Shown: positions 1 to 64,000 of the stretch, piece after piece
How positions within the stretch are numbered: position 1 is the stretch's first letter
How the letters are laid out: each line of letters starts with the position of its first letter
From: PVC group bacterium
Lineage (GTDB): Bacteria > Auribacterota > Erginobacteria > Erginobacterales > Erginobacteraceae
DNA: 64,000 nt
Direction: 5' to 3'
Assembly: GCA_043804695.1 (NCBI GenBank)
Contig: JAZDIV010000043.1
Coordinates: 12,736-76,735 of the forward strand
Notes under the pieces: model-generated
Database searches by the model: none
What the model was told of the DNA's origin: nothing
The model's input: the letters and a program-made list of their open reading frames with translations, nothing else
Program-made: the position numbers and the translations under genes

Positions 1-24
1 ACCCGGGAATTAAAACTAAAGACC

Positions 25-1329
25 ATGAACAAGGGCATCAAGGACCTCTTCTTCAGTTTCGGGGCCAAGACCATTACCATCATCTCCGCCCTCGGTGTTC
101 AGGTCTGCCTGGCCTGGTTTCTGGGGACAAGCGGTCGGGGCTCCTACGCCGTCTGCATCCTCTTCTCCGGACTCCTCGGTATTATCTTTTTCATGGGGTG
201 CGAGCTGGCCGGCGTGTACTTCGTCTCCTCGAGACGATTCAGCCTCTCCGAGGGGGTTATCTATACCCTCATCTACGGCGTGGTCGGCTCGGTCCTGGCG
301 GTCGCGGCCGGGCTGATTCTGATGCAGTTCCCCCTCACCATCTTTGAGAAGGCGGACCGGCCCGAGCTCTACCTGGCACTGGCCTCCATCCCGGGTTTCC
401 TTTTTTTTACCGTCTTCAGCCAGCTCTTTACCGCGATCCGCCAGTTCGGCTGGTTCTCCGCCGTTACCCTTCTCCGGGGTCTCTGCCTCCTCGTCTTCAC
501 CCCCCTCTTCCTCTGGGTACTGGACGCCGGGACGCCGGGGGCGATCATGGCGATCATCGCCAGCGATCTGGTGGTCGTGGTTGTCTGTCTGCTTGTCTTC
601 CGGCGGAAGTTCGGTCTCCTGAACGTCCACCCCCGGCTGAAAAACCTTCTGGCAATGCTTCACTACGGCGCCCGCTACTGCGTCGGGGTCATCAGTAACC
701 AGTTCAACTTCCGGATCGGCACCCTGATCCTGGCCTTCTTCGCCACCAAGGAAGAGATCGGGATCTACGCCTTGGCCGTCGGCCTGACCATCCAGATACA
801 AATCCTCCCCGACGCGGTCAAGACCGCCCTCATCCCCCGGTCAGCCAGTGACGAAGCAGGGAGGAAGGAATTGGTGGCCCAGTGCGCTCGCCTGACCGCC
901 CTGATCTCTTTCCTCATGCTTCTGGGGTTTATCCTGCTGGCAAAACTCTTTCTCACCATCATCTTCCCGGAATCGTTCGCGTCGGCCGCTCCCCTGATCC
1001 GGATCCTGGCCTTCGGCTTCTTCATCCGCACGCTGGGGAAGTCGCTGGAGCCGTACCTGATCGGGAGCAACCGGCCGGGGCTGATTTCGATCAGCGTGGC
1101 CGGGGGGATGGCCGTCAACATCGCCTGCCTCTTCCTCCTCCTGCCCCGGCTCGGACTCCCCGGAGCCGCCTGGAGTGTTGTCTGTAATTACCTAGTCAGT
1201 TCTGCTATACTGATCTTCAGTTTCAGCCGCCTCTCGGAGATGGACTGGCGGTCGATCTGGCGGCTGCGGGCAAGCGATTTCGCCTTCCTGGACGGACTGA
1301 AAACCCGTTTTTTCCCGGGGAAGACCTGA
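25..1329 (+). CDS. Wzx-like oligosaccharide flippase (polysaccharide biosynthesis/MATE-like)
   Basis: 434 aa, about 12 hydrophobic segments; LGTSGRGSYA near N-terminus, EIGIYALA and LLPRLGLPGAAWS patterns typical of Wzx. Confidence 0.85.
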   Translation: MNKGIKDLFFSFGAKTITIISALGVQVCLAWFLGTSGRGSYAVCILFSGLLGIIFFMGCELAGVYFVSSRRFSLSEGVIYTLIYGVVGSVLAVAAGLILMQFPLTIFEKADRPELYLALASIPGFLFFTVFSQLFTAIRQFGWFSAVTLLRGLCLLVFTPLFLWVLDAGTPGAIMAIIASDLVVVVVCLLVFRRKFGLLNVHPRLKNLLAMLHYGARYCVGVISNQFNFRIGTLILAFFATKEEIGIYALAVGLTIQIQILPDAVKTALIPRSASDEAGRKELVAQCARLTALISFLMLLGFILLAKLFLTIIFPESFASAAPLIRILAFGFFIRTLGKSLEPYLIGSNRPGLISISVAGGMAVNIACLFLLLPRLGLPGAAWSVVCNYLVSSAILIFSFSRLSEMDWRSIWRLRASDFAFLDGLKTRFFPGKT

Positions 1330-1658
1330 TATATCATACTATAAGTTCTATTCCGAATCGTTGTGTGGGTTATAAGAATAATCAACCACGAAGATCACGA
1401 AGGAGATGTATATAAAACCAACCTCATTACCTCGGCATAAGCCTATACATTCACCACCAATTTAAACATGGGGACTGGTGCTATAATACCGTGCATCAAC
1501 CTCAACCTCGCAAAGGCATTAAACCGTGATTGATGTGCCTCATCACTTCTAATCTTCTTGGTTTTTCTTCGTGTTCTTCGTGTCCTGCTGGTGAATAATA
1601 GATGTGGGCTTCCATGCCAAATAGGAAGAGAACCAAACAAAGGTAGACTGAAGACAGA

Positions 1659-2804
1659 ATGATCTCCGTGCTGATAGCGGGAGACCTCTGCCCCATCGGG
1701 AGGAACCTCCCTCTGTTCAAGGAAGGCGACGCCCAGGCGCTTTTCAACGATCTCCTCCCCGAATTCGAGCAGGCGGATCTCTCGATCGTCAACCTGGAGT
1801 GCCCTTTGATCGGGGAGGAAAGACCGATCAAGAAGGTGGGTCCGGTCCTCGGCGCTCCCCGGGAGTCCGTCAACGGCCTCGAGGCGGCGGGGATAGACGT
1901 CGTCAACCTCGCCAACAATCACATCCTCGACCACGGAGCGGAGGGCCTTGCCAGCACGCTGGAAGCGTGCCGGCAGAGCGGAATCGACTGTGTCGGGGCG
2001 GGCGCTGATATCCGGGAGGCGCGGAAGATCCTGGTCCGGGAAGCGAAGGGGATCCAGGTCGGCATCCTGGCGCTGGCCGAGCATGAGTTCGGCACCGCCG
2101 GCACGAACAGCCCCGGCTCCAATCCGCTCGATCTCATCGACTTCGTCCGCAATGTCGACACCCACCGCCAGGAGTTCGATTGTCTGATCGTGCTCCTCCA
2201 CGGCGGGAACGAGCACTACCCCTACCCCCGCCCCCGGTTGATGAATATCTGCCGCTTCTTTGTCGAGCGCGGCGCCGACGCCGTCATCTGCCAGCAGTCG
2301 CACGTTGCCGGGTGCGGAGAGACCTACCGGGGAGGGCACATCGTGTACGGGCAGGGGAACTTCATCTTCGACCTTCCTTCACCCCACCCGGCCTGGAACC
2401 GGGGGGTGTTGCTCGTCCTCGAGATCGACGGGCCGGGCAGATCACGGATGAGAATGGTTCCCTACCGGCAGTCCGACGGCGGTCCGGGCGCCCGCCGGTT
2501 GGGAGCGGAGGAGGAAAAACGTTTCCGGGAGGAATTCACCGCCCGGTCAGAGGAGATCCGGGACCCGGCCGAAGTTGAAAAACGGTGGCGGGAGTTCTGC
2601 CGCGGACAGGAGCGAGCTCTCCTCCATCTGCTCCATGGGAGGAATTCCCTTCTCCGGCGACTGGCGGTAAGAGCAGGCCTTTCCGGCCTGCTCGATTCAA
2701 AAAAGCGCTGTCTGACCCGCCTCCATCTGTTCCGCTGCGAGTCCCTTCGGGAAGCCCTGATCGCCGTCCTGGAGGAGAGATCGAAAATGATTCCCGGGGA
2801 ATAA
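1659..2804 (+). CDS. CapA/PgsA-family metallophosphoesterase-fold protein
   Basis: IAGD, VNLECP, NLANNHILDHG, LHGGNE, IVYGQGNFIF motifs; the usual GHH site reads CQQSH. Confidence 0.85.
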   Translation: MISVLIAGDLCPIGRNLPLFKEGDAQALFNDLLPEFEQADLSIVNLECPLIGEERPIKKVGPVLGAPRESVNGLEAAGIDVVNLANNHILDHGAEGLASTLEACRQSGIDCVGAGADIREARKILVREAKGIQVGILALAEHEFGTAGTNSPGSNPLDLIDFVRNVDTHRQEFDCLIVLLHGGNEHYPYPRPRLMNICRFFVERGADAVICQQSHVAGCGETYRGGHIVYGQGNFIFDLPSPHPAWNRGVLLVLEIDGPGRSRMRMVPYRQSDGGPGARRLGAEEEKRFREEFTARSEEIRDPAEVEKRWREFCRGQERALLHLLHGRNSLLRRLAVRAGLSGLLDSKKRCLTRLHLFRCESLREALIAVLEERSKMIPGE

Positions 2805-2811
2805 ACACATT

Positions 2812-2849
2812 AGTAGACAATTTATTTCGATCGAAATAAATTGTCTACT
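2812..2849. terminator. Perfect 38-bp palindrome between convergent genes (probable bidirectional terminator)
   Basis: AGTAGACAATTTATTTCGA|TCGAAATAAATTGTCTACT. Confidence 0.6.
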
Positions 2850-2854
2850 GTAAG

Positions 2855-4912
2855 CTACTCGAAGGGCAGCGGCTTCTCCGGCTCGAAGGTGAAGACGTGC
2901 CAAAGCTTCTTCCCCACCCCGTAATCCTGCCGGACAGAATCATTCACCAGTACCGGGGTAAGAGGGAGCGTGCTGTCCCAGATTACATAACGGATGTCAT
3001 TTTCGCGAATCAAGCGAGGTAGATATCCAGGATCATTTTCGGCCTGGAGATGGTCTATAAAAACGATCTTCCTTCTTCCCAGTGCCTTTCCCTGGGACAG
3101 GTGCCCGAAGATGAGATGGCGCTGGTTCTTCTCCCCGATCGCCACCCCGACCGAGTCATCCCCCGCCATGATCATTTCCATGATGGTCCCGTTCAGGTCG
3201 TCCCAGTAGTAGCCGGACGGATACGGCGAGCGGGCGGCCCGAAGCACCCGGAGGGGGCAGATACCGCCAACCTCCTTCCCCCGGAACGTGTCGAGGAAAG
3301 AGACGTGAAGGCGGAGACTGGCGATCGCTTCCCTCCCCGCCAGGAGGCAAACCGCAGCGAACCAGGCATACCCGGCAAACCGCTTCCAGCTGTTCTTCCC
3401 CGCCGATGCGGCCATCCGTCCCGTCACCACGGCCAGGCACGGTAATCCGAGGCCGGCCAGCCAGATGGTGTAGCGGGCCATGTGGTTATGATGGCGGGGC
3501 ATGGCGAAGAACATCACCAGGCAGAGAAAGAAAAGGTCGGGGAGGTAGGCGATCCCCCGGGTCTCCGGCCTTTTCCGGTGCACCACGCATATATAGAGAA
3601 GCCAGAGGACAGCCGGGATGCTCAACAGCCAGGCAAATCCCAGACCTCCCCATCGGGAGTCGTAGACCAGGACCTCGGGATCGTTGAACCGGAAGCAGCC
3701 GAGCCAGTTGGAGAGCACCCGTTCCGCCTGGGACCAGCCTTCGGTCCCCTCCCGGTATGGGGGCCGGAATTGGGTCGCGGCATTGACGCCGGGGAAGAGT
3801 TGCCGACCCGCAAACGTTACCTCTACCGGATAGAACGGGTTCCCGGTGCGTATCCAGTTCCGCCCCGCCCAGCCGCCGCCCAACCCAAGGCCGATCAGAA
3901 TCACGATAACGATAAAGAGCAGGCCGCGGCGAAGGCCGGGGGGGATACCGGACCGGTTCCCGGTTTCTTTCCGGGCCTGATGCCGCGCCAGAAAAAACCG
4001 GACGAGAAGAACCGCTCCCCCGGCCGGGACCAGAAATAGACCGGGGCCCTTGGAGCCGGCCGCCAGACCAAGGGCGAGGCCGAGGCCGGCCGCTAATCTC
4101 CAGGGGATTTTTCCCCTGTCGATCCGTTTCACCGTCCCCAGGAGCAGCGCGAAGAATGCCAGGTAACAGGCCGCGGAACCGGTATCGACCATCGCGGTCA
4201 GGGACTGGGCGATATTGATGGGAAGATATAAAAACAAGCACCCGGCTGCCAGGGCGAAACCGGACCGGGCGCCCAGGGTCAGGGAGATACCGGTTATCGC
4301 CAGAGCGCCCAGGGGGAGGAAGAGCAGGTTGACACCGTTGAGGAGCCGGCTGCACCCGGTCGCCAGCAGGAAAACAAACTGCACTACCTCCACTCCTTTG
4401 GGATAACCGTTCCAGGCGAAGGCGCCGACCGGCCCCCAGTGGGGGGAGCCGCCGGTCTCTATCCAGTGAACGCCGCCTTTTTGGAGCCAAAAGTGAAGTG
4501 TAGGGGTATGGTAGTAATTGCCGTCGTAAGAGAAGTCGGGAAGCGCGTAGGCGAGAACCCAGAGCAGAAGATAGAGGGCCAGCGTGACATAGAAAAACCC
4601 GGTCGCGAAAGGACCCGGCGGATCGGGTTTTACGTTATTCCGGCCGCGGCGGACGCTTCTCCGGTACAGCCACCCGGCCAGTGCCGCGAAAATAATGAAG
4701 ACAAAAGCTAACGGTCGAGAGACGGTGATCGAGAAAAGGCTCGCGGCCAGGAGAAGAGCCGTCAACAGGCCGTAGAAGAGGGAAAGACCGGCCAGCAGGT
4801 CAAGAGTCCCCCGCTCACTCCCCGCCAGCAGGCGGGGAGGAGAAAAATTGAATTCGGTGTATTCTATACCCCTCCGCTTCATCATATTTCTCTTCAGTCT
4901 CTTCCCTCCCAT
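2855..4912 (-). CDS. Polytopic membrane protein, GT-C/ArnT-like glycosyltransferase (family A)
   Basis: Many TM segments; DGNYYHTP, WNGYPKGVE, NWIRTGNPFYP, HNHMARY; paralog of 12641-14653. Confidence 0.65.
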   Translation of the reverse strand: MGGKRLKRNMMKRRGIEYTEFNFSPPRLLAGSERGTLDLLAGLSLFYGLLTALLLAASLFSITVSRPLAFVFIIFAALAGWLYRRSVRRGRNNVKPDPPGPFATGFFYVTLALYLLLWVLAYALPDFSYDGNYYHTPTLHFWLQKGGVHWIETGGSPHWGPVGAFAWNGYPKGVEVVQFVFLLATGCSRLLNGVNLLFLPLGALAITGISLTLGARSGFALAAGCLFLYLPINIAQSLTAMVDTGSAACYLAFFALLLGTVKRIDRGKIPWRLAAGLGLALGLAAGSKGPGLFLVPAGGAVLLVRFFLARHQARKETGNRSGIPPGLRRGLLFIVIVILIGLGLGGGWAGRNWIRTGNPFYPVEVTFAGRQLFPGVNAATQFRPPYREGTEGWSQAERVLSNWLGCFRFNDPEVLVYDSRWGGLGFAWLLSIPAVLWLLYICVVHRKRPETRGIAYLPDLFFLCLVMFFAMPRHHNHMARYTIWLAGLGLPCLAVVTGRMAASAGKNSWKRFAGYAWFAAVCLLAGREAIASLRLHVSFLDTFRGKEVGGICPLRVLRAARSPYPSGYYWDDLNGTIMEMIMAGDDSVGVAIGEKNQRHLIFGHLSQGKALGRRKIVFIDHLQAENDPGYLPRLIRENDIRYVIWDSTLPLTPVLVNDSVRQDYGVGKKLWHVFTFEPEKPLPFE

Positions 4913-5469
4913 GGCTAATATAATCCGGCATGGTACAAAATGACCGAAATCACGAATCCAAAACAGCGACCGCGAAGCCTTACTATTGAGAACATTTGGA
5001 AACTGCCATTCTTGATTTATTGAGGTTTAAGGATTTCTCTCTTGAAAACCTTAAGGCCATGATATAGTTCATAACTCTCGCAAATCGGGATAATGAGCAT
5101 TGAATCGAAGATGCCAATATCTAAGCTCTTCTTGCAAGATGAGATAGATTCCATAATTGAGATTTCGAAACGGTATCAAGTGCAAGTAGTAATGTCAAGC
5201 CGGCACGGGTGGACTGATAGGGTCCTCACCCTTCCTGGTCGGCATCGGAATGTCTGCGTTTTATCACGGGAAAGATGCGAAGACGGAATCTCACTGGACA
5301 GGATACATCACGAAAAATCGCGGGACTTTAAATCTTCATGCAATATCCCATCATTATCATTACCAGGGCATGCAGTTGATTCCTTATTGATTACAATTAG
5401 TCGGGAAATATCCGTAAACCAACGCGGGTTCATTTTCCAGATCAGTTAACACGATTATACTCCGCAAAG

Positions 5470-6408
5470 ATGAAAACGCCATCCAGGGGCCTGAACGGTG
5501 ACGAACGCTGCCCGGTCTGCGATTCTAAAATGGTGCGGCTTCTCTACATGGGCATTGACAAGGTGGCATCGAGATACGGCTCGGACACCCGGTTTAGAGT
5601 TCGCTTGAACAAATGCAAATCGTGCGGAATGCTCTTTCTCGGGAAAGCCGATTATGACCCGGAACGGATCCATAAAGCGTACTGGAAAATGCTCACGGAA
5701 AATTTATCCGATGATTATTCAGTCCCCACGCAACACCGGAAGTTATTACCGAAGCTGGTAAACGACTACCGGAAAACAAATCGGCTTTTCGAGATCGGCT
5801 GCGGAGACGCTACTCTTTTACGCACATTCCAGGCATCCGGGTGGGAGGTGGAAGGGATCGATATTTCGGAGCAGGCAAGCGCTCTCGCCTGGGATAAATA
5901 TGGACTGAAGGTACTGTGCGGACAGCTTGATGAAAAAACAGCCCGGCAACTGGGAGACCATTCATTCGATGTCGTGGTTATGTGGGGCCTGATTGAACAT
6001 CTCCCTGACCCGCGGAAGATGCTGCAGCTATCGCGGTTGCTATTGAGGAAGGGGGGCGCTCTTATTATCTACACCACGAATGCCAAAAGCATATTCTATC
6101 GCCTGGCCCGTATCTCTTATTATTTGTCACTGAAACAATTTTCTTTTCTCATGGAGCGGGTTATTATCGCGATGCATTATCTGTATTTTTCGAGAGAAAC
6201 GATGCGCTATTTCCTTCAGAGCGGTGATCTCAAAGTAAGAGAGATCATTATGACGGACATCGATCTGGATTTCATCTTTAAGGCACACGGTCATCTCTGG
6301 TGGTCTAACCGGTTCTTTCTGGTCCTGACCCATATTGTTCAACAAATCGGGACTCTGGGCAACATGAGCAGTCATATGATAGCCCTGGCGGAGGCAAGTT
6401 CAACCTGA
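5470..6408 (+). CDS. Class I SAM-dependent methyltransferase with N-terminal CxxC..CxxC
   Basis: CPVC, CKSC, LFEIGCGDA, FDVVVMWGLIEHLPDP. Confidence 0.9.
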   Translation: MKTPSRGLNGDERCPVCDSKMVRLLYMGIDKVASRYGSDTRFRVRLNKCKSCGMLFLGKADYDPERIHKAYWKMLTENLSDDYSVPTQHRKLLPKLVNDYRKTNRLFEIGCGDATLLRTFQASGWEVEGIDISEQASALAWDKYGLKVLCGQLDEKTARQLGDHSFDVVVMWGLIEHLPDPRKMLQLSRLLLRKGGALIIYTTNAKSIFYRLARISYYLSLKQFSFLMERVIIAMHYLYFSRETMRYFLQSGDLKVREIIMTDIDLDFIFKAHGHLWWSNRFFLVLTHIVQQIGTLGNMSSHMIALAEASST

Positions 6409-6443
6409 TCGGCAACTGCCTATTCTACAATCATCGCTTCTTT

Positions 6444-7337
6444 ATGACGGCACCAAATGCAATCTGTCCGATCTGCAGTTCCCAGATCGTCTCTCCCTAT
6501 TACCGGAGGAACCGGGAATTCCCGGTAAAAAGCTTCACTCCTTCGGTCAGTGACTTCGGGATTTTTTACAACCTCCACCGTTGTGACGGCTGTCACACGG
6601 TTTTCGCCTCTGAGATGCCATCCGCACAGGAACTGGCAAACGTTTACCAATCCTCCCACCCTGATGGATATCTTCTGGAAAAAAAGAACCGGCAGCGGAA
6701 TTTCCAGCGCCTGATCAAGACGTTAGCCAAATACGTAGACCATAATAAGCAGGTAAAGTTGCTGGATGTGGGGGCTTCCATCGGGCTGTTTCTGGAGACG
6801 GTCCATGTCATATTCCCCCACTGGGAACTCCTCGGAGTCGAGGCAAGCTCAACGGCCACTGAAATGGCCGCGCGGCGGTACGGGATCAAACTCATCCAGG
6901 GGATGTTCGAAACCATCGACCTCTTGCCGGATAATCAGGACATCATCACCATGCTGGATCTGATCGAACACGTCCGCTCGCCGCTCGAAGTAATCTGCCA
7001 GGCAAACCGGCTCCTAAAATCCGGGGGGATTCTAGTGATCAGCACCCCCAACATCGAAAGTTGGACGTCACGTCTCTTCCGGAGCCACTGGTGGGGCTTC
7101 CGGTGCATGCACACGCTTTATTTTTCGCCCTTGAGCATGAAACAGATGCTTGCCAAAGGGGGATTCCGGGTAATTACGATGCGAGGCCTGATCCGTTTAT
7201 TCACTCTCCGGTACTGTCTCCGCCACCTGGGATGGCCCATCCAGGGGCCGTCCATCAGCATCCCTTTTCCTCTTTCCCTGGGAGACATGCTGGTGATCGC
7301 CCGCAAGGAGAGCTCGGTCTTCCCTCAAACAGTCTGA
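6444..7337 (+). CDS. Class I SAM-dependent methyltransferase with N-terminal CxxC..CxxC
   Basis: CPIC, CDGC, LLDVGASIG, DIITMLDLIEHV, LVISTPN. Confidence 0.9.
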   Translation: MTAPNAICPICSSQIVSPYYRRNREFPVKSFTPSVSDFGIFYNLHRCDGCHTVFASEMPSAQELANVYQSSHPDGYLLEKKNRQRNFQRLIKTLAKYVDHNKQVKLLDVGASIGLFLETVHVIFPHWELLGVEASSTATEMAARRYGIKLIQGMFETIDLLPDNQDIITMLDLIEHVRSPLEVICQANRLLKSGGILVISTPNIESWTSRLFRSHWWGFRCMHTLYFSPLSMKQMLAKGGFRVITMRGLIRLFTLRYCLRHLGWPIQGPSISIPFPLSLGDMLVIARKESSVFPQTV

Positions 7338-7340
7338 TCC

Positions 7341-8840
7341 ATGAATACGATCCGTTTTCAACGATTCACCGCCAGGATAGATAATTATTTCTACCAGGTA
7401 GTGTTTGCTATCTCCTTCCTCTATGTCCTGACCCTAATCTCAAATTATGATATCAACTGGACCCATCCGGAAGTGGCAAAAATCCAGATCCCCGGGGTGG
7501 TAAAAAATGGGACAGCAATTGTCCCGGGGGATTTATTGAGGGGGTTTGACGTTTTAAGTTTCGAATACGGTGGACGGTCCCGCTTCGTTTCCTATTTCTT
7601 CCAGACGTTCAACATCAAGATCCGTCTCCTGCTGCTCCGGTTCATCCCCCCACACCCCAGTTTTTCACTCACCTGGATATTAACCCTGATTCTCTGCCCG
7701 ATCCTCTTCTTCAAACTCATCCATGACCTGAGCGGCGACCGCACTACCGCGTGGGCCGGCGCATCCCTGTTCCTGCTTTCCACGGGAACGTTATCCGGAA
7801 TAACCATGTTTTTTCACCCGGCGAAACCACTGGCCCTTTTTTTCACTCTTTTATGCTGCTACCTGGGTTCCAGACTCAGCCAGTATGCGCAACGCGAGGA
7901 GTATTTCTCGAAAAGATATATCCTGCTTCTGATCATCCTGCTCGGCACTATGTTCGCAGCCTGTTTTACAGACGAGGCGGCCTGGTACATCTTCATCTGC
8001 GTACCGATCCTGGCTCCCGGGATGTTCCGGAACAAGCGGTGGGGACTGTTGACAATCGGGCTCTGCTTTTCGATGTTTATCATATTTTTTCTCTTCGTTA
8101 CCTACCTGGTACCGATCATTACGAAACAGCTTTTCGGACAGAATTCTTTCAACTTCTGGCGGATGGCTTTGATCAAGGGAGACAGGTCGGTGTGGGATAA
8201 TTACAGGTTAACAAACACATTTATCAACGCCTGGTATATTATTATAAGCCAGCTGGTGCCGCCCGGGAAATTTTTCAGCCACAACATACCCATCAGAACT
8301 CTCTATTTATTCGTGCTCTCGACATACCTGGTTTGCGCCTTCATTGGATTATCCTCCGATAGAAAGAAAACAGTGCTGCGAGGGTTGGTCGCCCTGGTGC
8401 TCTTTTTCATCTTTCAATCGCTGATCCTGGCGAAAAGGGGGAAAGGGCTCATTGATAGTTCTTTTTACTACGGGAACTTGACCTCCATCTTCTTAATCCT
8501 GCCGCTGGCAATACTGCTTTCGGCGGGAAAAGAGCCTTTAAAAACTCTCAATAAAATTGTCCTCATAACCCTCCTCTTAATCTATTCTTATAACTTCACG
8601 GGTATCAATTATCGCTGGATGCGGAATCATGAAGGACAACGGGGCTATGGTTATCGAAAATACTTTCCCGAAGAAGCGAAAAAGATGGGAAGGAATAAAT
8701 TAACTTATCCCCTGGTAAAAATGGCCTGGGAGAAACGCCATGACCGGGAAGCTCTGGAGGAGATGAAGCCCCTCTTCCCTCTGAAAGCCCACTGGCTCTT
8801 CCTCGAACTGAACTGTGTCTATAATCCCGGAGATGATTAA
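7341..8840 (+). CDS. Polytopic membrane protein, putative GT-C glycosyltransferase (family C)
   Basis: WTHPE, PPHPSFSLTW, FFHPAKPL, TDEAAW, SFYYG shared with 53256-55313 and 61070-62575. Confidence 0.55.
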   Translation: MNTIRFQRFTARIDNYFYQVVFAISFLYVLTLISNYDINWTHPEVAKIQIPGVVKNGTAIVPGDLLRGFDVLSFEYGGRSRFVSYFFQTFNIKIRLLLLRFIPPHPSFSLTWILTLILCPILFFKLIHDLSGDRTTAWAGASLFLLSTGTLSGITMFFHPAKPLALFFTLLCCYLGSRLSQYAQREEYFSKRYILLLIILLGTMFAACFTDEAAWYIFICVPILAPGMFRNKRWGLLTIGLCFSMFIIFFLFVTYLVPIITKQLFGQNSFNFWRMALIKGDRSVWDNYRLTNTFINAWYIIISQLVPPGKFFSHNIPIRTLYLFVLSTYLVCAFIGLSSDRKKTVLRGLVALVLFFIFQSLILAKRGKGLIDSSFYYGNLTSIFLILPLAILLSAGKEPLKTLNKIVLITLLLIYSYNFTGINYRWMRNHEGQRGYGYRKYFPEEAKKMGRNKLTYPLVKMAWEKRHDREALEEMKPLFPLKAHWLFLELNCVYNPGDD

Positions 8841-9061
8841 TCAAGGGAGATGCGGAGGGCGAAGGGAGAACACCAGCCAGGATTCAGTAGCCGGGCCATT
8901 ACCCTGCCTGCCTGATCGAACGGATCACCGGTTCCCGGAAGAGATAAAAAAATTCTCTTCGCCAGCAGGTGGGGCATGGGCTCTAAAAAGCAACCGATTG
9001 TTTTTACGAATACATGTCTTATTCGCAAAATGTGTCACAACGAAATAACAATACTTACAAT

Positions 9062-9108
9062 CACGAAGAACACCCCCGTAGGGCAACCGTACGGGGGTGA
9101 TCTTCGTG
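9062..9108. repeat. Hairpin built from CACGAAG repeat arms, between convergent genes
   Basis: CACGAAGAaCACCCCCGTA...TACGGGGGTGaTCTTCGTG. Confidence 0.6.
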
Positions 9109-9162
9109 GTGAATAATTTCGTTATTTCTAATAAAGTTTTTAAAAAATTTTTAGAGTAAGGT

Positions 9163-10755
9163 CTAATTATCCGAACTAAGACTTCCCGCGCGGTCCCAGT
9201 ATCGAGATGGGATATTCCTTTGCGGAAGAACGGACGGATCCATCTGATTTTTAAGCCGGTAATTAAGCGTCTCCCCGTCCGCCACCCAGGCGGCATCCCC
9301 GATAAAGGGCGTGAAGCTGAATATCTCTTCCCGGGAGAAAATCCACTGGTAGGTTCCCCGGAAGAACCGGCCCATATCTTCGTTCCAGCAGAGAGACGGA
9401 AGATAGGACGGGATCCCGTCCGGCATCGCCAGCGGTTGCTGCGGGGAAATCTCTCCCCGCTTGATCCCCCCCTGGATCCGCCCCAGGAGCGTCTTCAGGG
9501 GGGTCATCTCAGTATCAATCAGGTTCACTGCCCCCCGGACCGCGATGACATTGAAGACAACGGCCAGGATCAGCAATAAACTGATCCCCCTTCTCACCGG
9601 ACCGGACCGGACCAGTCGATCGACGGCCAACGCGCCCATCAGGACCAGGAAGGCGTTGGCGATATACTGGTAACGGAACTGGAGGAAGAGATCAGTGAAG
9701 TTTTCGGTGGTGGAACGGCCGAGCGCGAGGACGAAGAAACCGGCCGCGTACAGGAAGAAAAGCAATCCCAGGCCGGCGGGGATCTTCCGGCGCGGTCTCC
9801 GGAAGGAAGCAATCAGGACGAATAGGACAAGCGAGACCGACCCGGTCGCGGTGACGACCGTCCGCAGGAGGCCCGGGCTCCAGGCGGCGGCCGGGCCGCC
9901 CATCTCGATGTTATGGGTCACCCGCAGAGGCAAGGCCAAGAAAGGAAGCAGGTTGATCAAAATCCCGTTATAGAGGAGGTTGAAGAAGACCGAGCAGAGG
10001 CTGAGGAAGACGTCCCCGGCGCCGGGAGCGGAGAGGGAGCCTGATGTGTGGGGAGCGGTCCGGGTGACGAGAAAGACCAGCAGATACATCCAGTAAACCG
10101 CTGCGGTCATCAGCACCGCCGGGCGGCGGCGACCGGCAATCCGTCTCATTGAAATCAGGAGGAGACCGAGCGGCCAGAGAAGAAAGAGTTCCAGACAGAG
10201 GAGAGAGAAGAGAAACAGGAAGCCGATGGGAACGAGGAGCAGCTTGTTTCCGCCGTCACTGTACCGGAGATAAATGATGATCCCGAAAAGAAAGGCAGAG
10301 AAACTGAGCGGCATCGTGACATGAAAGGTCCAGGTGACAATATCGGCATGAGTGAAGAGAACGGCGAAGAGGGAGAGAAAGAGAGCCAGGGTACCCGTTC
10401 CGATGCCAAGCCGCTTTCCCAGCAGATAAAGAAGAACAATGCTCAGGAAATAACCGGCGAAGTTCACCAGGTGATAGGGGAGAAAATCCGCTCCGAAAAG
10501 GCGGTGTTCCAGGTAGAGGACCGGGTGGGCGACGGGGCGGAAGGTGCCGTCCCGCCAGGGATCGTGGTTAACGACAAATGAGAAACCAGGGGGACCGGGA
10601 GAGGCGTCAACCAGGTGGAAGGCAAAGAGCGCCGACCACCAGTCGCTCCGGGGAGGGTTCGTAAAGGAGGGGGCGAAGATGATGATGAGAACGGCCAGAA
10701 GAAGCGCGAAGTACCCCGCGATCTTCTCTCGGGCCATATATTCATCAGCTCTCAT
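9163..10755 (-). CDS. Polytopic membrane protein, putative GT-C glycosyltransferase (family B)
   Basis: FTNPPRSDWW, HDPWRDGTFRP, QFRYQY, LCWN..MGRFFRGTYQW; paralog of 11127 and 41438 genes. Confidence 0.6.
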   Translation of the reverse strand: MRADEYMAREKIAGYFALLLAVLIIIFAPSFTNPPRSDWWSALFAFHLVDASPGPPGFSFVVNHDPWRDGTFRPVAHPVLYLEHRLFGADFLPYHLVNFAGYFLSIVLLYLLGKRLGIGTGTLALFLSLFAVLFTHADIVTWTFHVTMPLSFSAFLFGIIIYLRYSDGGNKLLLVPIGFLFLFSLLCLELFLLWPLGLLLISMRRIAGRRRPAVLMTAAVYWMYLLVFLVTRTAPHTSGSLSAPGAGDVFLSLCSVFFNLLYNGILINLLPFLALPLRVTHNIEMGGPAAAWSPGLLRTVVTATGSVSLVLFVLIASFRRPRRKIPAGLGLLFFLYAAGFFVLALGRSTTENFTDLFLQFRYQYIANAFLVLMGALAVDRLVRSGPVRRGISLLLILAVVFNVIAVRGAVNLIDTEMTPLKTLLGRIQGGIKRGEISPQQPLAMPDGIPSYLPSLCWNEDMGRFFRGTYQWIFSREEIFSFTPFIGDAAWVADGETLNYRLKNQMDPSVLPQRNIPSRYWDRAGSLSSDN

Positions 10756-10829
10756 ATCCTGCTCCCATCCTTTTTCATAAACATATGCTCCTCGCTTAAG
10801 TGAGAAATTAGCGTTTCGCGCTGTCTTCC

Positions 10830-10893
10830 GTGGGAGGGGTTTTCAACCCCGATTCTGCCCACCCCAGGAATCGGGCTTAAAAAGCCCTCCCAC
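10830..10893. repeat. REP-like inverted doublet
   Basis: GTGGGAGGGGTTTTCAACCCCGATT ... AATCGGGCTTAAAAGCCCTCCCAC. Confidence 0.6.
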
Positions 10894-11126
10894 AGAAACT
10901 CATTGTCCCGATTCCTTATTCAAAATGTTCATTACCGTGCTCCCGATATATAAAGAGGAAATCCCCCAGCAGTGAGATATTCATTAAAACAGGTTTTTCC
11001 CAGCACTCCATCATTCCAATACCCCAGTTCCGCCGTCGTAGTCATGGGCTACTATGGCGAAGGCGGCTAGTCCATATTACATCAGCCCATAATTATGCAT
11101 ACCCCTGATTCTACTGATCCACCCCC

Positions 11127-12644
11127 TCATCGTTTTACATACACACCCTCATTCAGGTCCATTGTCCAGTAAGCATCTCCCTGGCGCCGGCTGAAACAGG
11201 CCAGTTCCGCCGGCGAGAAGAGCCACTGGTAGGTGCCCCAGATCCTACTCCCCATCCCCCGGTTCCAGCAAAGACGGGGGAACGAGGTGGCAAATCCGTC
11301 AGGGAGATAGAGACGACGTTCGGGGGTGATCTCGCCGCGGTCCATCCCGGTCCGGATGTTCTGTAAAAGCTCCTTCAGCGGGGCGAGACATTTGGTGACA
11401 TTCTCGACGTGGCGGTGGGTATAGTAGCCGTTGACGAAAAAAACGGCCAGCAGGATGGCGAACAGGACCGCCCTCCCCTTCCGGGCGGGCCGGAGGAGAG
11501 CGGAGACGACAATCGCCGCCAGGAGTACGAGGAGGGCGTTGGGGATGAGCTGGTAGCGGAACTGGCGGAGGATGTGGCTGAAGTCACTGGTGATCGAACG
11601 GGCGGCCACCAGCAGTGAGAAGTTGCTGAGATAGAGAAAACCGAGAAAGGCGGCGGCCGCCAGGGCCCTCCATTCTTTCCTCCGGACGAGGAGGAAGACC
11701 AGCAGTCCGGCCAGGAGCAGGACAACGGCAGCGGCAGCGTACGCCAGCGGAACCAGCCAGGGCGGCTTTCCGAGGGGGATCACTCCCAACATTTCACTGT
11801 ATCCCCGGTAGCGGCCGGGATAAGCGAGAGCGGGAATGGCATTGACCCCGATACCCGTATAGAGAAGGTTGAAGAGGGAGAAGACCGCCCCGGTCAGGAA
11901 GGATATCATTGAGGGTGATGACAGCTCGCCGGGGAGGTGAGAGGCGGACCGCGTGAGCAGGAAAACCGTTCCGTAAAGAAGATACAGGACTCCGAGCAGG
12001 AAAACGGTGGAACGGATGGGCCGCCGGGGCCGGCCAGCCGGCCGGCGGGTAAAGAGCAGGATCAGGACCGCCAGGGGCCAGCAGCAGAACGTCTCGTAGC
12101 AGAGCAGGGAAAGAAAAAAAAGCAGGCCAGCGGGGAAGAGAAGGAGCGTCTTCCCTCCCTCCAGGTAACGGATGTAGAGCAGGAAGGCCCCGATGAAACC
12201 GGCGAAGCCGGCCACGAGGAAAATGTGAAAGGTCAACGACAGGACGTCGCAGTGGGAGTAGAGCACGGCCCAGACGGCCAGGAATCCCCCCAGTTCCAGC
12301 CCCCGGGCGCCCAGCCGCCGTCCCAGGCGGAAGAGGAGGATCAGGAGGAGACAGTAACAGGCAAAATCGGCGAGATGATTGAAGATGAACCGGCCCCCGA
12401 AGGCCAGGTGCTCGAGATAGAGGAGGGTGTAGGAGAGAGGCCGGAACGTGCCGTGCTGCCAGGGGTCGTGGTTGACGACGTAGGGCCAGACCGGGAGGTC
12501 CGGGTCGGCCCGGACCTGGTGAAAGGTGAAGAACGCCTCCCAGTAGTCCACGTGAGGCGGGTTGGAGAACGTGGGCAGGATGAGGATCCCGAGGAAGAGA
12601 AAAAGGAGAGCGAAGCCGGTTACTGACGCGAGGCGCTTTCTCAT
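11127..12644 (-). CDS. Polytopic membrane protein, putative GT-C glycosyltransferase (family B)
   Basis: FSNPPHVDYW, HDPWQHGTFRP, QFRYQL, LCWNRGMG..IWGTYQW; ATG 12644 follows GGAGG (ORF track starts at 12653). Confidence 0.6.
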   Translation of the reverse strand: MRKRLASVTGFALLFLFLGILILPTFSNPPHVDYWEAFFTFHQVRADPDLPVWPYVVNHDPWQHGTFRPLSYTLLYLEHLAFGGRFIFNHLADFACYCLLLILLFRLGRRLGARGLELGGFLAVWAVLYSHCDVLSLTFHIFLVAGFAGFIGAFLLYIRYLEGGKTLLLFPAGLLFFLSLLCYETFCCWPLAVLILLFTRRPAGRPRRPIRSTVFLLGVLYLLYGTVFLLTRSASHLPGELSSPSMISFLTGAVFSLFNLLYTGIGVNAIPALAYPGRYRGYSEMLGVIPLGKPPWLVPLAYAAAAVVLLLAGLLVFLLVRRKEWRALAAAAFLGFLYLSNFSLLVAARSITSDFSHILRQFRYQLIPNALLVLLAAIVVSALLRPARKGRAVLFAILLAVFFVNGYYTHRHVENVTKCLAPLKELLQNIRTGMDRGEITPERRLYLPDGFATSFPRLCWNRGMGSRIWGTYQWLFSPAELACFSRRQGDAYWTMDLNEGVYVKR

Positions 12645-14653
12645 GGCGACCACCCTCCTCCCCCCCTGTCCGGAGGAGCGGCATCAGGAGAGACTGCCAG
12701 CAGATAATACCAGTAAGGCATCCGGTCCCAAAGATGGGCGAGTCGCCCCAGCGCCGGGGGAACCGGGATATCCGGGTTCCAGACCACGTACCTGATCCCG
12801 CGCTCGCGGATAAACCGGGAGAGTTTCCCGGGATCGGCCGCCGTCGCCCGGCTCAGAAAATAGATCGGCCGGACGCCGAAGGCGGCCCCCTGGGTGAGGT
12901 GGCCCACAATCTGCTTCTGCTCCGGGAAGCTGTCCAGTTCCCCCAGGGCGACCGGCTCCCGGTTGTCAAAAACCACCCGGAAGAGGCTTCCCTTCAGCTC
13001 CGGGAGATAGTACCCCGGGGGATAGGGCTCACGGGCCGCCCGGAGGAGATGAGACGCGTGAAAAGAACCCTCCCTGGCCCCCTGGCGGGCGAGGGATATC
13101 CTCTTCACGTTGTATGAGAAACTGTACAGCCCCTCGGCCAGGAAGACGATGAGCACAGCCAGAACCCATAATCGTCCCAGCCGCCGACGCGCGGTCGAGG
13201 GTGCCCGCCAGACCTTTTCCGCGGCCAGGGCAAAAGCGGGGAGGCCGATCCCGTAAAGCCAGATGACATACCGCGCCTTGTGATTGTGCCGGGGGGGCAT
13301 GGCGAAAAAAATAATCACCCCCATGACCAGGATGCCGACCCAGGCGGCGCCGGTCCCCGGTGAGAGTCCGGCCGGCCGACGGCGGATGATTACCGCCAGG
13401 AGCCAGACCAGGGCAGGGACGCAGCCGAAGAGCCAGAGGAGGCCGAGTCCGCCCGAGTTATGCGAGACCTCCGTCATCGCCAGGTGCCACTCTCCCGGGC
13501 AATCCAACCAGCTGTAGAACAACCGGAAAAGCTGGGGCCAGTGCTTGGTGAGGGGGGTGTCGGGCGGAGGGAACTGGGAGGGGATCGCCACCCCCGGGAA
13601 GACCTCTTTGTCCGCCAGCCGCAGGCCGATCGGGTAGAGGGGGCTGCCGGTGTGGATATAGTTCCGCAGGTACCAGTACCCTCCCACCAGGAGCGCGATC
13701 AACACCATCAGGACGATAAAGACCACTCCCCGTCGGGCACCCGCCCGGAAGGATCGCACTGCCCGGTACCAGTACACCACGAGAAGAACCGGCAGCAGCG
13801 GAAGAAGAACGACCGCGGTCCCCTTGGCGCTGAGGGAAAGACCGATAGCGCAGCCCAGGGCCGGCAAGAATTTCAGCGGATCGTGCCCGGTTTCGAGGGA
13901 GCGGATGGTGAAGGCCGCGGCCGCGAAGAGGGCGATGTAGAAAGAGGCCACCGAGGCGTCGATGTAGAGGTTGAACGCGTGCCCGATGACGGTGGGGATG
14001 AAGAGAAAGAGGATGCCGCCCAGGATGGCGGAGAGCCGGCCGGCGCCGAGAAAGCGGGTCAGGGCACTGATCCCCAGGCACCCGAGGGGAACAATCGTGA
14101 GATTGAGGCCGTTGAGAAGGCGGCTGACCGGGACCGCCCGGAGGAAGAGAAAACCGATGCACTCAACCCCTTTCATGTACCCGTTCCATGAGTACCTGAT
14201 GAGATCGTTCCAGAACGGCTCCGAGTCGGCGGTGATCCAGTGGATCCGGCCTTTCAGCGCCCAGAAATGGAGTGTGGGATTATGATACCAGAGCCCGTCG
14301 TTCTCGGCGTCCGGGAGGATATAGGCGACCGCCCAGAGAAGAAGATAAAAAAAAAGCCCCGCCCCCAGCAACCAGCCCTCCCCGGTGGTTAACCTGACTC
14401 CGGATTGGCGACCGCCCGGCGGCTGCAGCCGCCGGCGGTAAAAAATACCGGCCACGGCCGAGGCGGCGATAATGGTCCAGGCGATTGGTACGGACACGGG
14501 TATCCCCACCTGGCTGAAAGCGAGGGTGAGAATCGCGGCGCTCCCATAGGCAAGCAGGGCCCCCGAGAGGATGGAGAATACCTCTCCCCCGGCTTCCGGC
14601 GTGAGCCGAAAGCCGGGAGCGGGCCAAGCGTGTACTTGCCGATCGGTTGCCAT
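12641..14653 (-). CDS. Polytopic membrane protein, GT-C/ArnT-like (family A)
   Basis: DGLWYHNPTLHFW, WNGYMKGVE, NYIHTGSPLYP, HNHKARY. Confidence 0.65.
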   Translation of the reverse strand: MATDRQVHAWPAPGFRLTPEAGGEVFSILSGALLAYGSAAILTLAFSQVGIPVSVPIAWTIIAASAVAGIFYRRRLQPPGGRQSGVRLTTGEGWLLGAGLFFYLLLWAVAYILPDAENDGLWYHNPTLHFWALKGRIHWITADSEPFWNDLIRYSWNGYMKGVECIGFLFLRAVPVSRLLNGLNLTIVPLGCLGISALTRFLGAGRLSAILGGILFLFIPTVIGHAFNLYIDASVASFYIALFAAAAFTIRSLETGHDPLKFLPALGCAIGLSLSAKGTAVVLLPLLPVLLVVYWYRAVRSFRAGARRGVVFIVLMVLIALLVGGYWYLRNYIHTGSPLYPIGLRLADKEVFPGVAIPSQFPPPDTPLTKHWPQLFRLFYSWLDCPGEWHLAMTEVSHNSGGLGLLWLFGCVPALVWLLAVIIRRRPAGLSPGTGAAWVGILVMGVIIFFAMPPRHNHKARYVIWLYGIGLPAFALAAEKVWRAPSTARRRLGRLWVLAVLIVFLAEGLYSFSYNVKRISLARQGAREGSFHASHLLRAAREPYPPGYYLPELKGSLFRVVFDNREPVALGELDSFPEQKQIVGHLTQGAAFGVRPIYFLSRATAADPGKLSRFIRERGIRYVVWNPDIPVPPALGRLAHLWDRMPYWYYLLAVSPDAAPPDRGGGGWSP

Positions 14654-14658
14654 CGGAC

Positions 14659-15846
14659 CTATGGCCGCGACGGGGCGGACGCCAACACCCCGACTTCGAA
14701 CAGGGGCCCGGCCTTTTTCCCCTCCCGGTCATAAAAGAGAGCGGAAAAGGTATAGGGGACCGGCGCCACGAATAAATCCCGGGTAACCATAACGAACTCC
14801 CCCGCTGCCCAGTTCGAGGTCTCGGGATAAATGGGGAAAAACCACTCCTCGCTCCTTTTCCCGGCTTTTCTCCTGGCCTCGGACAGGTGGCCGATATCCT
14901 CCGGGGAAACCTTCCCGTAGAGGTTCATCCAATAATCGCGCTCAAGCGGCCGGTCGGTTCGGAAAAGAAGCCGGAGACGGCCGGTCTTCGGTCCGGTCCG
15001 CTCCAGTTTCGCTCCGAAGTATTCGATCCCGTCTTCGACGACGGCTTCCGGCAAAAGCGCGCCGACAACCTCCCGGTACCGGTACTGGACTAAGTCCGCC
15101 GTGGAGCCGGAACGGGCGTGGCAAAACGAGAGCCATTCAGCCAGCCGGAAGGGATCGTCTTCAGCCCGGATCTCATCCGCCCTGACCGGTATCTCTTCGA
15201 TCTTCCGCAGTGTCCCCAGCAGGATCTGGTTTCCGTGTCGGCCCTGGGAACTGTCCATATTTATCCGTAGCTCGTAGGGGAGATCGGGGGCGGTGATATC
15301 CTCCCGGACGACGATAAATCCCCCCTCTTTCCAGAATGTCGTCGGCGGAAGGGGGTTGAAGTGCCACCACCGGTATCCTTTCTCCCGGTACGGTTCGGAG
15401 AGCAGGGATGGATCGGCAAGACGCCCTTCGATGGTAATACCGTAATCATCTTCCAGTTTTTCCATAACGCGGAAAAGGAGATAGATGCGGTACCGCTCCT
15501 TTCCTATCTTCTCGAAGTCAAACGCCCACAGATCCAGCTCGTTGGATAACTTGCCGATCCTGCTCCCCTTTCCCTCGATCTTCCCGGCCAGAAGTTCCCA
15601 CTTCCGGTTGAGCGCCTCTTCCACCACCGCTGATTTTTTCAGGGCGACGGCATAGTTGGCCCGGGTTTCGTTGAGTGTAATCAAATCATCGGCCGCCTCG
15701 ATCTCCCGCAGATACGCCTGTTCATCGTAAATCATGGGAGGGAAGGAATATTCATCCCGCTCCGGCGAACACCCCCCGGCCGATAGAAGAAGCATGATCG
15801 TGCCGGATATATAAGCAAATTTCCTGAAAATTTTTACCTCTGTCAC
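14659..15846 (-). CDS. Putative lipoprotein with two internally repeated beta-rich domains
   Basis: LLLSAGGC lipobox-like; repeats ending PTTFWKEG and PETSNWAAGE; paralog of 30331-31566. Confidence 0.6.
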   Translation of the reverse strand: MTEVKIFRKFAYISGTIMLLLSAGGCSPERDEYSFPPMIYDEQAYLREIEAADDLITLNETRANYAVALKKSAVVEEALNRKWELLAGKIEGKGSRIGKLSNELDLWAFDFEKIGKERYRIYLLFRVMEKLEDDYGITIEGRLADPSLLSEPYREKGYRWWHFNPLPPTTFWKEGGFIVVREDITAPDLPYELRINMDSSQGRHGNQILLGTLRKIEEIPVRADEIRAEDDPFRLAEWLSFCHARSGSTADLVQYRYREVVGALLPEAVVEDGIEYFGAKLERTGPKTGRLRLLFRTDRPLERDYWMNLYGKVSPEDIGHLSEARRKAGKRSEEWFFPIYPETSNWAAGEFVMVTRDLFVAPVPYTFSALFYDREGKKAGPLFEVGVLASAPSRP

Positions 15847-15930
15847 AGCCTTCTCCTTGATGGATTTTCTATTTTCTCACTGTAATGATAATAGTCTTTG
15901 TTCAAAACATAAATTAGCGACCGAAGGGAG

Positions 15931-16788
15931 CTAACTTATATCCGGATTCTCAGTCAGAAGCGCCTCCGCCAGCTTTTCCATCGTCTGAAAAAGCTGCGTC
16001 CGGCAGAGCCAAGCGAGCTTCCCGGAGGTAGTCTTTAGGTTGCAGTAACTCTTAAAACGGCGGAACCTGCTCAGCGGGAGACGGGGCTGATCCACGTCGA
16101 TGTCCCGCGGGTGGACGTATACGATCAGCGGACGCCCCTGTTGATACAGGCGCTCCACCCCCCAGCGGAGAAGCCATCCCGGCGCCAGGCGGAGATAACC
16201 GCCGCCGAAAAGATGTATCCGCTTACCGATGACTGTTATGATGGATTGAGGGAACTCAACGAGCGGACCGAAGGTTGTCTCGATCAGATGTGGAGCGAGT
16301 TCCGCCCCGCCGATCCCCCCATGACTGCGATGGCAGGGAAAGATACTCGAATCATAGACGAAGCCCGCTTCCCGGATCTCCTCGAACGCCCACTGGGTCT
16401 CTTTCTTGATGCCGAACCCGGCCGCCCGGAACCCTGTGATCTCCTGTCCCGTGATGTCCTCCAGCACCGCCTTGCTCTTGCGGATGTCGCGGCGGAACGC
16501 CTCTCTCCCCGCCGAATACGCCAGGAGATGGGCATAGCCGTGACAGGCGATCTCGTGGCCGGCGTCCCGGCAGCGCCGGACTAGCCCCGGATGCTGCTCC
16601 GCCGCCCAGCCCAGCCAGAAGATGGTGGCGGGGGTCCGGTGCCTGCCCAGAATCCCCAGCAGCTGCTCGAGATTATCCTCTAACCGGATCTCCAGCTGCG
16701 ACCACTCGGAGAACACAGGGGTGGCGGGGGTGTCCAGGATGTGGAACCAGTCCTCGGCGTCAATGGTAAAAACGGCGCTTCTTTTCAC
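15931..16788 (-). CDS. Polysaccharide deacetylase (XrtA-system/DUF3473 type)
   Basis: FTIDAEDWFH, ATIFWLGW, HEIACHGYAH, YDSSIFP, GGGYLRL, YVHPRDIDVDQP. Confidence 0.9.
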   Translation of the reverse strand: MKRSAVFTIDAEDWFHILDTPATPVFSEWSQLEIRLEDNLEQLLGILGRHRTPATIFWLGWAAEQHPGLVRRCRDAGHEIACHGYAHLLAYSAGREAFRRDIRKSKAVLEDITGQEITGFRAAGFGIKKETQWAFEEIREAGFVYDSSIFPCHRSHGGIGGAELAPHLIETTFGPLVEFPQSIITVIGKRIHLFGGGYLRLAPGWLLRWGVERLYQQGRPLIVYVHPRDIDVDQPRLPLSRFRRFKSYCNLKTTSGKLAWLCRTQLFQTMEKLAEALLTENPDIS

Positions 16789-16791
16789 CGG

Positions 16792-17574
16792 TTAAAAGAA
16801 CCTCCGGCCGGCCTTTCTGAAAATTTTCCGGTCCTTCGCGGTCGGGAAAGAGAAGTAGGTGGAATCCTCCTCCCGGTTCGGCCTCCGTTCCGCTTTCCCC
16901 TCCTTGATGAGACGGATGGCGTCCACCAGAACCTCTGCTCCGGCGGCTTTTGTCTTCCGGACGAGTGAATCCCAGGTGTCTTCCGGGGAGATCTCGACCT
17001 CCCGCTGCAAGATAATGTCCCCGTCGTCCAGTTTGGCCGCCAGGTCATGAACGGTGACGGCGGTCCTGCTCTCGCCGTTCCGGAGAACCCAGAAAGCCGG
17101 CATCAGGCCCCGGTAGCGGGGGAGCGGAGCCCCGTGCACGTTGATGCAGCCCCGGGGGAGCCGTTCCCGGATGGCTTTCCCGATGATCTGCGGGCAGCTG
17201 ATGGAGATCAGGAGCTCGGGCCGGTACCGGGTCAAAAGATTCTGGAATTCCCGGCTCTTTACCCGGTCGATTTCGTAATAGGGCATCCGGAAGACCCGGG
17301 CTACCTGCCGGATGGAATGAAAGGAACCACCGATCCCGGGCCGGGTCAGCCGGGACAAAACCGCGGCTTTGATCACCCTCCCCCCCATGATGGCCGTCCC
17401 CCGCCATCCGAAGAGGCGGAGGTGCCTGACCAGCCCTTTAACGGCCCCCCCGTGGGTGCTCATGGCCGGCGCGGAGACGATACAAACGATCTCTCCCGGG
17501 AATTCGCGGCAGATCCGGGCAAATGACTTTGGCAGGTAGAGCCCTTCATTCTGGGTCAGGATAATAATTTTCAT
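16792..17574 (-). CDS. Formyltransferase (Fmt/ArnA-like, probably a sugar N-formyltransferase)
   Basis: CINVHGAPLPRYRGLMPAFW, TVH..AAKLDDGDII. Confidence 0.9.
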   Translation of the reverse strand: MKIIILTQNEGLYLPKSFARICREFPGEIVCIVSAPAMSTHGGAVKGLVRHLRLFGWRGTAIMGGRVIKAAVLSRLTRPGIGGSFHSIRQVARVFRMPYYEIDRVKSREFQNLLTRYRPELLISISCPQIIGKAIRERLPRGCINVHGAPLPRYRGLMPAFWVLRNGESRTAVTVHDLAAKLDDGDIILQREVEISPEDTWDSLVRKTKAAGAEVLVDAIRLIKEGKAERRPNREEDSTYFSFPTAKDRKIFRKAGRRFF

Positions 17575-17575
17575 G

Positions 17576-17604
17576 TAAATTAGCTCGCTGCGCTCGCTAA
17601 TTTA
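17576..17604. repeat. TAAATTAGC...GCTAATTTA hairpin repeat (other copies 50682-50710, 15910-15938, partial 10805)
   Basis: Same arms seen at several intergenic positions. Confidence 0.6.
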
Positions 17605-17876
17605 TGCTGGATCGTTCTTCACTCCGTTCAGGACTATCAGTAGATGTAGTAAATGTAGTATCGCCTTGCCGGAGGCCCGGCTTGCTGAATTGCAAGCGAA
17701 GCGATCCTACAATTACGGCAAAGAATGCCGAAGGTATTCTGATCCTACAAGTCCTGTCGTAGATCCTGAGCGTGCCGAAGGAAGCGAAGCGAAAAGACGA
17801 TACTACACTACCGGATTTCTTTTTAAAAATTCCGAAGCAATAAATTACCTCACTCCCTTACTCTATATCTTTTTAT

Positions 17877-17906
17877 CCTTCGTGTCCTTCGTGACCTTCG
17901 TGGTTT
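17877..17906 (-). repeat. CACGAAG-type intergenic repeat containing an unoccupied IS target
   Basis: Minus strand AAACCACGAAGGTCACGAAGGACACGAAGG; related copies near 1385, 1566, 9061, 25071 and 26585. Confidence 0.7.
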
Positions 17907-17921
17907 ATTGATCTCTATTCC

Positions 17922-19160
17922 TCAAGGAATGGTTTTATTCCCGACTTCTTCGATCAGACGGAGATACTTTCCGGCCAGCTCGTCCGGGTCATGATGACGG
18001 GCGACATAGTCACGGCCGGAGTGGCCGAAGTGTACCGCTTCTTCCGGATGATCGGCAAGGTATATCAGGCTCCGGGCCAGTTCATGATGGTTTTCCGGCT
18101 CGATGCAGATGCCGGCGCCGGCCCGTTCGGTCAACGCGGCTGCCTGGCCGGCTACTCCCATGATGACCGGTTTCCCCATCGCCGCCGCCTCGAAAAATTT
18201 CGAGGGCAACACCGTTGTGAAGAGTTCGCTGTTTTTCAGATGCGCGAGACAGGCGTCCGAGGCGGCGAAAAAGCCGGGGATCTCCTCTTTCGGCCGCCGC
18301 CCCGCGAAGATGACGTTGTCCAGACCCTCCTGCCGGCAGATCTCTTCCAGCTTCTCCCGGATCGCCCCGTCCCCGACCAGCATGATGACGATGTCTTCCC
18401 TCCCCATCTCCTTGAGGAGACGGGCCGCCCGGGGCACCACCTCCAGGCCGGAACAGAGACCCAGCGTCCCGATGTAGGAGCAGACATATTTCCCTTCCAC
18501 TCTGTACTGCTGCCGGATCGTCCGATCGGGGGGCCGCGGGGAAAAAAATGCCAGGTCGGCCCCGGTGTGGATGACATTAACCTTACCCGGGGGGACCCCC
18601 AGCCGGATCAGGTTCTCCCGGTACCCCTCGCCGACGGCCACGATCCGGTCCGCCCCGGCATACATCCGCCGGGCCAGCCAATCGAGAAACCGGAGAATTC
18701 GCTGATTCCTCATCGCCCCGATCGCGACGATGGTCTCCGGCCAGAGATCGCGGATTTCGAGGATGAAAGGCGCCCGCCGCAGCCGGGCGGCGATCAGGCC
18801 GGCCCAGCCGCAGAAAAACTGGGGGGAGGTAGCGATAATGACCCGCGGCTTTTTCAGAGGCAGGCTGAAGCAGATGGCCGAGATCATGTACGATAGAAAG
18901 TTGAGGATCCTCTTCCCGGTCCCCCGGTTCGGCGCCAGGTAGGTCCAGACCCGGATCACCTCGATCCCGTCCACGATCTCCCGGCTCCGCGGCCGGTTGC
19001 GGTACCCGGGATAGACCTTCCCGTCGGGGACATTGGGAGCGCAGGTGATCACGGTGACCCGGTGCCCAGACCGGACCCAGCGGCGGCAGTTTTCATACGT
19101 CCGGGAGGCGGGAGCGTTTCCTTCGGGGGGAAAATAATGGCTGAAGAAGAGTATCTGCAT
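17922..19160 (-). CDS. GT4 glycosyltransferase (WbuB-like)
   Basis: HYFPPEGNA, EIRDLWPE, YIGTLG, LPSKFFEAAAMGKPV. Confidence 0.9.
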   Translation of the reverse strand: MQILFFSHYFPPEGNAPASRTYENCRRWVRSGHRVTVITCAPNVPDGKVYPGYRNRPRSREIVDGIEVIRVWTYLAPNRGTGKRILNFLSYMISAICFSLPLKKPRVIIATSPQFFCGWAGLIAARLRRAPFILEIRDLWPETIVAIGAMRNQRILRFLDWLARRMYAGADRIVAVGEGYRENLIRLGVPPGKVNVIHTGADLAFFSPRPPDRTIRQQYRVEGKYVCSYIGTLGLCSGLEVVPRAARLLKEMGREDIVIMLVGDGAIREKLEEICRQEGLDNVIFAGRRPKEEIPGFFAASDACLAHLKNSELFTTVLPSKFFEAAAMGKPVIMGVAGQAAALTERAGAGICIEPENHHELARSLIYLADHPEEAVHFGHSGRDYVARHHDPDELAGKYLRLIEEVGNKTIP

Positions 19161-19162
19161 GG

Positions 19163-21301
19163 TCAGGATAGCTCGATAAGCCGGCCGGTGGATGCCGCCT
19201 CGACCGCGGCCAGGGTGGCACGGGTCACGTTGACCAGATCGGCAAAAGGTATCAGAGGCAGCCCCCCTTCCCTGATCCGATTGATGAACAGTTTGATTTC
19301 GGCCTGATGCCCCTTGTCCTGACGCCGGGTCTTGAAAAGGCGAAATCCCTTGAAACCATAACCGCGGGTCACCCGGAAATTCTCCATCCGGATTACCCGT
19401 CCGCCTGAAAAAACTTCAAGCGTCTCCTTGGGATACCTTTTCGGACCGTTGGCGAAGTAGTTGATGGTTCCGATCGAGCCGTCTTCAAGCCCGATGATAA
19501 CGGCCATCTTGTCCTCCCGGACCGCCGGGCCGGGGCCCACCATCAAGGCGGCAACAGTTCTGACGGGGCTCTGAGCGAGGCAGGAGAAAAGATCGATAAA
19601 GTGGCAACCCTCCCCGATTATCCTCCCCCCCCCACGTTCGGGATCCTGGGTCCAGTGATCGGGCGGGATCTCACCGGCGTTCACGGTCATGTTCATGCAA
19701 AGAGGGCCGGTTCTCCCCCGGAGGAGTTCGATGATTTTCTTGGTGTGCGGACTGAAACGACGGTTGAAGCCAACCATTAGGGATTGGGGATTAGGGAGTA
19801 GGGATTGGTATATGGAGATACTCTCGTCCAATTCCGATTCGTTGATGGCGAGGGGTTTTTCAACGAAGGTGTGCTTTCCCGCCTGGAGGGACTCGCAGAC
19901 GAAGCGGGCGTGGAGATGATGTCCGACGGCGATAAATACGGTGTTGACCTCCGGATCGTCGAGAATTACCCGGTAATCGGTTGCCGCCTGCTCACCGCCA
20001 TATTTCCGGGCCGCCTCGCGGGCAGCCGCACCATCCAGATCGGCTATATACTTTATCCGGGCGTCTGTCTTTGCCAGTGCCGGAAGGAGGATCGCTCTGG
20101 AAAAATTCCCGGCGCCGATCAGACCCACCGTTACCGGGCCGGCGGGACCTGATGGAACCGTTTTCACCGTTATAATCCCGGATCGCTCAACCTGAACCGG
20201 ATACTGGAGTATGATTCCCAGGGAAGCGGTGCTATCCCCGACCTTCTGATAGGCCTTACCGGCGTCACTGATCGAAAAACGATCCGTAATAAGATCTTTG
20301 ACCCGAAGCCGGTTTTCCTTGATCGCCGCCAGGACAGCTTCAAAATTCCGCTGCTCGGTCCAGCGGACAAAACCATAGGGGTAATCCCGTCCTTCCTGTT
20401 CGTAGTTCTCGTCATAACGCCCCGGGCCGTAGGAACAGGAGACCTGGAAAGTGAGTTCTTTCTCGTAAAAATCGCTCCGGCGCAGGTTAAGTCCAACCAC
20501 TCCCACCAGCACAATCCGGCCCCGCTTCCGGCAGGCCCGGGCCGACTGGTGGACGATCTCGTCGGTCTTGGCCGAAGCGGTGATCAAAACCCCGTCTACG
20601 CCCCTTCCCCCGGTCTCGGATAGCGCCGCCGCTATCGGATCACCTCCGGTCGACAGATCAACGGTCCGGGCGCTGAATCCTTCGGCCAGGTTTAAACGTC
20701 CCGAATCCAGATCCACCGCCAGAACTTCGCAGCCGCTGGACCGGAGAAGCTGAACCGTTATCAAACCGATCAACCCCATCCCGAAGATCATGAATTTCTC
20801 GCCCAGCTCAGGTTTAACCAATCGAATCCCCTGGAGAGCGATACTGCCCAGCACGGCGAAAGCCGCTTCTTCATCGGTGACCCCCTCGGGAATCCGGGCG
20901 CAGAGGTTGCGGGGCACCGAAACAATCTCGGCGTGGGGGCCGTTGCTTGCCACCCGGTCGCCGGGCTGAAGATCACGGACCCGCGCGCCGACCTCCAGGA
21001 CCACCCCGCTGTTGCAGTAGCCCAGCGGCAGCGGCTGGTCGAGCTTGCGGAAGACCGCCTCCAGAGTCGGGATCAGGCCGTCGGTTTTTATCTTGTCCAG
21101 AACCTGCCTTACCTTTTCCGGCTGCTGCCGCGCCTTCCGGACCAGGTTGGCCCGGCTGAACTCGACCAGCATCCGCTCGGTTCCCGGGGAAATCAGGGAA
21201 GCCCTGGTCGAAATCAATACCTCCCCCGGACCGGGACGGGGAGCCGGGACCTCCGCCACCTCGATCTGGCCTGTGCGAAGGAGTTGGAGAATCTGTTTCA
21301 T
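19163..21301 (-). CDS. Bi-domain oxidoreductase (Zn-ADH-like plus Gfo/Idh/MocA)
   Basis: SLISPGTE, LGYCNSG, YEKELTFQVSCSYGPGRYD, GLIGAGNF, FVEKPLA, VGFNRRFSP, GEGCHFID. Confidence 0.9.
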   Translation of the reverse strand: MKQILQLLRTGQIEVAEVPAPRPGPGEVLISTRASLISPGTERMLVEFSRANLVRKARQQPEKVRQVLDKIKTDGLIPTLEAVFRKLDQPLPLGYCNSGVVLEVGARVRDLQPGDRVASNGPHAEIVSVPRNLCARIPEGVTDEEAAFAVLGSIALQGIRLVKPELGEKFMIFGMGLIGLITVQLLRSSGCEVLAVDLDSGRLNLAEGFSARTVDLSTGGDPIAAALSETGGRGVDGVLITASAKTDEIVHQSARACRKRGRIVLVGVVGLNLRRSDFYEKELTFQVSCSYGPGRYDENYEQEGRDYPYGFVRWTEQRNFEAVLAAIKENRLRVKDLITDRFSISDAGKAYQKVGDSTASLGIILQYPVQVERSGIITVKTVPSGPAGPVTVGLIGAGNFSRAILLPALAKTDARIKYIADLDGAAAREAARKYGGEQAATDYRVILDDPEVNTVFIAVGHHLHARFVCESLQAGKHTFVEKPLAINESELDESISIYQSLLPNPQSLMVGFNRRFSPHTKKIIELLRGRTGPLCMNMTVNAGEIPPDHWTQDPERGGGRIIGEGCHFIDLFSCLAQSPVRTVAALMVGPGPAVREDKMAVIIGLEDGSIGTINYFANGPKRYPKETLEVFSGGRVIRMENFRVTRGYGFKGFRLFKTRRQDKGHQAEIKLFINRIREGGLPLIPFADLVNVTRATLAAVEAASTGRLIELS

Positions 21302-22047
21302 TACAAATCGTCTTTCCCCAAATTGATTAACTCTTTGCGCCGAAAAACGCCGATAATATTGATCCGAAAATCTTCAAGAAAAGCAAAGAATGAAACCATC
21401 CGCTCATAAGCGATCCCGGCCAAAAAGCTGGGGGTCGAGAACATCAGATAATTCGGGTTGCACTCAAGCAGATAGAGTTTCTCCTCTAAAAAACCGGCCT
21501 GGGAAAACAGGCTGCGGATTGTTCTGCGGGTGTTCATCCGATAAACCGTCGGGAAGGTGTCTTCCCCTAATCGGCCTCGTAGACGATTATAGAACGCATG
21601 AAAGCGATGTGGGGTCAGGCGTGAAAATAGAGACATATAATGCCATTTATTGGGTGTCAAAAAAACAAACTGCCCGTCAGGACGCAGCACGCGACGAAGT
21701 TCGGTCAGAAAGATCTTGGGGTGCTGAATGTGTTCGAGTACGTACCGCGAGAAGACTAAATCAAAGTACCCGTCGGGGAAAGGCAGCTGGCTCAAATCGG
21801 TCACCACGCCAAAATCGAGGCAGGGGTTGTCGACCACTTTAGGGTCGAGATCTGCTCCGACCATCTTGGCTACACAACCTTTCAGGTTGTATGAAAACTT
21901 TTCTCCCCTTCCTGCCCCAGCGTCTAAGATGCGGGTCTGCGTCGTACTACGCTTTTTAATCTCAGCAAGAAATGGGGCATCATTATTGAACCGTTCGGGG
22001 GAATAAAACCGTCCCCTTAGTTCCTTAGCGCTCCAGAAACGTTTCAT
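21301..22047 (-). CDS. Class I SAM-dependent methyltransferase
   Basis: ILDAGAGRG, FDLVFSRYVLEH, RVLRPDG, LTPN; ATG 22047 preferred because the longer ORF runs into a repeat. Confidence 0.85.
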   Translation of the reverse strand: MKRFWSAKELRGRFYSPERFNNDAPFLAEIKKRSTTQTRILDAGAGRGEKFSYNLKGCVAKMVGADLDPKVVDNPCLDFGVVTDLSQLPFPDGYFDLVFSRYVLEHIQHPKIFLTELRRVLRPDGQFVFLTPNKWHYMSLFSRLTPHRFHAFYNRLRGRLGEDTFPTVYRMNTRRTIRSLFSQAGFLEEKLYLLECNPNYLMFSTPSFLAGIAYERMVSFFAFLEDFRINIIGVFRRKELINLGKDDL

Positions 22048-22101
22048 AAAGAATACCTGAAATAGGGTATTTTGACAAATGCCCATTTCCCAAATTTTTG
22101 C

Positions 22102-22206
22102 GTCATTGCGAGAAACGGAGCGACGAAGCAATCTTAACCAATTGGGATATAGCTTATTCCGATCACCTTTCAGATCGCTTCTCCGCCTGAGGCGGATCGC
22201 GATGAC
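22102..22206. repeat. GTCATTGCGAG...CGAAGCAATCT-type palindromic intergenic repeat
   Basis: Second copy at 59292-59393. Confidence 0.65.
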
Positions 22207-22308
22207 ATTTTAGGGAGTTGTCGGACAGTCTCCTAAGGATATCAGCAGCGTGAAGACATGTCAACACGGTCACGGTCATATTGAATCGCGCAGGTGGAAT
22301 TGCCGATT

Positions 22309-23880
22309 TTATGATCGTAGCTGCCGTTGAAGTTCCTCCTCCAGGTCGAGCATCAGGGTATTGGTGGTTTCGATGGACTCTAGGGAGTCTCCCTTTTCCC
22401 CGGCGATTATTTTCCGGGAGATCTCCCGGTACATCCGGCGGTAAACTTCAATCTTGTTGATGCCTGTCTTCCGGATGATCCGGAAACGGTCCTCGGCTCG
22501 GTAGGAAGAACTGTTGACGATCGTCACCGTGCGGTCTTCCCTCCGCATCGCCATGTATTCCTGGACCCCGATCCTCTGGCTCCCCAGGTGGGTGAGATGG
22601 AGGACCAGGCAGGCCCCGTTGTCAAGCTCGACCGTCGCCACCGTGTCCCCGTTCGAGATCCGGCTTACCGCCTGGCGGACCGGCCGGGCGAAATCGTTCA
22701 TAAACAGGAAGTGGTCAAGCCAGTGGCACCCGTTGCTGACCAGGTGGCTCCCGGAGTTTGGCCAACAGTACCAGTGGTGCGGAGGCAGGGGGATTTCATA
22801 GACGTCGGCGGTGATATGGATAGGGTCGCCGGGGCCCTGCCGCAGGTCGAGGCGGGCCAAGGCGAAGAGGGGGTTATAGCGCATCTGGAAGCAGCTGTAG
22901 AGCCGACCGCCGGTCCGGGTCAGGGACGCGGTGAGCCCGGCCAGCTGCTCCCGAGTGGTGACGACCGGTTTTTCCACCACGGCCGCCGCCCCCCGGTCCA
23001 GGGCCCGGACCGCCAATCCGGCGTGGGTATGGTGGTAACCGGCGATCAGGTGAACGTCGTACTCCACCTCGTCTTCCCCGGCCGGGTCGGTGGAAACGGC
23101 AAAATCATTCCGGAAATTCCGGGTGATCTGGGTGGGGTCCACTTCGTGGACGGAGGCGATCCGGATCGCCGGGTGCAGCCCGGGGATAATCTGGGTCTTG
23201 GCGTAGTTGCCCAGGCCGTAAAGAACGGCGGTGAAACGGGGGCGGGTGGCGTCCCGGGGGAACATGGGCGACGACGTCTCCACCCCGGAAGGAACGGGAA
23301 GGGGGAGAAGCCGGAAGGCGCCGACCGGCCGCGACCAATAGTCCGCCGCCGCCGCTAGGATGTCGTTTTGGAGGCCAAACGGGATCGGGCGCCCCGATTC
23401 CGGCTGCCACCCGATGATCTCCGCCAGGCGGGGGATAACGGGGCCAGCCGCGTAAAAACGAATCCATTCCCGGGTGCGGTGAAGTTCGGCGACCTCCGGG
23501 GAGATCGGACGAACCAGGTCGGGAGGTAGGACAATCCTCTCCACGCAGCTGGGGTGGGCCGGGGCGATGAAGACCACCGGGTTTCCCTCCTCCCTGCCGC
23601 CTCTGTCATCCGATGAGATTATCTTGCCCAGTCCGGTGGAGAAATATTTCTCGTTCCTTCTCCTCTCGGCGAGGCGGGAACGGACCTTGCGGATAACGGC
23701 CCGGAGTCCGAACTCTCCCAGGTACTCCCGGAGCATACCCCACTTCCGGGGGCGGGCCAGGTACATCCCCGTGATCGGCCGGACAACCGCCCAGGCGGTG
23801 ACCGCAATGCGCAGATGACCCTCCGGCCGGTGGTAATCCAGAACCCGGTCTTCCCAGCTATCGCCGCTCAGAAGGTACAT
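22309..23880 (-). CDS. Gfo/Idh/MocA-family oxidoreductase with extra N-terminal domain
   Basis: YGLGNYAK, HHTHA, VVEKPV, FQMRYNP, SNGCHWLD. Confidence 0.8.
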   Translation of the reverse strand: MYLLSGDSWEDRVLDYHRPEGHLRIAVTAWAVVRPITGMYLARPRKWGMLREYLGEFGLRAVIRKVRSRLAERRRNEKYFSTGLGKIISSDDRGGREEGNPVVFIAPAHPSCVERIVLPPDLVRPISPEVAELHRTREWIRFYAAGPVIPRLAEIIGWQPESGRPIPFGLQNDILAAAADYWSRPVGAFRLLPLPVPSGVETSSPMFPRDATRPRFTAVLYGLGNYAKTQIIPGLHPAIRIASVHEVDPTQITRNFRNDFAVSTDPAGEDEVEYDVHLIAGYHHTHAGLAVRALDRGAAAVVEKPVVTTREQLAGLTASLTRTGGRLYSCFQMRYNPLFALARLDLRQGPGDPIHITADVYEIPLPPHHWYCWPNSGSHLVSNGCHWLDHFLFMNDFARPVRQAVSRISNGDTVATVELDNGACLVLHLTHLGSQRIGVQEYMAMRREDRTVTIVNSSSYRAEDRFRIIRKTGINKIEVYRRMYREISRKIIAGEKGDSLESIETTNTLMLDLEEELQRQLRS

Positions 23881-23884
23881 GAGC

Positions 23885-25045
23885 TCAATCCGCCTCCTTC
23901 TTTCCCAGCTCCCGCAAAGCCGTCAGGAAGGTTTGGGAGACTTCATCCCAGTTGATGAATCGTCCCTCGGACTGTTTCTTCCCGGCCCTGATCAGGGACC
24001 CGGCCGTATCGGGACCGTTCCGGAGATGCGCGATCGCATCCTGGATCGAGGAGGGATTCCAGGGATCGAAGTACAGGGCCGCGTCCCCGCAGACTTCGTG
24101 AGCGAAGTCCAGATCGCTGGTGAGGATCGGCACCCCGTAGTGCATCGCTTCCAGATAACTTCCGCTGAATATCTCCATGAGAGAAGGCATCAGCAGGGCG
24201 TCCACATGACTGTAATAGTTAGCCAGTTCCGGTTGAAGCCACCGGGAGCCGATATTGATGATCTTCTTTTCCAGGTGTTTCTTCCTGATGTCGTCGAGAA
24301 GGCGCTTCACCGCCGATTGCTGATCCGGAGCCACGGTTATAAATAGAACGGTATCCTCCAATTGCTCCCGGTAGCGATCAAAGAGATCAACCAGAACTTC
24401 AATATTTTTATGAGGATAATATCTCGCGATATAAAAGAGCTTAAAGTGATCCGGGAATGGTTGGAACTCCGGAGGGGGAGGTGTACCCGGGGAGACGGCG
24501 CGGGTAAATTCCGAGATAGCATTGGGGAGAATGATGGACCTACCCCGGTAATTATATCGGCTGCGGATGCGGCTATCCGTCACCCGGGTAGGAGTAAAGA
24601 CAAGGCCGGTCCGGCGGAGATCCCGGGAGAAGACAAGTCGCTTGAGATAAATTTCGAATAACTCTTTTATACTGATCGAACGGCCGAAGTGACGGCGGGA
24701 ATAGAGCAGATACGGATTAAGACAGATGATGGCCTGCGGGTAAAGCTTTTTCCCCTGGTATCCCAGGCTGGACATTCCCACGACAATATCCGGCCGGAAC
24801 CGGTCCAGCCGTTTCGGAAGCAGCCGGTGATCGAAACGCCACCGCCGCGACCAGGAATGGTCGCGGAGAGGAATTATTTCCCGGTCCGGCAGGCTCTCGC
24901 AGATCGCCTCATAGCCGAGTCCTCCGGGTATGCTGACCAGATACCTCTCGCCGGGCGCGAGCCTCCCCAGGGCGGCAATGATGTTATGCCCCACCGATAT
25001 CCCCCCTCCTCCCCGGAGGGCGTGGCAGAGTAATGCGATTCTCAT
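23885..25045 (-). CDS. GT4 glycosyltransferase
   Basis: YIARYYPHKN, LMPSLMEIFSGSYLEAMHYGVPILTSD, EVCGDAALYFDP. Confidence 0.9.
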   Translation of the reverse strand: MRIALLCHALRGGGGISVGHNIIAALGRLAPGERYLVSIPGGLGYEAICESLPDREIIPLRDHSWSRRWRFDHRLLPKRLDRFRPDIVVGMSSLGYQGKKLYPQAIICLNPYLLYSRRHFGRSISIKELFEIYLKRLVFSRDLRRTGLVFTPTRVTDSRIRSRYNYRGRSIILPNAISEFTRAVSPGTPPPPEFQPFPDHFKLFYIARYYPHKNIEVLVDLFDRYREQLEDTVLFITVAPDQQSAVKRLLDDIRKKHLEKKIINIGSRWLQPELANYYSHVDALLMPSLMEIFSGSYLEAMHYGVPILTSDLDFAHEVCGDAALYFDPWNPSSIQDAIAHLRNGPDTAGSLIRAGKKQSEGRFINWDEVSQTFLTALRELGKKEAD

Positions 25046-25195
25046 TCAATTACCTTTAAAAACAATTCTAACCACGAAGTTACCATGTAGACTGCAAAAT
25101 AAAAAGCCAGTCACTCGCAATGGGTTTTAATGGGGATAAAGATCAAGTATTATAGACGAACGTTTATAAACCCCCAAACCCAAAGAGGACTGGCT

Positions 25196-26302
25196 ATGAG
25201 TAACTATATCATGGTCGGAGCTGATGTCCATGACAAAGACATTTTGATAAAGGCGGCTCACAACCGCGGCAATCCGGTTCAGCAAACGTTCAATAACACT
25301 CCCGGCGGCAGAGAAAGAATGATAGCAGCGTTGCAGGAACAGGCAGAGGAAGCCGGTAATGCTACTGTTGTTTTCGCGTATGAAGCATCGTTTCTCGGAT
25401 TCGGCCTGTACGATCAGATGACCGATGCCAGGTTTGAGTGCCATGTGCTGACACCGACCAGAATTGCCCGATCGTCCACACACCGTAAGAGGAAAACCGA
25501 TGCCAGGGATGCCGAAAGGCTCTTGGAGGTGATCCGAGGACATATCTTGGCCGGGAACGATCTGCCGTCGATCTGGATCCCCGATCTCCAGACCCGGGAT
25601 GACCGGGAATTGGTTCGGATGCGTCTGGATGTCGGGAAAAAGATCACCTCGATTAAAAGTCAAATACTTGTCCTGCTGAAACGAAACAATTTCCGCAAGC
25701 CCGCAAAAACAGGAAGTAACTGGACCAAAAAACATCGTGTCTGGCTGGCTGAGAGCGCAAAACCGGAATCGGCTTTGCCAGGTGGTGCCCGGTGCGCGAT
25801 GAACAGCCTGATGCGACAGCTGGAAGCATTGGAGCAAGAAATCGTCTATCTGGACAAGCACATCCAGGATCTCTCGGGTGCACCGCGCTATGCGGAACCG
25901 GTTCAGGAACTGAAAAAACTCAAGGGGGTGGGCACTCTGACCGCCATGGCGTACCTGACCGAGATGGGTGACCTGAGCCGATTCAACAATCGGCGCCAGA
26001 TCGGCGCGTTCCTGGGGCTGGTACCGTCGAGCTCGGAGAGCGGCCAGAAAGATGATCGCAAGGGACATATTACCCATCAGGGCTCCGGTCGGGTCCGGAA
26101 GGTGCTCTGTCAGGCCTGCAGGTCGAGAATACGCAACGATCCTCATGAGAAGGATGTGTATGGCCGAATTGTTGAACATAACCCAAAGCATAAGAATATT
26201 GCGGTTGTTGCTTCAATGCGCCGCCTGGCAATAAAAATGTGGCACCAAGGACTCAAAGCCCAGAGCCGGGCCGGCTCTTTTGAGGCCGCTGTCAATGGTT
26301 AA
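25196..26302 (+). CDS. IS110-family DEDD recombinase/transposase
   Basis: GADVHDK, AYEAS, KTDARDA (RuvC-like DEDD); GVGTLTA, GLVPSSSESG, GHITHQG; AGAGGA RBS before ATG 25196. Confidence 0.95.
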   Translation: MSNYIMVGADVHDKDILIKAAHNRGNPVQQTFNNTPGGRERMIAALQEQAEEAGNATVVFAYEASFLGFGLYDQMTDARFECHVLTPTRIARSSTHRKRKTDARDAERLLEVIRGHILAGNDLPSIWIPDLQTRDDRELVRMRLDVGKKITSIKSQILVLLKRNNFRKPAKTGSNWTKKHRVWLAESAKPESALPGGARCAMNSLMRQLEALEQEIVYLDKHIQDLSGAPRYAEPVQELKKLKGVGTLTAMAYLTEMGDLSRFNNRRQIGAFLGLVPSSSESGQKDDRKGHITHQGSGRVRKVLCQACRSRIRNDPHEKDVYGRIVEHNPKHKNIAVVASMRRLAIKMWHQGLKAQSRAGSFEAAVNG

Positions 26303-26399
26303 CGCCGCATAACCCCGTAATCGGAAAGGAAGAATTCCTTAAATACAAAGTATTCATTGTAGCAGGAGGTAGCTCGTTCGTCTGGATCGCCGATATCAA

Positions 26400-26525
26400 A
26401 ATGAGGGGGTGAAAGACCGTTTGTGTCCTGGGCCGATACCGGCCCGTCACGAAGTTTAGTCCGCCCCCGGCGTTCAGATAAACTGATCTCTCCACAGGAG
26501 ACGATCGAATAGCAGGATGCGCGAC
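26400..26525 (+). ncRNA. Predicted bridge/seek RNA of the IS1111 element (boundaries approximate)
   Basis: Two stem-internal-loop-stem modules: GTGTCCT(26423)/GTCACGAAG(26446) match the target, AACT(26481)/ATAGCAG(26509) match the circle junction. Confidence 0.75.
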
Positions 26526-26615
26526 TTCGGCGAACCCAGCTAAAACCTGTTGCGATTTTTTCTTGACTGGTATCTACATAGCAGGACACGAAGTTTTTAT
26601 AAAATAAGCTACGTT

Positions 26616-27740
26616 CTATGGTTCTCTTATTTTCATAGAAATAAGCTCCCGGTACATCTGATCATACTTCCTCGCCGTCTCCCCGATCGACCAGGACCGG
26701 GTCCTCTTTTCAGCAGCGGCCGCGCGGGAACGGGCAGACTCCGGATCAGCAAGGAGATCTCTTAATGCCTTTGCCTGCGCGGCCGTGTCTCGCGGGTCGG
26801 CCAGAATGGCGGTGTTCCCGTCGAGAATCTCCCGGTGAGCGGGGATGTCCGAGACCAGGAGAGGGCAACCGCAGGCCATGGCTTCCATCACGGTATTTGG
26901 CATTCCTTCGTAATCACTCAGGTTGATAAGGAGATCTGCGCTCTTCATCATTCCCCAGATTGTTTCCGTCTTTAAAAACCCGCAGAACTTCACCCGGCCT
27001 TCAACCCCCCGTCTTCGGGCCAGGGCCTGCAGTTCATTCAGATCTTCTCCTTCACCACAGATAAAGGCGATCGTGCGTGACTCGGGGTCGAGAGCCGCGA
27101 TCGCGTTGACGATACGTTCCACACGTTTCTGCCGGGTGAGTCTTCCGGCGTAAAGAACGAAACCTTGATCTTCTTCTAACCCCAGCTCCTGCCTGCCGAT
27201 CGGCCGGACCCGGTCAATCTCCTCAAAAGGGAGACTGTTAGAAATGACGCTTCTCAGCTTGTCCGGATAGAGAGAGCGCCAGTAATCGTCGCCCCCGGCC
27301 GAGTTGGAGACGACGGCATTAGCCTTCGTCCCTATCAGAGCGCGGAGCTTTGCCTTCCAGCCGTACCGGTATGAATCGCCAGCGTTAGACTCGCGGATGA
27401 TCCACCGCCCGGCATTGAGAACAGCCGCAATTCCTCCCATAATGTCAGTCTGGGGATTCCAGGTCTGGATAATATCCGGCCGTACCCGGCGGATCAGCCG
27501 GTAGAGTTGAAAGATGAGGCGGGGATCGTAGTTGCTCCTCCCCTTCAGCCGGTGGAGGCTAACATGCCGGCTCCAGCCCGGGGGCGGATCTCCTTTATCC
27601 CCGAGCGTGACAACGAGGACTTCATAATTGAGTTCCGCCAGACCGTGCGAGAGATACCCCAGCTGCCGCTCGGCGCCCCCGGATTGAAGCCGGGGGATGA
27701 CCATCAGAATTCGGAGGGGCCTGTGTATATCCCTATTCAT
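26616..27740 (-). CDS. GT4 glycosyltransferase
   Basis: LQSGGAERQL, YAGRLTRQK, SDYEGMPNTVMEAMACGCP. Confidence 0.92.
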   Translation of the reverse strand: MNRDIHRPLRILMVIPRLQSGGAERQLGYLSHGLAELNYEVLVVTLGDKGDPPPGWSRHVSLHRLKGRSNYDPRLIFQLYRLIRRVRPDIIQTWNPQTDIMGGIAAVLNAGRWIIRESNAGDSYRYGWKAKLRALIGTKANAVVSNSAGGDDYWRSLYPDKLRSVISNSLPFEEIDRVRPIGRQELGLEEDQGFVLYAGRLTRQKRVERIVNAIAALDPESRTIAFICGEGEDLNELQALARRRGVEGRVKFCGFLKTETIWGMMKSADLLINLSDYEGMPNTVMEAMACGCPLLVSDIPAHREILDGNTAILADPRDTAAQAKALRDLLADPESARSRAAAAEKRTRSWSIGETARKYDQMYRELISMKIREP

Positions 27741-29097
27741 GTGCGAAGGTCATTGGAATTTGTTTGTTATTTGTTACTTGAGATTTGTGATTTTCCGCAA
27801 GGTATGTCTGGGTAAAGGCGATGATACCTAGGGCCAGAAAAACCGTCCGTTCCCCGAGTATGCTGCCGGTTACCCCATAGACGGCCAGGGCCGCCAGCAG
27901 GCCGAGCATGACCGCGTTCTCCATCCCCGGCGCCCGCGGCGAGGCCAGGCTGATTCCCCGCCCGATGAAAGCCCAGAGGGCCGCCAGGAAAAGAAGCAAG
28001 CCCACGATCCCGAACTCGACCAGGAGCTGGAGATATGTCTGATGCGGAATGACCGGACCTTCCGAATCGGAGGTATATGTTTCCCGGACTGCCTCGATCG
28101 ATCGATCGAGTCCGAGCCCGAGGAAAAAATATCGTTTCCCCTCCCGCAGATAATCGGACCAGATATCCCGCCGCATCGACCAGTTGCTCTCCTGGATGTT
28201 TTCCACGGAGAGGCGACCGGGCATGGTCTGGATGATCGAGCCGGGCAGCAAGCCGATGGCGGCCAGTAACAGACAGCAAAGACCAACCGCCCAGCGCAGT
28301 TTTTTCAGGAGGGGGAGATAATAGGTAATTACCAACCCCCCGCAGGCGAAAGCAAACAGGGTATTCCGGGAGACCGAAGCCAGCATCCCATAGATTCCCG
28401 CCAGGACGAAAAAAAGGCCGGCAGCCTTGCCCCTCCATCCGACCCCTCTTCCCAGGAAAACGGAAAGATTAAGGAAACAACAGACCAGGCCGGTTATCCC
28501 AAGAGCATTCGGGCTCAAAAAACCGCCGGTCGCCCGGGCGAACCCCTGGATAGCGTCGACCGTTTCATGGCCTCCCAGAAAAATCGAGAAGACAAACCCG
28601 AGCCCGTAAGCCAGGGAAAAAAGACAGAGTTCCCAGCGGTTCTTTAATAGCGAACTGACGGCGTAGGCCAGGAGCGAGAAGAGAAAGAAACGCACGACCA
28701 TGATCCCGTGGGAGGGGGCATAAAGGTAATACTCGGCCTGGTTGTACATCACCCCCGTGTAGCCGAAAGTAAAATCTCCCGGAAAGAGAAAAAGGTAACC
28801 GACAACGGTATGTATCAGCACAAAAATAAGGAAGAGGTTATACGGCAGGGGGAACGCCCGGAAGCGCTGGCGCCCCAGGATTAGCCAGTAGATGACCAAT
28901 GCCAGGGCAAAGACAGGGAAGATGCGTGAGAGGTTGAGACTGGTGGTGACCTTCTGAAGGCCCGGTCCCCAGGAAATAAAAAAAGCAACCCCGAGCAGAA
29001 GCACCAGCCTGATCGGTTCTGGCGATCGGGTTGTGATCCGGGAGCGAGGTCGTGATGTGCCTTGTTCCTGCCGTTTGCCGGTATCTGTAGATATCAT
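27733..29097 (-). CDS. O-antigen ligase/Wzy polymerase family membrane protein
   Basis: RATGGFLSPNALG, SVSRN, MRRDIW, FLGLG, PHQTYLQLLVEFGIVG. Confidence 0.8.
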   Translation of the reverse strand: MISTDTGKRQEQGTSRPRSRITTRSPEPIRLVLLLGVAFFISWGPGLQKVTTSLNLSRIFPVFALALVIYWLILGRQRFRAFPLPYNLFLIFVLIHTVVGYLFLFPGDFTFGYTGVMYNQAEYYLYAPSHGIMVVRFFLFSLLAYAVSSLLKNRWELCLFSLAYGLGFVFSIFLGGHETVDAIQGFARATGGFLSPNALGITGLVCCFLNLSVFLGRGVGWRGKAAGLFFVLAGIYGMLASVSRNTLFAFACGGLVITYYLPLLKKLRWAVGLCCLLLAAIGLLPGSIIQTMPGRLSVENIQESNWSMRRDIWSDYLREGKRYFFLGLGLDRSIEAVRETYTSDSEGPVIPHQTYLQLLVEFGIVGLLLFLAALWAFIGRGISLASPRAPGMENAVMLGLLAALAVYGVTGSILGERTVFLALGIIAFTQTYLAENHKSQVTNNKQIPMTFAHE

Positions 29098-29200
29098 TTT
29101 AAAATGGTAAAAGGAGATCTACCATTTTGTCGAGACCTTTTAAAGGTAATACCCGATATCTGTACGATTACCCACCCACCGTCGTATAACGAGCAGCTAA

Positions 29201-29257
29201 TATTAATCCGGACTCCAGGTGAAAATAGTAGATTTTCACCTGGAGTCCGGATTAATA
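29201..29257. terminator. 26-bp perfect stem, 5-nt loop, overlapping the stop of the ATP-grasp gene
   Basis: TATTAATCCGGACTCCAGGTGAAAAT-agtag-ATTTTCACCTGGAGTCCGGATTAATA. Confidence 0.55.
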
Positions 29258-30328
29258 GTCCAGTTCCGGCTGTTCCAGATCGGGCAACTTCAATGCATCG
29301 ACGAGGTGAAGATACTCCGGCCAGAAATGTCCTTCATTCAGATGAAGGAACCGGTCGAAGTACCCCGGGCAGTCGAAGATGGCCCGCGGTTGGAACGTGT
29401 AGCTGATCTCACAGAAGACAGGCTCATTATCCGGGGTGAAGAGAAAATCGTAGGCCATCGACTGGAACTTCATTTCCCGGGAGATCCTGAAGGCGATCTC
29501 AACACAGCGAAGATCGACCCTGCCCAGGTCGTAATCGATCATCCCGCTCCCGGAGGCGCGGAAGTCGTTGGGCCGGGTGAAGCGGCGGAAGATAAATGCC
29601 CTCTCCCCGATGACGGTGACCCGCGTATCGAACCGGTTGCCGGGGATAAAGTCCTGGAAGAGGATGTAATTTTTGTGAAGACGCCAGAAGGGAGAGACGT
29701 CGAGACTTTTCCAGCGCCGGCAGAGGTTCCCGGCCCGGTGGTGGAGTTCACGGTAGAGGCTGAAGTGACGGAACCGGACACTCCCGGCATGGATGAACTT
29801 TTCCGGGAGGATCCCGCGCCCGAACATCCGTTTGATCAGCTTCCGGGCTTGCCGCCGGTCTTCCACCATGATCACGTTCTGTGAGCCGGCTCCGCCCCGG
29901 AGCTTGAAGACGACCGGAAAATCCGCCCGGCCGGCCCAGTTGAGGGCGGCGCCCCTCTCCCGGAAAATATGGCTCTCCACCATCGGGAAACCGAAGGGCT
30001 TGAGAAGGAAGTACTGTCTCACCTTGTCATCGGAATGCCAGCAGGTATTCAGGTCGGGGAAACATTTTATTTTCAGGTTTTCCTCAATAACGGGCAGGAG
30101 ATCGAGGGCAATCTGGCGGTCGGAGTCCCACTGGCTCCAGCGCAGGATGAAAAGGTCGAAATCCCGGATCGCATCCCAAAAATCGGGCTGGGAGTCTTCC
30201 AGCCGGACAAACGCAATCCCGTTGTGGGCGAGAATCTTTTCGTACGCCGTGTTGACGGCACAATATTTCCCGTTGGGATCACTCGTCCGGTAGATGCCGA
30301 CCTTTAAATTTTCCCGCCGTGCTCTCAC
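29252..30328 (-). CDS. ATP-grasp (RimK-like) ligase
   Basis: DDKVRQ, FPVVFKLRGGAGSQNV, FQDFIPGNRFDTRV, NDFRASGSG, MAYDF..CEIS. Confidence 0.85.
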   Translation of the reverse strand: MRARRENLKVGIYRTSDPNGKYCAVNTAYEKILAHNGIAFVRLEDSQPDFWDAIRDFDLFILRWSQWDSDRQIALDLLPVIEENLKIKCFPDLNTCWHSDDKVRQYFLLKPFGFPMVESHIFRERGAALNWAGRADFPVVFKLRGGAGSQNVIMVEDRRQARKLIKRMFGRGILPEKFIHAGSVRFRHFSLYRELHHRAGNLCRRWKSLDVSPFWRLHKNYILFQDFIPGNRFDTRVTVIGERAFIFRRFTRPNDFRASGSGMIDYDLGRVDLRCVEIAFRISREMKFQSMAYDFLFTPDNEPVFCEISYTFQPRAIFDCPGYFDRFLHLNEGHFWPEYLHLVDALKLPDLEQPELDY

Positions 30329-30330
30329 AT

Positions 30331-31566
30331 TTAATTTTCTTCCGGGGCCGGCCGGCCCGGATCCGCCCGCCAGCCCAGGGCTACCTGGTCGCCGTGCTGC
30401 CGCTGGTTTTCCCGGTCATAAAGAATTGTATGCATGTTGTACGGGATCGGTTGGGCCTCAATCTCGTCCGAGACAAGAACACACTCTCCTTCCGGCCATG
30501 CCCGGGTGGGGGGATAGGGCCGGAACGTCCATTCCTCACTCCTCTTCCCCAGTTTCTTCCGCTCCTCCGAGAGAAGATCCCGGTGATTCTCATCCACCAC
30601 CCCGTAGAGAGCGATCAGGCAGTCGTGTTCGAGGGGACGATTGACATGAAAAAGGTAATCGACCCGGTATTGATTCTCGCCGATTTGCCGATAATCAAAG
30701 GCCACCAGGTCGGCTTCCTCGCAGATTATTCCCAAAGGCGCGGTCTTCTCAAGCAATTCGGAGGCCTTCCTCTTGAAGGCCTCCTGCGCGGCCGGCAGGT
30801 TCTCGCAGTCGCCTTTCAGCCGATAGAGATCGATCAGGCTGTTGGTCCGGCGGATGCTGTCGAGAAGGACGCTCTCGGTAATCCCCCGTCGCCAGCCCAG
30901 CTGAACCGTGTCCCCGTACTGCCCGGGTTTCCGGGTCGGGGCATAGAAGTTCATCGACATGTTATACGGTATGGCTGGCGAGATAAACGTCTGCGAAAGA
31001 AGGAGGTACTCCCCCGGCTGCCAGGCCGTGGTGGGCGGCGCGGGGTGAAGGGTCCAGACCTCGCTTTTTTTATCGGCCGCTCTCCTCTTTTTCGAGAGGC
31101 GGTCAAGATGCTCGGGAGCGACCGCTCCGTTAAGAGCAATTCTGAGATCGGTCCGGAACGGCTGGTTGACCTTGAAGAGGTAATCAGCTCGGTACCGGTC
31201 GGGGCCGATCTTCCGGTAATCGAAGGCGAGCAGGTCGGCCTCGGGACAGGGACTGCCCACGGGGGTTTGATCGGCCAGGAGCTGCTGGAGGTGCTTCTCC
31301 ATGGCGTTTTGTACCCTGGTCGAACCCCCGCCACTCCGGCTATATTCTTCCTGCATCCGGCAGATGGTGATAAGGTCACTCACGGAATTGATCCGGGCAA
31401 TCAGAGCGTCATCGCTCAGCGCTTCTCCCGTATCCGTGGCTTGAAACCAGCCCGGATCTTCGGGAGATCTGGAACATCCGGTGATGCAGAGGAACGCGGC
31501 GGCGGCGATCAGCAAAAGCAGTGCTCCGCTTATGCTCCCGTTAAACAATGAAGGTCTTCTCACCAT
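30331..31566 (-). CDS. Putative lipoprotein with two repeated domains
   Basis: LCITGC lipobox-like; two near-collinear repeats EADL.AFDYR.IG...PPT.AW..GE...IPYNM; paralog of 14659-15846. Confidence 0.65.
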   Translation of the reverse strand: MVRRPSLFNGSISGALLLLIAAAAFLCITGCSRSPEDPGWFQATDTGEALSDDALIARINSVSDLITICRMQEEYSRSGGGSTRVQNAMEKHLQQLLADQTPVGSPCPEADLLAFDYRKIGPDRYRADYLFKVNQPFRTDLRIALNGAVAPEHLDRLSKKRRAADKKSEVWTLHPAPPTTAWQPGEYLLLSQTFISPAIPYNMSMNFYAPTRKPGQYGDTVQLGWRRGITESVLLDSIRRTNSLIDLYRLKGDCENLPAAQEAFKRKASELLEKTAPLGIICEEADLVAFDYRQIGENQYRVDYLFHVNRPLEHDCLIALYGVVDENHRDLLSEERKKLGKRSEEWTFRPYPPTRAWPEGECVLVSDEIEAQPIPYNMHTILYDRENQRQHGDQVALGWRADPGRPAPEEN

Positions 31567-31664
31567 AACACCTCTTATCCCATGTTATTCGTATTCGTGA
31601 TCCCACGGTAAATTATCTTTATATTTCAGCCCGTGTCAATCTCCCTGTTCTTGACAAATACGTT

Positions 31665-33833
31665 TCATGACGGCGAAGGATCCGGGTCCCGAGGGGCCGA
31701 CCTCGTCCGGAAAACCCAGATATCGCCGTTCACCTCTCCGTACCGGCCCAACGCCCGCACCCGCCAGAGATAGGTGGTCCCCGGGGAGAGCCTCTTTACC
31801 GGCCGGGCGCGACTTTTCTCCAGCCCGGCCAGTGTCGGATAGTCGGGCTCTTCTTCCCCGACTTTCCAGAGGAAGAAATCATACGAGGTGGCGGCGTTGC
31901 AGTCAGCCCAGTCGAAAAGATGGTCATCCGGGGGGACTCCGGATTCCCGGTTCCCCGGTGATGGTGAAGACGGCTTCGTCACCAGGTTCCGGTTCATCCC
32001 TTCCCAGATCACATTGCCTTCCGGTCCCCGGCCTTCATACTGGTAGAGGCGGATCAGTGTCTGACAGAAGTAGGGGGCATGGGGATTGTAGCCGAATGTT
32101 TTTACGCCCCGTTCCAGGAGGGCCCGGGCCCGGTCCAGGTCCTGCCGATGGAGGGCGATCTCGGCCAGGTAGGTCAGGCTGGTCCGGTCGCCGGGATGAA
32201 GATCCAGTGCCCGGCGGGCAAATTTCTCCGCGATGTCGTAATCTTTCAAGCTCATGGCCAGCTCCGCGAACTGGTAACAGGAGATGTGCCTCATGTTGGC
32301 GTCGAAGAGCATCGTCGGGAGCACCCGGTCGGCCAACCAGTTAAACCGGTTCTGGACCCGGAGCCGGTCGTACAGTCCCTCTTTCCGGACGTATTCCCGG
32401 GTCGGGGCGGCGTAGCGATCCGGGTTATCGAGTACTTCCTGATACGCGAGAACTTTCATTATCTCTTCGCGTTCCTTCCGCAGCTCCCGGTCCCCCCGGA
32501 TCGTATATCCGACCGCCGCCGCGAAGAGAAAAAGCCACAGGGCGGCCAGGTAATTGAGCCCCCGCGCCGCCGGAGCCGGGAACCGGATCCGCAGTACCGG
32601 CCTCGCCGTCGGAAGACTGTTGAGGAGGGCAGCCACGCCGGCCAGCCAGATCTGGGTACTGACCTTTTCCGATGTGAACGTGGTGAACTGCATGACGGTA
32701 ATACCGACCACGGACGCCCCGGCCGCCAGGATCACCCCCCTCCCCCTTCCTTTCCAGGCCAGCCGGAGAAGGAGGAAGAAGGTCAGCGCAAAGAGCAGTG
32801 CTCCCGGAATCCCGAGGTCGACATACGCCTGCAGATAATCATTGTGAACCTCCCAGTTCAGAGTATTGACTTTATCCTGGAGGAGACGGGGGGTGGAGAC
32901 GATGGGGAAGTTGCCGAAACCGGCGCCGAGTAGGGGATCGGTAATCCCGAGACAGGGGCGCCAGTAAAAGAACCGCTGCTGGGGGTTGAGAAGAGTCCCG
33001 GCCGCCTGGGCAAAGCTGAGTTTGCCCTTGAAGGTACTCTCCCCTCCGATCGGAAGACCGACCGAATAAGCGATCAGGAGGGAGGCGAAAACCGGCACGA
33101 CCAGGACGGCCAGCTTTTTTTTATGGACAAGCATCATGCGGTATCCGCCGGCGGCAAGATAGATCAGCCCGGCCAGCAGACCGACCCAGGCTCCCCGGGT
33201 CTTGGCCAGAAGGAGAAAAGTAACGCTGAAGATAATGGCGAGGAAAGGGATGGCGGCGCCCGGTCCCTTCCGCCGGAGAAAATACCCGAGAAGAAAGGGA
33301 AACGTCACCATCAGGTACATGCAGGCGTAATTCCGCGACCCCAGCGTGGCCCGGGGAACCGCCGTTCCGGGCAGTCCGTTGATAACGGGGAAAGCGGGGA
33401 AAAAATACTGCAGGATCCCGATCGCCGACACCAGGCCGGCCAGAATGCAGAAAGCCGTCCAGAATATTTCAGAATTCCAGAAGCGCGTCCTGCGTGCCAG
33501 CAGGTACGCCAGGGTGGGTAGCAGGAGCGCCAGCCAGCGTTCAAACCCGACCCGGGGAGAGGGGGCCCAAATGAGTGAGAGAAGCGCCCATCCCAGATAC
33601 GCCAGCCAGACCGCCCCCAGGAGGGTGAGGTTGAAGATGTTAGGCATCCGCGGCGGCAGCAGGGCCAGGCCGATTCCGACCGTCACCGCCGCCCAGAAAG
33701 CTTTGGGCAGGTAATTCCCCGACATCATGTCCGGAAGACAGGCCAGAACGACGAGCGAAACCAACAGCCAGATTACCGCGCCCGGGAGAGATGAGGAAGA
33801 TGCCGATGATGGCTTTCTATCCAGCATTGACAT
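31665..33833 (-). CDS. O-antigen ligase/PglL-like membrane protein with TPR and C-terminal beta-sandwich domain
   Basis: ATLGSRNY, AKTRGAW, GAGFGNF, VHNDYLQ..VDLGIPG; TPR-like ARRALDLHP; GTTYLWRVRA. Confidence 0.75.
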   Translation of the reverse strand: MSMLDRKPSSASSSSLPGAVIWLLVSLVVLACLPDMMSGNYLPKAFWAAVTVGIGLALLPPRMPNIFNLTLLGAVWLAYLGWALLSLIWAPSPRVGFERWLALLLPTLAYLLARRTRFWNSEIFWTAFCILAGLVSAIGILQYFFPAFPVINGLPGTAVPRATLGSRNYACMYLMVTFPFLLGYFLRRKGPGAAIPFLAIIFSVTFLLLAKTRGAWVGLLAGLIYLAAGGYRMMLVHKKKLAVLVVPVFASLLIAYSVGLPIGGESTFKGKLSFAQAAGTLLNPQQRFFYWRPCLGITDPLLGAGFGNFPIVSTPRLLQDKVNTLNWEVHNDYLQAYVDLGIPGALLFALTFFLLLRLAWKGRGRGVILAAGASVVGITVMQFTTFTSEKVSTQIWLAGVAALLNSLPTARPVLRIRFPAPAARGLNYLAALWLFLFAAAVGYTIRGDRELRKEREEIMKVLAYQEVLDNPDRYAAPTREYVRKEGLYDRLRVQNRFNWLADRVLPTMLFDANMRHISCYQFAELAMSLKDYDIAEKFARRALDLHPGDRTSLTYLAEIALHRQDLDRARALLERGVKTFGYNPHAPYFCQTLIRLYQYEGRGPEGNVIWEGMNRNLVTKPSSPSPGNRESGVPPDDHLFDWADCNAATSYDFFLWKVGEEEPDYPTLAGLEKSRARPVKRLSPGTTYLWRVRALGRYGEVNGDIWVFRTRSAPRDPDPSPS

Positions 33834-33859
33834 TTAGAGAGCTTTGTGCTCCACGCCAT

Positions 33860-33953
33860 CTTTAGGCACTTTAGGCACTTTAGGCACTTTAGGCACTTTA
33901 GGCACTTTAGGCACTTTAGGCACTTTAGGCACTTTAGGCACTTTAGGCACTTT
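33860..33953. repeat. Perfect tandem repeat (CTTTAGGCA)x10
   Basis: Directly visible; lies between the wzz-like gene and the ligase-like gene. Confidence 0.95.
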
Positions 33954-33957
33954 CCAC

Positions 33958-35700
33958 CTATTCTTCCCTCACGAGTACGTTGAGAACCACCAACAGGCAG
34001 GCCAGGACAAAAGCCATCAACATGGCGATCAGGATTATCCGTGTCCGGGGCGGGCCAACCTTGACCGGATCGGTCTGCGCAGTATAGAGAAGAACCGTTC
34101 CGCTCCGGGAGACGTTCTCCATCGATACCCGGAGGAGCGCCACTTCTTCCGCTTTGGCGGCCAGGGAGGAATGGACCTGGGTCAGGTTCTCGATGTCACG
34201 CTTCTGCCGGGCCAGCTGGCTTTCGCTGGTGAAGACGATCTTCTCCAGCCCGGCGATTTCCCGCCCCACCTCGTCGAGCTTGGCTTTTTTCGCCGCCAGC
34301 TTGACCTCCATCCTGGCCAGTTCTTTTTCACTGGCTTCAAGCTCCTGACGATCCGTGTTGTAGGATTGTTCGTAATATGCCTGCAATGCCTGGTCCTTAT
34401 TGACGGCGTTCTGGAGGTTTTTCCTTTGCGACTCCAGGGGGGCGATCTCCCGGGTCAGCTTGCTGACCTCGACCCGCAGGGTCTCCAGTTCCTGCTCCCC
34501 TTTGGAGATCTTGTTCTTCAGCCCGGTTATCTCGCCCGAGAGCCGGATCATTTCTTTCTGTGTCTCTTCATAAATCGGGTTGCTGCTCTCAGTCTTCATC
34601 AGCGGCAGCTGGCCGGTGTCCTTCAAGCCTCCCTGCAGGTAGGTTTCCCAGAGCTTGTCGTCCCCGATCGCCTTGCTGAGGACGATCTTATCACTGATCT
34701 TTGACAGCTCCTCCTGGAGCTTGGCGTAGGTCGGCTCCAGGCTGAAAAGGCTGGTCCGGGCCTGGAGGGTCTCCCCGGAAATGTCCTCGATCTGTTTCTT
34801 CTTGATCTTGACCATTATGTACTTGTGATTGAGCTGGCTTGTCTCGTCAAATTCAGCCAGCGTTTGTTCGTTGCTCCTCAAGCTCCGGATGGTCCGGGCT
34901 ATCCGTCCGGCCAGGGCGGCTGAGTCCGGCAAGGTGTACCCGGGGTCCTCCGCGAGCTTCCGGGCGAACACCTCGCCGGACCAGGACCCCTCGATCTCCT
35001 GCCCGGTCACGTTTTCCCTCAGTTGCTTCAGAAGCGCCTTCCTGGTGACAACCTGTTCCTCCAGGGAAAGAACCTCCAGGGACAGTTCGGAATACAGCTC
35101 CTCATTCTGTTCCAGCAACAGTTGTTTTACGGTCAGATCTGCTTTCAGCCTGGCCTCGGTGTACTGATCCTCGTTCTCGATCAGTGACTTGCTGACCTTC
35201 TCGAAGATGTTGGTGGTGAAAGTACCCAGATCATCGACACCGGCCTGATAAATGCCTTTCGTCTTCTGCAGCACAACTTGCGCCCAGCGGTTGGCCACGG
35301 CCATGGAGAGTTCCGGGTCGGAGGTAGTAGCATTCAACGTGACTATCGGCAGGAGCAGTCGGTCCCGGCTCTGGTCGTGCTTCACCGAGGTCGAGAGCAT
35401 CTCCTGGAAACGGCGGAAGTCCATATCTTCCCTGATGATGCCATCCTTGACCAGGTCCTGGTATAGATCCCACTTCACCCGGGTGGACTCGACCAGGGAG
35501 CGGAGGGTCTCGACGGTGAGCGGGGGGATCTCTCCCGTCAGCGTAACTTCAGGCCGCTGAACGCTGATCGCCGCGCTGGCGCTGTACTTGTTCGAAATCA
35601 GCAGCGTAATCGCCGCCGTCAACGCCCCGACCGCCAGGGTGATGATCAGAAGGCGTATCCTGTATTTGTGGAGTATCTTGATAATCCCGATCTCATTCAT
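33958..35700 (-). CDS. Wzz/Wzc-like polysaccharide co-polymerase with long coiled coil, no kinase domain
   Basis: N-terminal TM plus KYSASA, DPELSMAVANRW, long heptad region, PVKVGPPR plus C-terminal TM; GGAGG RBS. Confidence 0.8.
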   Translation of the reverse strand: MNEIGIIKILHKYRIRLLIITLAVGALTAAITLLISNKYSASAAISVQRPEVTLTGEIPPLTVETLRSLVESTRVKWDLYQDLVKDGIIREDMDFRRFQEMLSTSVKHDQSRDRLLLPIVTLNATTSDPELSMAVANRWAQVVLQKTKGIYQAGVDDLGTFTTNIFEKVSKSLIENEDQYTEARLKADLTVKQLLLEQNEELYSELSLEVLSLEEQVVTRKALLKQLRENVTGQEIEGSWSGEVFARKLAEDPGYTLPDSAALAGRIARTIRSLRSNEQTLAEFDETSQLNHKYIMVKIKKKQIEDISGETLQARTSLFSLEPTYAKLQEELSKISDKIVLSKAIGDDKLWETYLQGGLKDTGQLPLMKTESSNPIYEETQKEMIRLSGEITGLKNKISKGEQELETLRVEVSKLTREIAPLESQRKNLQNAVNKDQALQAYYEQSYNTDRQELEASEKELARMEVKLAAKKAKLDEVGREIAGLEKIVFTSESQLARQKRDIENLTQVHSSLAAKAEEVALLRVSMENVSRSGTVLLYTAQTDPVKVGPPRTRIILIAMLMAFVLACLLVVLNVLVREE

Positions 35701-36689
35701 TTTAACCTCCGGTGTCGCGTCTTGACATTGGACATAATTTTAATTAAATCACTGACCTCTTGATCGAGCTTCTTGTCAGATTCTCTTTCTTCTTCGAAAC
35801 GTTTAATCGCTTTTCCACAGGCGGTATATGTTATACCTCCCAAAACCTGCCCTAATTCATGTAAATTGCAGTCGGAATAGGTATACCCTAAATAGAGAGC
35901 GACCTTTTTAGGGATGTTATTTCTTGTTCTTTGCAGGATCGTTTCTCTATCGATCCCGAAATAGTCCGCAACGGCTTCAATAATATCATCCAGCGTCGGC
36001 ACCTTCAACAACTGACGATATGAGGGAATTTCAGAACTGATCTTCTTTCCATCCAAACCAGCGAGGGCTTCTTCGACAAATTCTTCACTACCTAAAATAG
36101 TTCCGGCTTTTATTCCCTCAAATGGATTGTTGACAGAATTATCCCCCTCCACAAAATTCTTGTATAGTACAATAGCCACATTTCTGTCCCGGGAAAATGT
36201 ATTTAGAATATCATCTCTCGAAATCCAGGTATCTCTATGAGTCAGGAAATCCCGGTAACTGCTCCAGGGGAACAACTGTGGTTTGCTGACCATCCCCGCT
36301 CGAACGGGATTGAGATGGATATAGCGACTGACCACGAGAAGATATTGTTCCTTTTCGATCAGAATTCCTTTATACCGTCCCTGCAAAACATGACCGATCC
36401 GTTTATGCCGGATATTGAAGTAATTCGTATAAGCCACATTGATAAAGTGCATGGACCTGGATAAATTTCCTAACGGGGTCTCCAGGAGCAGGTGGTAATG
36501 ATTGGTCATAAAGATATAGCCATGGATCCGAATTCGGAATTTTAAAATTGCATTTTGTAAAATGGTTATAAGTCGACGTCGATCAGCATCTGCAAGGAAA
36601 ATCGGTTGCGCCCCGTTTCCACGGGCCGTCACATGATAAAACGCTCCCGGAAATTCTATTCTTAGAGCTCTTCCCATGGCCTGTTTCAT
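35697..36689 (-). CDS. REP-associated tyrosine transposase (RAYT, Y1 HUH) with C-terminal DnaA-C-like HTH
   Basis: YHVTARGN, MTNHYHLL, RYIHLNPVRAG, WSSY; IIEAVADYFGI..KVALYL..LHELGQVLGG. Confidence 0.9.
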   Translation of the reverse strand: MKQAMGRALRIEFPGAFYHVTARGNGAQPIFLADADRRRLITILQNAILKFRIRIHGYIFMTNHYHLLLETPLGNLSRSMHFINVAYTNYFNIRHKRIGHVLQGRYKGILIEKEQYLLVVSRYIHLNPVRAGMVSKPQLFPWSSYRDFLTHRDTWISRDDILNTFSRDRNVAIVLYKNFVEGDNSVNNPFEGIKAGTILGSEEFVEEALAGLDGKKISSEIPSYRQLLKVPTLDDIIEAVADYFGIDRETILQRTRNNIPKKVALYLGYTYSDCNLHELGQVLGGITYTACGKAIKRFEEERESDKKLDQEVSDLIKIMSNVKTRHRRLK

Positions 36690-36755
36690 TCTTTGATTAA
36701 TTATTTATTAAGGCCATGGTATTAAATATTATGTCCAATGTCAAGACGCGACACC
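35711..36755. mobile_element. RAYT cassette bounded by 28-bp perfect inverted repeats
   Basis: GGTGTCGCGTCTTGACATTGGACATAAT at 35711-35738, reverse complement at 36728-36755; interior is AT-rich relative to flanks. Confidence 0.75.
36716..36744 (-). promoter_or_regulatory. Putative sigma70 promoter of RAYT with -35 inside the inverted repeat
   Basis: Minus strand TTGACA(36744-39)-N17-TACCAT(36721-16). Confidence 0.55.
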
Positions 36756-36764
36756 TATTTTAAA

Positions 36765-36792
36765 TTGACAAGGGAAGCGCCGGGGTTATAGT
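36765..36792 (+). promoter_or_regulatory. Putative sigma70 promoter for the GT2-DegT genes
   Basis: TTGACA-N16-TATAGT, ending 11 nt before ATG 36804. Confidence 0.5.
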
Positions 36793-36803
36793 CTTCCGGC
36801 ATT

Positions 36804-37520
36804 ATGCCGAAGCCGATTTCCATAGTGCTCCCTACCTATAACGAGAAGGATACTATCGAACTGCTGGTCAGGGAAATCGCCGCCAGAATCTCCGACGAAT
36901 CGGAGATCATTGTGGTGGATGACAACTCGCCCGACGGGACCGGCGATATCGTCGCCGCACTCGGCCGGGACGATCCCCGGATCACGCTTCTCCGGAGAAA
37001 AGAACGGGGTCTGACTTCCGCCCTCCGGGCCGGGATCGAGAAGGCCCGGCACCAAACCGTCATCTGGCTGGACGCCGACTTCGCCCATCCCCCCGAGACC
37101 ATCCCCGACCTGATCGCCGCCGACGAAAGCTATGACATCGTGGTCGCCTCCCGTTATGTTCCGGGCGGGCACGACGGGAGAAAAGCCCCCCTCCGGCGCT
37201 GGGCCAGTCTGGCTCTGAACCGGGTCGGAGGCTTCTGGGTCGGCTCCAAGGTCCGAGACTTAAGCAGCGGCTTTGTCCGGGCCCGCAAAACCGTCCTCGC
37301 CGCCCTCCCCTTCCAGGGGACCTACGGCGACTACTGCATCACTTTTTTGGTTCGGGCGGAGCGGAAGGGTTGCCGGATCGCCGAGATCCCCTATATCAAC
37401 TCGGAACGGGAGCGGGGCTACTCGAAGACCGGCTCAAACCCCTTGATCTTCCTCCGTTATGTACTATTATATCTGAAGACCATCTTCAAACTAAGGAATG
37501 ACCGCGGTGAAAAGATTTGA
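36804..37520 (+). CDS. GT2 polyprenol-phosphate glycosyltransferase (DPM1-like)
   Basis: SIVLPTYNE, IVVDDNSPDGT, LDADFAHPP, VASRYVPGG, ERERGYSK. Confidence 0.9.
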   Translation: MPKPISIVLPTYNEKDTIELLVREIAARISDESEIIVVDDNSPDGTGDIVAALGRDDPRITLLRRKERGLTSALRAGIEKARHQTVIWLDADFAHPPETIPDLIAADESYDIVVASRYVPGGHDGRKAPLRRWASLALNRVGGFWVGSKVRDLSSGFVRARKTVLAALPFQGTYGDYCITFLVRAERKGCRIAEIPYINSERERGYSKTGSNPLIFLRYVLLYLKTIFKLRNDRGEKI

Positions 37521-38697
37521 CGAAGCGCAAAGCCGGGAAGCCCTCCGCCGGGCGTCCCAGATGGCCGGCCCCGAGCCGGTCACCCCGGACGGGGTGGAGA
37601 TCATCCCCGTCTGCCAGCCGACCCTGGAGGGGAATGAAAGAAAGTACGTCATCCAGTGCATGGACACGAACTGGATTTCCTCCCGGGGCCGGTTCGTCGA
37701 CGAGTTCGAGGAAAAATTCGCCCGCTACTGCGGAGTCCGATTCGGGATCACCACCAACAGCGGCACCACCGCATTGCACCTCGCCCTGGCGACGATGGGG
37801 ATCAAGGAGGGGGACGAGGTGATCATCCCCTCCTTCACGATGATCTCGACCGCCAACGCCATCGCCTACCTCGACGCCGAGCCGGTGGTGGTCGATGTCG
37901 AGCCGCGGACCTGGAACATCGACCCCGACCAAATCGAAGAGAAGATCACCGAAAAGACCCGGGCCATCATCCCCATACATACCTACGGACATCCGGCCGA
38001 TATGGACCGCCTCCAGGAAATCGCCGACAAGCACGGGCTGGCTATTGTCGAGGACGCCGCCGAGGCTCATGGCGCCGAGTACAAGGGGCGCCGAGTCGGG
38101 AGCTTCGGCCAGATGGCGTCCTTCAGCTTTTACGCCAACAAGATCATCACCACCGGCGAGGGGGGGATGATCGTCACCGACGATCCAGAACGGGCGGCCC
38201 TTCTTCAGACCATGCGCAACTACGGGTTCACCCAGGAGAGGCATTTCTGGCACAAGGTGATGGGTTTCAGCTACCGGATGACCAACCTCCAGGCGGCGAT
38301 CGGGCTCGGCCAGTTCGAGCGGATCGACCAGCTCCTGGGAGCGCGCCGGGAGAACGCCCGGCTCTATAACGAGCTGCTGAAAAACGTCCCCGGGATAACC
38401 ACCCCCCCGGAGTCCGAAGACGTCAAGTCAGTTTACTGGATGTACGGGGTGCTGGTGGAAGACAATTTCGGCATCTCCAAGGATCAGCTCCGTCAGAAGC
38501 TGGCCGACCACGGCATCGAGACCCGTTCCTTCTTCATCCCCATCCACCTCCAGCCGATCTACTCCTACCTCATCAGCGATGACTACCCGGTCTCGGAAGA
38601 ACTGGGGCGGAAAGGATTCTACCTCCCTTCCGCCAGCAGCCTTCAGCCCCACCAGATCGAGTTTATCGTCAACATCATCCGCAACGCGCGGCCGTAA
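37498..38697 (+). CDS. DegT/DnrJ/EryC1/StrS aminotransferase (perosamine synthase-like)
   Basis: WISSRG, NSGTTALHLAL, EDAAEAHGA, FSFYANKIITTGEGG, YRMTNLQAA. Confidence 0.92.
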   Translation: MTAVKRFDEAQSREALRRASQMAGPEPVTPDGVEIIPVCQPTLEGNERKYVIQCMDTNWISSRGRFVDEFEEKFARYCGVRFGITTNSGTTALHLALATMGIKEGDEVIIPSFTMISTANAIAYLDAEPVVVDVEPRTWNIDPDQIEEKITEKTRAIIPIHTYGHPADMDRLQEIADKHGLAIVEDAAEAHGAEYKGRRVGSFGQMASFSFYANKIITTGEGGMIVTDDPERAALLQTMRNYGFTQERHFWHKVMGFSYRMTNLQAAIGLGQFERIDQLLGARRENARLYNELLKNVPGITTPPESEDVKSVYWMYGVLVEDNFGISKDQLRQKLADHGIETRSFFIPIHLQPIYSYLISDDYPVSEELGRKGFYLPSASSLQPHQIEFIVNIIRNARP

Positions 38698-38720
38698 CCC
38701 CCTCCGGATTCAGACAGGAT

Positions 38721-38748
38721 TAACCCGATTTATTCATAAATCGGGTTA
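38721..38748. terminator. Hairpin after the aminotransferase gene
   Basis: TAACCCGATTTAT-tc-ATAAATCGGGTTA. Confidence 0.5.
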
Positions 38749-38998
38749 GTTTTGAACAATGCCAGAGATAGCGTGGATAGTAATTATTTATTGATCGTAT
38801 TATACTCTGGTCCAGGCACTTGTTAATTTCAATCTGATATTATTTGCATCATTGCCCGTAGAATTAAAGCGTCGGCTGATCGGGGAGGGAAAAACAGAGT
38901 GCTGCAGGCTCCTGAATTCTGGCTCCTGAGTAATTACTATTATTGTAGTTGTGTAGTTGTAGTTGTAAAATCCTGCAAATCCTGTAATCCTGTCTGAT

Positions 38999-40414
38999 AT
39001 GAACGTCCTGTTGATCAATCCTCCCTTCGATCCGGAGGAATCGGTCGGGGAGAGCAGATCGGTCCGTTTTGTCCTCAACATCACGCCCCCTTTAGGGCTG
39101 GCTTACCTGGGAGCGGTTTTGGAGCGGGCGGGACACCAGGTCCGGATCGTCGATTACACCGCCCGCTCCCCCTATCCTCCCCTCCCCAAGATTATTCAGG
39201 AGTTCGAGCCGAACTTAATCGGCCTGACCGCTACCACCCCCTCATTTGAGAGCGCCTGCCGTCTGACCCGGGAACTCCGTAAACTCCGCCCCGGCACCCC
39301 TCTTATGCTGGGGGGCGCCCACGTCACCTGCGCCCCAGAATCGGCAATGAAGAGCGGACTTTTCCAGGCTGGTGTGCTCGGCGAGGGGGAGGAGACGGTG
39401 GTCGAGCTGGCGAAGCATCTGGAAGATGGACGTTTCGTCAATCTTCATCGCGTGTCGGGCATCATTTTCTCCGAGGACGGGGATTGGCGCCGGACTCCCC
39501 CCCGTCCTTTTATCCTGGACCTCGACTCCCTCCCCTTCCCCGCCTATCACCTCCTCCCACCTTTGAGATACTACCACCCGACACCGGCATCCTACCGGCA
39601 GCTCCCGGTCGGGATCCTGATGACCAGCCGGGGCTGTCCTTTCAAGTGTACTTTCTGCGACCGGGCTATCTTCGGCAACACCACTCGCTTTCACAACACG
39701 CAAAGAGTGCTGGACGAGGTTGAGTGGATGCTCAATGAAGTGGGGGCGAGAGAGATTCGCTTCTTCGACGACACTTTTACACTAAAACGGGAACGGGCGG
39801 CCGGGATCTGCGACGGAATCCTGGAACGGGGACTGAAGTTCCCCTGGACCTGCCTGACCGCCGTCAGGGCGGTCACCCCGGAACTGCTCCGTAAAATGAA
39901 AGCGGCCGGCTGCTGGCAGGTCCTCTATGGGTTGGAGTCCGGCGACGACCGGATGCTTAAGCTATTGGGAAAGGGGAACACCGTCGAAGAGAACCTCAAC
40001 GCCATCCGGTGGGCCAGGGAAGCAGGGCTGGAGGTGCGGGGGGACTTCATCGTGGGAACACCGGGGGAGACGATGGAGAGCCTGGAGCGAACGCTCCGCT
40101 TTACCTTGGAGACGGGCCTTGATTACGCCCATTTCAACAAGTTCACGCCCTTCCCCGGGACCGAACTCTACCACCGGCTGGTGGCGGATGGGTACTCCTT
40201 CGACTTCACTCGGGGATGCAGCATCCTCGATCACGGGGCGCTCCTCTTTGTTCCGAAGTCACTCGACCGGGAGGAGTACCGCCGCTGGCTCGACCGGGCC
40301 TTCAAGAAATTCTACCTGCGCCCTTCCCACATCCTAAAGCGGCTGATGGCGATCCGGACCTGGACCCAGCTTCGGGGGCAGGCCCGGGGCGCCTTCGCCA
40401 TCGCCAGTCTATAG
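38999..40414 (+). CDS. B12-binding (class B) radical SAM protein
   Basis: PPLGLAYL, GGAHVT, GEGEET, TSRGCPFKCTFC, FFDDTF, GLESG. Confidence 0.92.
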   Translation: MNVLLINPPFDPEESVGESRSVRFVLNITPPLGLAYLGAVLERAGHQVRIVDYTARSPYPPLPKIIQEFEPNLIGLTATTPSFESACRLTRELRKLRPGTPLMLGGAHVTCAPESAMKSGLFQAGVLGEGEETVVELAKHLEDGRFVNLHRVSGIIFSEDGDWRRTPPRPFILDLDSLPFPAYHLLPPLRYYHPTPASYRQLPVGILMTSRGCPFKCTFCDRAIFGNTTRFHNTQRVLDEVEWMLNEVGAREIRFFDDTFTLKRERAAGICDGILERGLKFPWTCLTAVRAVTPELLRKMKAAGCWQVLYGLESGDDRMLKLLGKGNTVEENLNAIRWAREAGLEVRGDFIVGTPGETMESLERTLRFTLETGLDYAHFNKFTPFPGTELYHRLVADGYSFDFTRGCSILDHGALLFVPKSLDREEYRRWLDRAFKKFYLRPSHILKRLMAIRTWTQLRGQARGAFAIASL

Positions 40415-40528
40415 GTGTCGCGTCTTGACATTGGACATTACTTTCCACCTTCAATTTTATCCGATAGAATATGAATCAAAACCTGGAAAATATCTTGTAA
40501 TGTCCAATGTCAAGACGCGACACCTATA
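40410..40528. repeat. REPIN-like doublet of the RAYT repeat (32-bp perfect IR)
   Basis: Core 25-mer at 40414-40438 and inverted at 40500-40524. Confidence 0.9.
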
Positions 40529-41431
40529 TTATCGCCAGATTATTAACTCCAATTCCAGATCAATTCCGGATCTGTCTTTGACCTTTCTCCGGGCCAGTTG
40601 AATCAATTCTTCTACTTCAGCGAACCGGGCGGAACCCCGGTTGACGATAATGTTGGCGTGCTTATCCGATATCTGGGCGTCCCCGATCCTTTTCCCTTTC
40701 AATCCCGCCGCCTCAATCAACCGTCCGGCGTAATCACCGGCAGGATTCTTGAAGACCGACCCGGCGCTGGGGTACTCGAGCGGGAGGAACTTTTTTCTTT
40801 GGCTGAGAACGTCCTTCATCTCTGATTGAATCGCGACCGGATCCCCGGGACAAAGGCTGAACTCCACCTCCAGGATCACTCCCCCCTCCTTTTGAAAACG
40901 GCTGGAACGGTAACCAAACCGGCATTGATCGGCTTTCATCTCTCTCTCCCCGACGCAGGGCTGATGGACCCGGACCCTGCGGACAACCCCGGAGACCTCC
41001 TCCCCTCTCCAGCCGGCGTTCATCACCGCCGCCCCCCCGACCGTCCCCGGAATGCCGGCCGCGAACTCCAGCCCCGATAACCCCCTCTCCGCCGCCGCCT
41101 GGGCGAGCCGGGTTAACGCCATCCCGGCCGGTGCCGTCACCCGGGTCCCCTGAAAGGCCAGATCTTCGGGCCGCCATTTCGGTTTAATGACAACGCCTTC
41201 CACTCCCCGATCGTCCGCCAGCAGGTTGGTTCCTCCTCCCAGGATCCGGAAAGAGAGGTTTCTTTCGCTCAGCAGATCGAGGCACCTGATGAGATTGTCT
41301 CTGTCGGCGGGGATGATGAAGATCTCCACCGGCCCGCCGATGGCGAGGGATGTATGCTTCCGCATCTCCTCGCCCGGTGTCGCGTCTTGACATTGGACAT
41401 TACTTAAGATGCTTTGTATATCTTTGCTCAT
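40529..41431 (-). CDS. murB: UDP-N-acetylenolpyruvoylglucosamine reductase
   Basis: HTSLAIGG, GGGTNLL, GIPGTVGGAAVMNAG, FGYRSS, PSAGSVFKNP, KHAN, LELE. Confidence 0.95.
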   Translation of the reverse strand: MSKDIQSILSNVQCQDATPGEEMRKHTSLAIGGPVEIFIIPADRDNLIRCLDLLSERNLSFRILGGGTNLLADDRGVEGVVIKPKWRPEDLAFQGTRVTAPAGMALTRLAQAAAERGLSGLEFAAGIPGTVGGAAVMNAGWRGEEVSGVVRRVRVHQPCVGEREMKADQCRFGYRSSRFQKEGGVILEVEFSLCPGDPVAIQSEMKDVLSQRKKFLPLEYPSAGSVFKNPAGDYAGRLIEAAGLKGKRIGDAQISDKHANIIVNRGSARFAEVEELIQLARRKVKDRSGIDLELELIIWR

Positions 41432-41478
41432 GAGTACCTATTTGAAGCGGTAATGTCCAATGTCAAGACGCGACACCG
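41375..41478. repeat. REPIN-like doublet of the RAYT repeat (29-bp IR); both arms inside coding sequence
   Basis: Core 25-mer at 41376-41400 and inverted at 41453-41477. Confidence 0.9.
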
Positions 41479-43186
41479 TTTCCAGGTCGATTATCCATTC
41501 CGCTTGATCAGGATCAAAAGAGAAGGCCCTCAGCTCGGATGGTGAAAATACCCACTGATACGTTCCCTTCATGAACCGGGCCATGTCATGGTTCCAGCAG
41601 AGAGGAGGAAGGCTCCGGGCGATGGCGTCATCAATATAGATCGGCCGCTCCGGGCTGATCCGGCCGTCCCCGATCCCGGCTTTGATATTCGAAAGCATCC
41701 GGTCCAGAGGAGCCAGCTGTTGATTGACCACCGAGAGATGGGCGGTCAGGAAAAGAAGGTTGAGCGCCGCTACCAGAGCTAACAAGAGATAGAGGAGATT
41801 CCGCATCCGGGGAAGGGCTCTTACCAGCCGGTCGGCGGCCAGGAGCGCGATCAGGATCACCAGGGCATTGGAAATATATTGATATCTGAACTGCCGGAGA
41901 ACGTAGATCGGCAGGTTGGTGGCCATCCGCCCATGATACAAGGCGAAGGTCGAGCTCAACAGCAGATAGAGCGAGAACACGAAAGGGCCGGGGTTGCGCG
42001 GGCGACGCTTTTTCCAGAGGAGAAAGAGCCCTCCGATGGCAAAGAGGATGATCAGACCGCCGGCGACCGCCAGAAACCGGTTGATCTCCGGGACGGCGTC
42101 CCGCCAGAGGCTGTCCAGATCGACCGCCTTGGAGATGATCAGCGGCGGCGCGACCAGGAGATTGACCGGCCCGTCCGAGCGGCTGGCGAGCAGGTCCCGC
42201 AGGACCGGGCTGGCTTTCAAAAAAACCCCTCCCTTTCCGATATTGTCCTGAATGAGCGCCGGGCAGGTGAGAAAGGGAGCGATGTTGGCAATAACCCCGT
42301 TGAAGACGAGGCTGACCGCCGTCACGGCGAGGCTGAACCCGATCGCAGAAAGGGAGAAGAAGGCCGCCGGTTCGGCGGCCGGAACGGTCACCGCGCTTCG
42401 GGAGCGGGCAAAGGCCATGATCAAACCGTAAAAAAGATAGAGTCCGCCGACCGCCATCATAGAAGCCCGGAGCATCGCCCGGAACCGTTCTGGTCCCCCC
42501 TCCGGTCTCCGGCGGGCAAAGAAAAGAATAAAGACCGCCGCCGGCCAGGGGATGAATACCTCGTAGCAGAGGAGGCCCGGGAGAAACAGAAGAACGGCGA
42601 TCAGCAGGTCTTCCAACCGTCCGGAGCGAAGGTATCTCCGGTAAGCGAGAAACCCCAGCAAGAAAAGGCAGAAACCGACGATCACGGCAAGGTGGAACGT
42701 CCAGGCAACAATATCGAAGTGAGAGAAGAGAAAGGCGAAAACAGCCAGGAAGGACATGGTTATCGCTCTCCCGCATCCGAAACGGCGGGCGACACAATAC
42801 ATCAGGACTATGCTGAAACAGTAAAAACCGAAGGTCACGGCATGGAACCAGAAATAGCGGGCCCCGAAGAAGAGGTGGAGGGAGTACAGAACCAGATGAA
42901 AGAGAGGCCGATAGGTCCCGTGCCCCCAGACATCATAGTTCGCGATGTTAACAATCCGTTCGAGAGCGGTTAGATTCTGATAGCCGTGAAAATGGTAGAA
43001 AAGACACCAGTAATCGCTTCGGGGGGGGTTGGAGAATGTCGGAAGGAAAATGATCAGCAAGGCCCCGAAGAGGAAGAGAAAATAGACCGCAACAACCAAC
43101 TGATTCCGGGATGCTGTTTTCTTCACCCTGTAACCTCTTTTGTCTTTCGCGCTTCCGATGACGGACACGGTGGGGCACAACAGCAC
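41438..43186 (-). CDS. Polytopic membrane protein, putative GT-C glycosyltransferase (family B)
   Basis: FSNPPRSDYW, YDVWGHGTYRP, QFRYQY, LCWNHDMARFMKGTYQW; true start may be GTG near 43126. Confidence 0.6.
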   Translation of the reverse strand: MLLCPTVSVIGSAKDKRGYRVKKTASRNQLVVAVYFLFLFGALLIIFLPTFSNPPRSDYWCLFYHFHGYQNLTALERIVNIANYDVWGHGTYRPLFHLVLYSLHLFFGARYFWFHAVTFGFYCFSIVLMYCVARRFGCGRAITMSFLAVFAFLFSHFDIVAWTFHLAVIVGFCLFLLGFLAYRRYLRSGRLEDLLIAVLLFLPGLLCYEVFIPWPAAVFILFFARRRPEGGPERFRAMLRASMMAVGGLYLFYGLIMAFARSRSAVTVPAAEPAAFFSLSAIGFSLAVTAVSLVFNGVIANIAPFLTCPALIQDNIGKGGVFLKASPVLRDLLASRSDGPVNLLVAPPLIISKAVDLDSLWRDAVPEINRFLAVAGGLIILFAIGGLFLLWKKRRPRNPGPFVFSLYLLLSSTFALYHGRMATNLPIYVLRQFRYQYISNALVILIALLAADRLVRALPRMRNLLYLLLALVAALNLLFLTAHLSVVNQQLAPLDRMLSNIKAGIGDGRISPERPIYIDDAIARSLPPLCWNHDMARFMKGTYQWVFSPSELRAFSFDPDQAEWIIDLETVSRLDIGHYRFK

Positions 43187-43194
43187 CGGGGACG

Positions 43195-44601
43195 CTACAG
43201 GTACCCGAGCGCCTTCAGCTGCTTCTTCAATTCTTCACTGGGCGGGGGAGGCTCGACAACTTTCTCAAGCCCCCGGGTAAATTTGTATTTTTCCGCCTTC
43301 GCTTCCTCCGCGGCCTTTCGCATCTTCTTTAACACTTCCGGTTTTTCGCCGGCCAGGTTTTTCTGTTCATGGGGGTCCTTTTCCGGATCAAAGAGCCATT
43401 CCGGTACACCTTGATATTTTTTGTCAGCATAAACATACCCGTCCTTATAGAACCTGAGTTCGTACCCCTTCCCCGCATGGTTGCTGACGATCAGAGGATG
43501 ATAGAAACCTTCGCCGGCAAGAAGCGGCAAAAAGGAAATTCCCTGTTTTCCGGGGGGGAGTGGGCTATCTGCCATCTGGCAGATCAGGGGCATCAGGTCC
43601 ACCAGACGAACATATGAGTCTATCCTCTTCCCGGCATATTTGCCTCCGGGAAACTTTATCACCAACGGTACGTGGAGGTGCTCGATAAAAAGGGTCCCAT
43701 GCCCCTTCGAGCCATGCTCGTAAAACTCCTCCCCGTGGTCCGATGTCAGGATAATCATCGAGTCCTTGTATATTCCTTTCTGTTTAAGCAACTCCACGGT
43801 CTTACGGAAGAGATGATCCGCTATTAATATCCCCCCGTCGTAGAGCGCGACCAAGTGGGCCCGCTGCCGGGGATCCGATATGTCCACCATTTTCCAGAAC
43901 TCGGAATTATCTTTCAGCTGCTCTCTGGTGAGGTCCCCGGGTCCGGTCGGTAGCCCCTCAACCGGTTCCTTGAGGACTGCGCACCGTAGTGCTCGCGGAC
44001 CGTGGAGGTACGGGACATGGCAGAAATAATGGTGGAGAAAGAGAAAGAGCGGCTTACCGGCCTCCCGACTTCGGTCTATCCAGTAGTTGATCTCGGGAGG
44101 GATTTCACCCGGCCGAGTTGAGTCCAGATTGAAGTCCTTTTCGTAGTAATCGAATCCTGTATCGAAGCCGTGACCGGCATCAACATTCCCGCCCCCATGA
44201 ATACCGACGGTCATATAGCCGTGATCGCGGAGAACCTCCGCCAAGGTGGGGTTTAAAGGCGCTAACCGTTGATTTTTTCCTCCCGTGTAATTGCTTACTC
44301 CGTGCACGTCAGGCAACAGGGCGGTGAAGATAGACATATGGGAGGGGGCGGTATGCGCGGACTGGCTGATCACATGCTCAAATAAAACCCCGTCATTCAC
44401 GAAACTGTCAATGAACGGTGAAGTTTCTCTTTCATATCCGTAACAGCCCAGGTGATCGGCCCGCAGCGTGTCGATGGAGAACAAAATAATATCAGGTGGA
44501 GGCGGGGGGTGGTCTTCCGAATAGGAAGACAATGGGGACAGGGACAGGAGGCAGGATGCCAGTGACAACACGATGACCTTACCATTTCGCCAAGTGAACA
44601 T
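43195..44601 (-). CDS. Exported sulfatase-like (alkaline phosphatase superfamily) protein
   Basis: Signal peptide, SIDTLRADHL, HTAPSHMSIFT, TSDHGEEFYEHG..GH, HVPL, ends LKALGYL. Confidence 0.85.
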   Translation of the reverse strand: MFTWRNGKVIVLSLASCLLSLSPLSSYSEDHPPPPPDIILFSIDTLRADHLGCYGYERETSPFIDSFVNDGVLFEHVISQSAHTAPSHMSIFTALLPDVHGVSNYTGGKNQRLAPLNPTLAEVLRDHGYMTVGIHGGGNVDAGHGFDTGFDYYEKDFNLDSTRPGEIPPEINYWIDRSREAGKPLFLFLHHYFCHVPYLHGPRALRCAVLKEPVEGLPTGPGDLTREQLKDNSEFWKMVDISDPRQRAHLVALYDGGILIADHLFRKTVELLKQKGIYKDSMIILTSDHGEEFYEHGSKGHGTLFIEHLHVPLVIKFPGGKYAGKRIDSYVRLVDLMPLICQMADSPLPPGKQGISFLPLLAGEGFYHPLIVSNHAGKGYELRFYKDGYVYADKKYQGVPEWLFDPEKDPHEQKNLAGEKPEVLKKMRKAAEEAKAEKYKFTRGLEKVVEPPPPSEELKKQLKALGYL

Positions 44602-44986
44602 GGTTAATACATGAGCGCCTGAGGCTCAACCTCGTAGCGCAGCCCTTCATGGCTGCCCATATCAGGCAGGGCTCCCTTCAGCAAGCTCAGGGTTTTCGGA
44701 ATGCCCTCCACTGTGTCAATTATTGAAATCCCGAAGCGGCACATTATCGCAGACGGCATAATGAATTATAGCATACGAGGGGCAGCCATTTTTATGCCGG
44801 CCCCGTTTAATATCGGCAATCCACTGAACATCCCTGATCACGGCTGATGGCCTCATGAACAGAAGTTTTGCTTTACCTCCCACCGGGAATGATGGTATAA
44901 AAATAATACTTTTTAAAAGCATTGATTTCAATCATTCGTCCACCGGACCTGGTAGAAGAACATACCAGATATCGGTATGACGTGAA

Positions 44987-46234
44987 ATGCTAAAGATCAT
45001 AAAGGATAGCACTATGCCGTCAGCATTTACATTCGTCACGACCGCCGGAATGATCCTCCTCTTCTGGACGGGGGCGAACACGCCGATCAACGCGAAGTCC
45101 GGTCCGGCTCCCGCGTCGAATACGAGCCAGGAGATCATACGGACTCAGATCGGCACGCTCCCTTATCTGCACGGCTACAAGCCTTCTCCCCTCAAGACCG
45201 GAGTAATACTGTACGACCGGAGCCGGGCATACCAGGGACTGAACCTTTACGTATCCGGGGGCAAACCCCCGGTCATCTTGACGGACATGGAGGGGAACGT
45301 ACTCCATCATTGGGAGAATCGGCTGCCGGCGCCGGATTTAAAAGACGCCATTTTCAGGCATGGCCGCCTCTTCGCCAACGGGGATCTGCTGGTGATATTG
45401 GAGGACAGGGGCTTGCTGAAGATGGATAAGGATTCTAACACCGTCTGGTTCCTGCCCGGCCGATACCATCATGATTTTTCCATCGCCGAAGATGGGGACA
45501 TCTATGTACTGAAGCGGCGGGAGGCCGAGATCGACCTGGGATGGATGGATCTGAAGGGTCCTTTTACAGAGGATTATGTCGTCATCATCAGCCCGGAAGG
45601 GGTGGAGAAAAAGAGTATTTCGCTTTTGGAATGCTTCCTGCACTCGGATTACAGCCCGGTGCTCCTTAACATTCGATTAGAGGAACACCAGGGGGATAAC
45701 TTTCACACCAACACCCTGGAGCTTATCCCCGGGTCGGCTGGTGAACGCTTTCTCCCATTCCAAAAAGGGCATGCTCTGATTTCATTGCGTAACCTTCACA
45801 CCATTGCCGTGGTCGATCTTCCCGGGGAAAAAGTCACCTGGGCGCTCTCCGGGATGTGGGCCCACCAGCATCACCCGACACTGCTCCCCAACGGGAATAT
45901 ATTGCTTTTCGACAATCTGGGGTTGAAAGGGACATCGCAGGTCCTCGAGTTTGATCCTTCCACGCAGAAGGTTGCCTGGGCGTATCGGGGAAACACGGAC
46001 AACGGGTTCCGGACCGAGGACATGGGCTTTCAGCAGCGTCTGCCGAACGGGAACACGTTGATCACGGAGTCCCGCGACGGTCGGGTTTTCGAGGTCACGC
46101 CCGATAATGTGATCGTCTGGGAGTTCATCAACCCCCAGCGGGCCGCAGCCGACGACAGCCTGATTGCAGCTGTTTACGAGATGGAGCGCCTCCATCCCGA
46201 TGAACTTGCCTTCCTTGGTGAAAACAACCGTTAA
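44987..46234 (+). CDS. Arylsulfotransferase (ASST)-like beta-propeller protein
   Basis: YHHDF, DNFHTNT, ISLRNLH, HQHHP..LPNGNILLFDN, QRLPNGNTLITES. Confidence 0.8.
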   Translation: MLKIIKDSTMPSAFTFVTTAGMILLFWTGANTPINAKSGPAPASNTSQEIIRTQIGTLPYLHGYKPSPLKTGVILYDRSRAYQGLNLYVSGGKPPVILTDMEGNVLHHWENRLPAPDLKDAIFRHGRLFANGDLLVILEDRGLLKMDKDSNTVWFLPGRYHHDFSIAEDGDIYVLKRREAEIDLGWMDLKGPFTEDYVVIISPEGVEKKSISLLECFLHSDYSPVLLNIRLEEHQGDNFHTNTLELIPGSAGERFLPFQKGHALISLRNLHTIAVVDLPGEKVTWALSGMWAHQHHPTLLPNGNILLFDNLGLKGTSQVLEFDPSTQKVAWAYRGNTDNGFRTEDMGFQQRLPNGNTLITESRDGRVFEVTPDNVIVWEFINPQRAAADDSLIAAVYEMERLHPDELAFLGENNR

Positions 46235-48089
46235 GCAAAAAGCAGCCTTATTACTTTTTGGACTGCTGTTGGGGCTCATACTCCTGGAAATAGGTCTGCG
46301 GGGCGCCGGATTTGTTCTCCTTTACCTCCAGGAACGAGATAACCGACAATCCCTGCAAGATAAGAGCGAATATGTCATCCTCTGTCTAGGGGAATCAACA
46401 ACGGCAGTTGGAGGAAAAGACTCTTACCCGAAACAGCTCGATAACATCCTGAATGATAGAGGCGTGGGGAAAAAGGTTACCGTAGTAAATAAAGGGGTTA
46501 TCGGTACCAATACCACTGCAATCGTTTCCCGATTGGCGGATTGTCTTAATACATACCAACCCGACATGGTGATTACCATGATGGGTATCAATGAAGGGTT
46601 GGGAACAACCAACATTGAAAATCGCGCAGATGCGGACACTGGCTTCTTTCTCAGGAATTTTCGCGTGTATAAGCTGCTTCGACTCCTCTGGGACCGTGTT
46701 TTTTTCAACATTAAGCTGGCAGAAACGGCCCGGCAAAGAAAAAAGGAAGTGGAAGAAATCCTTACGCTCGCTGAAACGGCGATCATCGGAAATGAATTGA
46801 GCCAGACTCGAACAAACTTTGACATTTTTTCAGAAGAAGTCGCGGCGATTATTGAAAAAGGGGACCGGTATTTTGACCAGGATAAATGGGAGGAAGCAGT
46901 CCCCTTCTACCGGAAAGCGCTCGAGTCAAACCCGGAAAATACTGCAATCCTCAGCAGGCTGGCAGCCTGCCTTCGAGAGCTGCAGCGGTTTAGAGAAGAC
47001 AGGGAAATACTCCGGCAAGTGCTGTTGGTCGATCCTCAAAATCCGGACGTTTATATAGAACTGGGAAACTCATTTCGGAACCAGCAAGGATGGGAAGCAG
47101 CCGAGGTGTTTTATCGGAAAGCCCTCGCATTATCCCCGGACTTTGCCCAGGCTTATCTGGAATGGGGTCGATCATACAAGATGCAGGGAGATAGGAATAG
47201 AGCGGTGGAAATGTTCACAGAAGCAATGGAGCGCGACCCGGAAGATCTTTCCATCTATATGCAGTTAGCACACTATCATGATACGCTTGGCAACTATGAC
47301 GAAGCCGAAAAAACGTTTAAAAAGGCCCTGGAACGCGATCCAAATTTTGCTGGTTGCTACGCTCAATTGGGACGTTTTTACGCTTGGCGGGGAAGAAATA
47401 AAGAAGCCGAAATAATGTGCAAAAAAGCGATCGAGCTCCACCCGGAGAATGAACTGGCCTATGCTGAATTAGGAGATATATACACAGCCCGAGGATGGCT
47501 TGAGAAGGCCGAAGAAATGTATCAAAAAGCGCTGGACATTAATCCTCTGAACAACATTGCCTTCCGTATTCTGGTCTTATGGTGCATCCGGGACGGGAGG
47601 TTTGAAAAGGCGGGAAAGTTGTGCAAAAAAATCCTTGAGATTAATCCTCAAGATGATAGGGCTCTCGGTATGCTGGCTATCTGTTATCAGTCACAGGGGA
47701 AAACAGAGCTGGCTGAACAATATTTCAAGAAAGCACATGGCTTGAGAGCACAATGTGTTAATTCAACCATCGCCGGAAATTATCAAAAAGCAAGAAAGCT
47801 GGTCACGGAAAGAGGAGTACAACTGGTCTGCGTGCAGTATCCGATGCGCAATGTGGAGAATCTAAAACGGATCTTCCCGGAACCGGAAGGGATCATTTTC
47901 GTTGACAATGAAGATGTTTTCAAAAGTGCGCTGCAGGAGGGGAGTTACGGAGATTATTTTACCGATTGCTTCGCCGGCGATTTCGGGCACTGTACACCCG
48001 CCGGCAACCATCTTTTAGCCGAAAATATTGCCGATACCATCCTTCCCGCCATTGAACAAAAGAAGGAGCCGGGCCCCGGGAGAAATTAA
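46218..48089 (+). CDS. Membrane-anchored SGNH-like protein with inserted TPR array
   Basis: N-terminal TM, CLGESTT, NKGVIG, MMGINE, multiple TPRs, C-terminal DFGHCTPAGN; GTG 46218 preferred over 46164. Confidence 0.75.
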   Translation: MKTTVKQKAALLLFGLLLGLILLEIGLRGAGFVLLYLQERDNRQSLQDKSEYVILCLGESTTAVGGKDSYPKQLDNILNDRGVGKKVTVVNKGVIGTNTTAIVSRLADCLNTYQPDMVITMMGINEGLGTTNIENRADADTGFFLRNFRVYKLLRLLWDRVFFNIKLAETARQRKKEVEEILTLAETAIIGNELSQTRTNFDIFSEEVAAIIEKGDRYFDQDKWEEAVPFYRKALESNPENTAILSRLAACLRELQRFREDREILRQVLLVDPQNPDVYIELGNSFRNQQGWEAAEVFYRKALALSPDFAQAYLEWGRSYKMQGDRNRAVEMFTEAMERDPEDLSIYMQLAHYHDTLGNYDEAEKTFKKALERDPNFAGCYAQLGRFYAWRGRNKEAEIMCKKAIELHPENELAYAELGDIYTARGWLEKAEEMYQKALDINPLNNIAFRILVLWCIRDGRFEKAGKLCKKILEINPQDDRALGMLAICYQSQGKTELAEQYFKKAHGLRAQCVNSTIAGNYQKARKLVTERGVQLVCVQYPMRNVENLKRIFPEPEGIIFVDNEDVFKSALQEGSYGDYFTDCFAGDFGHCTPAGNHLLAENIADTILPAIEQKKEPGPGRN

Positions 48090-48111
48090 TTGCAGACCGT
48101 CCGGTGTGTAT

Positions 48112-50679
48112 CTACGGGCGTTGCTTTCCGATACCCCGCTGCCTGTCCCGGAAACCCTTCCTGGCCCCCCACCCCAGTAAACCCAGGATTACCATGCCCC
48201 AGGAGATCGCGGAGATTACCGCTCCGATCTTCCAGGAAGGTGGACTGAAAACCAGATTAATATGGTGCGTTCCTTCTTCAAGCCAGACCCCTCTCTGGAG
48301 ATAGTTTACCCGATAGAGGGGGACCGGCTCTCCATCTACCCGCGCTTCCCACCCGGGATACCAGACTTCGGTTAGGACCAGCATGGCCGGCCGGGTTATC
48401 TCCACATCGATTTCCATCCGGTTCGGGTTGCTGAAATTCAGGCGGGTGATGGGGTTCGCGGCCTGGAGTTCGTTGAAGTGCTTGATGGATGCGGGATCCC
48501 GATTAAAAGAAGGGTAATCAGTAATCAGTGACTGGTAATCAGTTTGCCCCCCCCGATCACTGATTACTGATAACCGATTACTGCCCTCTGATAACTGATT
48601 ACTCTCATCAATAAATACTCCCTTCCTCAAGTCCCCCTTCACCAGTTCCTCCATCGCCTCATCTTCCGAACATCTGACAACCCGGTCCAGGGTAAAGGCC
48701 CGGGGAAGAACTCCGGGATTGCGATGGAGATAAAAATCCGGTCTTGTTTCGATCTTTTCGGTCCTGCCGCCCGGAAAGGGGGTAGCGGGCCGGGAATCGA
48801 GAAGGCAGCCCACGGACATATTGCTTAAGAAATCCGGATGGATCGGGCGGGGAAACTCCCAGTAAAGCGGCCAGTCAACCGGGCGCCCATACGTTTCTTC
48901 GAACGCCTTCCTGAACCGCCTTTCCAGCGGCTTCATATCGTAGCCCATAAAAGCGAAGCTGCCTTCCAGGTAGGCAAAGTTATCGTGGAAAGGCTGGTCG
49001 GTCGCCCAGCGGAGCGAAGAGTCGTCTCGGAGCGCGGCCAGCGTCCCCAGCACTCTTTGCACCATCGGGTGAGACCGGGGGCCAAGACTCCGGCGGTGCT
49101 CGGGCCGGGGATCATGAAAGCGAAAGGTGCAGAAGTAAAATGCCGCGAACGTGAAGATCGATGCCTCCAAAATAACCAGCGCGGCCACCACAATTGCCCG
49201 GGGCATTCCCCGCAAACCCCGCCAAGTTAAAACAAGAATACAACCGGCCGCGACAAAGTAGAGGACCGGGCCTTTGATAAACCATTCCAGGTTGTCCCGG
49301 CGGATGATTTCATTCAAGCCGGGCAAAGAAAAACTCCCGCTCAACCAGCCCCGGACCCCGTCGTAACCGAAGAGCGCCAGAAGGCTGGAGATAAAAGCCA
49401 GAGCGAGGTACCCGCAAATAAGTTTTCGGGGCCAGCCCGTTGAAGCCCATTTGCCCGAGATCAGGTATTCCATCCCCAGACCAGCCAGCCAAGAGGTGGC
49501 GATCACCTGCAACAGCCGGTAGCGGATGGGGAAGGGAAACAGCGAGAGGATCGGAACCCCTTTATAGAAAAGATAATAAAACGGGGCATGCCTTCCCAGC
49601 ATCAACAGCACGGAAAATATCCAGAGCAAACATGCAAATATTGCCCAGAATCGCAGTCTCCGGTGTCGGGCGCGTTTTACGACCAGGAGAACGCCGGCCA
49701 GGGCGAGAAAGGTGAGCAGCAGCCCCCCACCCAGGTTGGCGTCCCAGAACCGGACCCCCTGGGTAATCGAGTCCACCCAGTTGCGGTTATTGAGACCGCT
49801 TACGGTCCCGAAGAGATCGGGGATGAAGATGGTCGCCAAGTAGATCGGGGGCATCGAGCCGTCTCCGCCGGTCATCGCCTCATAGGTCTCCTCCAGATGC
49901 AGCTCGGTATGAGCCGACCCGTCGAGGGCCGAAACCCAGAAGACAGCGGAGAGGGCCAACCCGAGCAATACCGCTCCTCCCAGCTGGAGTGGAGCCCGGA
50001 AGAAACGAAGTTTTTTCTTCCCCCTGAGCCAGCGAAGCCCCAGCCCCAGGGCAAGCAACCCGCCCAGGAGGAGACCGTAGCCGACGTGGGGCGGCTGGGC
50101 AGCCAGCAGCATCAGGGCGAAGATACAGCCGCCGGCGGCGACCCTGCCGAAGCCGGCCCCTCGGTCCATCAGGACCACCGCCAGCAGGAACCAGGGGAGC
50201 CAGGCCTGGACGTTCACCACCGGGGGCCAGACATAAGAGTAGGAGAAGGCGGGGCTGAAAAGATACACCCAGGCGGCGATGAAAGCGGGGAAAGGACGCA
50301 GCCGAATCCCGAGGCGGGCCAGGGCATACATCCCGATGGCGGCCAGGGCGTAATGAAGAAGCAGCGGGATCAGACTGATTACGAGATAGGCCTGGTCGAG
50401 ATCATCAAGGCGGCTGAGGAGGAGAAAGGGCCAGAGCGGCAGGTAGTAAGTATCGGCATAGAAGCGGGCATAAAATGGCTTGGCCCCGCACCAGGTTTCA
50501 CTATCCCAGAGCGGGATCACACCGCTCTTCATATGGCGGGCCAGGTAATACTGCCAGGGGAAGACGTCCATCGCCACGTCATCGTGAAATATCCCCCGCC
50601 AGCCGATCAGGGCGGGCAGAAAGAGCGCCCATACGGCCAGGAAGAGGAAAATTACGGCTATGAGATCAGCTTTCTTCAT
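48112..50679 (-). CDS. YfhO-like GT-C membrane protein (family D)
   Basis: IFHDD, GVIPLWD..CGAKP, FPIRYR, LPRAF, LVLTEVWYPGWEARVDG..RVNYLQRGV. Confidence 0.8.
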   Translation of the reverse strand: MKKADLIAVIFLFLAVWALFLPALIGWRGIFHDDVAMDVFPWQYYLARHMKSGVIPLWDSETWCGAKPFYARFYADTYYLPLWPFLLLSRLDDLDQAYLVISLIPLLLHYALAAIGMYALARLGIRLRPFPAFIAAWVYLFSPAFSYSYVWPPVVNVQAWLPWFLLAVVLMDRGAGFGRVAAGGCIFALMLLAAQPPHVGYGLLLGGLLALGLGLRWLRGKKKLRFFRAPLQLGGAVLLGLALSAVFWVSALDGSAHTELHLEETYEAMTGGDGSMPPIYLATIFIPDLFGTVSGLNNRNWVDSITQGVRFWDANLGGGLLLTFLALAGVLLVVKRARHRRLRFWAIFACLLWIFSVLLMLGRHAPFYYLFYKGVPILSLFPFPIRYRLLQVIATSWLAGLGMEYLISGKWASTGWPRKLICGYLALAFISSLLALFGYDGVRGWLSGSFSLPGLNEIIRRDNLEWFIKGPVLYFVAAGCILVLTWRGLRGMPRAIVVAALVILEASIFTFAAFYFCTFRFHDPRPEHRRSLGPRSHPMVQRVLGTLAALRDDSSLRWATDQPFHDNFAYLEGSFAFMGYDMKPLERRFRKAFEETYGRPVDWPLYWEFPRPIHPDFLSNMSVGCLLDSRPATPFPGGRTEKIETRPDFYLHRNPGVLPRAFTLDRVVRCSEDEAMEELVKGDLRKGVFIDESNQLSEGSNRLSVISDRGGQTDYQSLITDYPSFNRDPASIKHFNELQAANPITRLNFSNPNRMEIDVEITRPAMLVLTEVWYPGWEARVDGEPVPLYRVNYLQRGVWLEEGTHHINLVFSPPSWKIGAVISAISWGMVILGLLGWGARKGFRDRQRGIGKQRP

Positions 50680-50785
50680 TATAAATTAGCGAGCTTCGCT
50701 CGCTAATTTAGGTTAAATTTTTTCGTTTTGTTCACTATTGGTGATATCTATATCAATCACCGCATCGCTTGGTTTTCAGCTCGGA

Positions 50786-53263
50786 TCATTGCCGGCGGCG
50801 AGAACGGAACGACAGCCGGATCAGCCCGAGCAGGGCCAGGAGTCCCGCGCCGGTCATCGCCAGCCCCGGTCCGATTGAAGACGGCCGGAACGCCATCTCG
50901 ATCCGGCACTCCCCGGGCGGGCACCAGATCCCCCTCTGGAGGTAATTTACCCGGTGAACAGGGACCGGTTCCCCGTTCAAGGTCGCCCGCCAATCCGGAT
51001 GGTAAACATCGGTCATCACCAGCATAGCCGGAGTCGAACTTTCCGCGTCGATCACTACCCGGTTGGGGTTGGAGAGATCGAGAGCGGTCACCCTGTTCTT
51101 TTCCTGCAGGCGTAAAAAATTCTCTTCCCCATCTGCTTCGTTCCCATCCCTTGGCACCGGATAGCTATCCGGCGAGGGGCGGGCGGCCCAGGTTTCCGGG
51201 TCGCACCAACCGATACTCCGAAGATCGGAATTGAGGAGGGCTTCTCTCTGTTCCTCTTCGGCGGCGGGGCGCCAGCGATCCTGGAAATAAATCCGGGGCA
51301 ACGCACCGATTGCTTCGCAACCGAAATCGCCGTTGATCATTTTTCTATATTCCAAATGGGGATAATTCAATCGGGCGGACGACAGGAAATAACGCGCGCT
51401 CATATTCAGCCAGAACCGCGAACCCCATTTTCTGACCTTGAGTTCGTAAGGAAACCCCTCCGTCAACTCCTCGACGATCTCCTGGAAACGAGGGTCAAGA
51501 GGCTTGATATCAAACCCCAGCATCGAGAGCGAGTCGTCCCGCCAGGCCAGGTTATCGAAGTAGGACCGGTAGTAGAGCCTCCGGTAGAGGCCGCCTTCCC
51601 CTTCCCCCTCCGGTTGCCAGTTGAGAATTTTTTGGTAAATCGGGTCTTCGTCCGGTCCGATATATCGCTCGGCGTACATATCCCGGTAGCGGTGGTTGAG
51701 GACCCGGTTGTGATAAAACGCCCGGTAGGAGAAGAAGATCAGTTCCCCCGCCGCCGTTACGATGAGAAGGGTTCGCAGGTACTTTCCGCCCCTGACCCCG
51801 GCGATCAGAAGCAGCTAGCACGCCCCCAGAATCAGGTATAAGACCGGCCCGCGGATAAACCAGGGCCAATCCCCGAGCGCCGTCAATTGCCGGAATCCGG
51901 GCGAGAATAAATTACCCCTGATATCGGAATAAGGGGATACGAGAGCCAGACCGGCCAGCAGGAGAACGAAAAGCAGATAGATAACCGCCGGGCGGATCAA
52001 CCGCGGCGGGCGATAGCGAGCCATAAGTTCGACCGAGACCCCGAGCAGGCCGGCCAGGGCGAAACACTCGATGCTCCGGAAGCGAACCGGATAAGGCATC
52101 CGGAGAACCGGGATCAGAACCCGGAAAAAGCCGTAAGCCGGGGTGTATCTTCCCAGGATCACCAGAACCCCGAAGATGAAGATGGCGAAAAAGCCCCACC
52201 AGTACTGCCGGAGAGAGCGGCCCCTTTCGTCGCCTCCCTTTCGCCCCGGGAAGCTGAGAAAGCCGGCGAAAACCAGGAATAAAAGGAACAGACCTCCCAG
52301 CAGATTAGCGTCGTTCAGGGTGAGGTTCATCCGGTGAGCCGCCCCCCAGGTATGGTGGCTGGTCACCCCCCCGAAGTAATCGGGGAGGAAGAGGGTGACC
52401 AGGTAAAGGGGGGGCATACTCTGGGCCAGCCTCGACAGCTCCTCGACCGCCTCTCCCGTCTCCACCCCCAGCATCCGAAGCCCGGAGATCATATTCCCCC
52501 AGTAAACCCCGGCCAGGAGAAAACCGATCCCGAAGAAGGCGATCCCTCCCCCGGCGACGCGCCAGACTACCTTCCAATCCTTCCTCTTCAGGCCCGGGAT
52601 AACCAGAGTCAGACCGAAGAGAGCGGTAATGAAGAGCAGGTGCGCCAATACCGGGACATCGCCGGACGGGGAGACCAGGGCGAAGGCCCCCGCACCCAGG
52701 ATCAGCCATCGGTACCGGCCGCTTTTCGCGAACCGGATCAGGCAGAGACAGAAGAGCGGGAGCCAGGCCTGGATCAGGACTTCCGGGGGGCAGAGCGAGA
52801 AATAGATCATCGCCGGGCTGAGTGTGTAAGCGAGGGAGAAGAGGAACGATCCCGGCCGGCCGAGTTCGAGTCCGCGCCGGCAGAAGAGATAGGAAAACCA
52901 GGCGGAGAGGAGATACGAAACCGTCAGGGGGAGCTTTATCAGCCAGAGATAATCGCGGACCGGATCGAGACCTCCCAGAATAAGAAAAATCCAGTTAATG
53001 GGAGCGAGCGCACTCTGGAAAGGATGGGCGTAAAAAGGGCTCGCCCCCGCCGTCAGGTGCGGGTTCCACCAGGGGATAATCCCCCGGACCAGGGCCCGGG
53101 AGAGAAACGACTGCTGGGGGTAGAAAAAAAACGCTATATCATCGAAGAAAAACTTCTCCCAGCCGGCCAGCAGGGGCAGGAAAAAGAGAGTTAGCAGCAT
53201 CGTTAGGACAACAAAAGGAGGCCAGCGGCAAGAGATCTTTTGTTGTCCTTGGTCATTATTCAT
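50786..53263 (-). pseudogene. YfhO-like GT-C gene (family D) split by one in-frame TAG at 51815-51817
   Basis: ORFs 51815-53263 and 50786-51679 share a frame; the gap is open (GAC*LLLIAG..FFSYRAFY) and collinear with the 855-aa paralog. Confidence 0.75.
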
Positions 53264-55313
53264 AAAAACCTAATTCGGAGAGCGCCAGGAAGTAATCCCG
53301 ACTGTTGTCCGGATTGTTTACCAGGTAAAGCTTATAGAATCGATACGATCGATCCGGAGTAATGTTCCAATAAATCCACTCGTTGAGATTCGGATTGCGC
53401 GGACCTTCCAGGAGAGATACCGGCTCCCAATTGAGTCGATCCCGGCTTCCCAGTAGCAGTCCTCTTTTTAGAAATGCCTGAGGATTGTGGGGGGCGGGCA
53501 AGGCCGCCACGGTACGAACTCGGACAGCCCCTTCCCGCCCCAGATCGACTTCCAGCCAGGACGGGCGGGTAACAAAATCCTCCAAGACCAGGATATGCCA
53601 GATTGTGTCATAATTATCATCGATCAGATTCTCGGCTCCCAGACCCGGCCCGTTCTGATCGGAGACTCTCAGACAAACATCGCGAGCCGACAGAAGATTA
53701 CCGGGTTTTTGGTCAGGAATTATTTGATCAGCTGCCTGAATCGGTTGGGCTGTCCCGACCTCCTTTTCCAGCCGATCAATGGTCCGGAACAGCCAGGAAT
53801 ATTCCATTTCCGCAAAGAACCAGTAGGAGCGGCGGGGATAATTTTTCCTTAATTCCTCCAATACCCCCGGCTGATCCCGATTCTTCCAGATGTCCATAAC
53901 CATCTGTCGGGTCAGGTCGATCCCATCATTCTCCATCCTGGCGGTATGTGGATATAGCACTCCGATAGGGCGTCCGTGATCAAGATACCAGGAACGGCCG
54001 AGCACGATAAAATTATACCCGCTGAGCAGAAGAAGGAATATAAAAATAACCAGGCCGATCGGCTGATACCGTTTTTTCCGGGAAGGAAGAATCAAGGCGA
54101 CCAATATTACCCAGAATACCGGGAAAAGCGTTCCGTAATAATAGCTTGATCGAACTGTTTTCCCTTTCTTGGTGAGAAGCATCGTTTCAAAGATAAAGAA
54201 TAAAATGATCACCAGAAATACCCGGACAATTATTTTTTTCCTGGCTGAAGAAGCCCGGGAAAACATCAGCAGGAAATACCCCCCAAAAAAGGTGGGAATC
54301 AAAACGCTCAACGCGGATATTTCCAGATCCCCCGATGAGATTCTGATACTGATATAGTCAAAAAGAATGTTCCGGGCGTTAATCAGAATATTTAGCGGGA
54401 CAAACTTTGCCCACACTCCGTATTCAGGATCGCCAAACGGATGGAGCTCGCACTGCCAGAAATTGAAATTTCCGAAACCCAAATTTTCGATTATTCGGGG
54501 AGCAGGCCAGGTCACAAAAAGAACAAAAATTACCGGTATCAAGCAGTAAGAGAAAATCCTCAACCATCTCGGCGGCCGGGAAAACAATAGAGCGGGGAAT
54601 AAAACCGGTACCGCGATAAAAATGAACCAGAAGGATTCATCAAGAAAGAATGACATGAAAATACTTGATACCAGCAATAAGAACCACCCGGTATTTTTTC
54701 CCTCCCGATCATTCCCCCGGCAGGAAACGATAACAGAAGCGCAATAAAGGCAAAAAATAGCGGCAAAACGGGAGAGAGGTTTCCCGGGATGAAAAAACAT
54801 CACGATCCCGGAAAGAAAACCGGTGGATAAATAATAAAGTGATATCCCCATCCAGGCGGAAATCCTGTTCCGGCTGAGATTATAGATGAGTTTCCAGAGG
54901 AAAATAGGGCTAAGCAATAGGCTGAAAACCCAGGTTAGAGACAAACTAAGGAGCGGCGGAAAATTCTGAAAAAAACAGTTTCTGAATTTCAGATCCACAA
55001 CCGTCCATACATAAGATAGGAAACGGGTACGCATGGCCCCGTCAAAACTCCAGAAATCAAAGCCCCGCAAAAGATCTTCGGCAACCAGGTCGTGCCGGTT
55101 ACCGAGCGCGATGGGGAGGTGGCGGCTGACCGTCTCCGGGTGAACCCAGGTCAGATTTGGCTCAGAGAGACAATAAACCACAAACAGCACCGAGAGGATA
55201 AAGATGAGAATATAAATTCCGGGGTGGGCGACGCCAGGATATTTTTTATCGAATATGTCTTTACCGCCGGTACCGGCGATATTGGTATGAGATAGATTTG
55301 ATTTCACGACCAA
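53256..55313 (-). CDS. Polytopic membrane protein (family C) with C-terminal discoidin/F5-8C-like domain
   Basis: WVHPE, FFHPGKPL, LDESFW, SYYYG; AENLIDDNYDTIWH, WLEVDLG, YRFYKL, LSEL. Confidence 0.65.
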   Translation of the reverse strand: MVVKSNLSHTNIAGTGGKDIFDKKYPGVAHPGIYILIFILSVLFVVYCLSEPNLTWVHPETVSRHLPIALGNRHDLVAEDLLRGFDFWSFDGAMRTRFLSYVWTVVDLKFRNCFFQNFPPLLSLSLTWVFSLLLSPIFLWKLIYNLSRNRISAWMGISLYYLSTGFLSGIVMFFHPGKPLSRFAAIFCLYCASVIVSCRGNDREGKNTGWFLLLVSSIFMSFFLDESFWFIFIAVPVLFPALLFSRPPRWLRIFSYCLIPVIFVLFVTWPAPRIIENLGFGNFNFWQCELHPFGDPEYGVWAKFVPLNILINARNILFDYISIRISSGDLEISALSVLIPTFFGGYFLLMFSRASSARKKIIVRVFLVIILFFIFETMLLTKKGKTVRSSYYYGTLFPVFWVILVALILPSRKKRYQPIGLVIFIFLLLLSGYNFIVLGRSWYLDHGRPIGVLYPHTARMENDGIDLTRQMVMDIWKNRDQPGVLEELRKNYPRRSYWFFAEMEYSWLFRTIDRLEKEVGTAQPIQAADQIIPDQKPGNLLSARDVCLRVSDQNGPGLGAENLIDDNYDTIWHILVLEDFVTRPSWLEVDLGREGAVRVRTVAALPAPHNPQAFLKRGLLLGSRDRLNWEPVSLLEGPRNPNLNEWIYWNITPDRSYRFYKLYLVNNPDNSRDYFLALSELGFYE

Positions 55314-55329
55314 AAATCAGGTGAAATAG

Positions 55330-56748
55330 TCAGAAACGCAGTCGGGGAAGTTTCAGGACTCCCCATCCCGTTTCCAGAATCCAGCGCAGTTCTCCCCAAG
55401 AGCGGGCTGAGCGCAGAATTCTCCAGATTGTGAGAGGGCGCCCGTAGAAACGCCGGTAGGCCCGCCGATAAGCGGAAGTCACCTCGGTAGGATTCATTCC
55501 CGGCAGGTTGAAGCGGGCCTGACTTCCGTAAAAACCCAGGGTAATCAAATCATCCAGATTAAAGAAAAGTTCTCCCTCTCTAACAATCTCTTCATACGCT
55601 TCAGTCCCGGGCAACGGAATCATACACGTGAAGTTGGCAATGTCCGGGTCCATCCTCAGGGCGAATTCAATCGTGTCATCCATGGTCTCTCGATTATCGT
55701 GGGGAAGCCCCAGGATGAAATTACCATATACCAAAATACCTCTTTTCCGGGCCCAGTTACTTACTTTCAAAACCGCTTCCAGGTCCAGATTTTTCCTGAT
55801 TTGTTTCTGCATCGCCTGATTCCCGCTTTCGACTCCGATGGAAATCTTAAAAACTCCTGCTTTCTTCATGATCTGGATAAGTTCTTCGTCACAACAATCC
55901 GCCCGGATTCCATTCTGAATATTGATAGCCAGTTTAAAAGAGCGCAACCGGGTGAAAAGTTCTTTTGACCAGTCGAGCTTAACCCCCAGAGCGTCGTCCA
56001 GGAAATCGATCTGCCTGACGCCGAATTTTGCCACCAGAGTCTCGACTTCTTTAATCACTCGATCGACCGAATGGAAGCGGTAGCGGGTCCCGAATATGCT
56101 CTTATTGCAGAAAACGCATTGAAAAGGACAACCCCGGCTGGTAAAGATGGCGCCAACCGGACGTCGCCGGGACCGGCTCTTATATAGTTTCAAAGGGGGG
56201 AGAAGGTCCCAGGCGGGCAGCGGAAGCGAATCGATATCATCGATCAAGGGGCGGGGGTTCTCTGCCTTGATTTCCCCGTTCTCCATCCTCCATTGGCAGC
56301 CTCTGATCCCCAGAAAAGGAGTGGTCGCCCGATTTTCCTCTTTTTGGAGAATTTCCAGGAGCGTCTCTTCTCCCTCTCCGATCACGACCGCCGAAACAGC
56401 CGGATCTTTCAGACAAAATTCCGGCCTGGCGGAAGGGAAAGGACCTCCGAACAGGATATGGCCGCGGTAGCCTTTCCCCCGGATTAAGCGGGCAAGGGAG
56501 ATGCCGGAGCGGTGGGTGATAATATTGGTGGAAAAACCGACAAAACGCGGATTACGGGAGATAATAAATTTCGCCACGGCTTCCTCCGACATCCGGAGGA
56601 TATTGCTATCCAGCAAACCGACTGAAAAACCCTGAGAGCGGACATAGGCAGCCAAATAAGCAAGCCCCAGAGGAGGTTCAACCGTAGCCTCATTGATTCC
56701 GGAAGCCCGGACTGGAAATGGATTAACCAACAAAATATCCACAGACAA
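55330..56748 (-). CDS. B12-binding (class B) radical SAM protein
   Basis: EPPLGLAYLAA, GGPFPS, GEGEET, TSRGCPFQCVFC, GVESG. Confidence 0.92.
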   Translation of the reverse strand: MSVDILLVNPFPVRASGINEATVEPPLGLAYLAAYVRSQGFSVGLLDSNILRMSEEAVAKFIISRNPRFVGFSTNIITHRSGISLARLIRGKGYRGHILFGGPFPSARPEFCLKDPAVSAVVIGEGEETLLEILQKEENRATTPFLGIRGCQWRMENGEIKAENPRPLIDDIDSLPLPAWDLLPPLKLYKSRSRRRPVGAIFTSRGCPFQCVFCNKSIFGTRYRFHSVDRVIKEVETLVAKFGVRQIDFLDDALGVKLDWSKELFTRLRSFKLAINIQNGIRADCCDEELIQIMKKAGVFKISIGVESGNQAMQKQIRKNLDLEAVLKVSNWARKRGILVYGNFILGLPHDNRETMDDTIEFALRMDPDIANFTCMIPLPGTEAYEEIVREGELFFNLDDLITLGFYGSQARFNLPGMNPTEVTSAYRRAYRRFYGRPLTIWRILRSARSWGELRWILETGWGVLKLPRLRF

Positions 56749-57349
56749 ACTCCCTTCTCATCCTTCCGGCTTATTTAATACCCGGTGGCTGGGTGAGACG
56801 CAAATTACGGAATCGCTCGAAAATAATTCCTCAGCCAAAAACGTAAACCATCAGTGACAACCCGGGATTTTGATTTCCCCCCGGCCCGGACAAGTTCATT
56901 ATTAGGAACCTCAATAATATTTCTTCATCCCAGTCTATGTCTATCACTATACGGGAAATCAAAAGACGGATCAATTGTACTTTCCCTTCTCGACCAAACG
57001 GCTGATCGGCTTGGGCAAACGGGGAGAAAATTTCCCCGAAAATTCGTGAATTTTATCTCGCAGGGGGTTCGCGATTTTGCTAACATTTATTCCGTGCCTC
57101 CTGTGGTTACCGGGCTGTTTCTCTCCAAACACACTCTACCATAGCACAGGCCGCATTGCTACTTGGGGTTTTTACAATCCGTTTGCCGTATAAACATTTA
57201 GATTATTCAGGCGTAAAAACCGGGAAAGTCCGAGAATATATTCTCGGACAGAATCAAGTCCTGCCCAACAATTTTATGGAGGTTGGCGGCGGGAGAGAAC
57301 GATGGAACTGATGTGTAATCATTTGCAGACTGCAATCTCGGGATAACCT

Positions 57350-58117
57350 ATGCCACTAAATCCAGATATCACCCCTTATTTCCATATCGATCCTTGGTAT
57401 TCTCCCGATGAGCACAAGGCAGTCTGGGAAGAGTATCAACGCCGCCTGGAGAAGGTCTCGATCATTATTCCGGCTCGTAATGAAGAGAATAACATTGCCG
57501 ACATCGTAAATTACTGCCGCCTCTATGGAGATGAGCTTATAGTGGTTGACGGGCATTCCACTGACGGGACCAGGAAGATAGCGGATGGGCTCGGCTGCCG
57601 GGTGATCGAGGACCACGGCAAAGGCAAAGGTGATGGCCTGAGAACAGCCGCCCAAGCGGCGACAGGCGATATTCTGGTATTTATTGATGCCGATTACTCA
57701 CATCGGCCGGCCGATATTCCCCGTTTGGTAGCACCGCTATTGCGAGGGGAATCCGACCTGGTGATCGGCTCCCGGATTTCAGGAGGTTCGGATGAGGCTA
57801 TGATTACTTTCGATCATCTGATCCGGTTGGTAGGTTCTCAAATGATTGCTTTTGGAATAGCACTAATTTTTGGCAAGCAAATCACGGAAGTGGAGAACGG
57901 GTTCCGGGCCATCAGAAGAGATATCTTTATTTCTCTGGAGTTGAAGCAGAATGACTTTACGATCGAACAGGAGATGGTTATCAGGGCACTTCGGAAACGC
58001 TATCGGGTGATGGAAGTTCCCACTCACGAATATGCCCGGAGGGGCGGTGAATCCAAGCTGAAGACAATACAGGGCTGGAAATTTATCCTCAATTTTTTCC
58101 AGGCCTTGTGGTTTTAG
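57350..58117 (+). CDS. GT2 glycosyltransferase (polyprenol-phosphate type)
   Basis: SIIIPARNEE, VVDGHSTDGT, GKGDG, FIDADYSH, IGSR, RRGGESKL. Confidence 0.9.
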   Translation: MPLNPDITPYFHIDPWYSPDEHKAVWEEYQRRLEKVSIIIPARNEENNIADIVNYCRLYGDELIVVDGHSTDGTRKIADGLGCRVIEDHGKGKGDGLRTAAQAATGDILVFIDADYSHRPADIPRLVAPLLRGESDLVIGSRISGGSDEAMITFDHLIRLVGSQMIAFGIALIFGKQITEVENGFRAIRRDIFISLELKQNDFTIEQEMVIRALRKRYRVMEVPTHEYARRGGESKLKTIQGWKFILNFFQALWF

Positions 58118-58149
58118 CCGTCCGCCGCCGGTAACCGGCATTGCCTACA

Positions 58150-59211
58150 ATGATTTCATCGTACAGGAATTTGGCCTGGAATATCCTGCTGGCGAATTGT
58201 AATCGCTTGAAGCGACCTTACAAATTGCTGCTGGCGCTCACGTACCGATGCAATCTCCGATGCCGGTATTGTCAGATCTGGAAGAGACCGCCGGGAGCGG
58301 AGATGGAGATAAAGGAAATAGAAACTTTTTTCGCCCGGCAGCCGTATTTCTCCTGGATTGACCTGGGAGGGGGGGAAGTGACCCTCCGGCCCGATCTTCC
58401 CGAAATTATCAAAATTATAGTCTCCAGATCTCCGCATCTTGTCTTGCTCCACTTTCCCACCAACGGTTACCTTCCGGAATCGCTCTTTACCGCTGCCCGC
58501 CTGGTAAAGAGATTAAAGGTACCGCGTTTCATTGTGACAGTAAGCATCGATGGTCCCCCTTCGGTCCACGACCGGCTGCGGGGTATGAAAGGAAGTTTCT
58601 CTAAAGTTCTTGAAGCCTTTGAAGGATTGCGCCGCGTTGAAATGACCGAGGCGTATTTGGGGATGACCCTCGGAACGGAAAACTCCGGGTTAATCGAAGA
58701 GACGTTTCAATCCGTAAAAAAAGTGCTGGGCTGGGTGCAGAAATCTGATTTCCATTTCAATCTCGCCCACAATGCTTTTTACTACAACAACCTGGAAACC
58801 CGGGTATCTCCTCCAACAGACCTTGCCGGGATGCTCCGTCGGGTCAGCCACTGGCCCTCGCCGCGGTGGAGTCCTCAAAGTATACTGGAGCGTCGCTACC
58901 TTCGGCTGGCCGAACGGTATTTAGCATCCGGAAGGAGCCCCCTGCCCTGTTTCGCTCTGCGCGCTTCGTGCTTCATCGATCCTTCCTGGCAAGTCTATCC
59001 CTGCGTTGGTTATGAACGGACGCTGGGCAACCTGCGGGACAATGAATTCGACCTCTCCCGGGTCTGGAACGGACCGCGGGCGCGACAAATTCGGGAGGAG
59101 ATCGAAAGCGGTAATTGCCCTCAATGCTGGACACCCTGCGAAGCTCACCAATCGATACTGGGGAACGCATTGTCGTTCATTAACAGAAGGAATTTCCGGG
59201 GACATCCATAG
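58150..59211 (+). CDS. Radical SAM protein with SPASM/twitch domain
   Basis: TYRCNLRCRYC, GGEV, SIDG..HDRLRG, C-terminal CFA..VYPC..CPQCWTPC. Confidence 0.9.
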   Translation: MISSYRNLAWNILLANCNRLKRPYKLLLALTYRCNLRCRYCQIWKRPPGAEMEIKEIETFFARQPYFSWIDLGGGEVTLRPDLPEIIKIIVSRSPHLVLLHFPTNGYLPESLFTAARLVKRLKVPRFIVTVSIDGPPSVHDRLRGMKGSFSKVLEAFEGLRRVEMTEAYLGMTLGTENSGLIEETFQSVKKVLGWVQKSDFHFNLAHNAFYYNNLETRVSPPTDLAGMLRRVSHWPSPRWSPQSILERRYLRLAERYLASGRSPLPCFALRASCFIDPSWQVYPCVGYERTLGNLRDNEFDLSRVWNGPRARQIREEIESGNCPQCWTPCEAHQSILGNALSFINRRNFRGHP

Positions 59212-59291
59212 GACTCTGGAATTACTACTCTGGCCGTATTTTAGTTTGCATTGTTGCAGCCGGCATCCTTGAGAAAGAAGCACGTAAACTT

Positions 59292-59393
59292 GTCATTGCG
59301 AGGACCCCGAACGAAGTGAGGGGGACGAAGCAATCTCTTCTTATGCAATTGTTTGAGATTGCTTCGCCCCGATAAATCGGGGCTCGCAATGAC
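59292..59393. repeat. GTCATTGCGAG...CTCGCAATGAC palindromic intergenic repeat
   Basis: Nested IRs CGAAGCAATCTC/GAGATTGCTTCG; between convergent genes. Confidence 0.75.
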
Positions 59394-59470
59394 TGTAGTC
59401 GTTGATGGAAAATACTATAACAGTCGGATTAATAACTTCAAACAACGACAGAACCCGGAAGCAAGCCGCT

Positions 59471-60895
59471 TCAGGAGAGATACCTGAGGTAATTCTTCCG
59501 GGCCCGCCAGAACATCCTCATCACCTCAAACCAGGAGATCGGTTTCTCTGACTTGTAGCGCCACATCGAGGAAATCACGAAAAACCCGAAGAACAATCTC
59601 GGGCTCCGGATCCGGACCAGCCGACGGAAGAGCGGGATCAGGAACGGCAGCTTCATCGCCAGGTGAGAGATCTTCTGGACCCGCTCCACCTCCTCGATCC
59701 CCGGGTAGTTGAAGACGCTGTTGAGGTGGACCCCCCTAAACTTCTCGCTCTCGAGGTATCCGGGCTCGAGAATCCCGGCCTCCAGGGCCATCTTCTCGAT
59801 CCCGCTTCGGGGGAAGGGCAGCAGGATATTGGAGCACATAAAGTCGGTCTGCAGCCGGATGTTGAACCGGATGTTCTCAAAGGCCTCCTCCACCGTCTCG
59901 AAGGGAAGGCCGAAGATATTGGTGGTCTGGAGCTTTATCCCGTGCTTCTTCACCAGCCGGGCGCATTCGATCATCTGCTCGTCGGTTACCCGTTTATTGA
60001 GAACCTGGAGCCGCTTCTCCTCGTTCGCCGTCTCCACCCCGAAGGTCACCGTGTGGCAGCCGGTTTCCTTAAGGAGAGCAGCCAATTCCTCGTTCATCGC
60101 CGGGGCCGTCACCGCGCAGAAAAAAGGCAGGCCGATCTCCTCTCGGTAGAGCCGGGAAAATTCCTTCAGCCATCCAAGGTCGAGGACGAAGAGATCGTCG
60201 AGGAAACAGACCGACTCCATCCCGTATCGCTCCTTCACCGTCCGAATCTCCCGGATCAACTTGGACGGCGATTTCCTCCGGACGTATTTCGCCCGCCCTT
60301 GGTAGAGGTCCCGGTAAACCTGGTGGCAGCAGAAAGAACAGGAGTAGGGACAGCCGCGGGAGGCGATGAACTGCTTTAACTTCTCGTCGCGGAGCGCCGG
60401 ATACTTCCGGAAATATATCTCCCGGTCCTCGTCGGGGAGGCCGTCGAGGTCAGGGACCAGGCTAGGCTGATCGGATTTGAGAATTTTCCCATCCCGCTTC
60501 ACCCAGAAGCCATCCACCACTTCCGGCCGGCCCGTCTTCTCCAGACCCTTGAGGAAAGCGGGAAAGGAGTACTCCCCCTCCCCCACGCAGACCGCGTCCA
60601 CGGCAGAGTGCTCGATCATCTCCGGCACCGCGGTGGCGTGGATGTACCCGGCGACCACGGTCAGGGAGGGCAGCCGCCGCTTGATCTCCCCGGCGGTCTC
60701 CATCATCCAGCGGTATTCGTGGCTCATCACCGGCAGGGCCAGCACCTCCGGCCGGAATTTGACCACCGCCCCCACCGGATCTTCCTCGAGGTCGCCGACA
60801 AAGACCTCCCGCTCGTACTCTCCCGGGAGACAGGCGCTGATCGACATCACCCCGAAATAGGGGAAGGGATATTTCTGCAGAAAAGCGATCCTCAT
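59471..60895 (-). CDS. B12-binding (class B) radical SAM protein
   Basis: GYIHAT, GEGE, ASRGCPYSCSFC, FLDDLF, FGVET, IFGLPFET. Confidence 0.9.
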   Translation of the reverse strand: MRIAFLQKYPFPYFGVMSISACLPGEYEREVFVGDLEEDPVGAVVKFRPEVLALPVMSHEYRWMMETAGEIKRRLPSLTVVAGYIHATAVPEMIEHSAVDAVCVGEGEYSFPAFLKGLEKTGRPEVVDGFWVKRDGKILKSDQPSLVPDLDGLPDEDREIYFRKYPALRDEKLKQFIASRGCPYSCSFCCHQVYRDLYQGRAKYVRRKSPSKLIREIRTVKERYGMESVCFLDDLFVLDLGWLKEFSRLYREEIGLPFFCAVTAPAMNEELAALLKETGCHTVTFGVETANEEKRLQVLNKRVTDEQMIECARLVKKHGIKLQTTNIFGLPFETVEEAFENIRFNIRLQTDFMCSNILLPFPRSGIEKMALEAGILEPGYLESEKFRGVHLNSVFNYPGIEEVERVQKISHLAMKLPFLIPLFRRLVRIRSPRLFFGFFVISSMWRYKSEKPISWFEVMRMFWRARKNYLRYLS

Positions 60896-61069
60896 AAAAT
60901 TAGGCCGGGTATAATTGATTGAAACGGCGCAAGCAACTGTTTTTCTCCGCCGATGGTTTAAATATCCGATTGCCGGAAGGGGTCAACCGGTGCAGCCGGG
61001 AATCGGACCGGCATAATAGACGAAATCGCGATCACCCGCATCTCATACTTCTGTGAGATATGGAACAGG

Positions 61070-62575
61070 CTATTCCGGCCAGGAAGCCGATACCGCTGTC
61101 TTTTTCCCTGCGTGCTGGTCCGCGATAACTTCAAGCTCCTGAATGTAGGCCCAGGCCGACCAGATCGGATATCGGGATTTATGCCGGCGGATGGCCTCTG
61201 GATCTTTCCTGTCCCGCCAGATCGTTCGGGAGGTGACATAATCCATCTCGCCGACATTTTCATAGAGGGTCTGGAGAAATCGGATGTCTTCGTTGATCCG
61301 GAGGAAATTATACGCCATCACCATCATCAGGAAAAGAAGCAGCAATTTGTTCAATACCCCGCGGAAAAATCCGGAGTTGCGAGACAAAAGCACCGCCAAA
61401 GGAACCGGGAGGAAAATTGCCAGCAAAGCCCCATAGTACAGGGAATACTTCAGGATGTACCCTTCTTCCCAATATACCCTGGCGATGGCATGGCTCATGA
61501 ATATGACATAGATTATAAACACGGCGACAAAGCGTAAAACCAGTCGGCGCAACGAGGGAGCCAGATTCTTGAACTGGAAGGCGAAATAGACAAGCAGTAT
61601 CGCCAGAAATATGATCCCGCGCCAGAACCAACCCCAGGGTACCAGCTGTGTCCAGAGCAGATTACGCGCGGTGAGCAGAAGGTAACGCGGGCCGAAAAAA
61701 GTCGGCAGCAAGGGACCGGCTTCCGGATCCTGAGTATAGTCGTGGAAATAGTCAACAGATACACCTCCGGGCGTGAGTAGATTCAACAGATATGGGCAAA
61801 TTACGAAAGTGAAAAAAAATGCCATTATCAGGAGCGCCAGGTAACCGATGAGCGGAAATTTCCTCTTCCGCCAGGGGCAAAAGATCTCCGGGAAGAGGAC
61901 GGGAACCATAAAATAAAAGAACCAGGTTGTTTCATCGGTAAAAAAAGCGAGTAACATAACGGCGAGCATCAGGAGAAACCGCCGCCGCGCGCGCGGCGAG
62001 AAATAAGAGTCGGTCCGAACCTGGTGATCAACTATTGCCCCCAGGTAAAAAACGACAAGGCAGAAAAAATTAGCCAGCGGCTTGGCCGGGAGAGCCATCT
62101 TGTTGATCCCAAACAAATTACCCGTGGACAGGGTAAAAAGAATGGTCGCGATCCAGGCCGCCGAGCGATCCCCCGTCAATTGATGCCCCAGCTTGAACAT
62201 CATCAACGGAGATAAGAACAGAACAAATAGCCAGACCAGAGAGATGCTCGGGTGGGGCGGAATGTAGTTGAAGAGCCAGATCCGGACCTTGGTGTCAACC
62301 AGGGAAACCAGGTCTGTAAAATATCGCAATCGGGTGATCGGACCGATCTTGTACCCATCCCAACCATCCTGGAAAACCCGGGTAAAATCTTCCCAGCGCA
62401 ACTCGGGGCCGTTGGCGATCGCCCGGGGGAAAAATTTATGCGCGTTGTCGAAATCCTGCCAGCACAGGCTGTAGGAAAGCGCGAGGTAAACCATATAGGC
62501 AAAGGCGGCCAGGAAGAGCACTTGATAAAACCGGCCGCGGAGAACCCGGGCAATAGTGTTGACCGCTGGTTTCAA
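61070..62575 (-). CDS. Polytopic membrane protein, putative GT-C (family C)
   Basis: PPHPSISLVW, LSTGNLFGI, PAKPLA, TDETTWF, SLYYG. Confidence 0.55.
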   Translation of the reverse strand: MKPAVNTIARVLRGRFYQVLFLAAFAYMVYLALSYSLCWQDFDNAHKFFPRAIANGPELRWEDFTRVFQDGWDGYKIGPITRLRYFTDLVSLVDTKVRIWLFNYIPPHPSISLVWLFVLFLSPLMMFKLGHQLTGDRSAAWIATILFTLSTGNLFGINKMALPAKPLANFFCLVVFYLGAIVDHQVRTDSYFSPRARRRFLLMLAVMLLAFFTDETTWFFYFMVPVLFPEIFCPWRKRKFPLIGYLALLIMAFFFTFVICPYLLNLLTPGGVSVDYFHDYTQDPEAGPLLPTFFGPRYLLLTARNLLWTQLVPWGWFWRGIIFLAILLVYFAFQFKNLAPSLRRLVLRFVAVFIIYVIFMSHAIARVYWEEGYILKYSLYYGALLAIFLPVPLAVLLSRNSGFFRGVLNKLLLLFLMMVMAYNFLRINEDIRFLQTLYENVGEMDYVTSRTIWRDRKDPEAIRRHKSRYPIWSAWAYIQELEVIADQHAGKKTAVSASWPE

Positions 62576-62657
62576 TCAACTTTCTCCAGTAACGGTTCGG
62601 AACGGCGCGGCGCGAAATAGATTAAATAATTTTTGCACCCGGAAAACCCCGTTTGGA

Positions 62658-63230
62658 TTATTCACCGGCTGACAGATTTTCAAACCTGGCCGCTTTTTCA
62701 TTCGATTCCTCGAGAAAATATCCGAGTCTCCTAATCCTAGAATCTATCAAACACTGGCTGTTTGGATCTTCTTCAGAACCGGACGAGCGCAGGCGAAAAA
62801 CCAGCGACCTGGCCCCGGCATAGCATCCATCCAGCTGAAACCTGATTATGCGATATTCCTCGGTGGATTTCCAGCCCAAGGATTGCGCCCGCTGGTCCAG
62901 TTCTTCCATCTTCTGATAACTAACGGCCAGTCGTTGGTAGATAGGATCTTCCGACAGCGGCTTTTTCCAGGGCGATTCCCTGCGCAGGGTTTCCCAGGTA
63001 TCCGTCTTCAGCCTCCCCCTCTCCTCGACCCCCGGGGGGTACGGCCAGTCCCCCCCGCAACCGCCCAGGAAACAGAACGCGGCCAGCAACAATATCGGGA
63101 AAAAAGTTCCCGCTTCGGCAGGCTGACCGGATGGACGGGACCCTATGAACTTCTGCCTGTACGCGGGCGGAAAAACAATCTTCATAGATGCAACCTGATC
63201 AGGAACATTGAAGTGCCGGGGCCATCTCAT
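62658..63230 (-). CDS. Hypothetical protein, possible lipoprotein
   Basis: Fills the gap in a minus-strand run with ATGA overlap; LLLAAFCFLGGC; start uncertain. Confidence 0.45.
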   Translation of the reverse strand: MRWPRHFNVPDQVASMKIVFPPAYRQKFIGSRPSGQPAEAGTFFPILLLAAFCFLGGCGGDWPYPPGVEERGRLKTDTWETLRRESPWKKPLSEDPIYQRLAVSYQKMEELDQRAQSLGWKSTEEYRIIRFQLDGCYAGARSLVFRLRSSGSEEDPNSQCLIDSRIRRLGYFLEESNEKAARFENLSAGE

Positions 63231-64000
63231 TTTATTATCCCCGGACTTCCTTGTCGTGGCACTCCGATATTTGGTTCCTTTCGCTTCCTCTCCTGACGAT
63301 AATAATAAGCGATATACAGCAACAGAGCCAGCACCGTGCCGTAGGAAACAACAAATGGAAGCACGAACTTCCAGTGACGGGAATTGAAATAAAAGCGTAC
63401 CCGGTGTTTGCCCGCCGGGATTTGAACTGCCTGCAGAACATTATACGCCCGGATGAGACGGGCTTTTGCTCCGTCGACTTCAACACTCCAGGGGAAGAAC
63501 CAGAATTCGGAGAAGACCACTACGGCTGGACGGGGAACAGTGACATCCACGGTCATCTCGTCCGATTTGCGCCTGACGAGGGATATATCTTCTTTCCCTT
63601 CCGAAAACTCGGCGGACGGTTTTATCACGGAGCCGGTGTCGGCATCGTTGAGATACGCTGTTTTCTTTACTTCCAAATCTCCGCCGGCGAGGCCCTCGAG
63701 AAAGGCTTTATCCTCCATCAATTCGGTTTGATAACGGATAAACACTTCCTTCTCCACTCCGGGGTTGATTCTCACGTGCTCATCCACCACCTCGAGATGC
63801 TCCAACCCTACTTTACTAGTGTCCTCCTCATCCCAGCTGGCAAAGTACCCATCGAGGTCGACCAGATATTTTACATTAAGCAAATCCCACATCGGATTGG
63901 CCCAGTCGGCAAATATTACTTCCTGGAGTTTCTTTACCCGCAACATCTCCTCATCAAAATAGAAATAGGGAAAAATCGGGCGGATACCATCAGAGATCGC
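63227..64000 (-). CDS. C-terminal part of a YfhO-like membrane protein (family D), truncated by the window end
   Basis: DLLNVKYL, VVFSEFWFFPWSVEVDG..RAYNVLQAVQIPAGKHRVRFYF plus terminal TM. Confidence 0.75.
   Translation of the reverse strand, partial: AISDGIRPIFPYFYFDEEMLRVKKLQEVIFADWANPMWDLLNVKYLVDLDGYFASWDEEDTSKVGLEHLEVVDEHVRINPGVEKEVFIRYQTELMEDKAFLEGLAGGDLEVKKTAYLNDADTGSVIKPSAEFSEGKEDISLVRRKSDEMTVDVTVPRPAVVVFSEFWFFPWSVEVDGAKARLIRAYNVLQAVQIPAGKHRVRFYFNSRHWKFVLPFVVSYGTVLALLLYIAYYYRQERKRKEPNIGVPRQGSPGIIK

Follow-up and report, generated by a model that had tools for sequence, protein, structure and literature searches.

We found that positions 25080-26584 of a 64,000-nt stretch of DNA from a PVC group bacterium (hereafter the window) very probably hold an intact IS110-family element of IS1111 architecture, the right end of which encodes a bispecific guide RNA (bridge RNA or seekRNA) of ~120-165 nt. 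The insertion sequence is 1505 bp long with the right-hand core copy counted; its boundaries were read from both junctions in the window sequence, and its ends are conserved in relatives. All features of the element described below lie on the + strand. With a slash marking the boundary, the left junction reads ...AACCACGA-AG/TTACCATGTAGA (aaccacgaAG), where the core AG occupies 25078-79 as the end of the left half of the target (AACCACGAAG, 25070-25079) and the first element base is 25080. The right junction reads ...CTACATAGC-AG/GACACGAAG (in longer form ...TCTACATAGC-AG/GACACGAAG), where the second core copy (26583-84) and the right half of the target, GACACGAAG, together span 26583-26593, the right flank being 26585-93. 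Because the cores stand at these positions, the empty site is aaCCACGA-AG followed by the right flank and the circle junction is CATAGC-AG-TTACC, both as reconstructed in the original prediction, which had been made from the letters of the window. On rereading the sequence, every word quoted in that prediction stood in its place, and the observation was confirmed base for base. It goes beyond chance in view of the fold stability, the covariation of the scaffold, the covariation of the loop words with flanks and ends, and the seven uninterrupted empty sites reported below.

The gene at 25196-26302 was identified as a transposase/recombinase of 368 aa by Pfam, NCBIfam and predicted structure. 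The protein matched PF01548 (E 2.7e-12, residues 7-163, profile positions 1-152 of 155) and PF02371 (E 6.6e-21, residues 237-322, profile positions 2-86 of 87), and scored 202.8 bits against the NCBIfam equivalog NF033542, 'IS110 family RNA-guided transposase' (cut-off 140). A structure predicted with 31 relatives (pLDDT 86.6, pTM 0.81) resembled the IS621 and ISCro4 bridge recombinases (PDB 8wt6-8wt9, 9t56) over the whole protein fold: the ten best PDB matches of the model were all IS621 or ISCro4 chains (E 3.9e-15 to 1.6e-13), led by the IS621 recombinase 8wt9_A (E 3.9e-15, TM 0.68/0.77), with ~360 columns matched to IS621 and ISCro4. Sequence alignment to these two recombinases covered the C-terminal domain only (E 5e-10 and 6.5e-7). 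D10, E63, D102, D105 and G283 were invariant in the 31 relatives and S282 was conserved in at least 90%, and the serine motif of the type G..P....S/T-G, as given in PMC11187229, reads GLVPSSSESG. The four acidic residues and the serine motif are the predicted catalytic positions, assigned by their location and by the published motif rather than by a residue-level comparison with IS621. The two Pfam domains, the NCBIfam match, the motif and the predicted recombinase fold point together to the IS110 family.

In a collection of 5.8 billion sequences the nearest protein was 83% identical and carried no name, while the best named match, an 'IS110 family transposase' from a Candidatus Aureabacteria MAG, was 62% identical. 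A tblastn search for a named insertion sequence relative on plasmids returned 4563 records, all below 60% identity (best 34.7%) and with generic names, and no IS110-family gene among 72,556 plasmid records was more than 35% identical to the transposase. The element differs from named IS1111 elements in host and in sequence, its hosts being uncultured PVC-group bacteria and its protein at most 35% identical to the plasmid IS110-family genes. The layout is nevertheless that of IS1111 elements such as ISEc11, ISPa11 and ISKpn4, as far as they are described in Siddiquee et al. 2024 (PMC11187229) and Durrant et al. 2024 (PMC11208160): downstream of a DEDD/Ser transposase lies a long, RNA-bearing right end (282 nt, compared with 116 nt for the left non-coding end at 25080-25195), the inverted repeats are subterminal, and the target is a repeated host sequence. 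The left end begins with TTACC and continues into the left repeat arm ATGTAGA (25085-25091), which is matched by TCTACAT at 26573-26579; the 7-bp arms lie 5 and 5 nt from the ends with the core counted on the right, and both are supported by covariation, since the two 6-mers were identical in 51 of 61 relatives and the same variant occurred on both arms in 13 of 23 variant cases. The repeat is at the lower limit of the 7-17 bp reported for IS1111 elements in PMC11208160, and the transposase exceeds the 330-350 aa stated in PMC11187229. Given this length, 'IS1111' is used here for an architecture, and a place of the protein in the IS1111 group is putative.

We then assessed the right non-coding end for RNA structure. 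The minimum free energy fold of 26390-26535 (-55.6 kcal/mol) contained two modules, each a stem, an internal loop and a hairpin, inside an outer helix, and was more stable than expected from shuffled sequence (z = -3.2, with 1 of 200 shuffles as stable). The full proposed guide RNA domain, 26378-26545, includes this outer closing helix (~26378-26400 with 26524-26545) on the evidence of the fold and of a duplex test, while the conserved two-module core spans 26402-26523. The first module is closed by GGGGG (26405-09) with CCCCC (26464-68) and by GAC (26415-17) with GTC (26459-61), and its target loop is capped by the hairpin GGGCCG-AUAC-CGGCCC at 26430-26445. The donor loop of the second module is capped by a stem-loop at 26485-26506, in which GATCTCTCC (26485-93) pairs with GGAGACGATC (26497-506). 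An RNA with two internal loops, each loop strand of which would pair with one DNA strand including the core, is also what IS621 and ISCro4 possess; there the RNA lies in the left end rather than the right, and the order of the guide strands within the loops is reversed. The core of IS621 is CT, compared with AG here.

To the window we added 141 loci of relatives, 61 from species genomes (mostly Planctomycetota, with other PVC-group MAGs) and 80 from metagenomes. By blastn, the stretch 26414-26524, which corresponds to the two modules, was conserved in relatives down to ~50% protein identity. A MAFFT alignment of 66 right-end stretches gave a consensus of 26 pairs, 20 of them with compensatory double changes, and 94.4% of cells were paired; the target-loop capping hairpin (helix 2) was paired in 92% with double changes in all three of 3 pairs, and the donor-loop stem (helix 3) in 94% with double changes in 8 of 10 pairs. 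None of 500 column shuffles reached any of five measures, and sliding the partners by 1-3 columns lowered pairing to 31-46% (max 45.6%). The fold and its covariation agree with the two-module RNA of the original prediction, which had proposed folding as a check.

A covariance model, R1, built from this alignment matched 125 of 142 sources (88 of 100 and 37 of 42), that is, the window and 124 of the 141 relatives' loci, and every match lay on the transposase strand downstream of the transposase gene. Several loci without a match are contigs ending just after the transposase gene (e.g., L073). Within the window and within the whole genome assembly R1 matched once, at 26402-26523 (101 bits, E 1.3e-27). 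The outer helix was not called by RNAalifold in sequences extended by ~24 nt on each side; among 93 distinct rows, duplexes between the stretches flanking R1 averaged -16.4 kcal/mol for cognate 5' and 3' partners vs. -12.3 kcal/mol for non-cognate ones. An Rfam scan of 24900-26800 with E up to 10 returned three sub-threshold matches (Y_RNA, lncRNA and miRNA), all of them outside the right end and to families other than guide RNAs. The Y_RNA match, on the minus strand of the left end (25101-25195), reached 23.2 bits against a gathering score of 38 and was taken as chance.

The two strands of the target loop read as guides to the two sides of the insertion point. Following the nomenclature of PMC11208160, the right target guide (RTG) is the 5' strand, UUGUGUCCU at 26421-26429, which can form seven Watson-Crick pairs with top-strand AG+GACAC and then one G-U and one A-U pair within AG+GACACGA. 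The left target guide (LTG) is the 3' strand, CACGAAG at 26448-26454, and would pair with the bottom strand because it is identical to left flank plus core. Each strand thus offers 7 of 7 Watson-Crick pairs in the window, and the two overlap at the core. This arrangement, with the top-strand match (26421-29) located 5' of the bottom-strand match (26448-54) and overlapping it at the insertion point, is that of IS1111 seekRNAs as presented in PMC11187229, where the order is given as reversed in IS110.

Covariation between guides and flanks was assessed across the family, with guide words defined as the 9 nt before and the 9 nt after the capping hairpin in the model alignments, and with element ends located independently of the guides by conserved terminal words. 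After one of the 125 matches was dropped as too short and identical guide pairs were counted once, 91 distinct pairs remained, 68 with a recognisable left junction and 78 with a right junction; locus L103 was excluded from the right-flank rows, its right flank being itself a left end. The 3' strand matched the left flank at 4.84 of 7 non-core positions (2000 permutations: mean 2.38, sd 0.13, max 2.85; n = 68). The 5' strand paired with the right flank at 4.23 of 6 positions (permuted 2.74, max 3.17; n = 78), under a two-register rule that was applied alike to observed and permuted data and that, in picking the register by best score, is biased. Positions 3-7 of the 3'-strand 9-mer equalled the flank in 84-96% of the 68 relatives vs. 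29-71% under permutation, and positions 8-9 were the invariant core AG. On the 5' strand, the signal was carried by the four to five flank bases adjoining the core; in 30 of 78 relatives, as in the window, the first core base is paired by the nucleotide directly 5' of the hairpin, and the remaining 48 of 78 end in CUU with the pairing shifted by one base. This family-wide covariation, another check proposed in the original prediction, upholds its reading of GTGTCCT (26423-29) as the reverse complement of core plus right flank, of CACGAAG as left flank plus core, and of AG as the core. Its 14-bp target, GTCACGAAGGACAC, stands only in part: positions 1-2 of GTCACGAAG had flank identities of 0.10 and 0.13, equal to the permuted values, so the left guide is taken as CACGA+AG. 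The specified target would then be about CACGA-AG-GACAC(GA), the first two bases of the 14-bp proposal belonging to the scaffold.

Given that CACGAAG is frequent in the host (397 genome occurrences, compared with 248 of its reversed form), the words CACGAAG and GTGTCC inside the element might be a captured piece of host repeat or a chance match. We consider this extremely improbable, since the same fixed scaffold positions hold different words in different relatives, each matching its own flanks, with at least 32 different 5-nt guide words in all and no permutation near the observed values. The variability of the RNA is concentrated in the loop strands, which are hypervariable, and not in the stems.

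The minimum free energy fold also pairs the two target-guide strands with each other over 6 bp, which could mean that they form a stem instead of serving as guides. Because the target is a tandem repeat, the two strands are in part complementary, and their pairing in the fold is explained on that basis. A related reading is that the right-end structure acts as DNA, either as a transposase binding site or as a folded single strand, or that it is a mere 3' untranslated region or terminator of the mRNA, with loop matches that are not guides. The mutual pairing of the loop strands would suit such a role, the fold is equally possible in single-stranded DNA, and no transcript was seen in the RNA sequencing runs searched. 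Against it, the hypervariable loop strands track their own flanks and ends, a pattern that experiments on IS621 and ISEc11 showed to be RNA guiding, according to PMC11208160 and PMC11187229, and a promoter and terminator scan found no terminator-like site in 24950-26700. A DNA or untranslated-region role for the loops is thus very unlikely, and we retain the reading of a guide RNA.

In the donor loop, the 3' strand, AUAGCAG at 26509-26515, repeats the 7 nt with which the element ends (right end plus core) and is read as the left donor guide. Of 86 distinct RNAs from elements with a recognised right end, 77 showed this identity, and the variants ATAACAG (6 rows) and ATGGCAG (3 rows) were matched between RNA and right end, so that the proposed match of ATAGCAG to right end plus core also holds in its 9 variants. 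In eight relatives (L058, L111, L122, L127, L130, L139, L140 and L146) the core copies disagree by one base: the right junction has ATAGC-GG, where AG stands in both the left junction and the RNA. Recombination into a site whose core was not identical may have left this difference. One more row differed in another way.

For the 5' strand of this loop the picture was less clear. The original prediction had set AACT (26481-84) in the module that matches the circle junction; AACU alone, contiguous with AG+TT, is a weak match of 4 nt. A better fit is GAUAA-A-CU at 26477-26484, in a register with a one-base gap, where CU faces the core AG, one A is unpaired and GAUAA faces TTACC with 4 of 5 pairs, the single mismatch in the window being an A opposite C at left-end position 4. 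This register gave 3.62 of 5 pairs with left-end bases 1-5 (n = 52), compared with 2.17, 1.81 and 0.77 for other registers, and left-end and RNA variants were matched in it (TCACC/GGUGA, TCATC/GAUGA, TTACT/AGCAA and TTATC/GAAAA). In a contiguous register, which was rejected, the last four bases showed no pattern with left-end class. In a mutual-information scan of this strand against the left end, a few cells exceeded every one of 200 shuffles, including position 6 against left-end base 2 and position 4 against left-end base 4; they owe their signal to a few clades. Discontiguous pairing of the donor 5' strand with the left end is therefore suggestive, with family support from a few variant clades, since 33 of 52 distinct rows share the left end TTACCATG and leave little variation for comparison. 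In PMC11208160, right-donor pairing in IS621 is likewise described as discontiguous, with nine RNA nt pairing with seven donor nt.

Circularisation would also bring together the halves of a putative promoter. TTGACT at 26563-26568, a candidate -35 element, and TACCAT at 25081-25086, read from the sequence as the -10, are separated by 17 nt across the circle junction, and 66 of 82 distinct right ends have a TTGAC that begins 22 nt before their terminus. A promoter rebuilt across the circle junction is described for the IS110 family, including IS621, in PMC11208160. In the linear form, the two promoter-like sites returned by the scan of 24950-26700 lay on the minus strand and the + strand had no sigma-70-like site, so the RNA would most simply be part of the transposase transcript. 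In one metagenome contig (L103:1570-1650) right end, AG and left end stand head to tail, and the 72 nt that follow equal its own left end, as expected of a circle junction or a tandem dimer; no other of the 141 loci showed this.

The element targets a junction between units of a 9-bp host tandem repeat. Elsewhere in the same genome, the 17-nt reconstructed empty site is present uninterrupted seven times, and the 12-mer across the junction occurs 13 times exactly and 55 times with at most one mismatch, vs. 8 for the reversed control. Genome-wide we counted 81 arrays of two to four 9-bp NNCACGAAG units, usually starting with AACCACGAAG, compared with 26 for the reversed control, and 19 convergent (+ then -) array pairs within 200 nt. 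Two examples of this dispersed intergenic repeat lie in the window, one an array pair at 1387-1402 (+) with 1567-1582 (-) and the other an unoccupied three-unit array, ACCACGAAG-GTCACGAAG-GACACGAAG, on the minus strand at 17878-17905, which contains the exact 14-mer first proposed as the target. Insertion into a dispersed intergenic host repeat is shared with the REP-targeting IS110-family elements ISPpu9 and ISPpu10 of Pseudomonas putida as we have them described, from which the present case differs in that the target is the unit junction of a short 9-bp tandem array and not a classical REP palindrome.

The element interrupts a 65-nt spacer (25046-25079 and 26585-26615) between two glycosyltransferase-like genes on the minus strand, at 23885-25045 and 26616-27740. 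Splitting the spacer of two same-strand genes, it may uncouple their transcription. No orthologous unoccupied site was seen among 30 relatives' genomes, four of which have orthologues of the left neighbour gene; in the two that were read, the intergenic spacer at the orthologous position was not conserved, which accounts for the lack of a true empty allele.

Whether the copy in the window still moves was judged from three observations and their counterparts. The genome holds a single copy of the element, despite 59 sites at which 17 or more of 18 guide positions could pair (wobble allowed); no RNA sequencing run searched with 25060-26620 contained it (two DNA runs contained 14-15% of its words); and the linear form lacks a promoter-like site on its own strand. 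These are the features of a resident relic, intact in element and RNA gene but no longer moving in its host, a reading that we regard as unlikely. The transposase frame is uninterrupted, of full length and retains every conserved catalytic position, and the ends, the inverted repeat, both halves of the junction promoter and the four guide strands are undamaged and agree with the flanks as they now stand. Fragmented assemblies often collapse or lose repeated elements, so the copy number in this assembly (155 contigs, 88% complete) is a lower bound. Because there is one copy although 59 sites are compatible with the guides, activity of the window copy is putative and is read from its sequence.

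For the preferred reading, an intact guide-RNA element, we infer that the RNA is made, is bound by the protein and directs recombination. The RNA, two internal loops on a covarying scaffold at the right non-coding end, would be produced from the same transcript as the transposase. Bound to the DEDD/Ser recombinase, it would bring the circularised element (...CATAGC-AG-TTACC...) to a site CACGA-AG-GACAC, the junction of two units of the dispersed 9-bp repeat, with GAUAA-A-CU pairing discontiguously with top-strand core plus left end TTACC, and strand exchange would take place at AG. Circularisation would join TTGACT and TACCAT into a promoter ahead of the transposase. The original prediction of an intact, RNA-guided recombinase is borne out in its IS110/IS1111 anatomy and in the two-loop RNA at the right end, while the words intact and RNA-guided extend that anatomy by reasoning from the sequence. 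Such a system is of a known kind, because its class of mechanism became known in 2024, with bridge RNAs predicted for 93% of the IS1111 elements in ISfinder (PMC11208160). What is new here is an element of an undescribed PVC-group clade; the class itself is already known, and the gain is for this reason one of breadth and not of principle. A full-text literature search found no paper joining bridge RNA with Planctomycetota.

Within these limits, the guide code of an IS1111-type element proved readable from one genomic copy. R1 covers a clade missing from Rfam, and the set of guide words on one scaffold forms a natural catalogue of the kind of reprogramming that underlies programmable DNA-insertion tools. 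The finding also ties enigmatic intergenic arrays of short tandem units to a mobile element landing at unit junctions. In 42 of 96 distinct (guide, flank) rows of relatives, the guide word recurs 0-5 nt (mostly 1-2) into the right flank, compared with a shuffled mean of 12 and maximum of 21, and these 42 relatives therefore sit at unit junctions of tandem arrays. Such arrays consist of 8-9-bp units of CACGGAG, CGCAGAG, CGCCAAG and other types. Many of the remaining relatives occupy the loop of short G+C hairpins such as CCCC-GAAG-GGGG, and the PVC-group clade seems to prefer repeated intergenic structures. On these grounds we tentatively suggest, as a possibility well short of even, a large undescribed PVC-group clade of IS1111-like elements that is specialised on the unit junctions of short tandem-unit arrays, which are often head to head and have no known function. 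Its 5-nt guide words would drift with the consensus of the host units, and the complementary guide strands could hold the free RNA closed until protein or target opens it.

On one 8.3-Mb Planctomycetaceae contig (L033-L065), one relative is present in more than 20 copies within a single genome. All share the left flank CACGCAGAG, and their right flanks (CCGTGGGCGTGGCACCC) are nearly alike; the common flanks show site-specific spread into a host repeat. In Geobacter metallireducens, 'class 2' putative global regulator binding sites are described in PMC2700814 as three tandem repeats of TCTCCGTS[Y], and ISGme8 and ISGme9 as lying at a fixed distance from class 1 sites. Many relatives target units of the CACGGAG type, of which TCTCCGTS[Y] is the reverse complement, and the NNCACGAAG units of the present host resemble the class 2 repeat read as its reverse complement.
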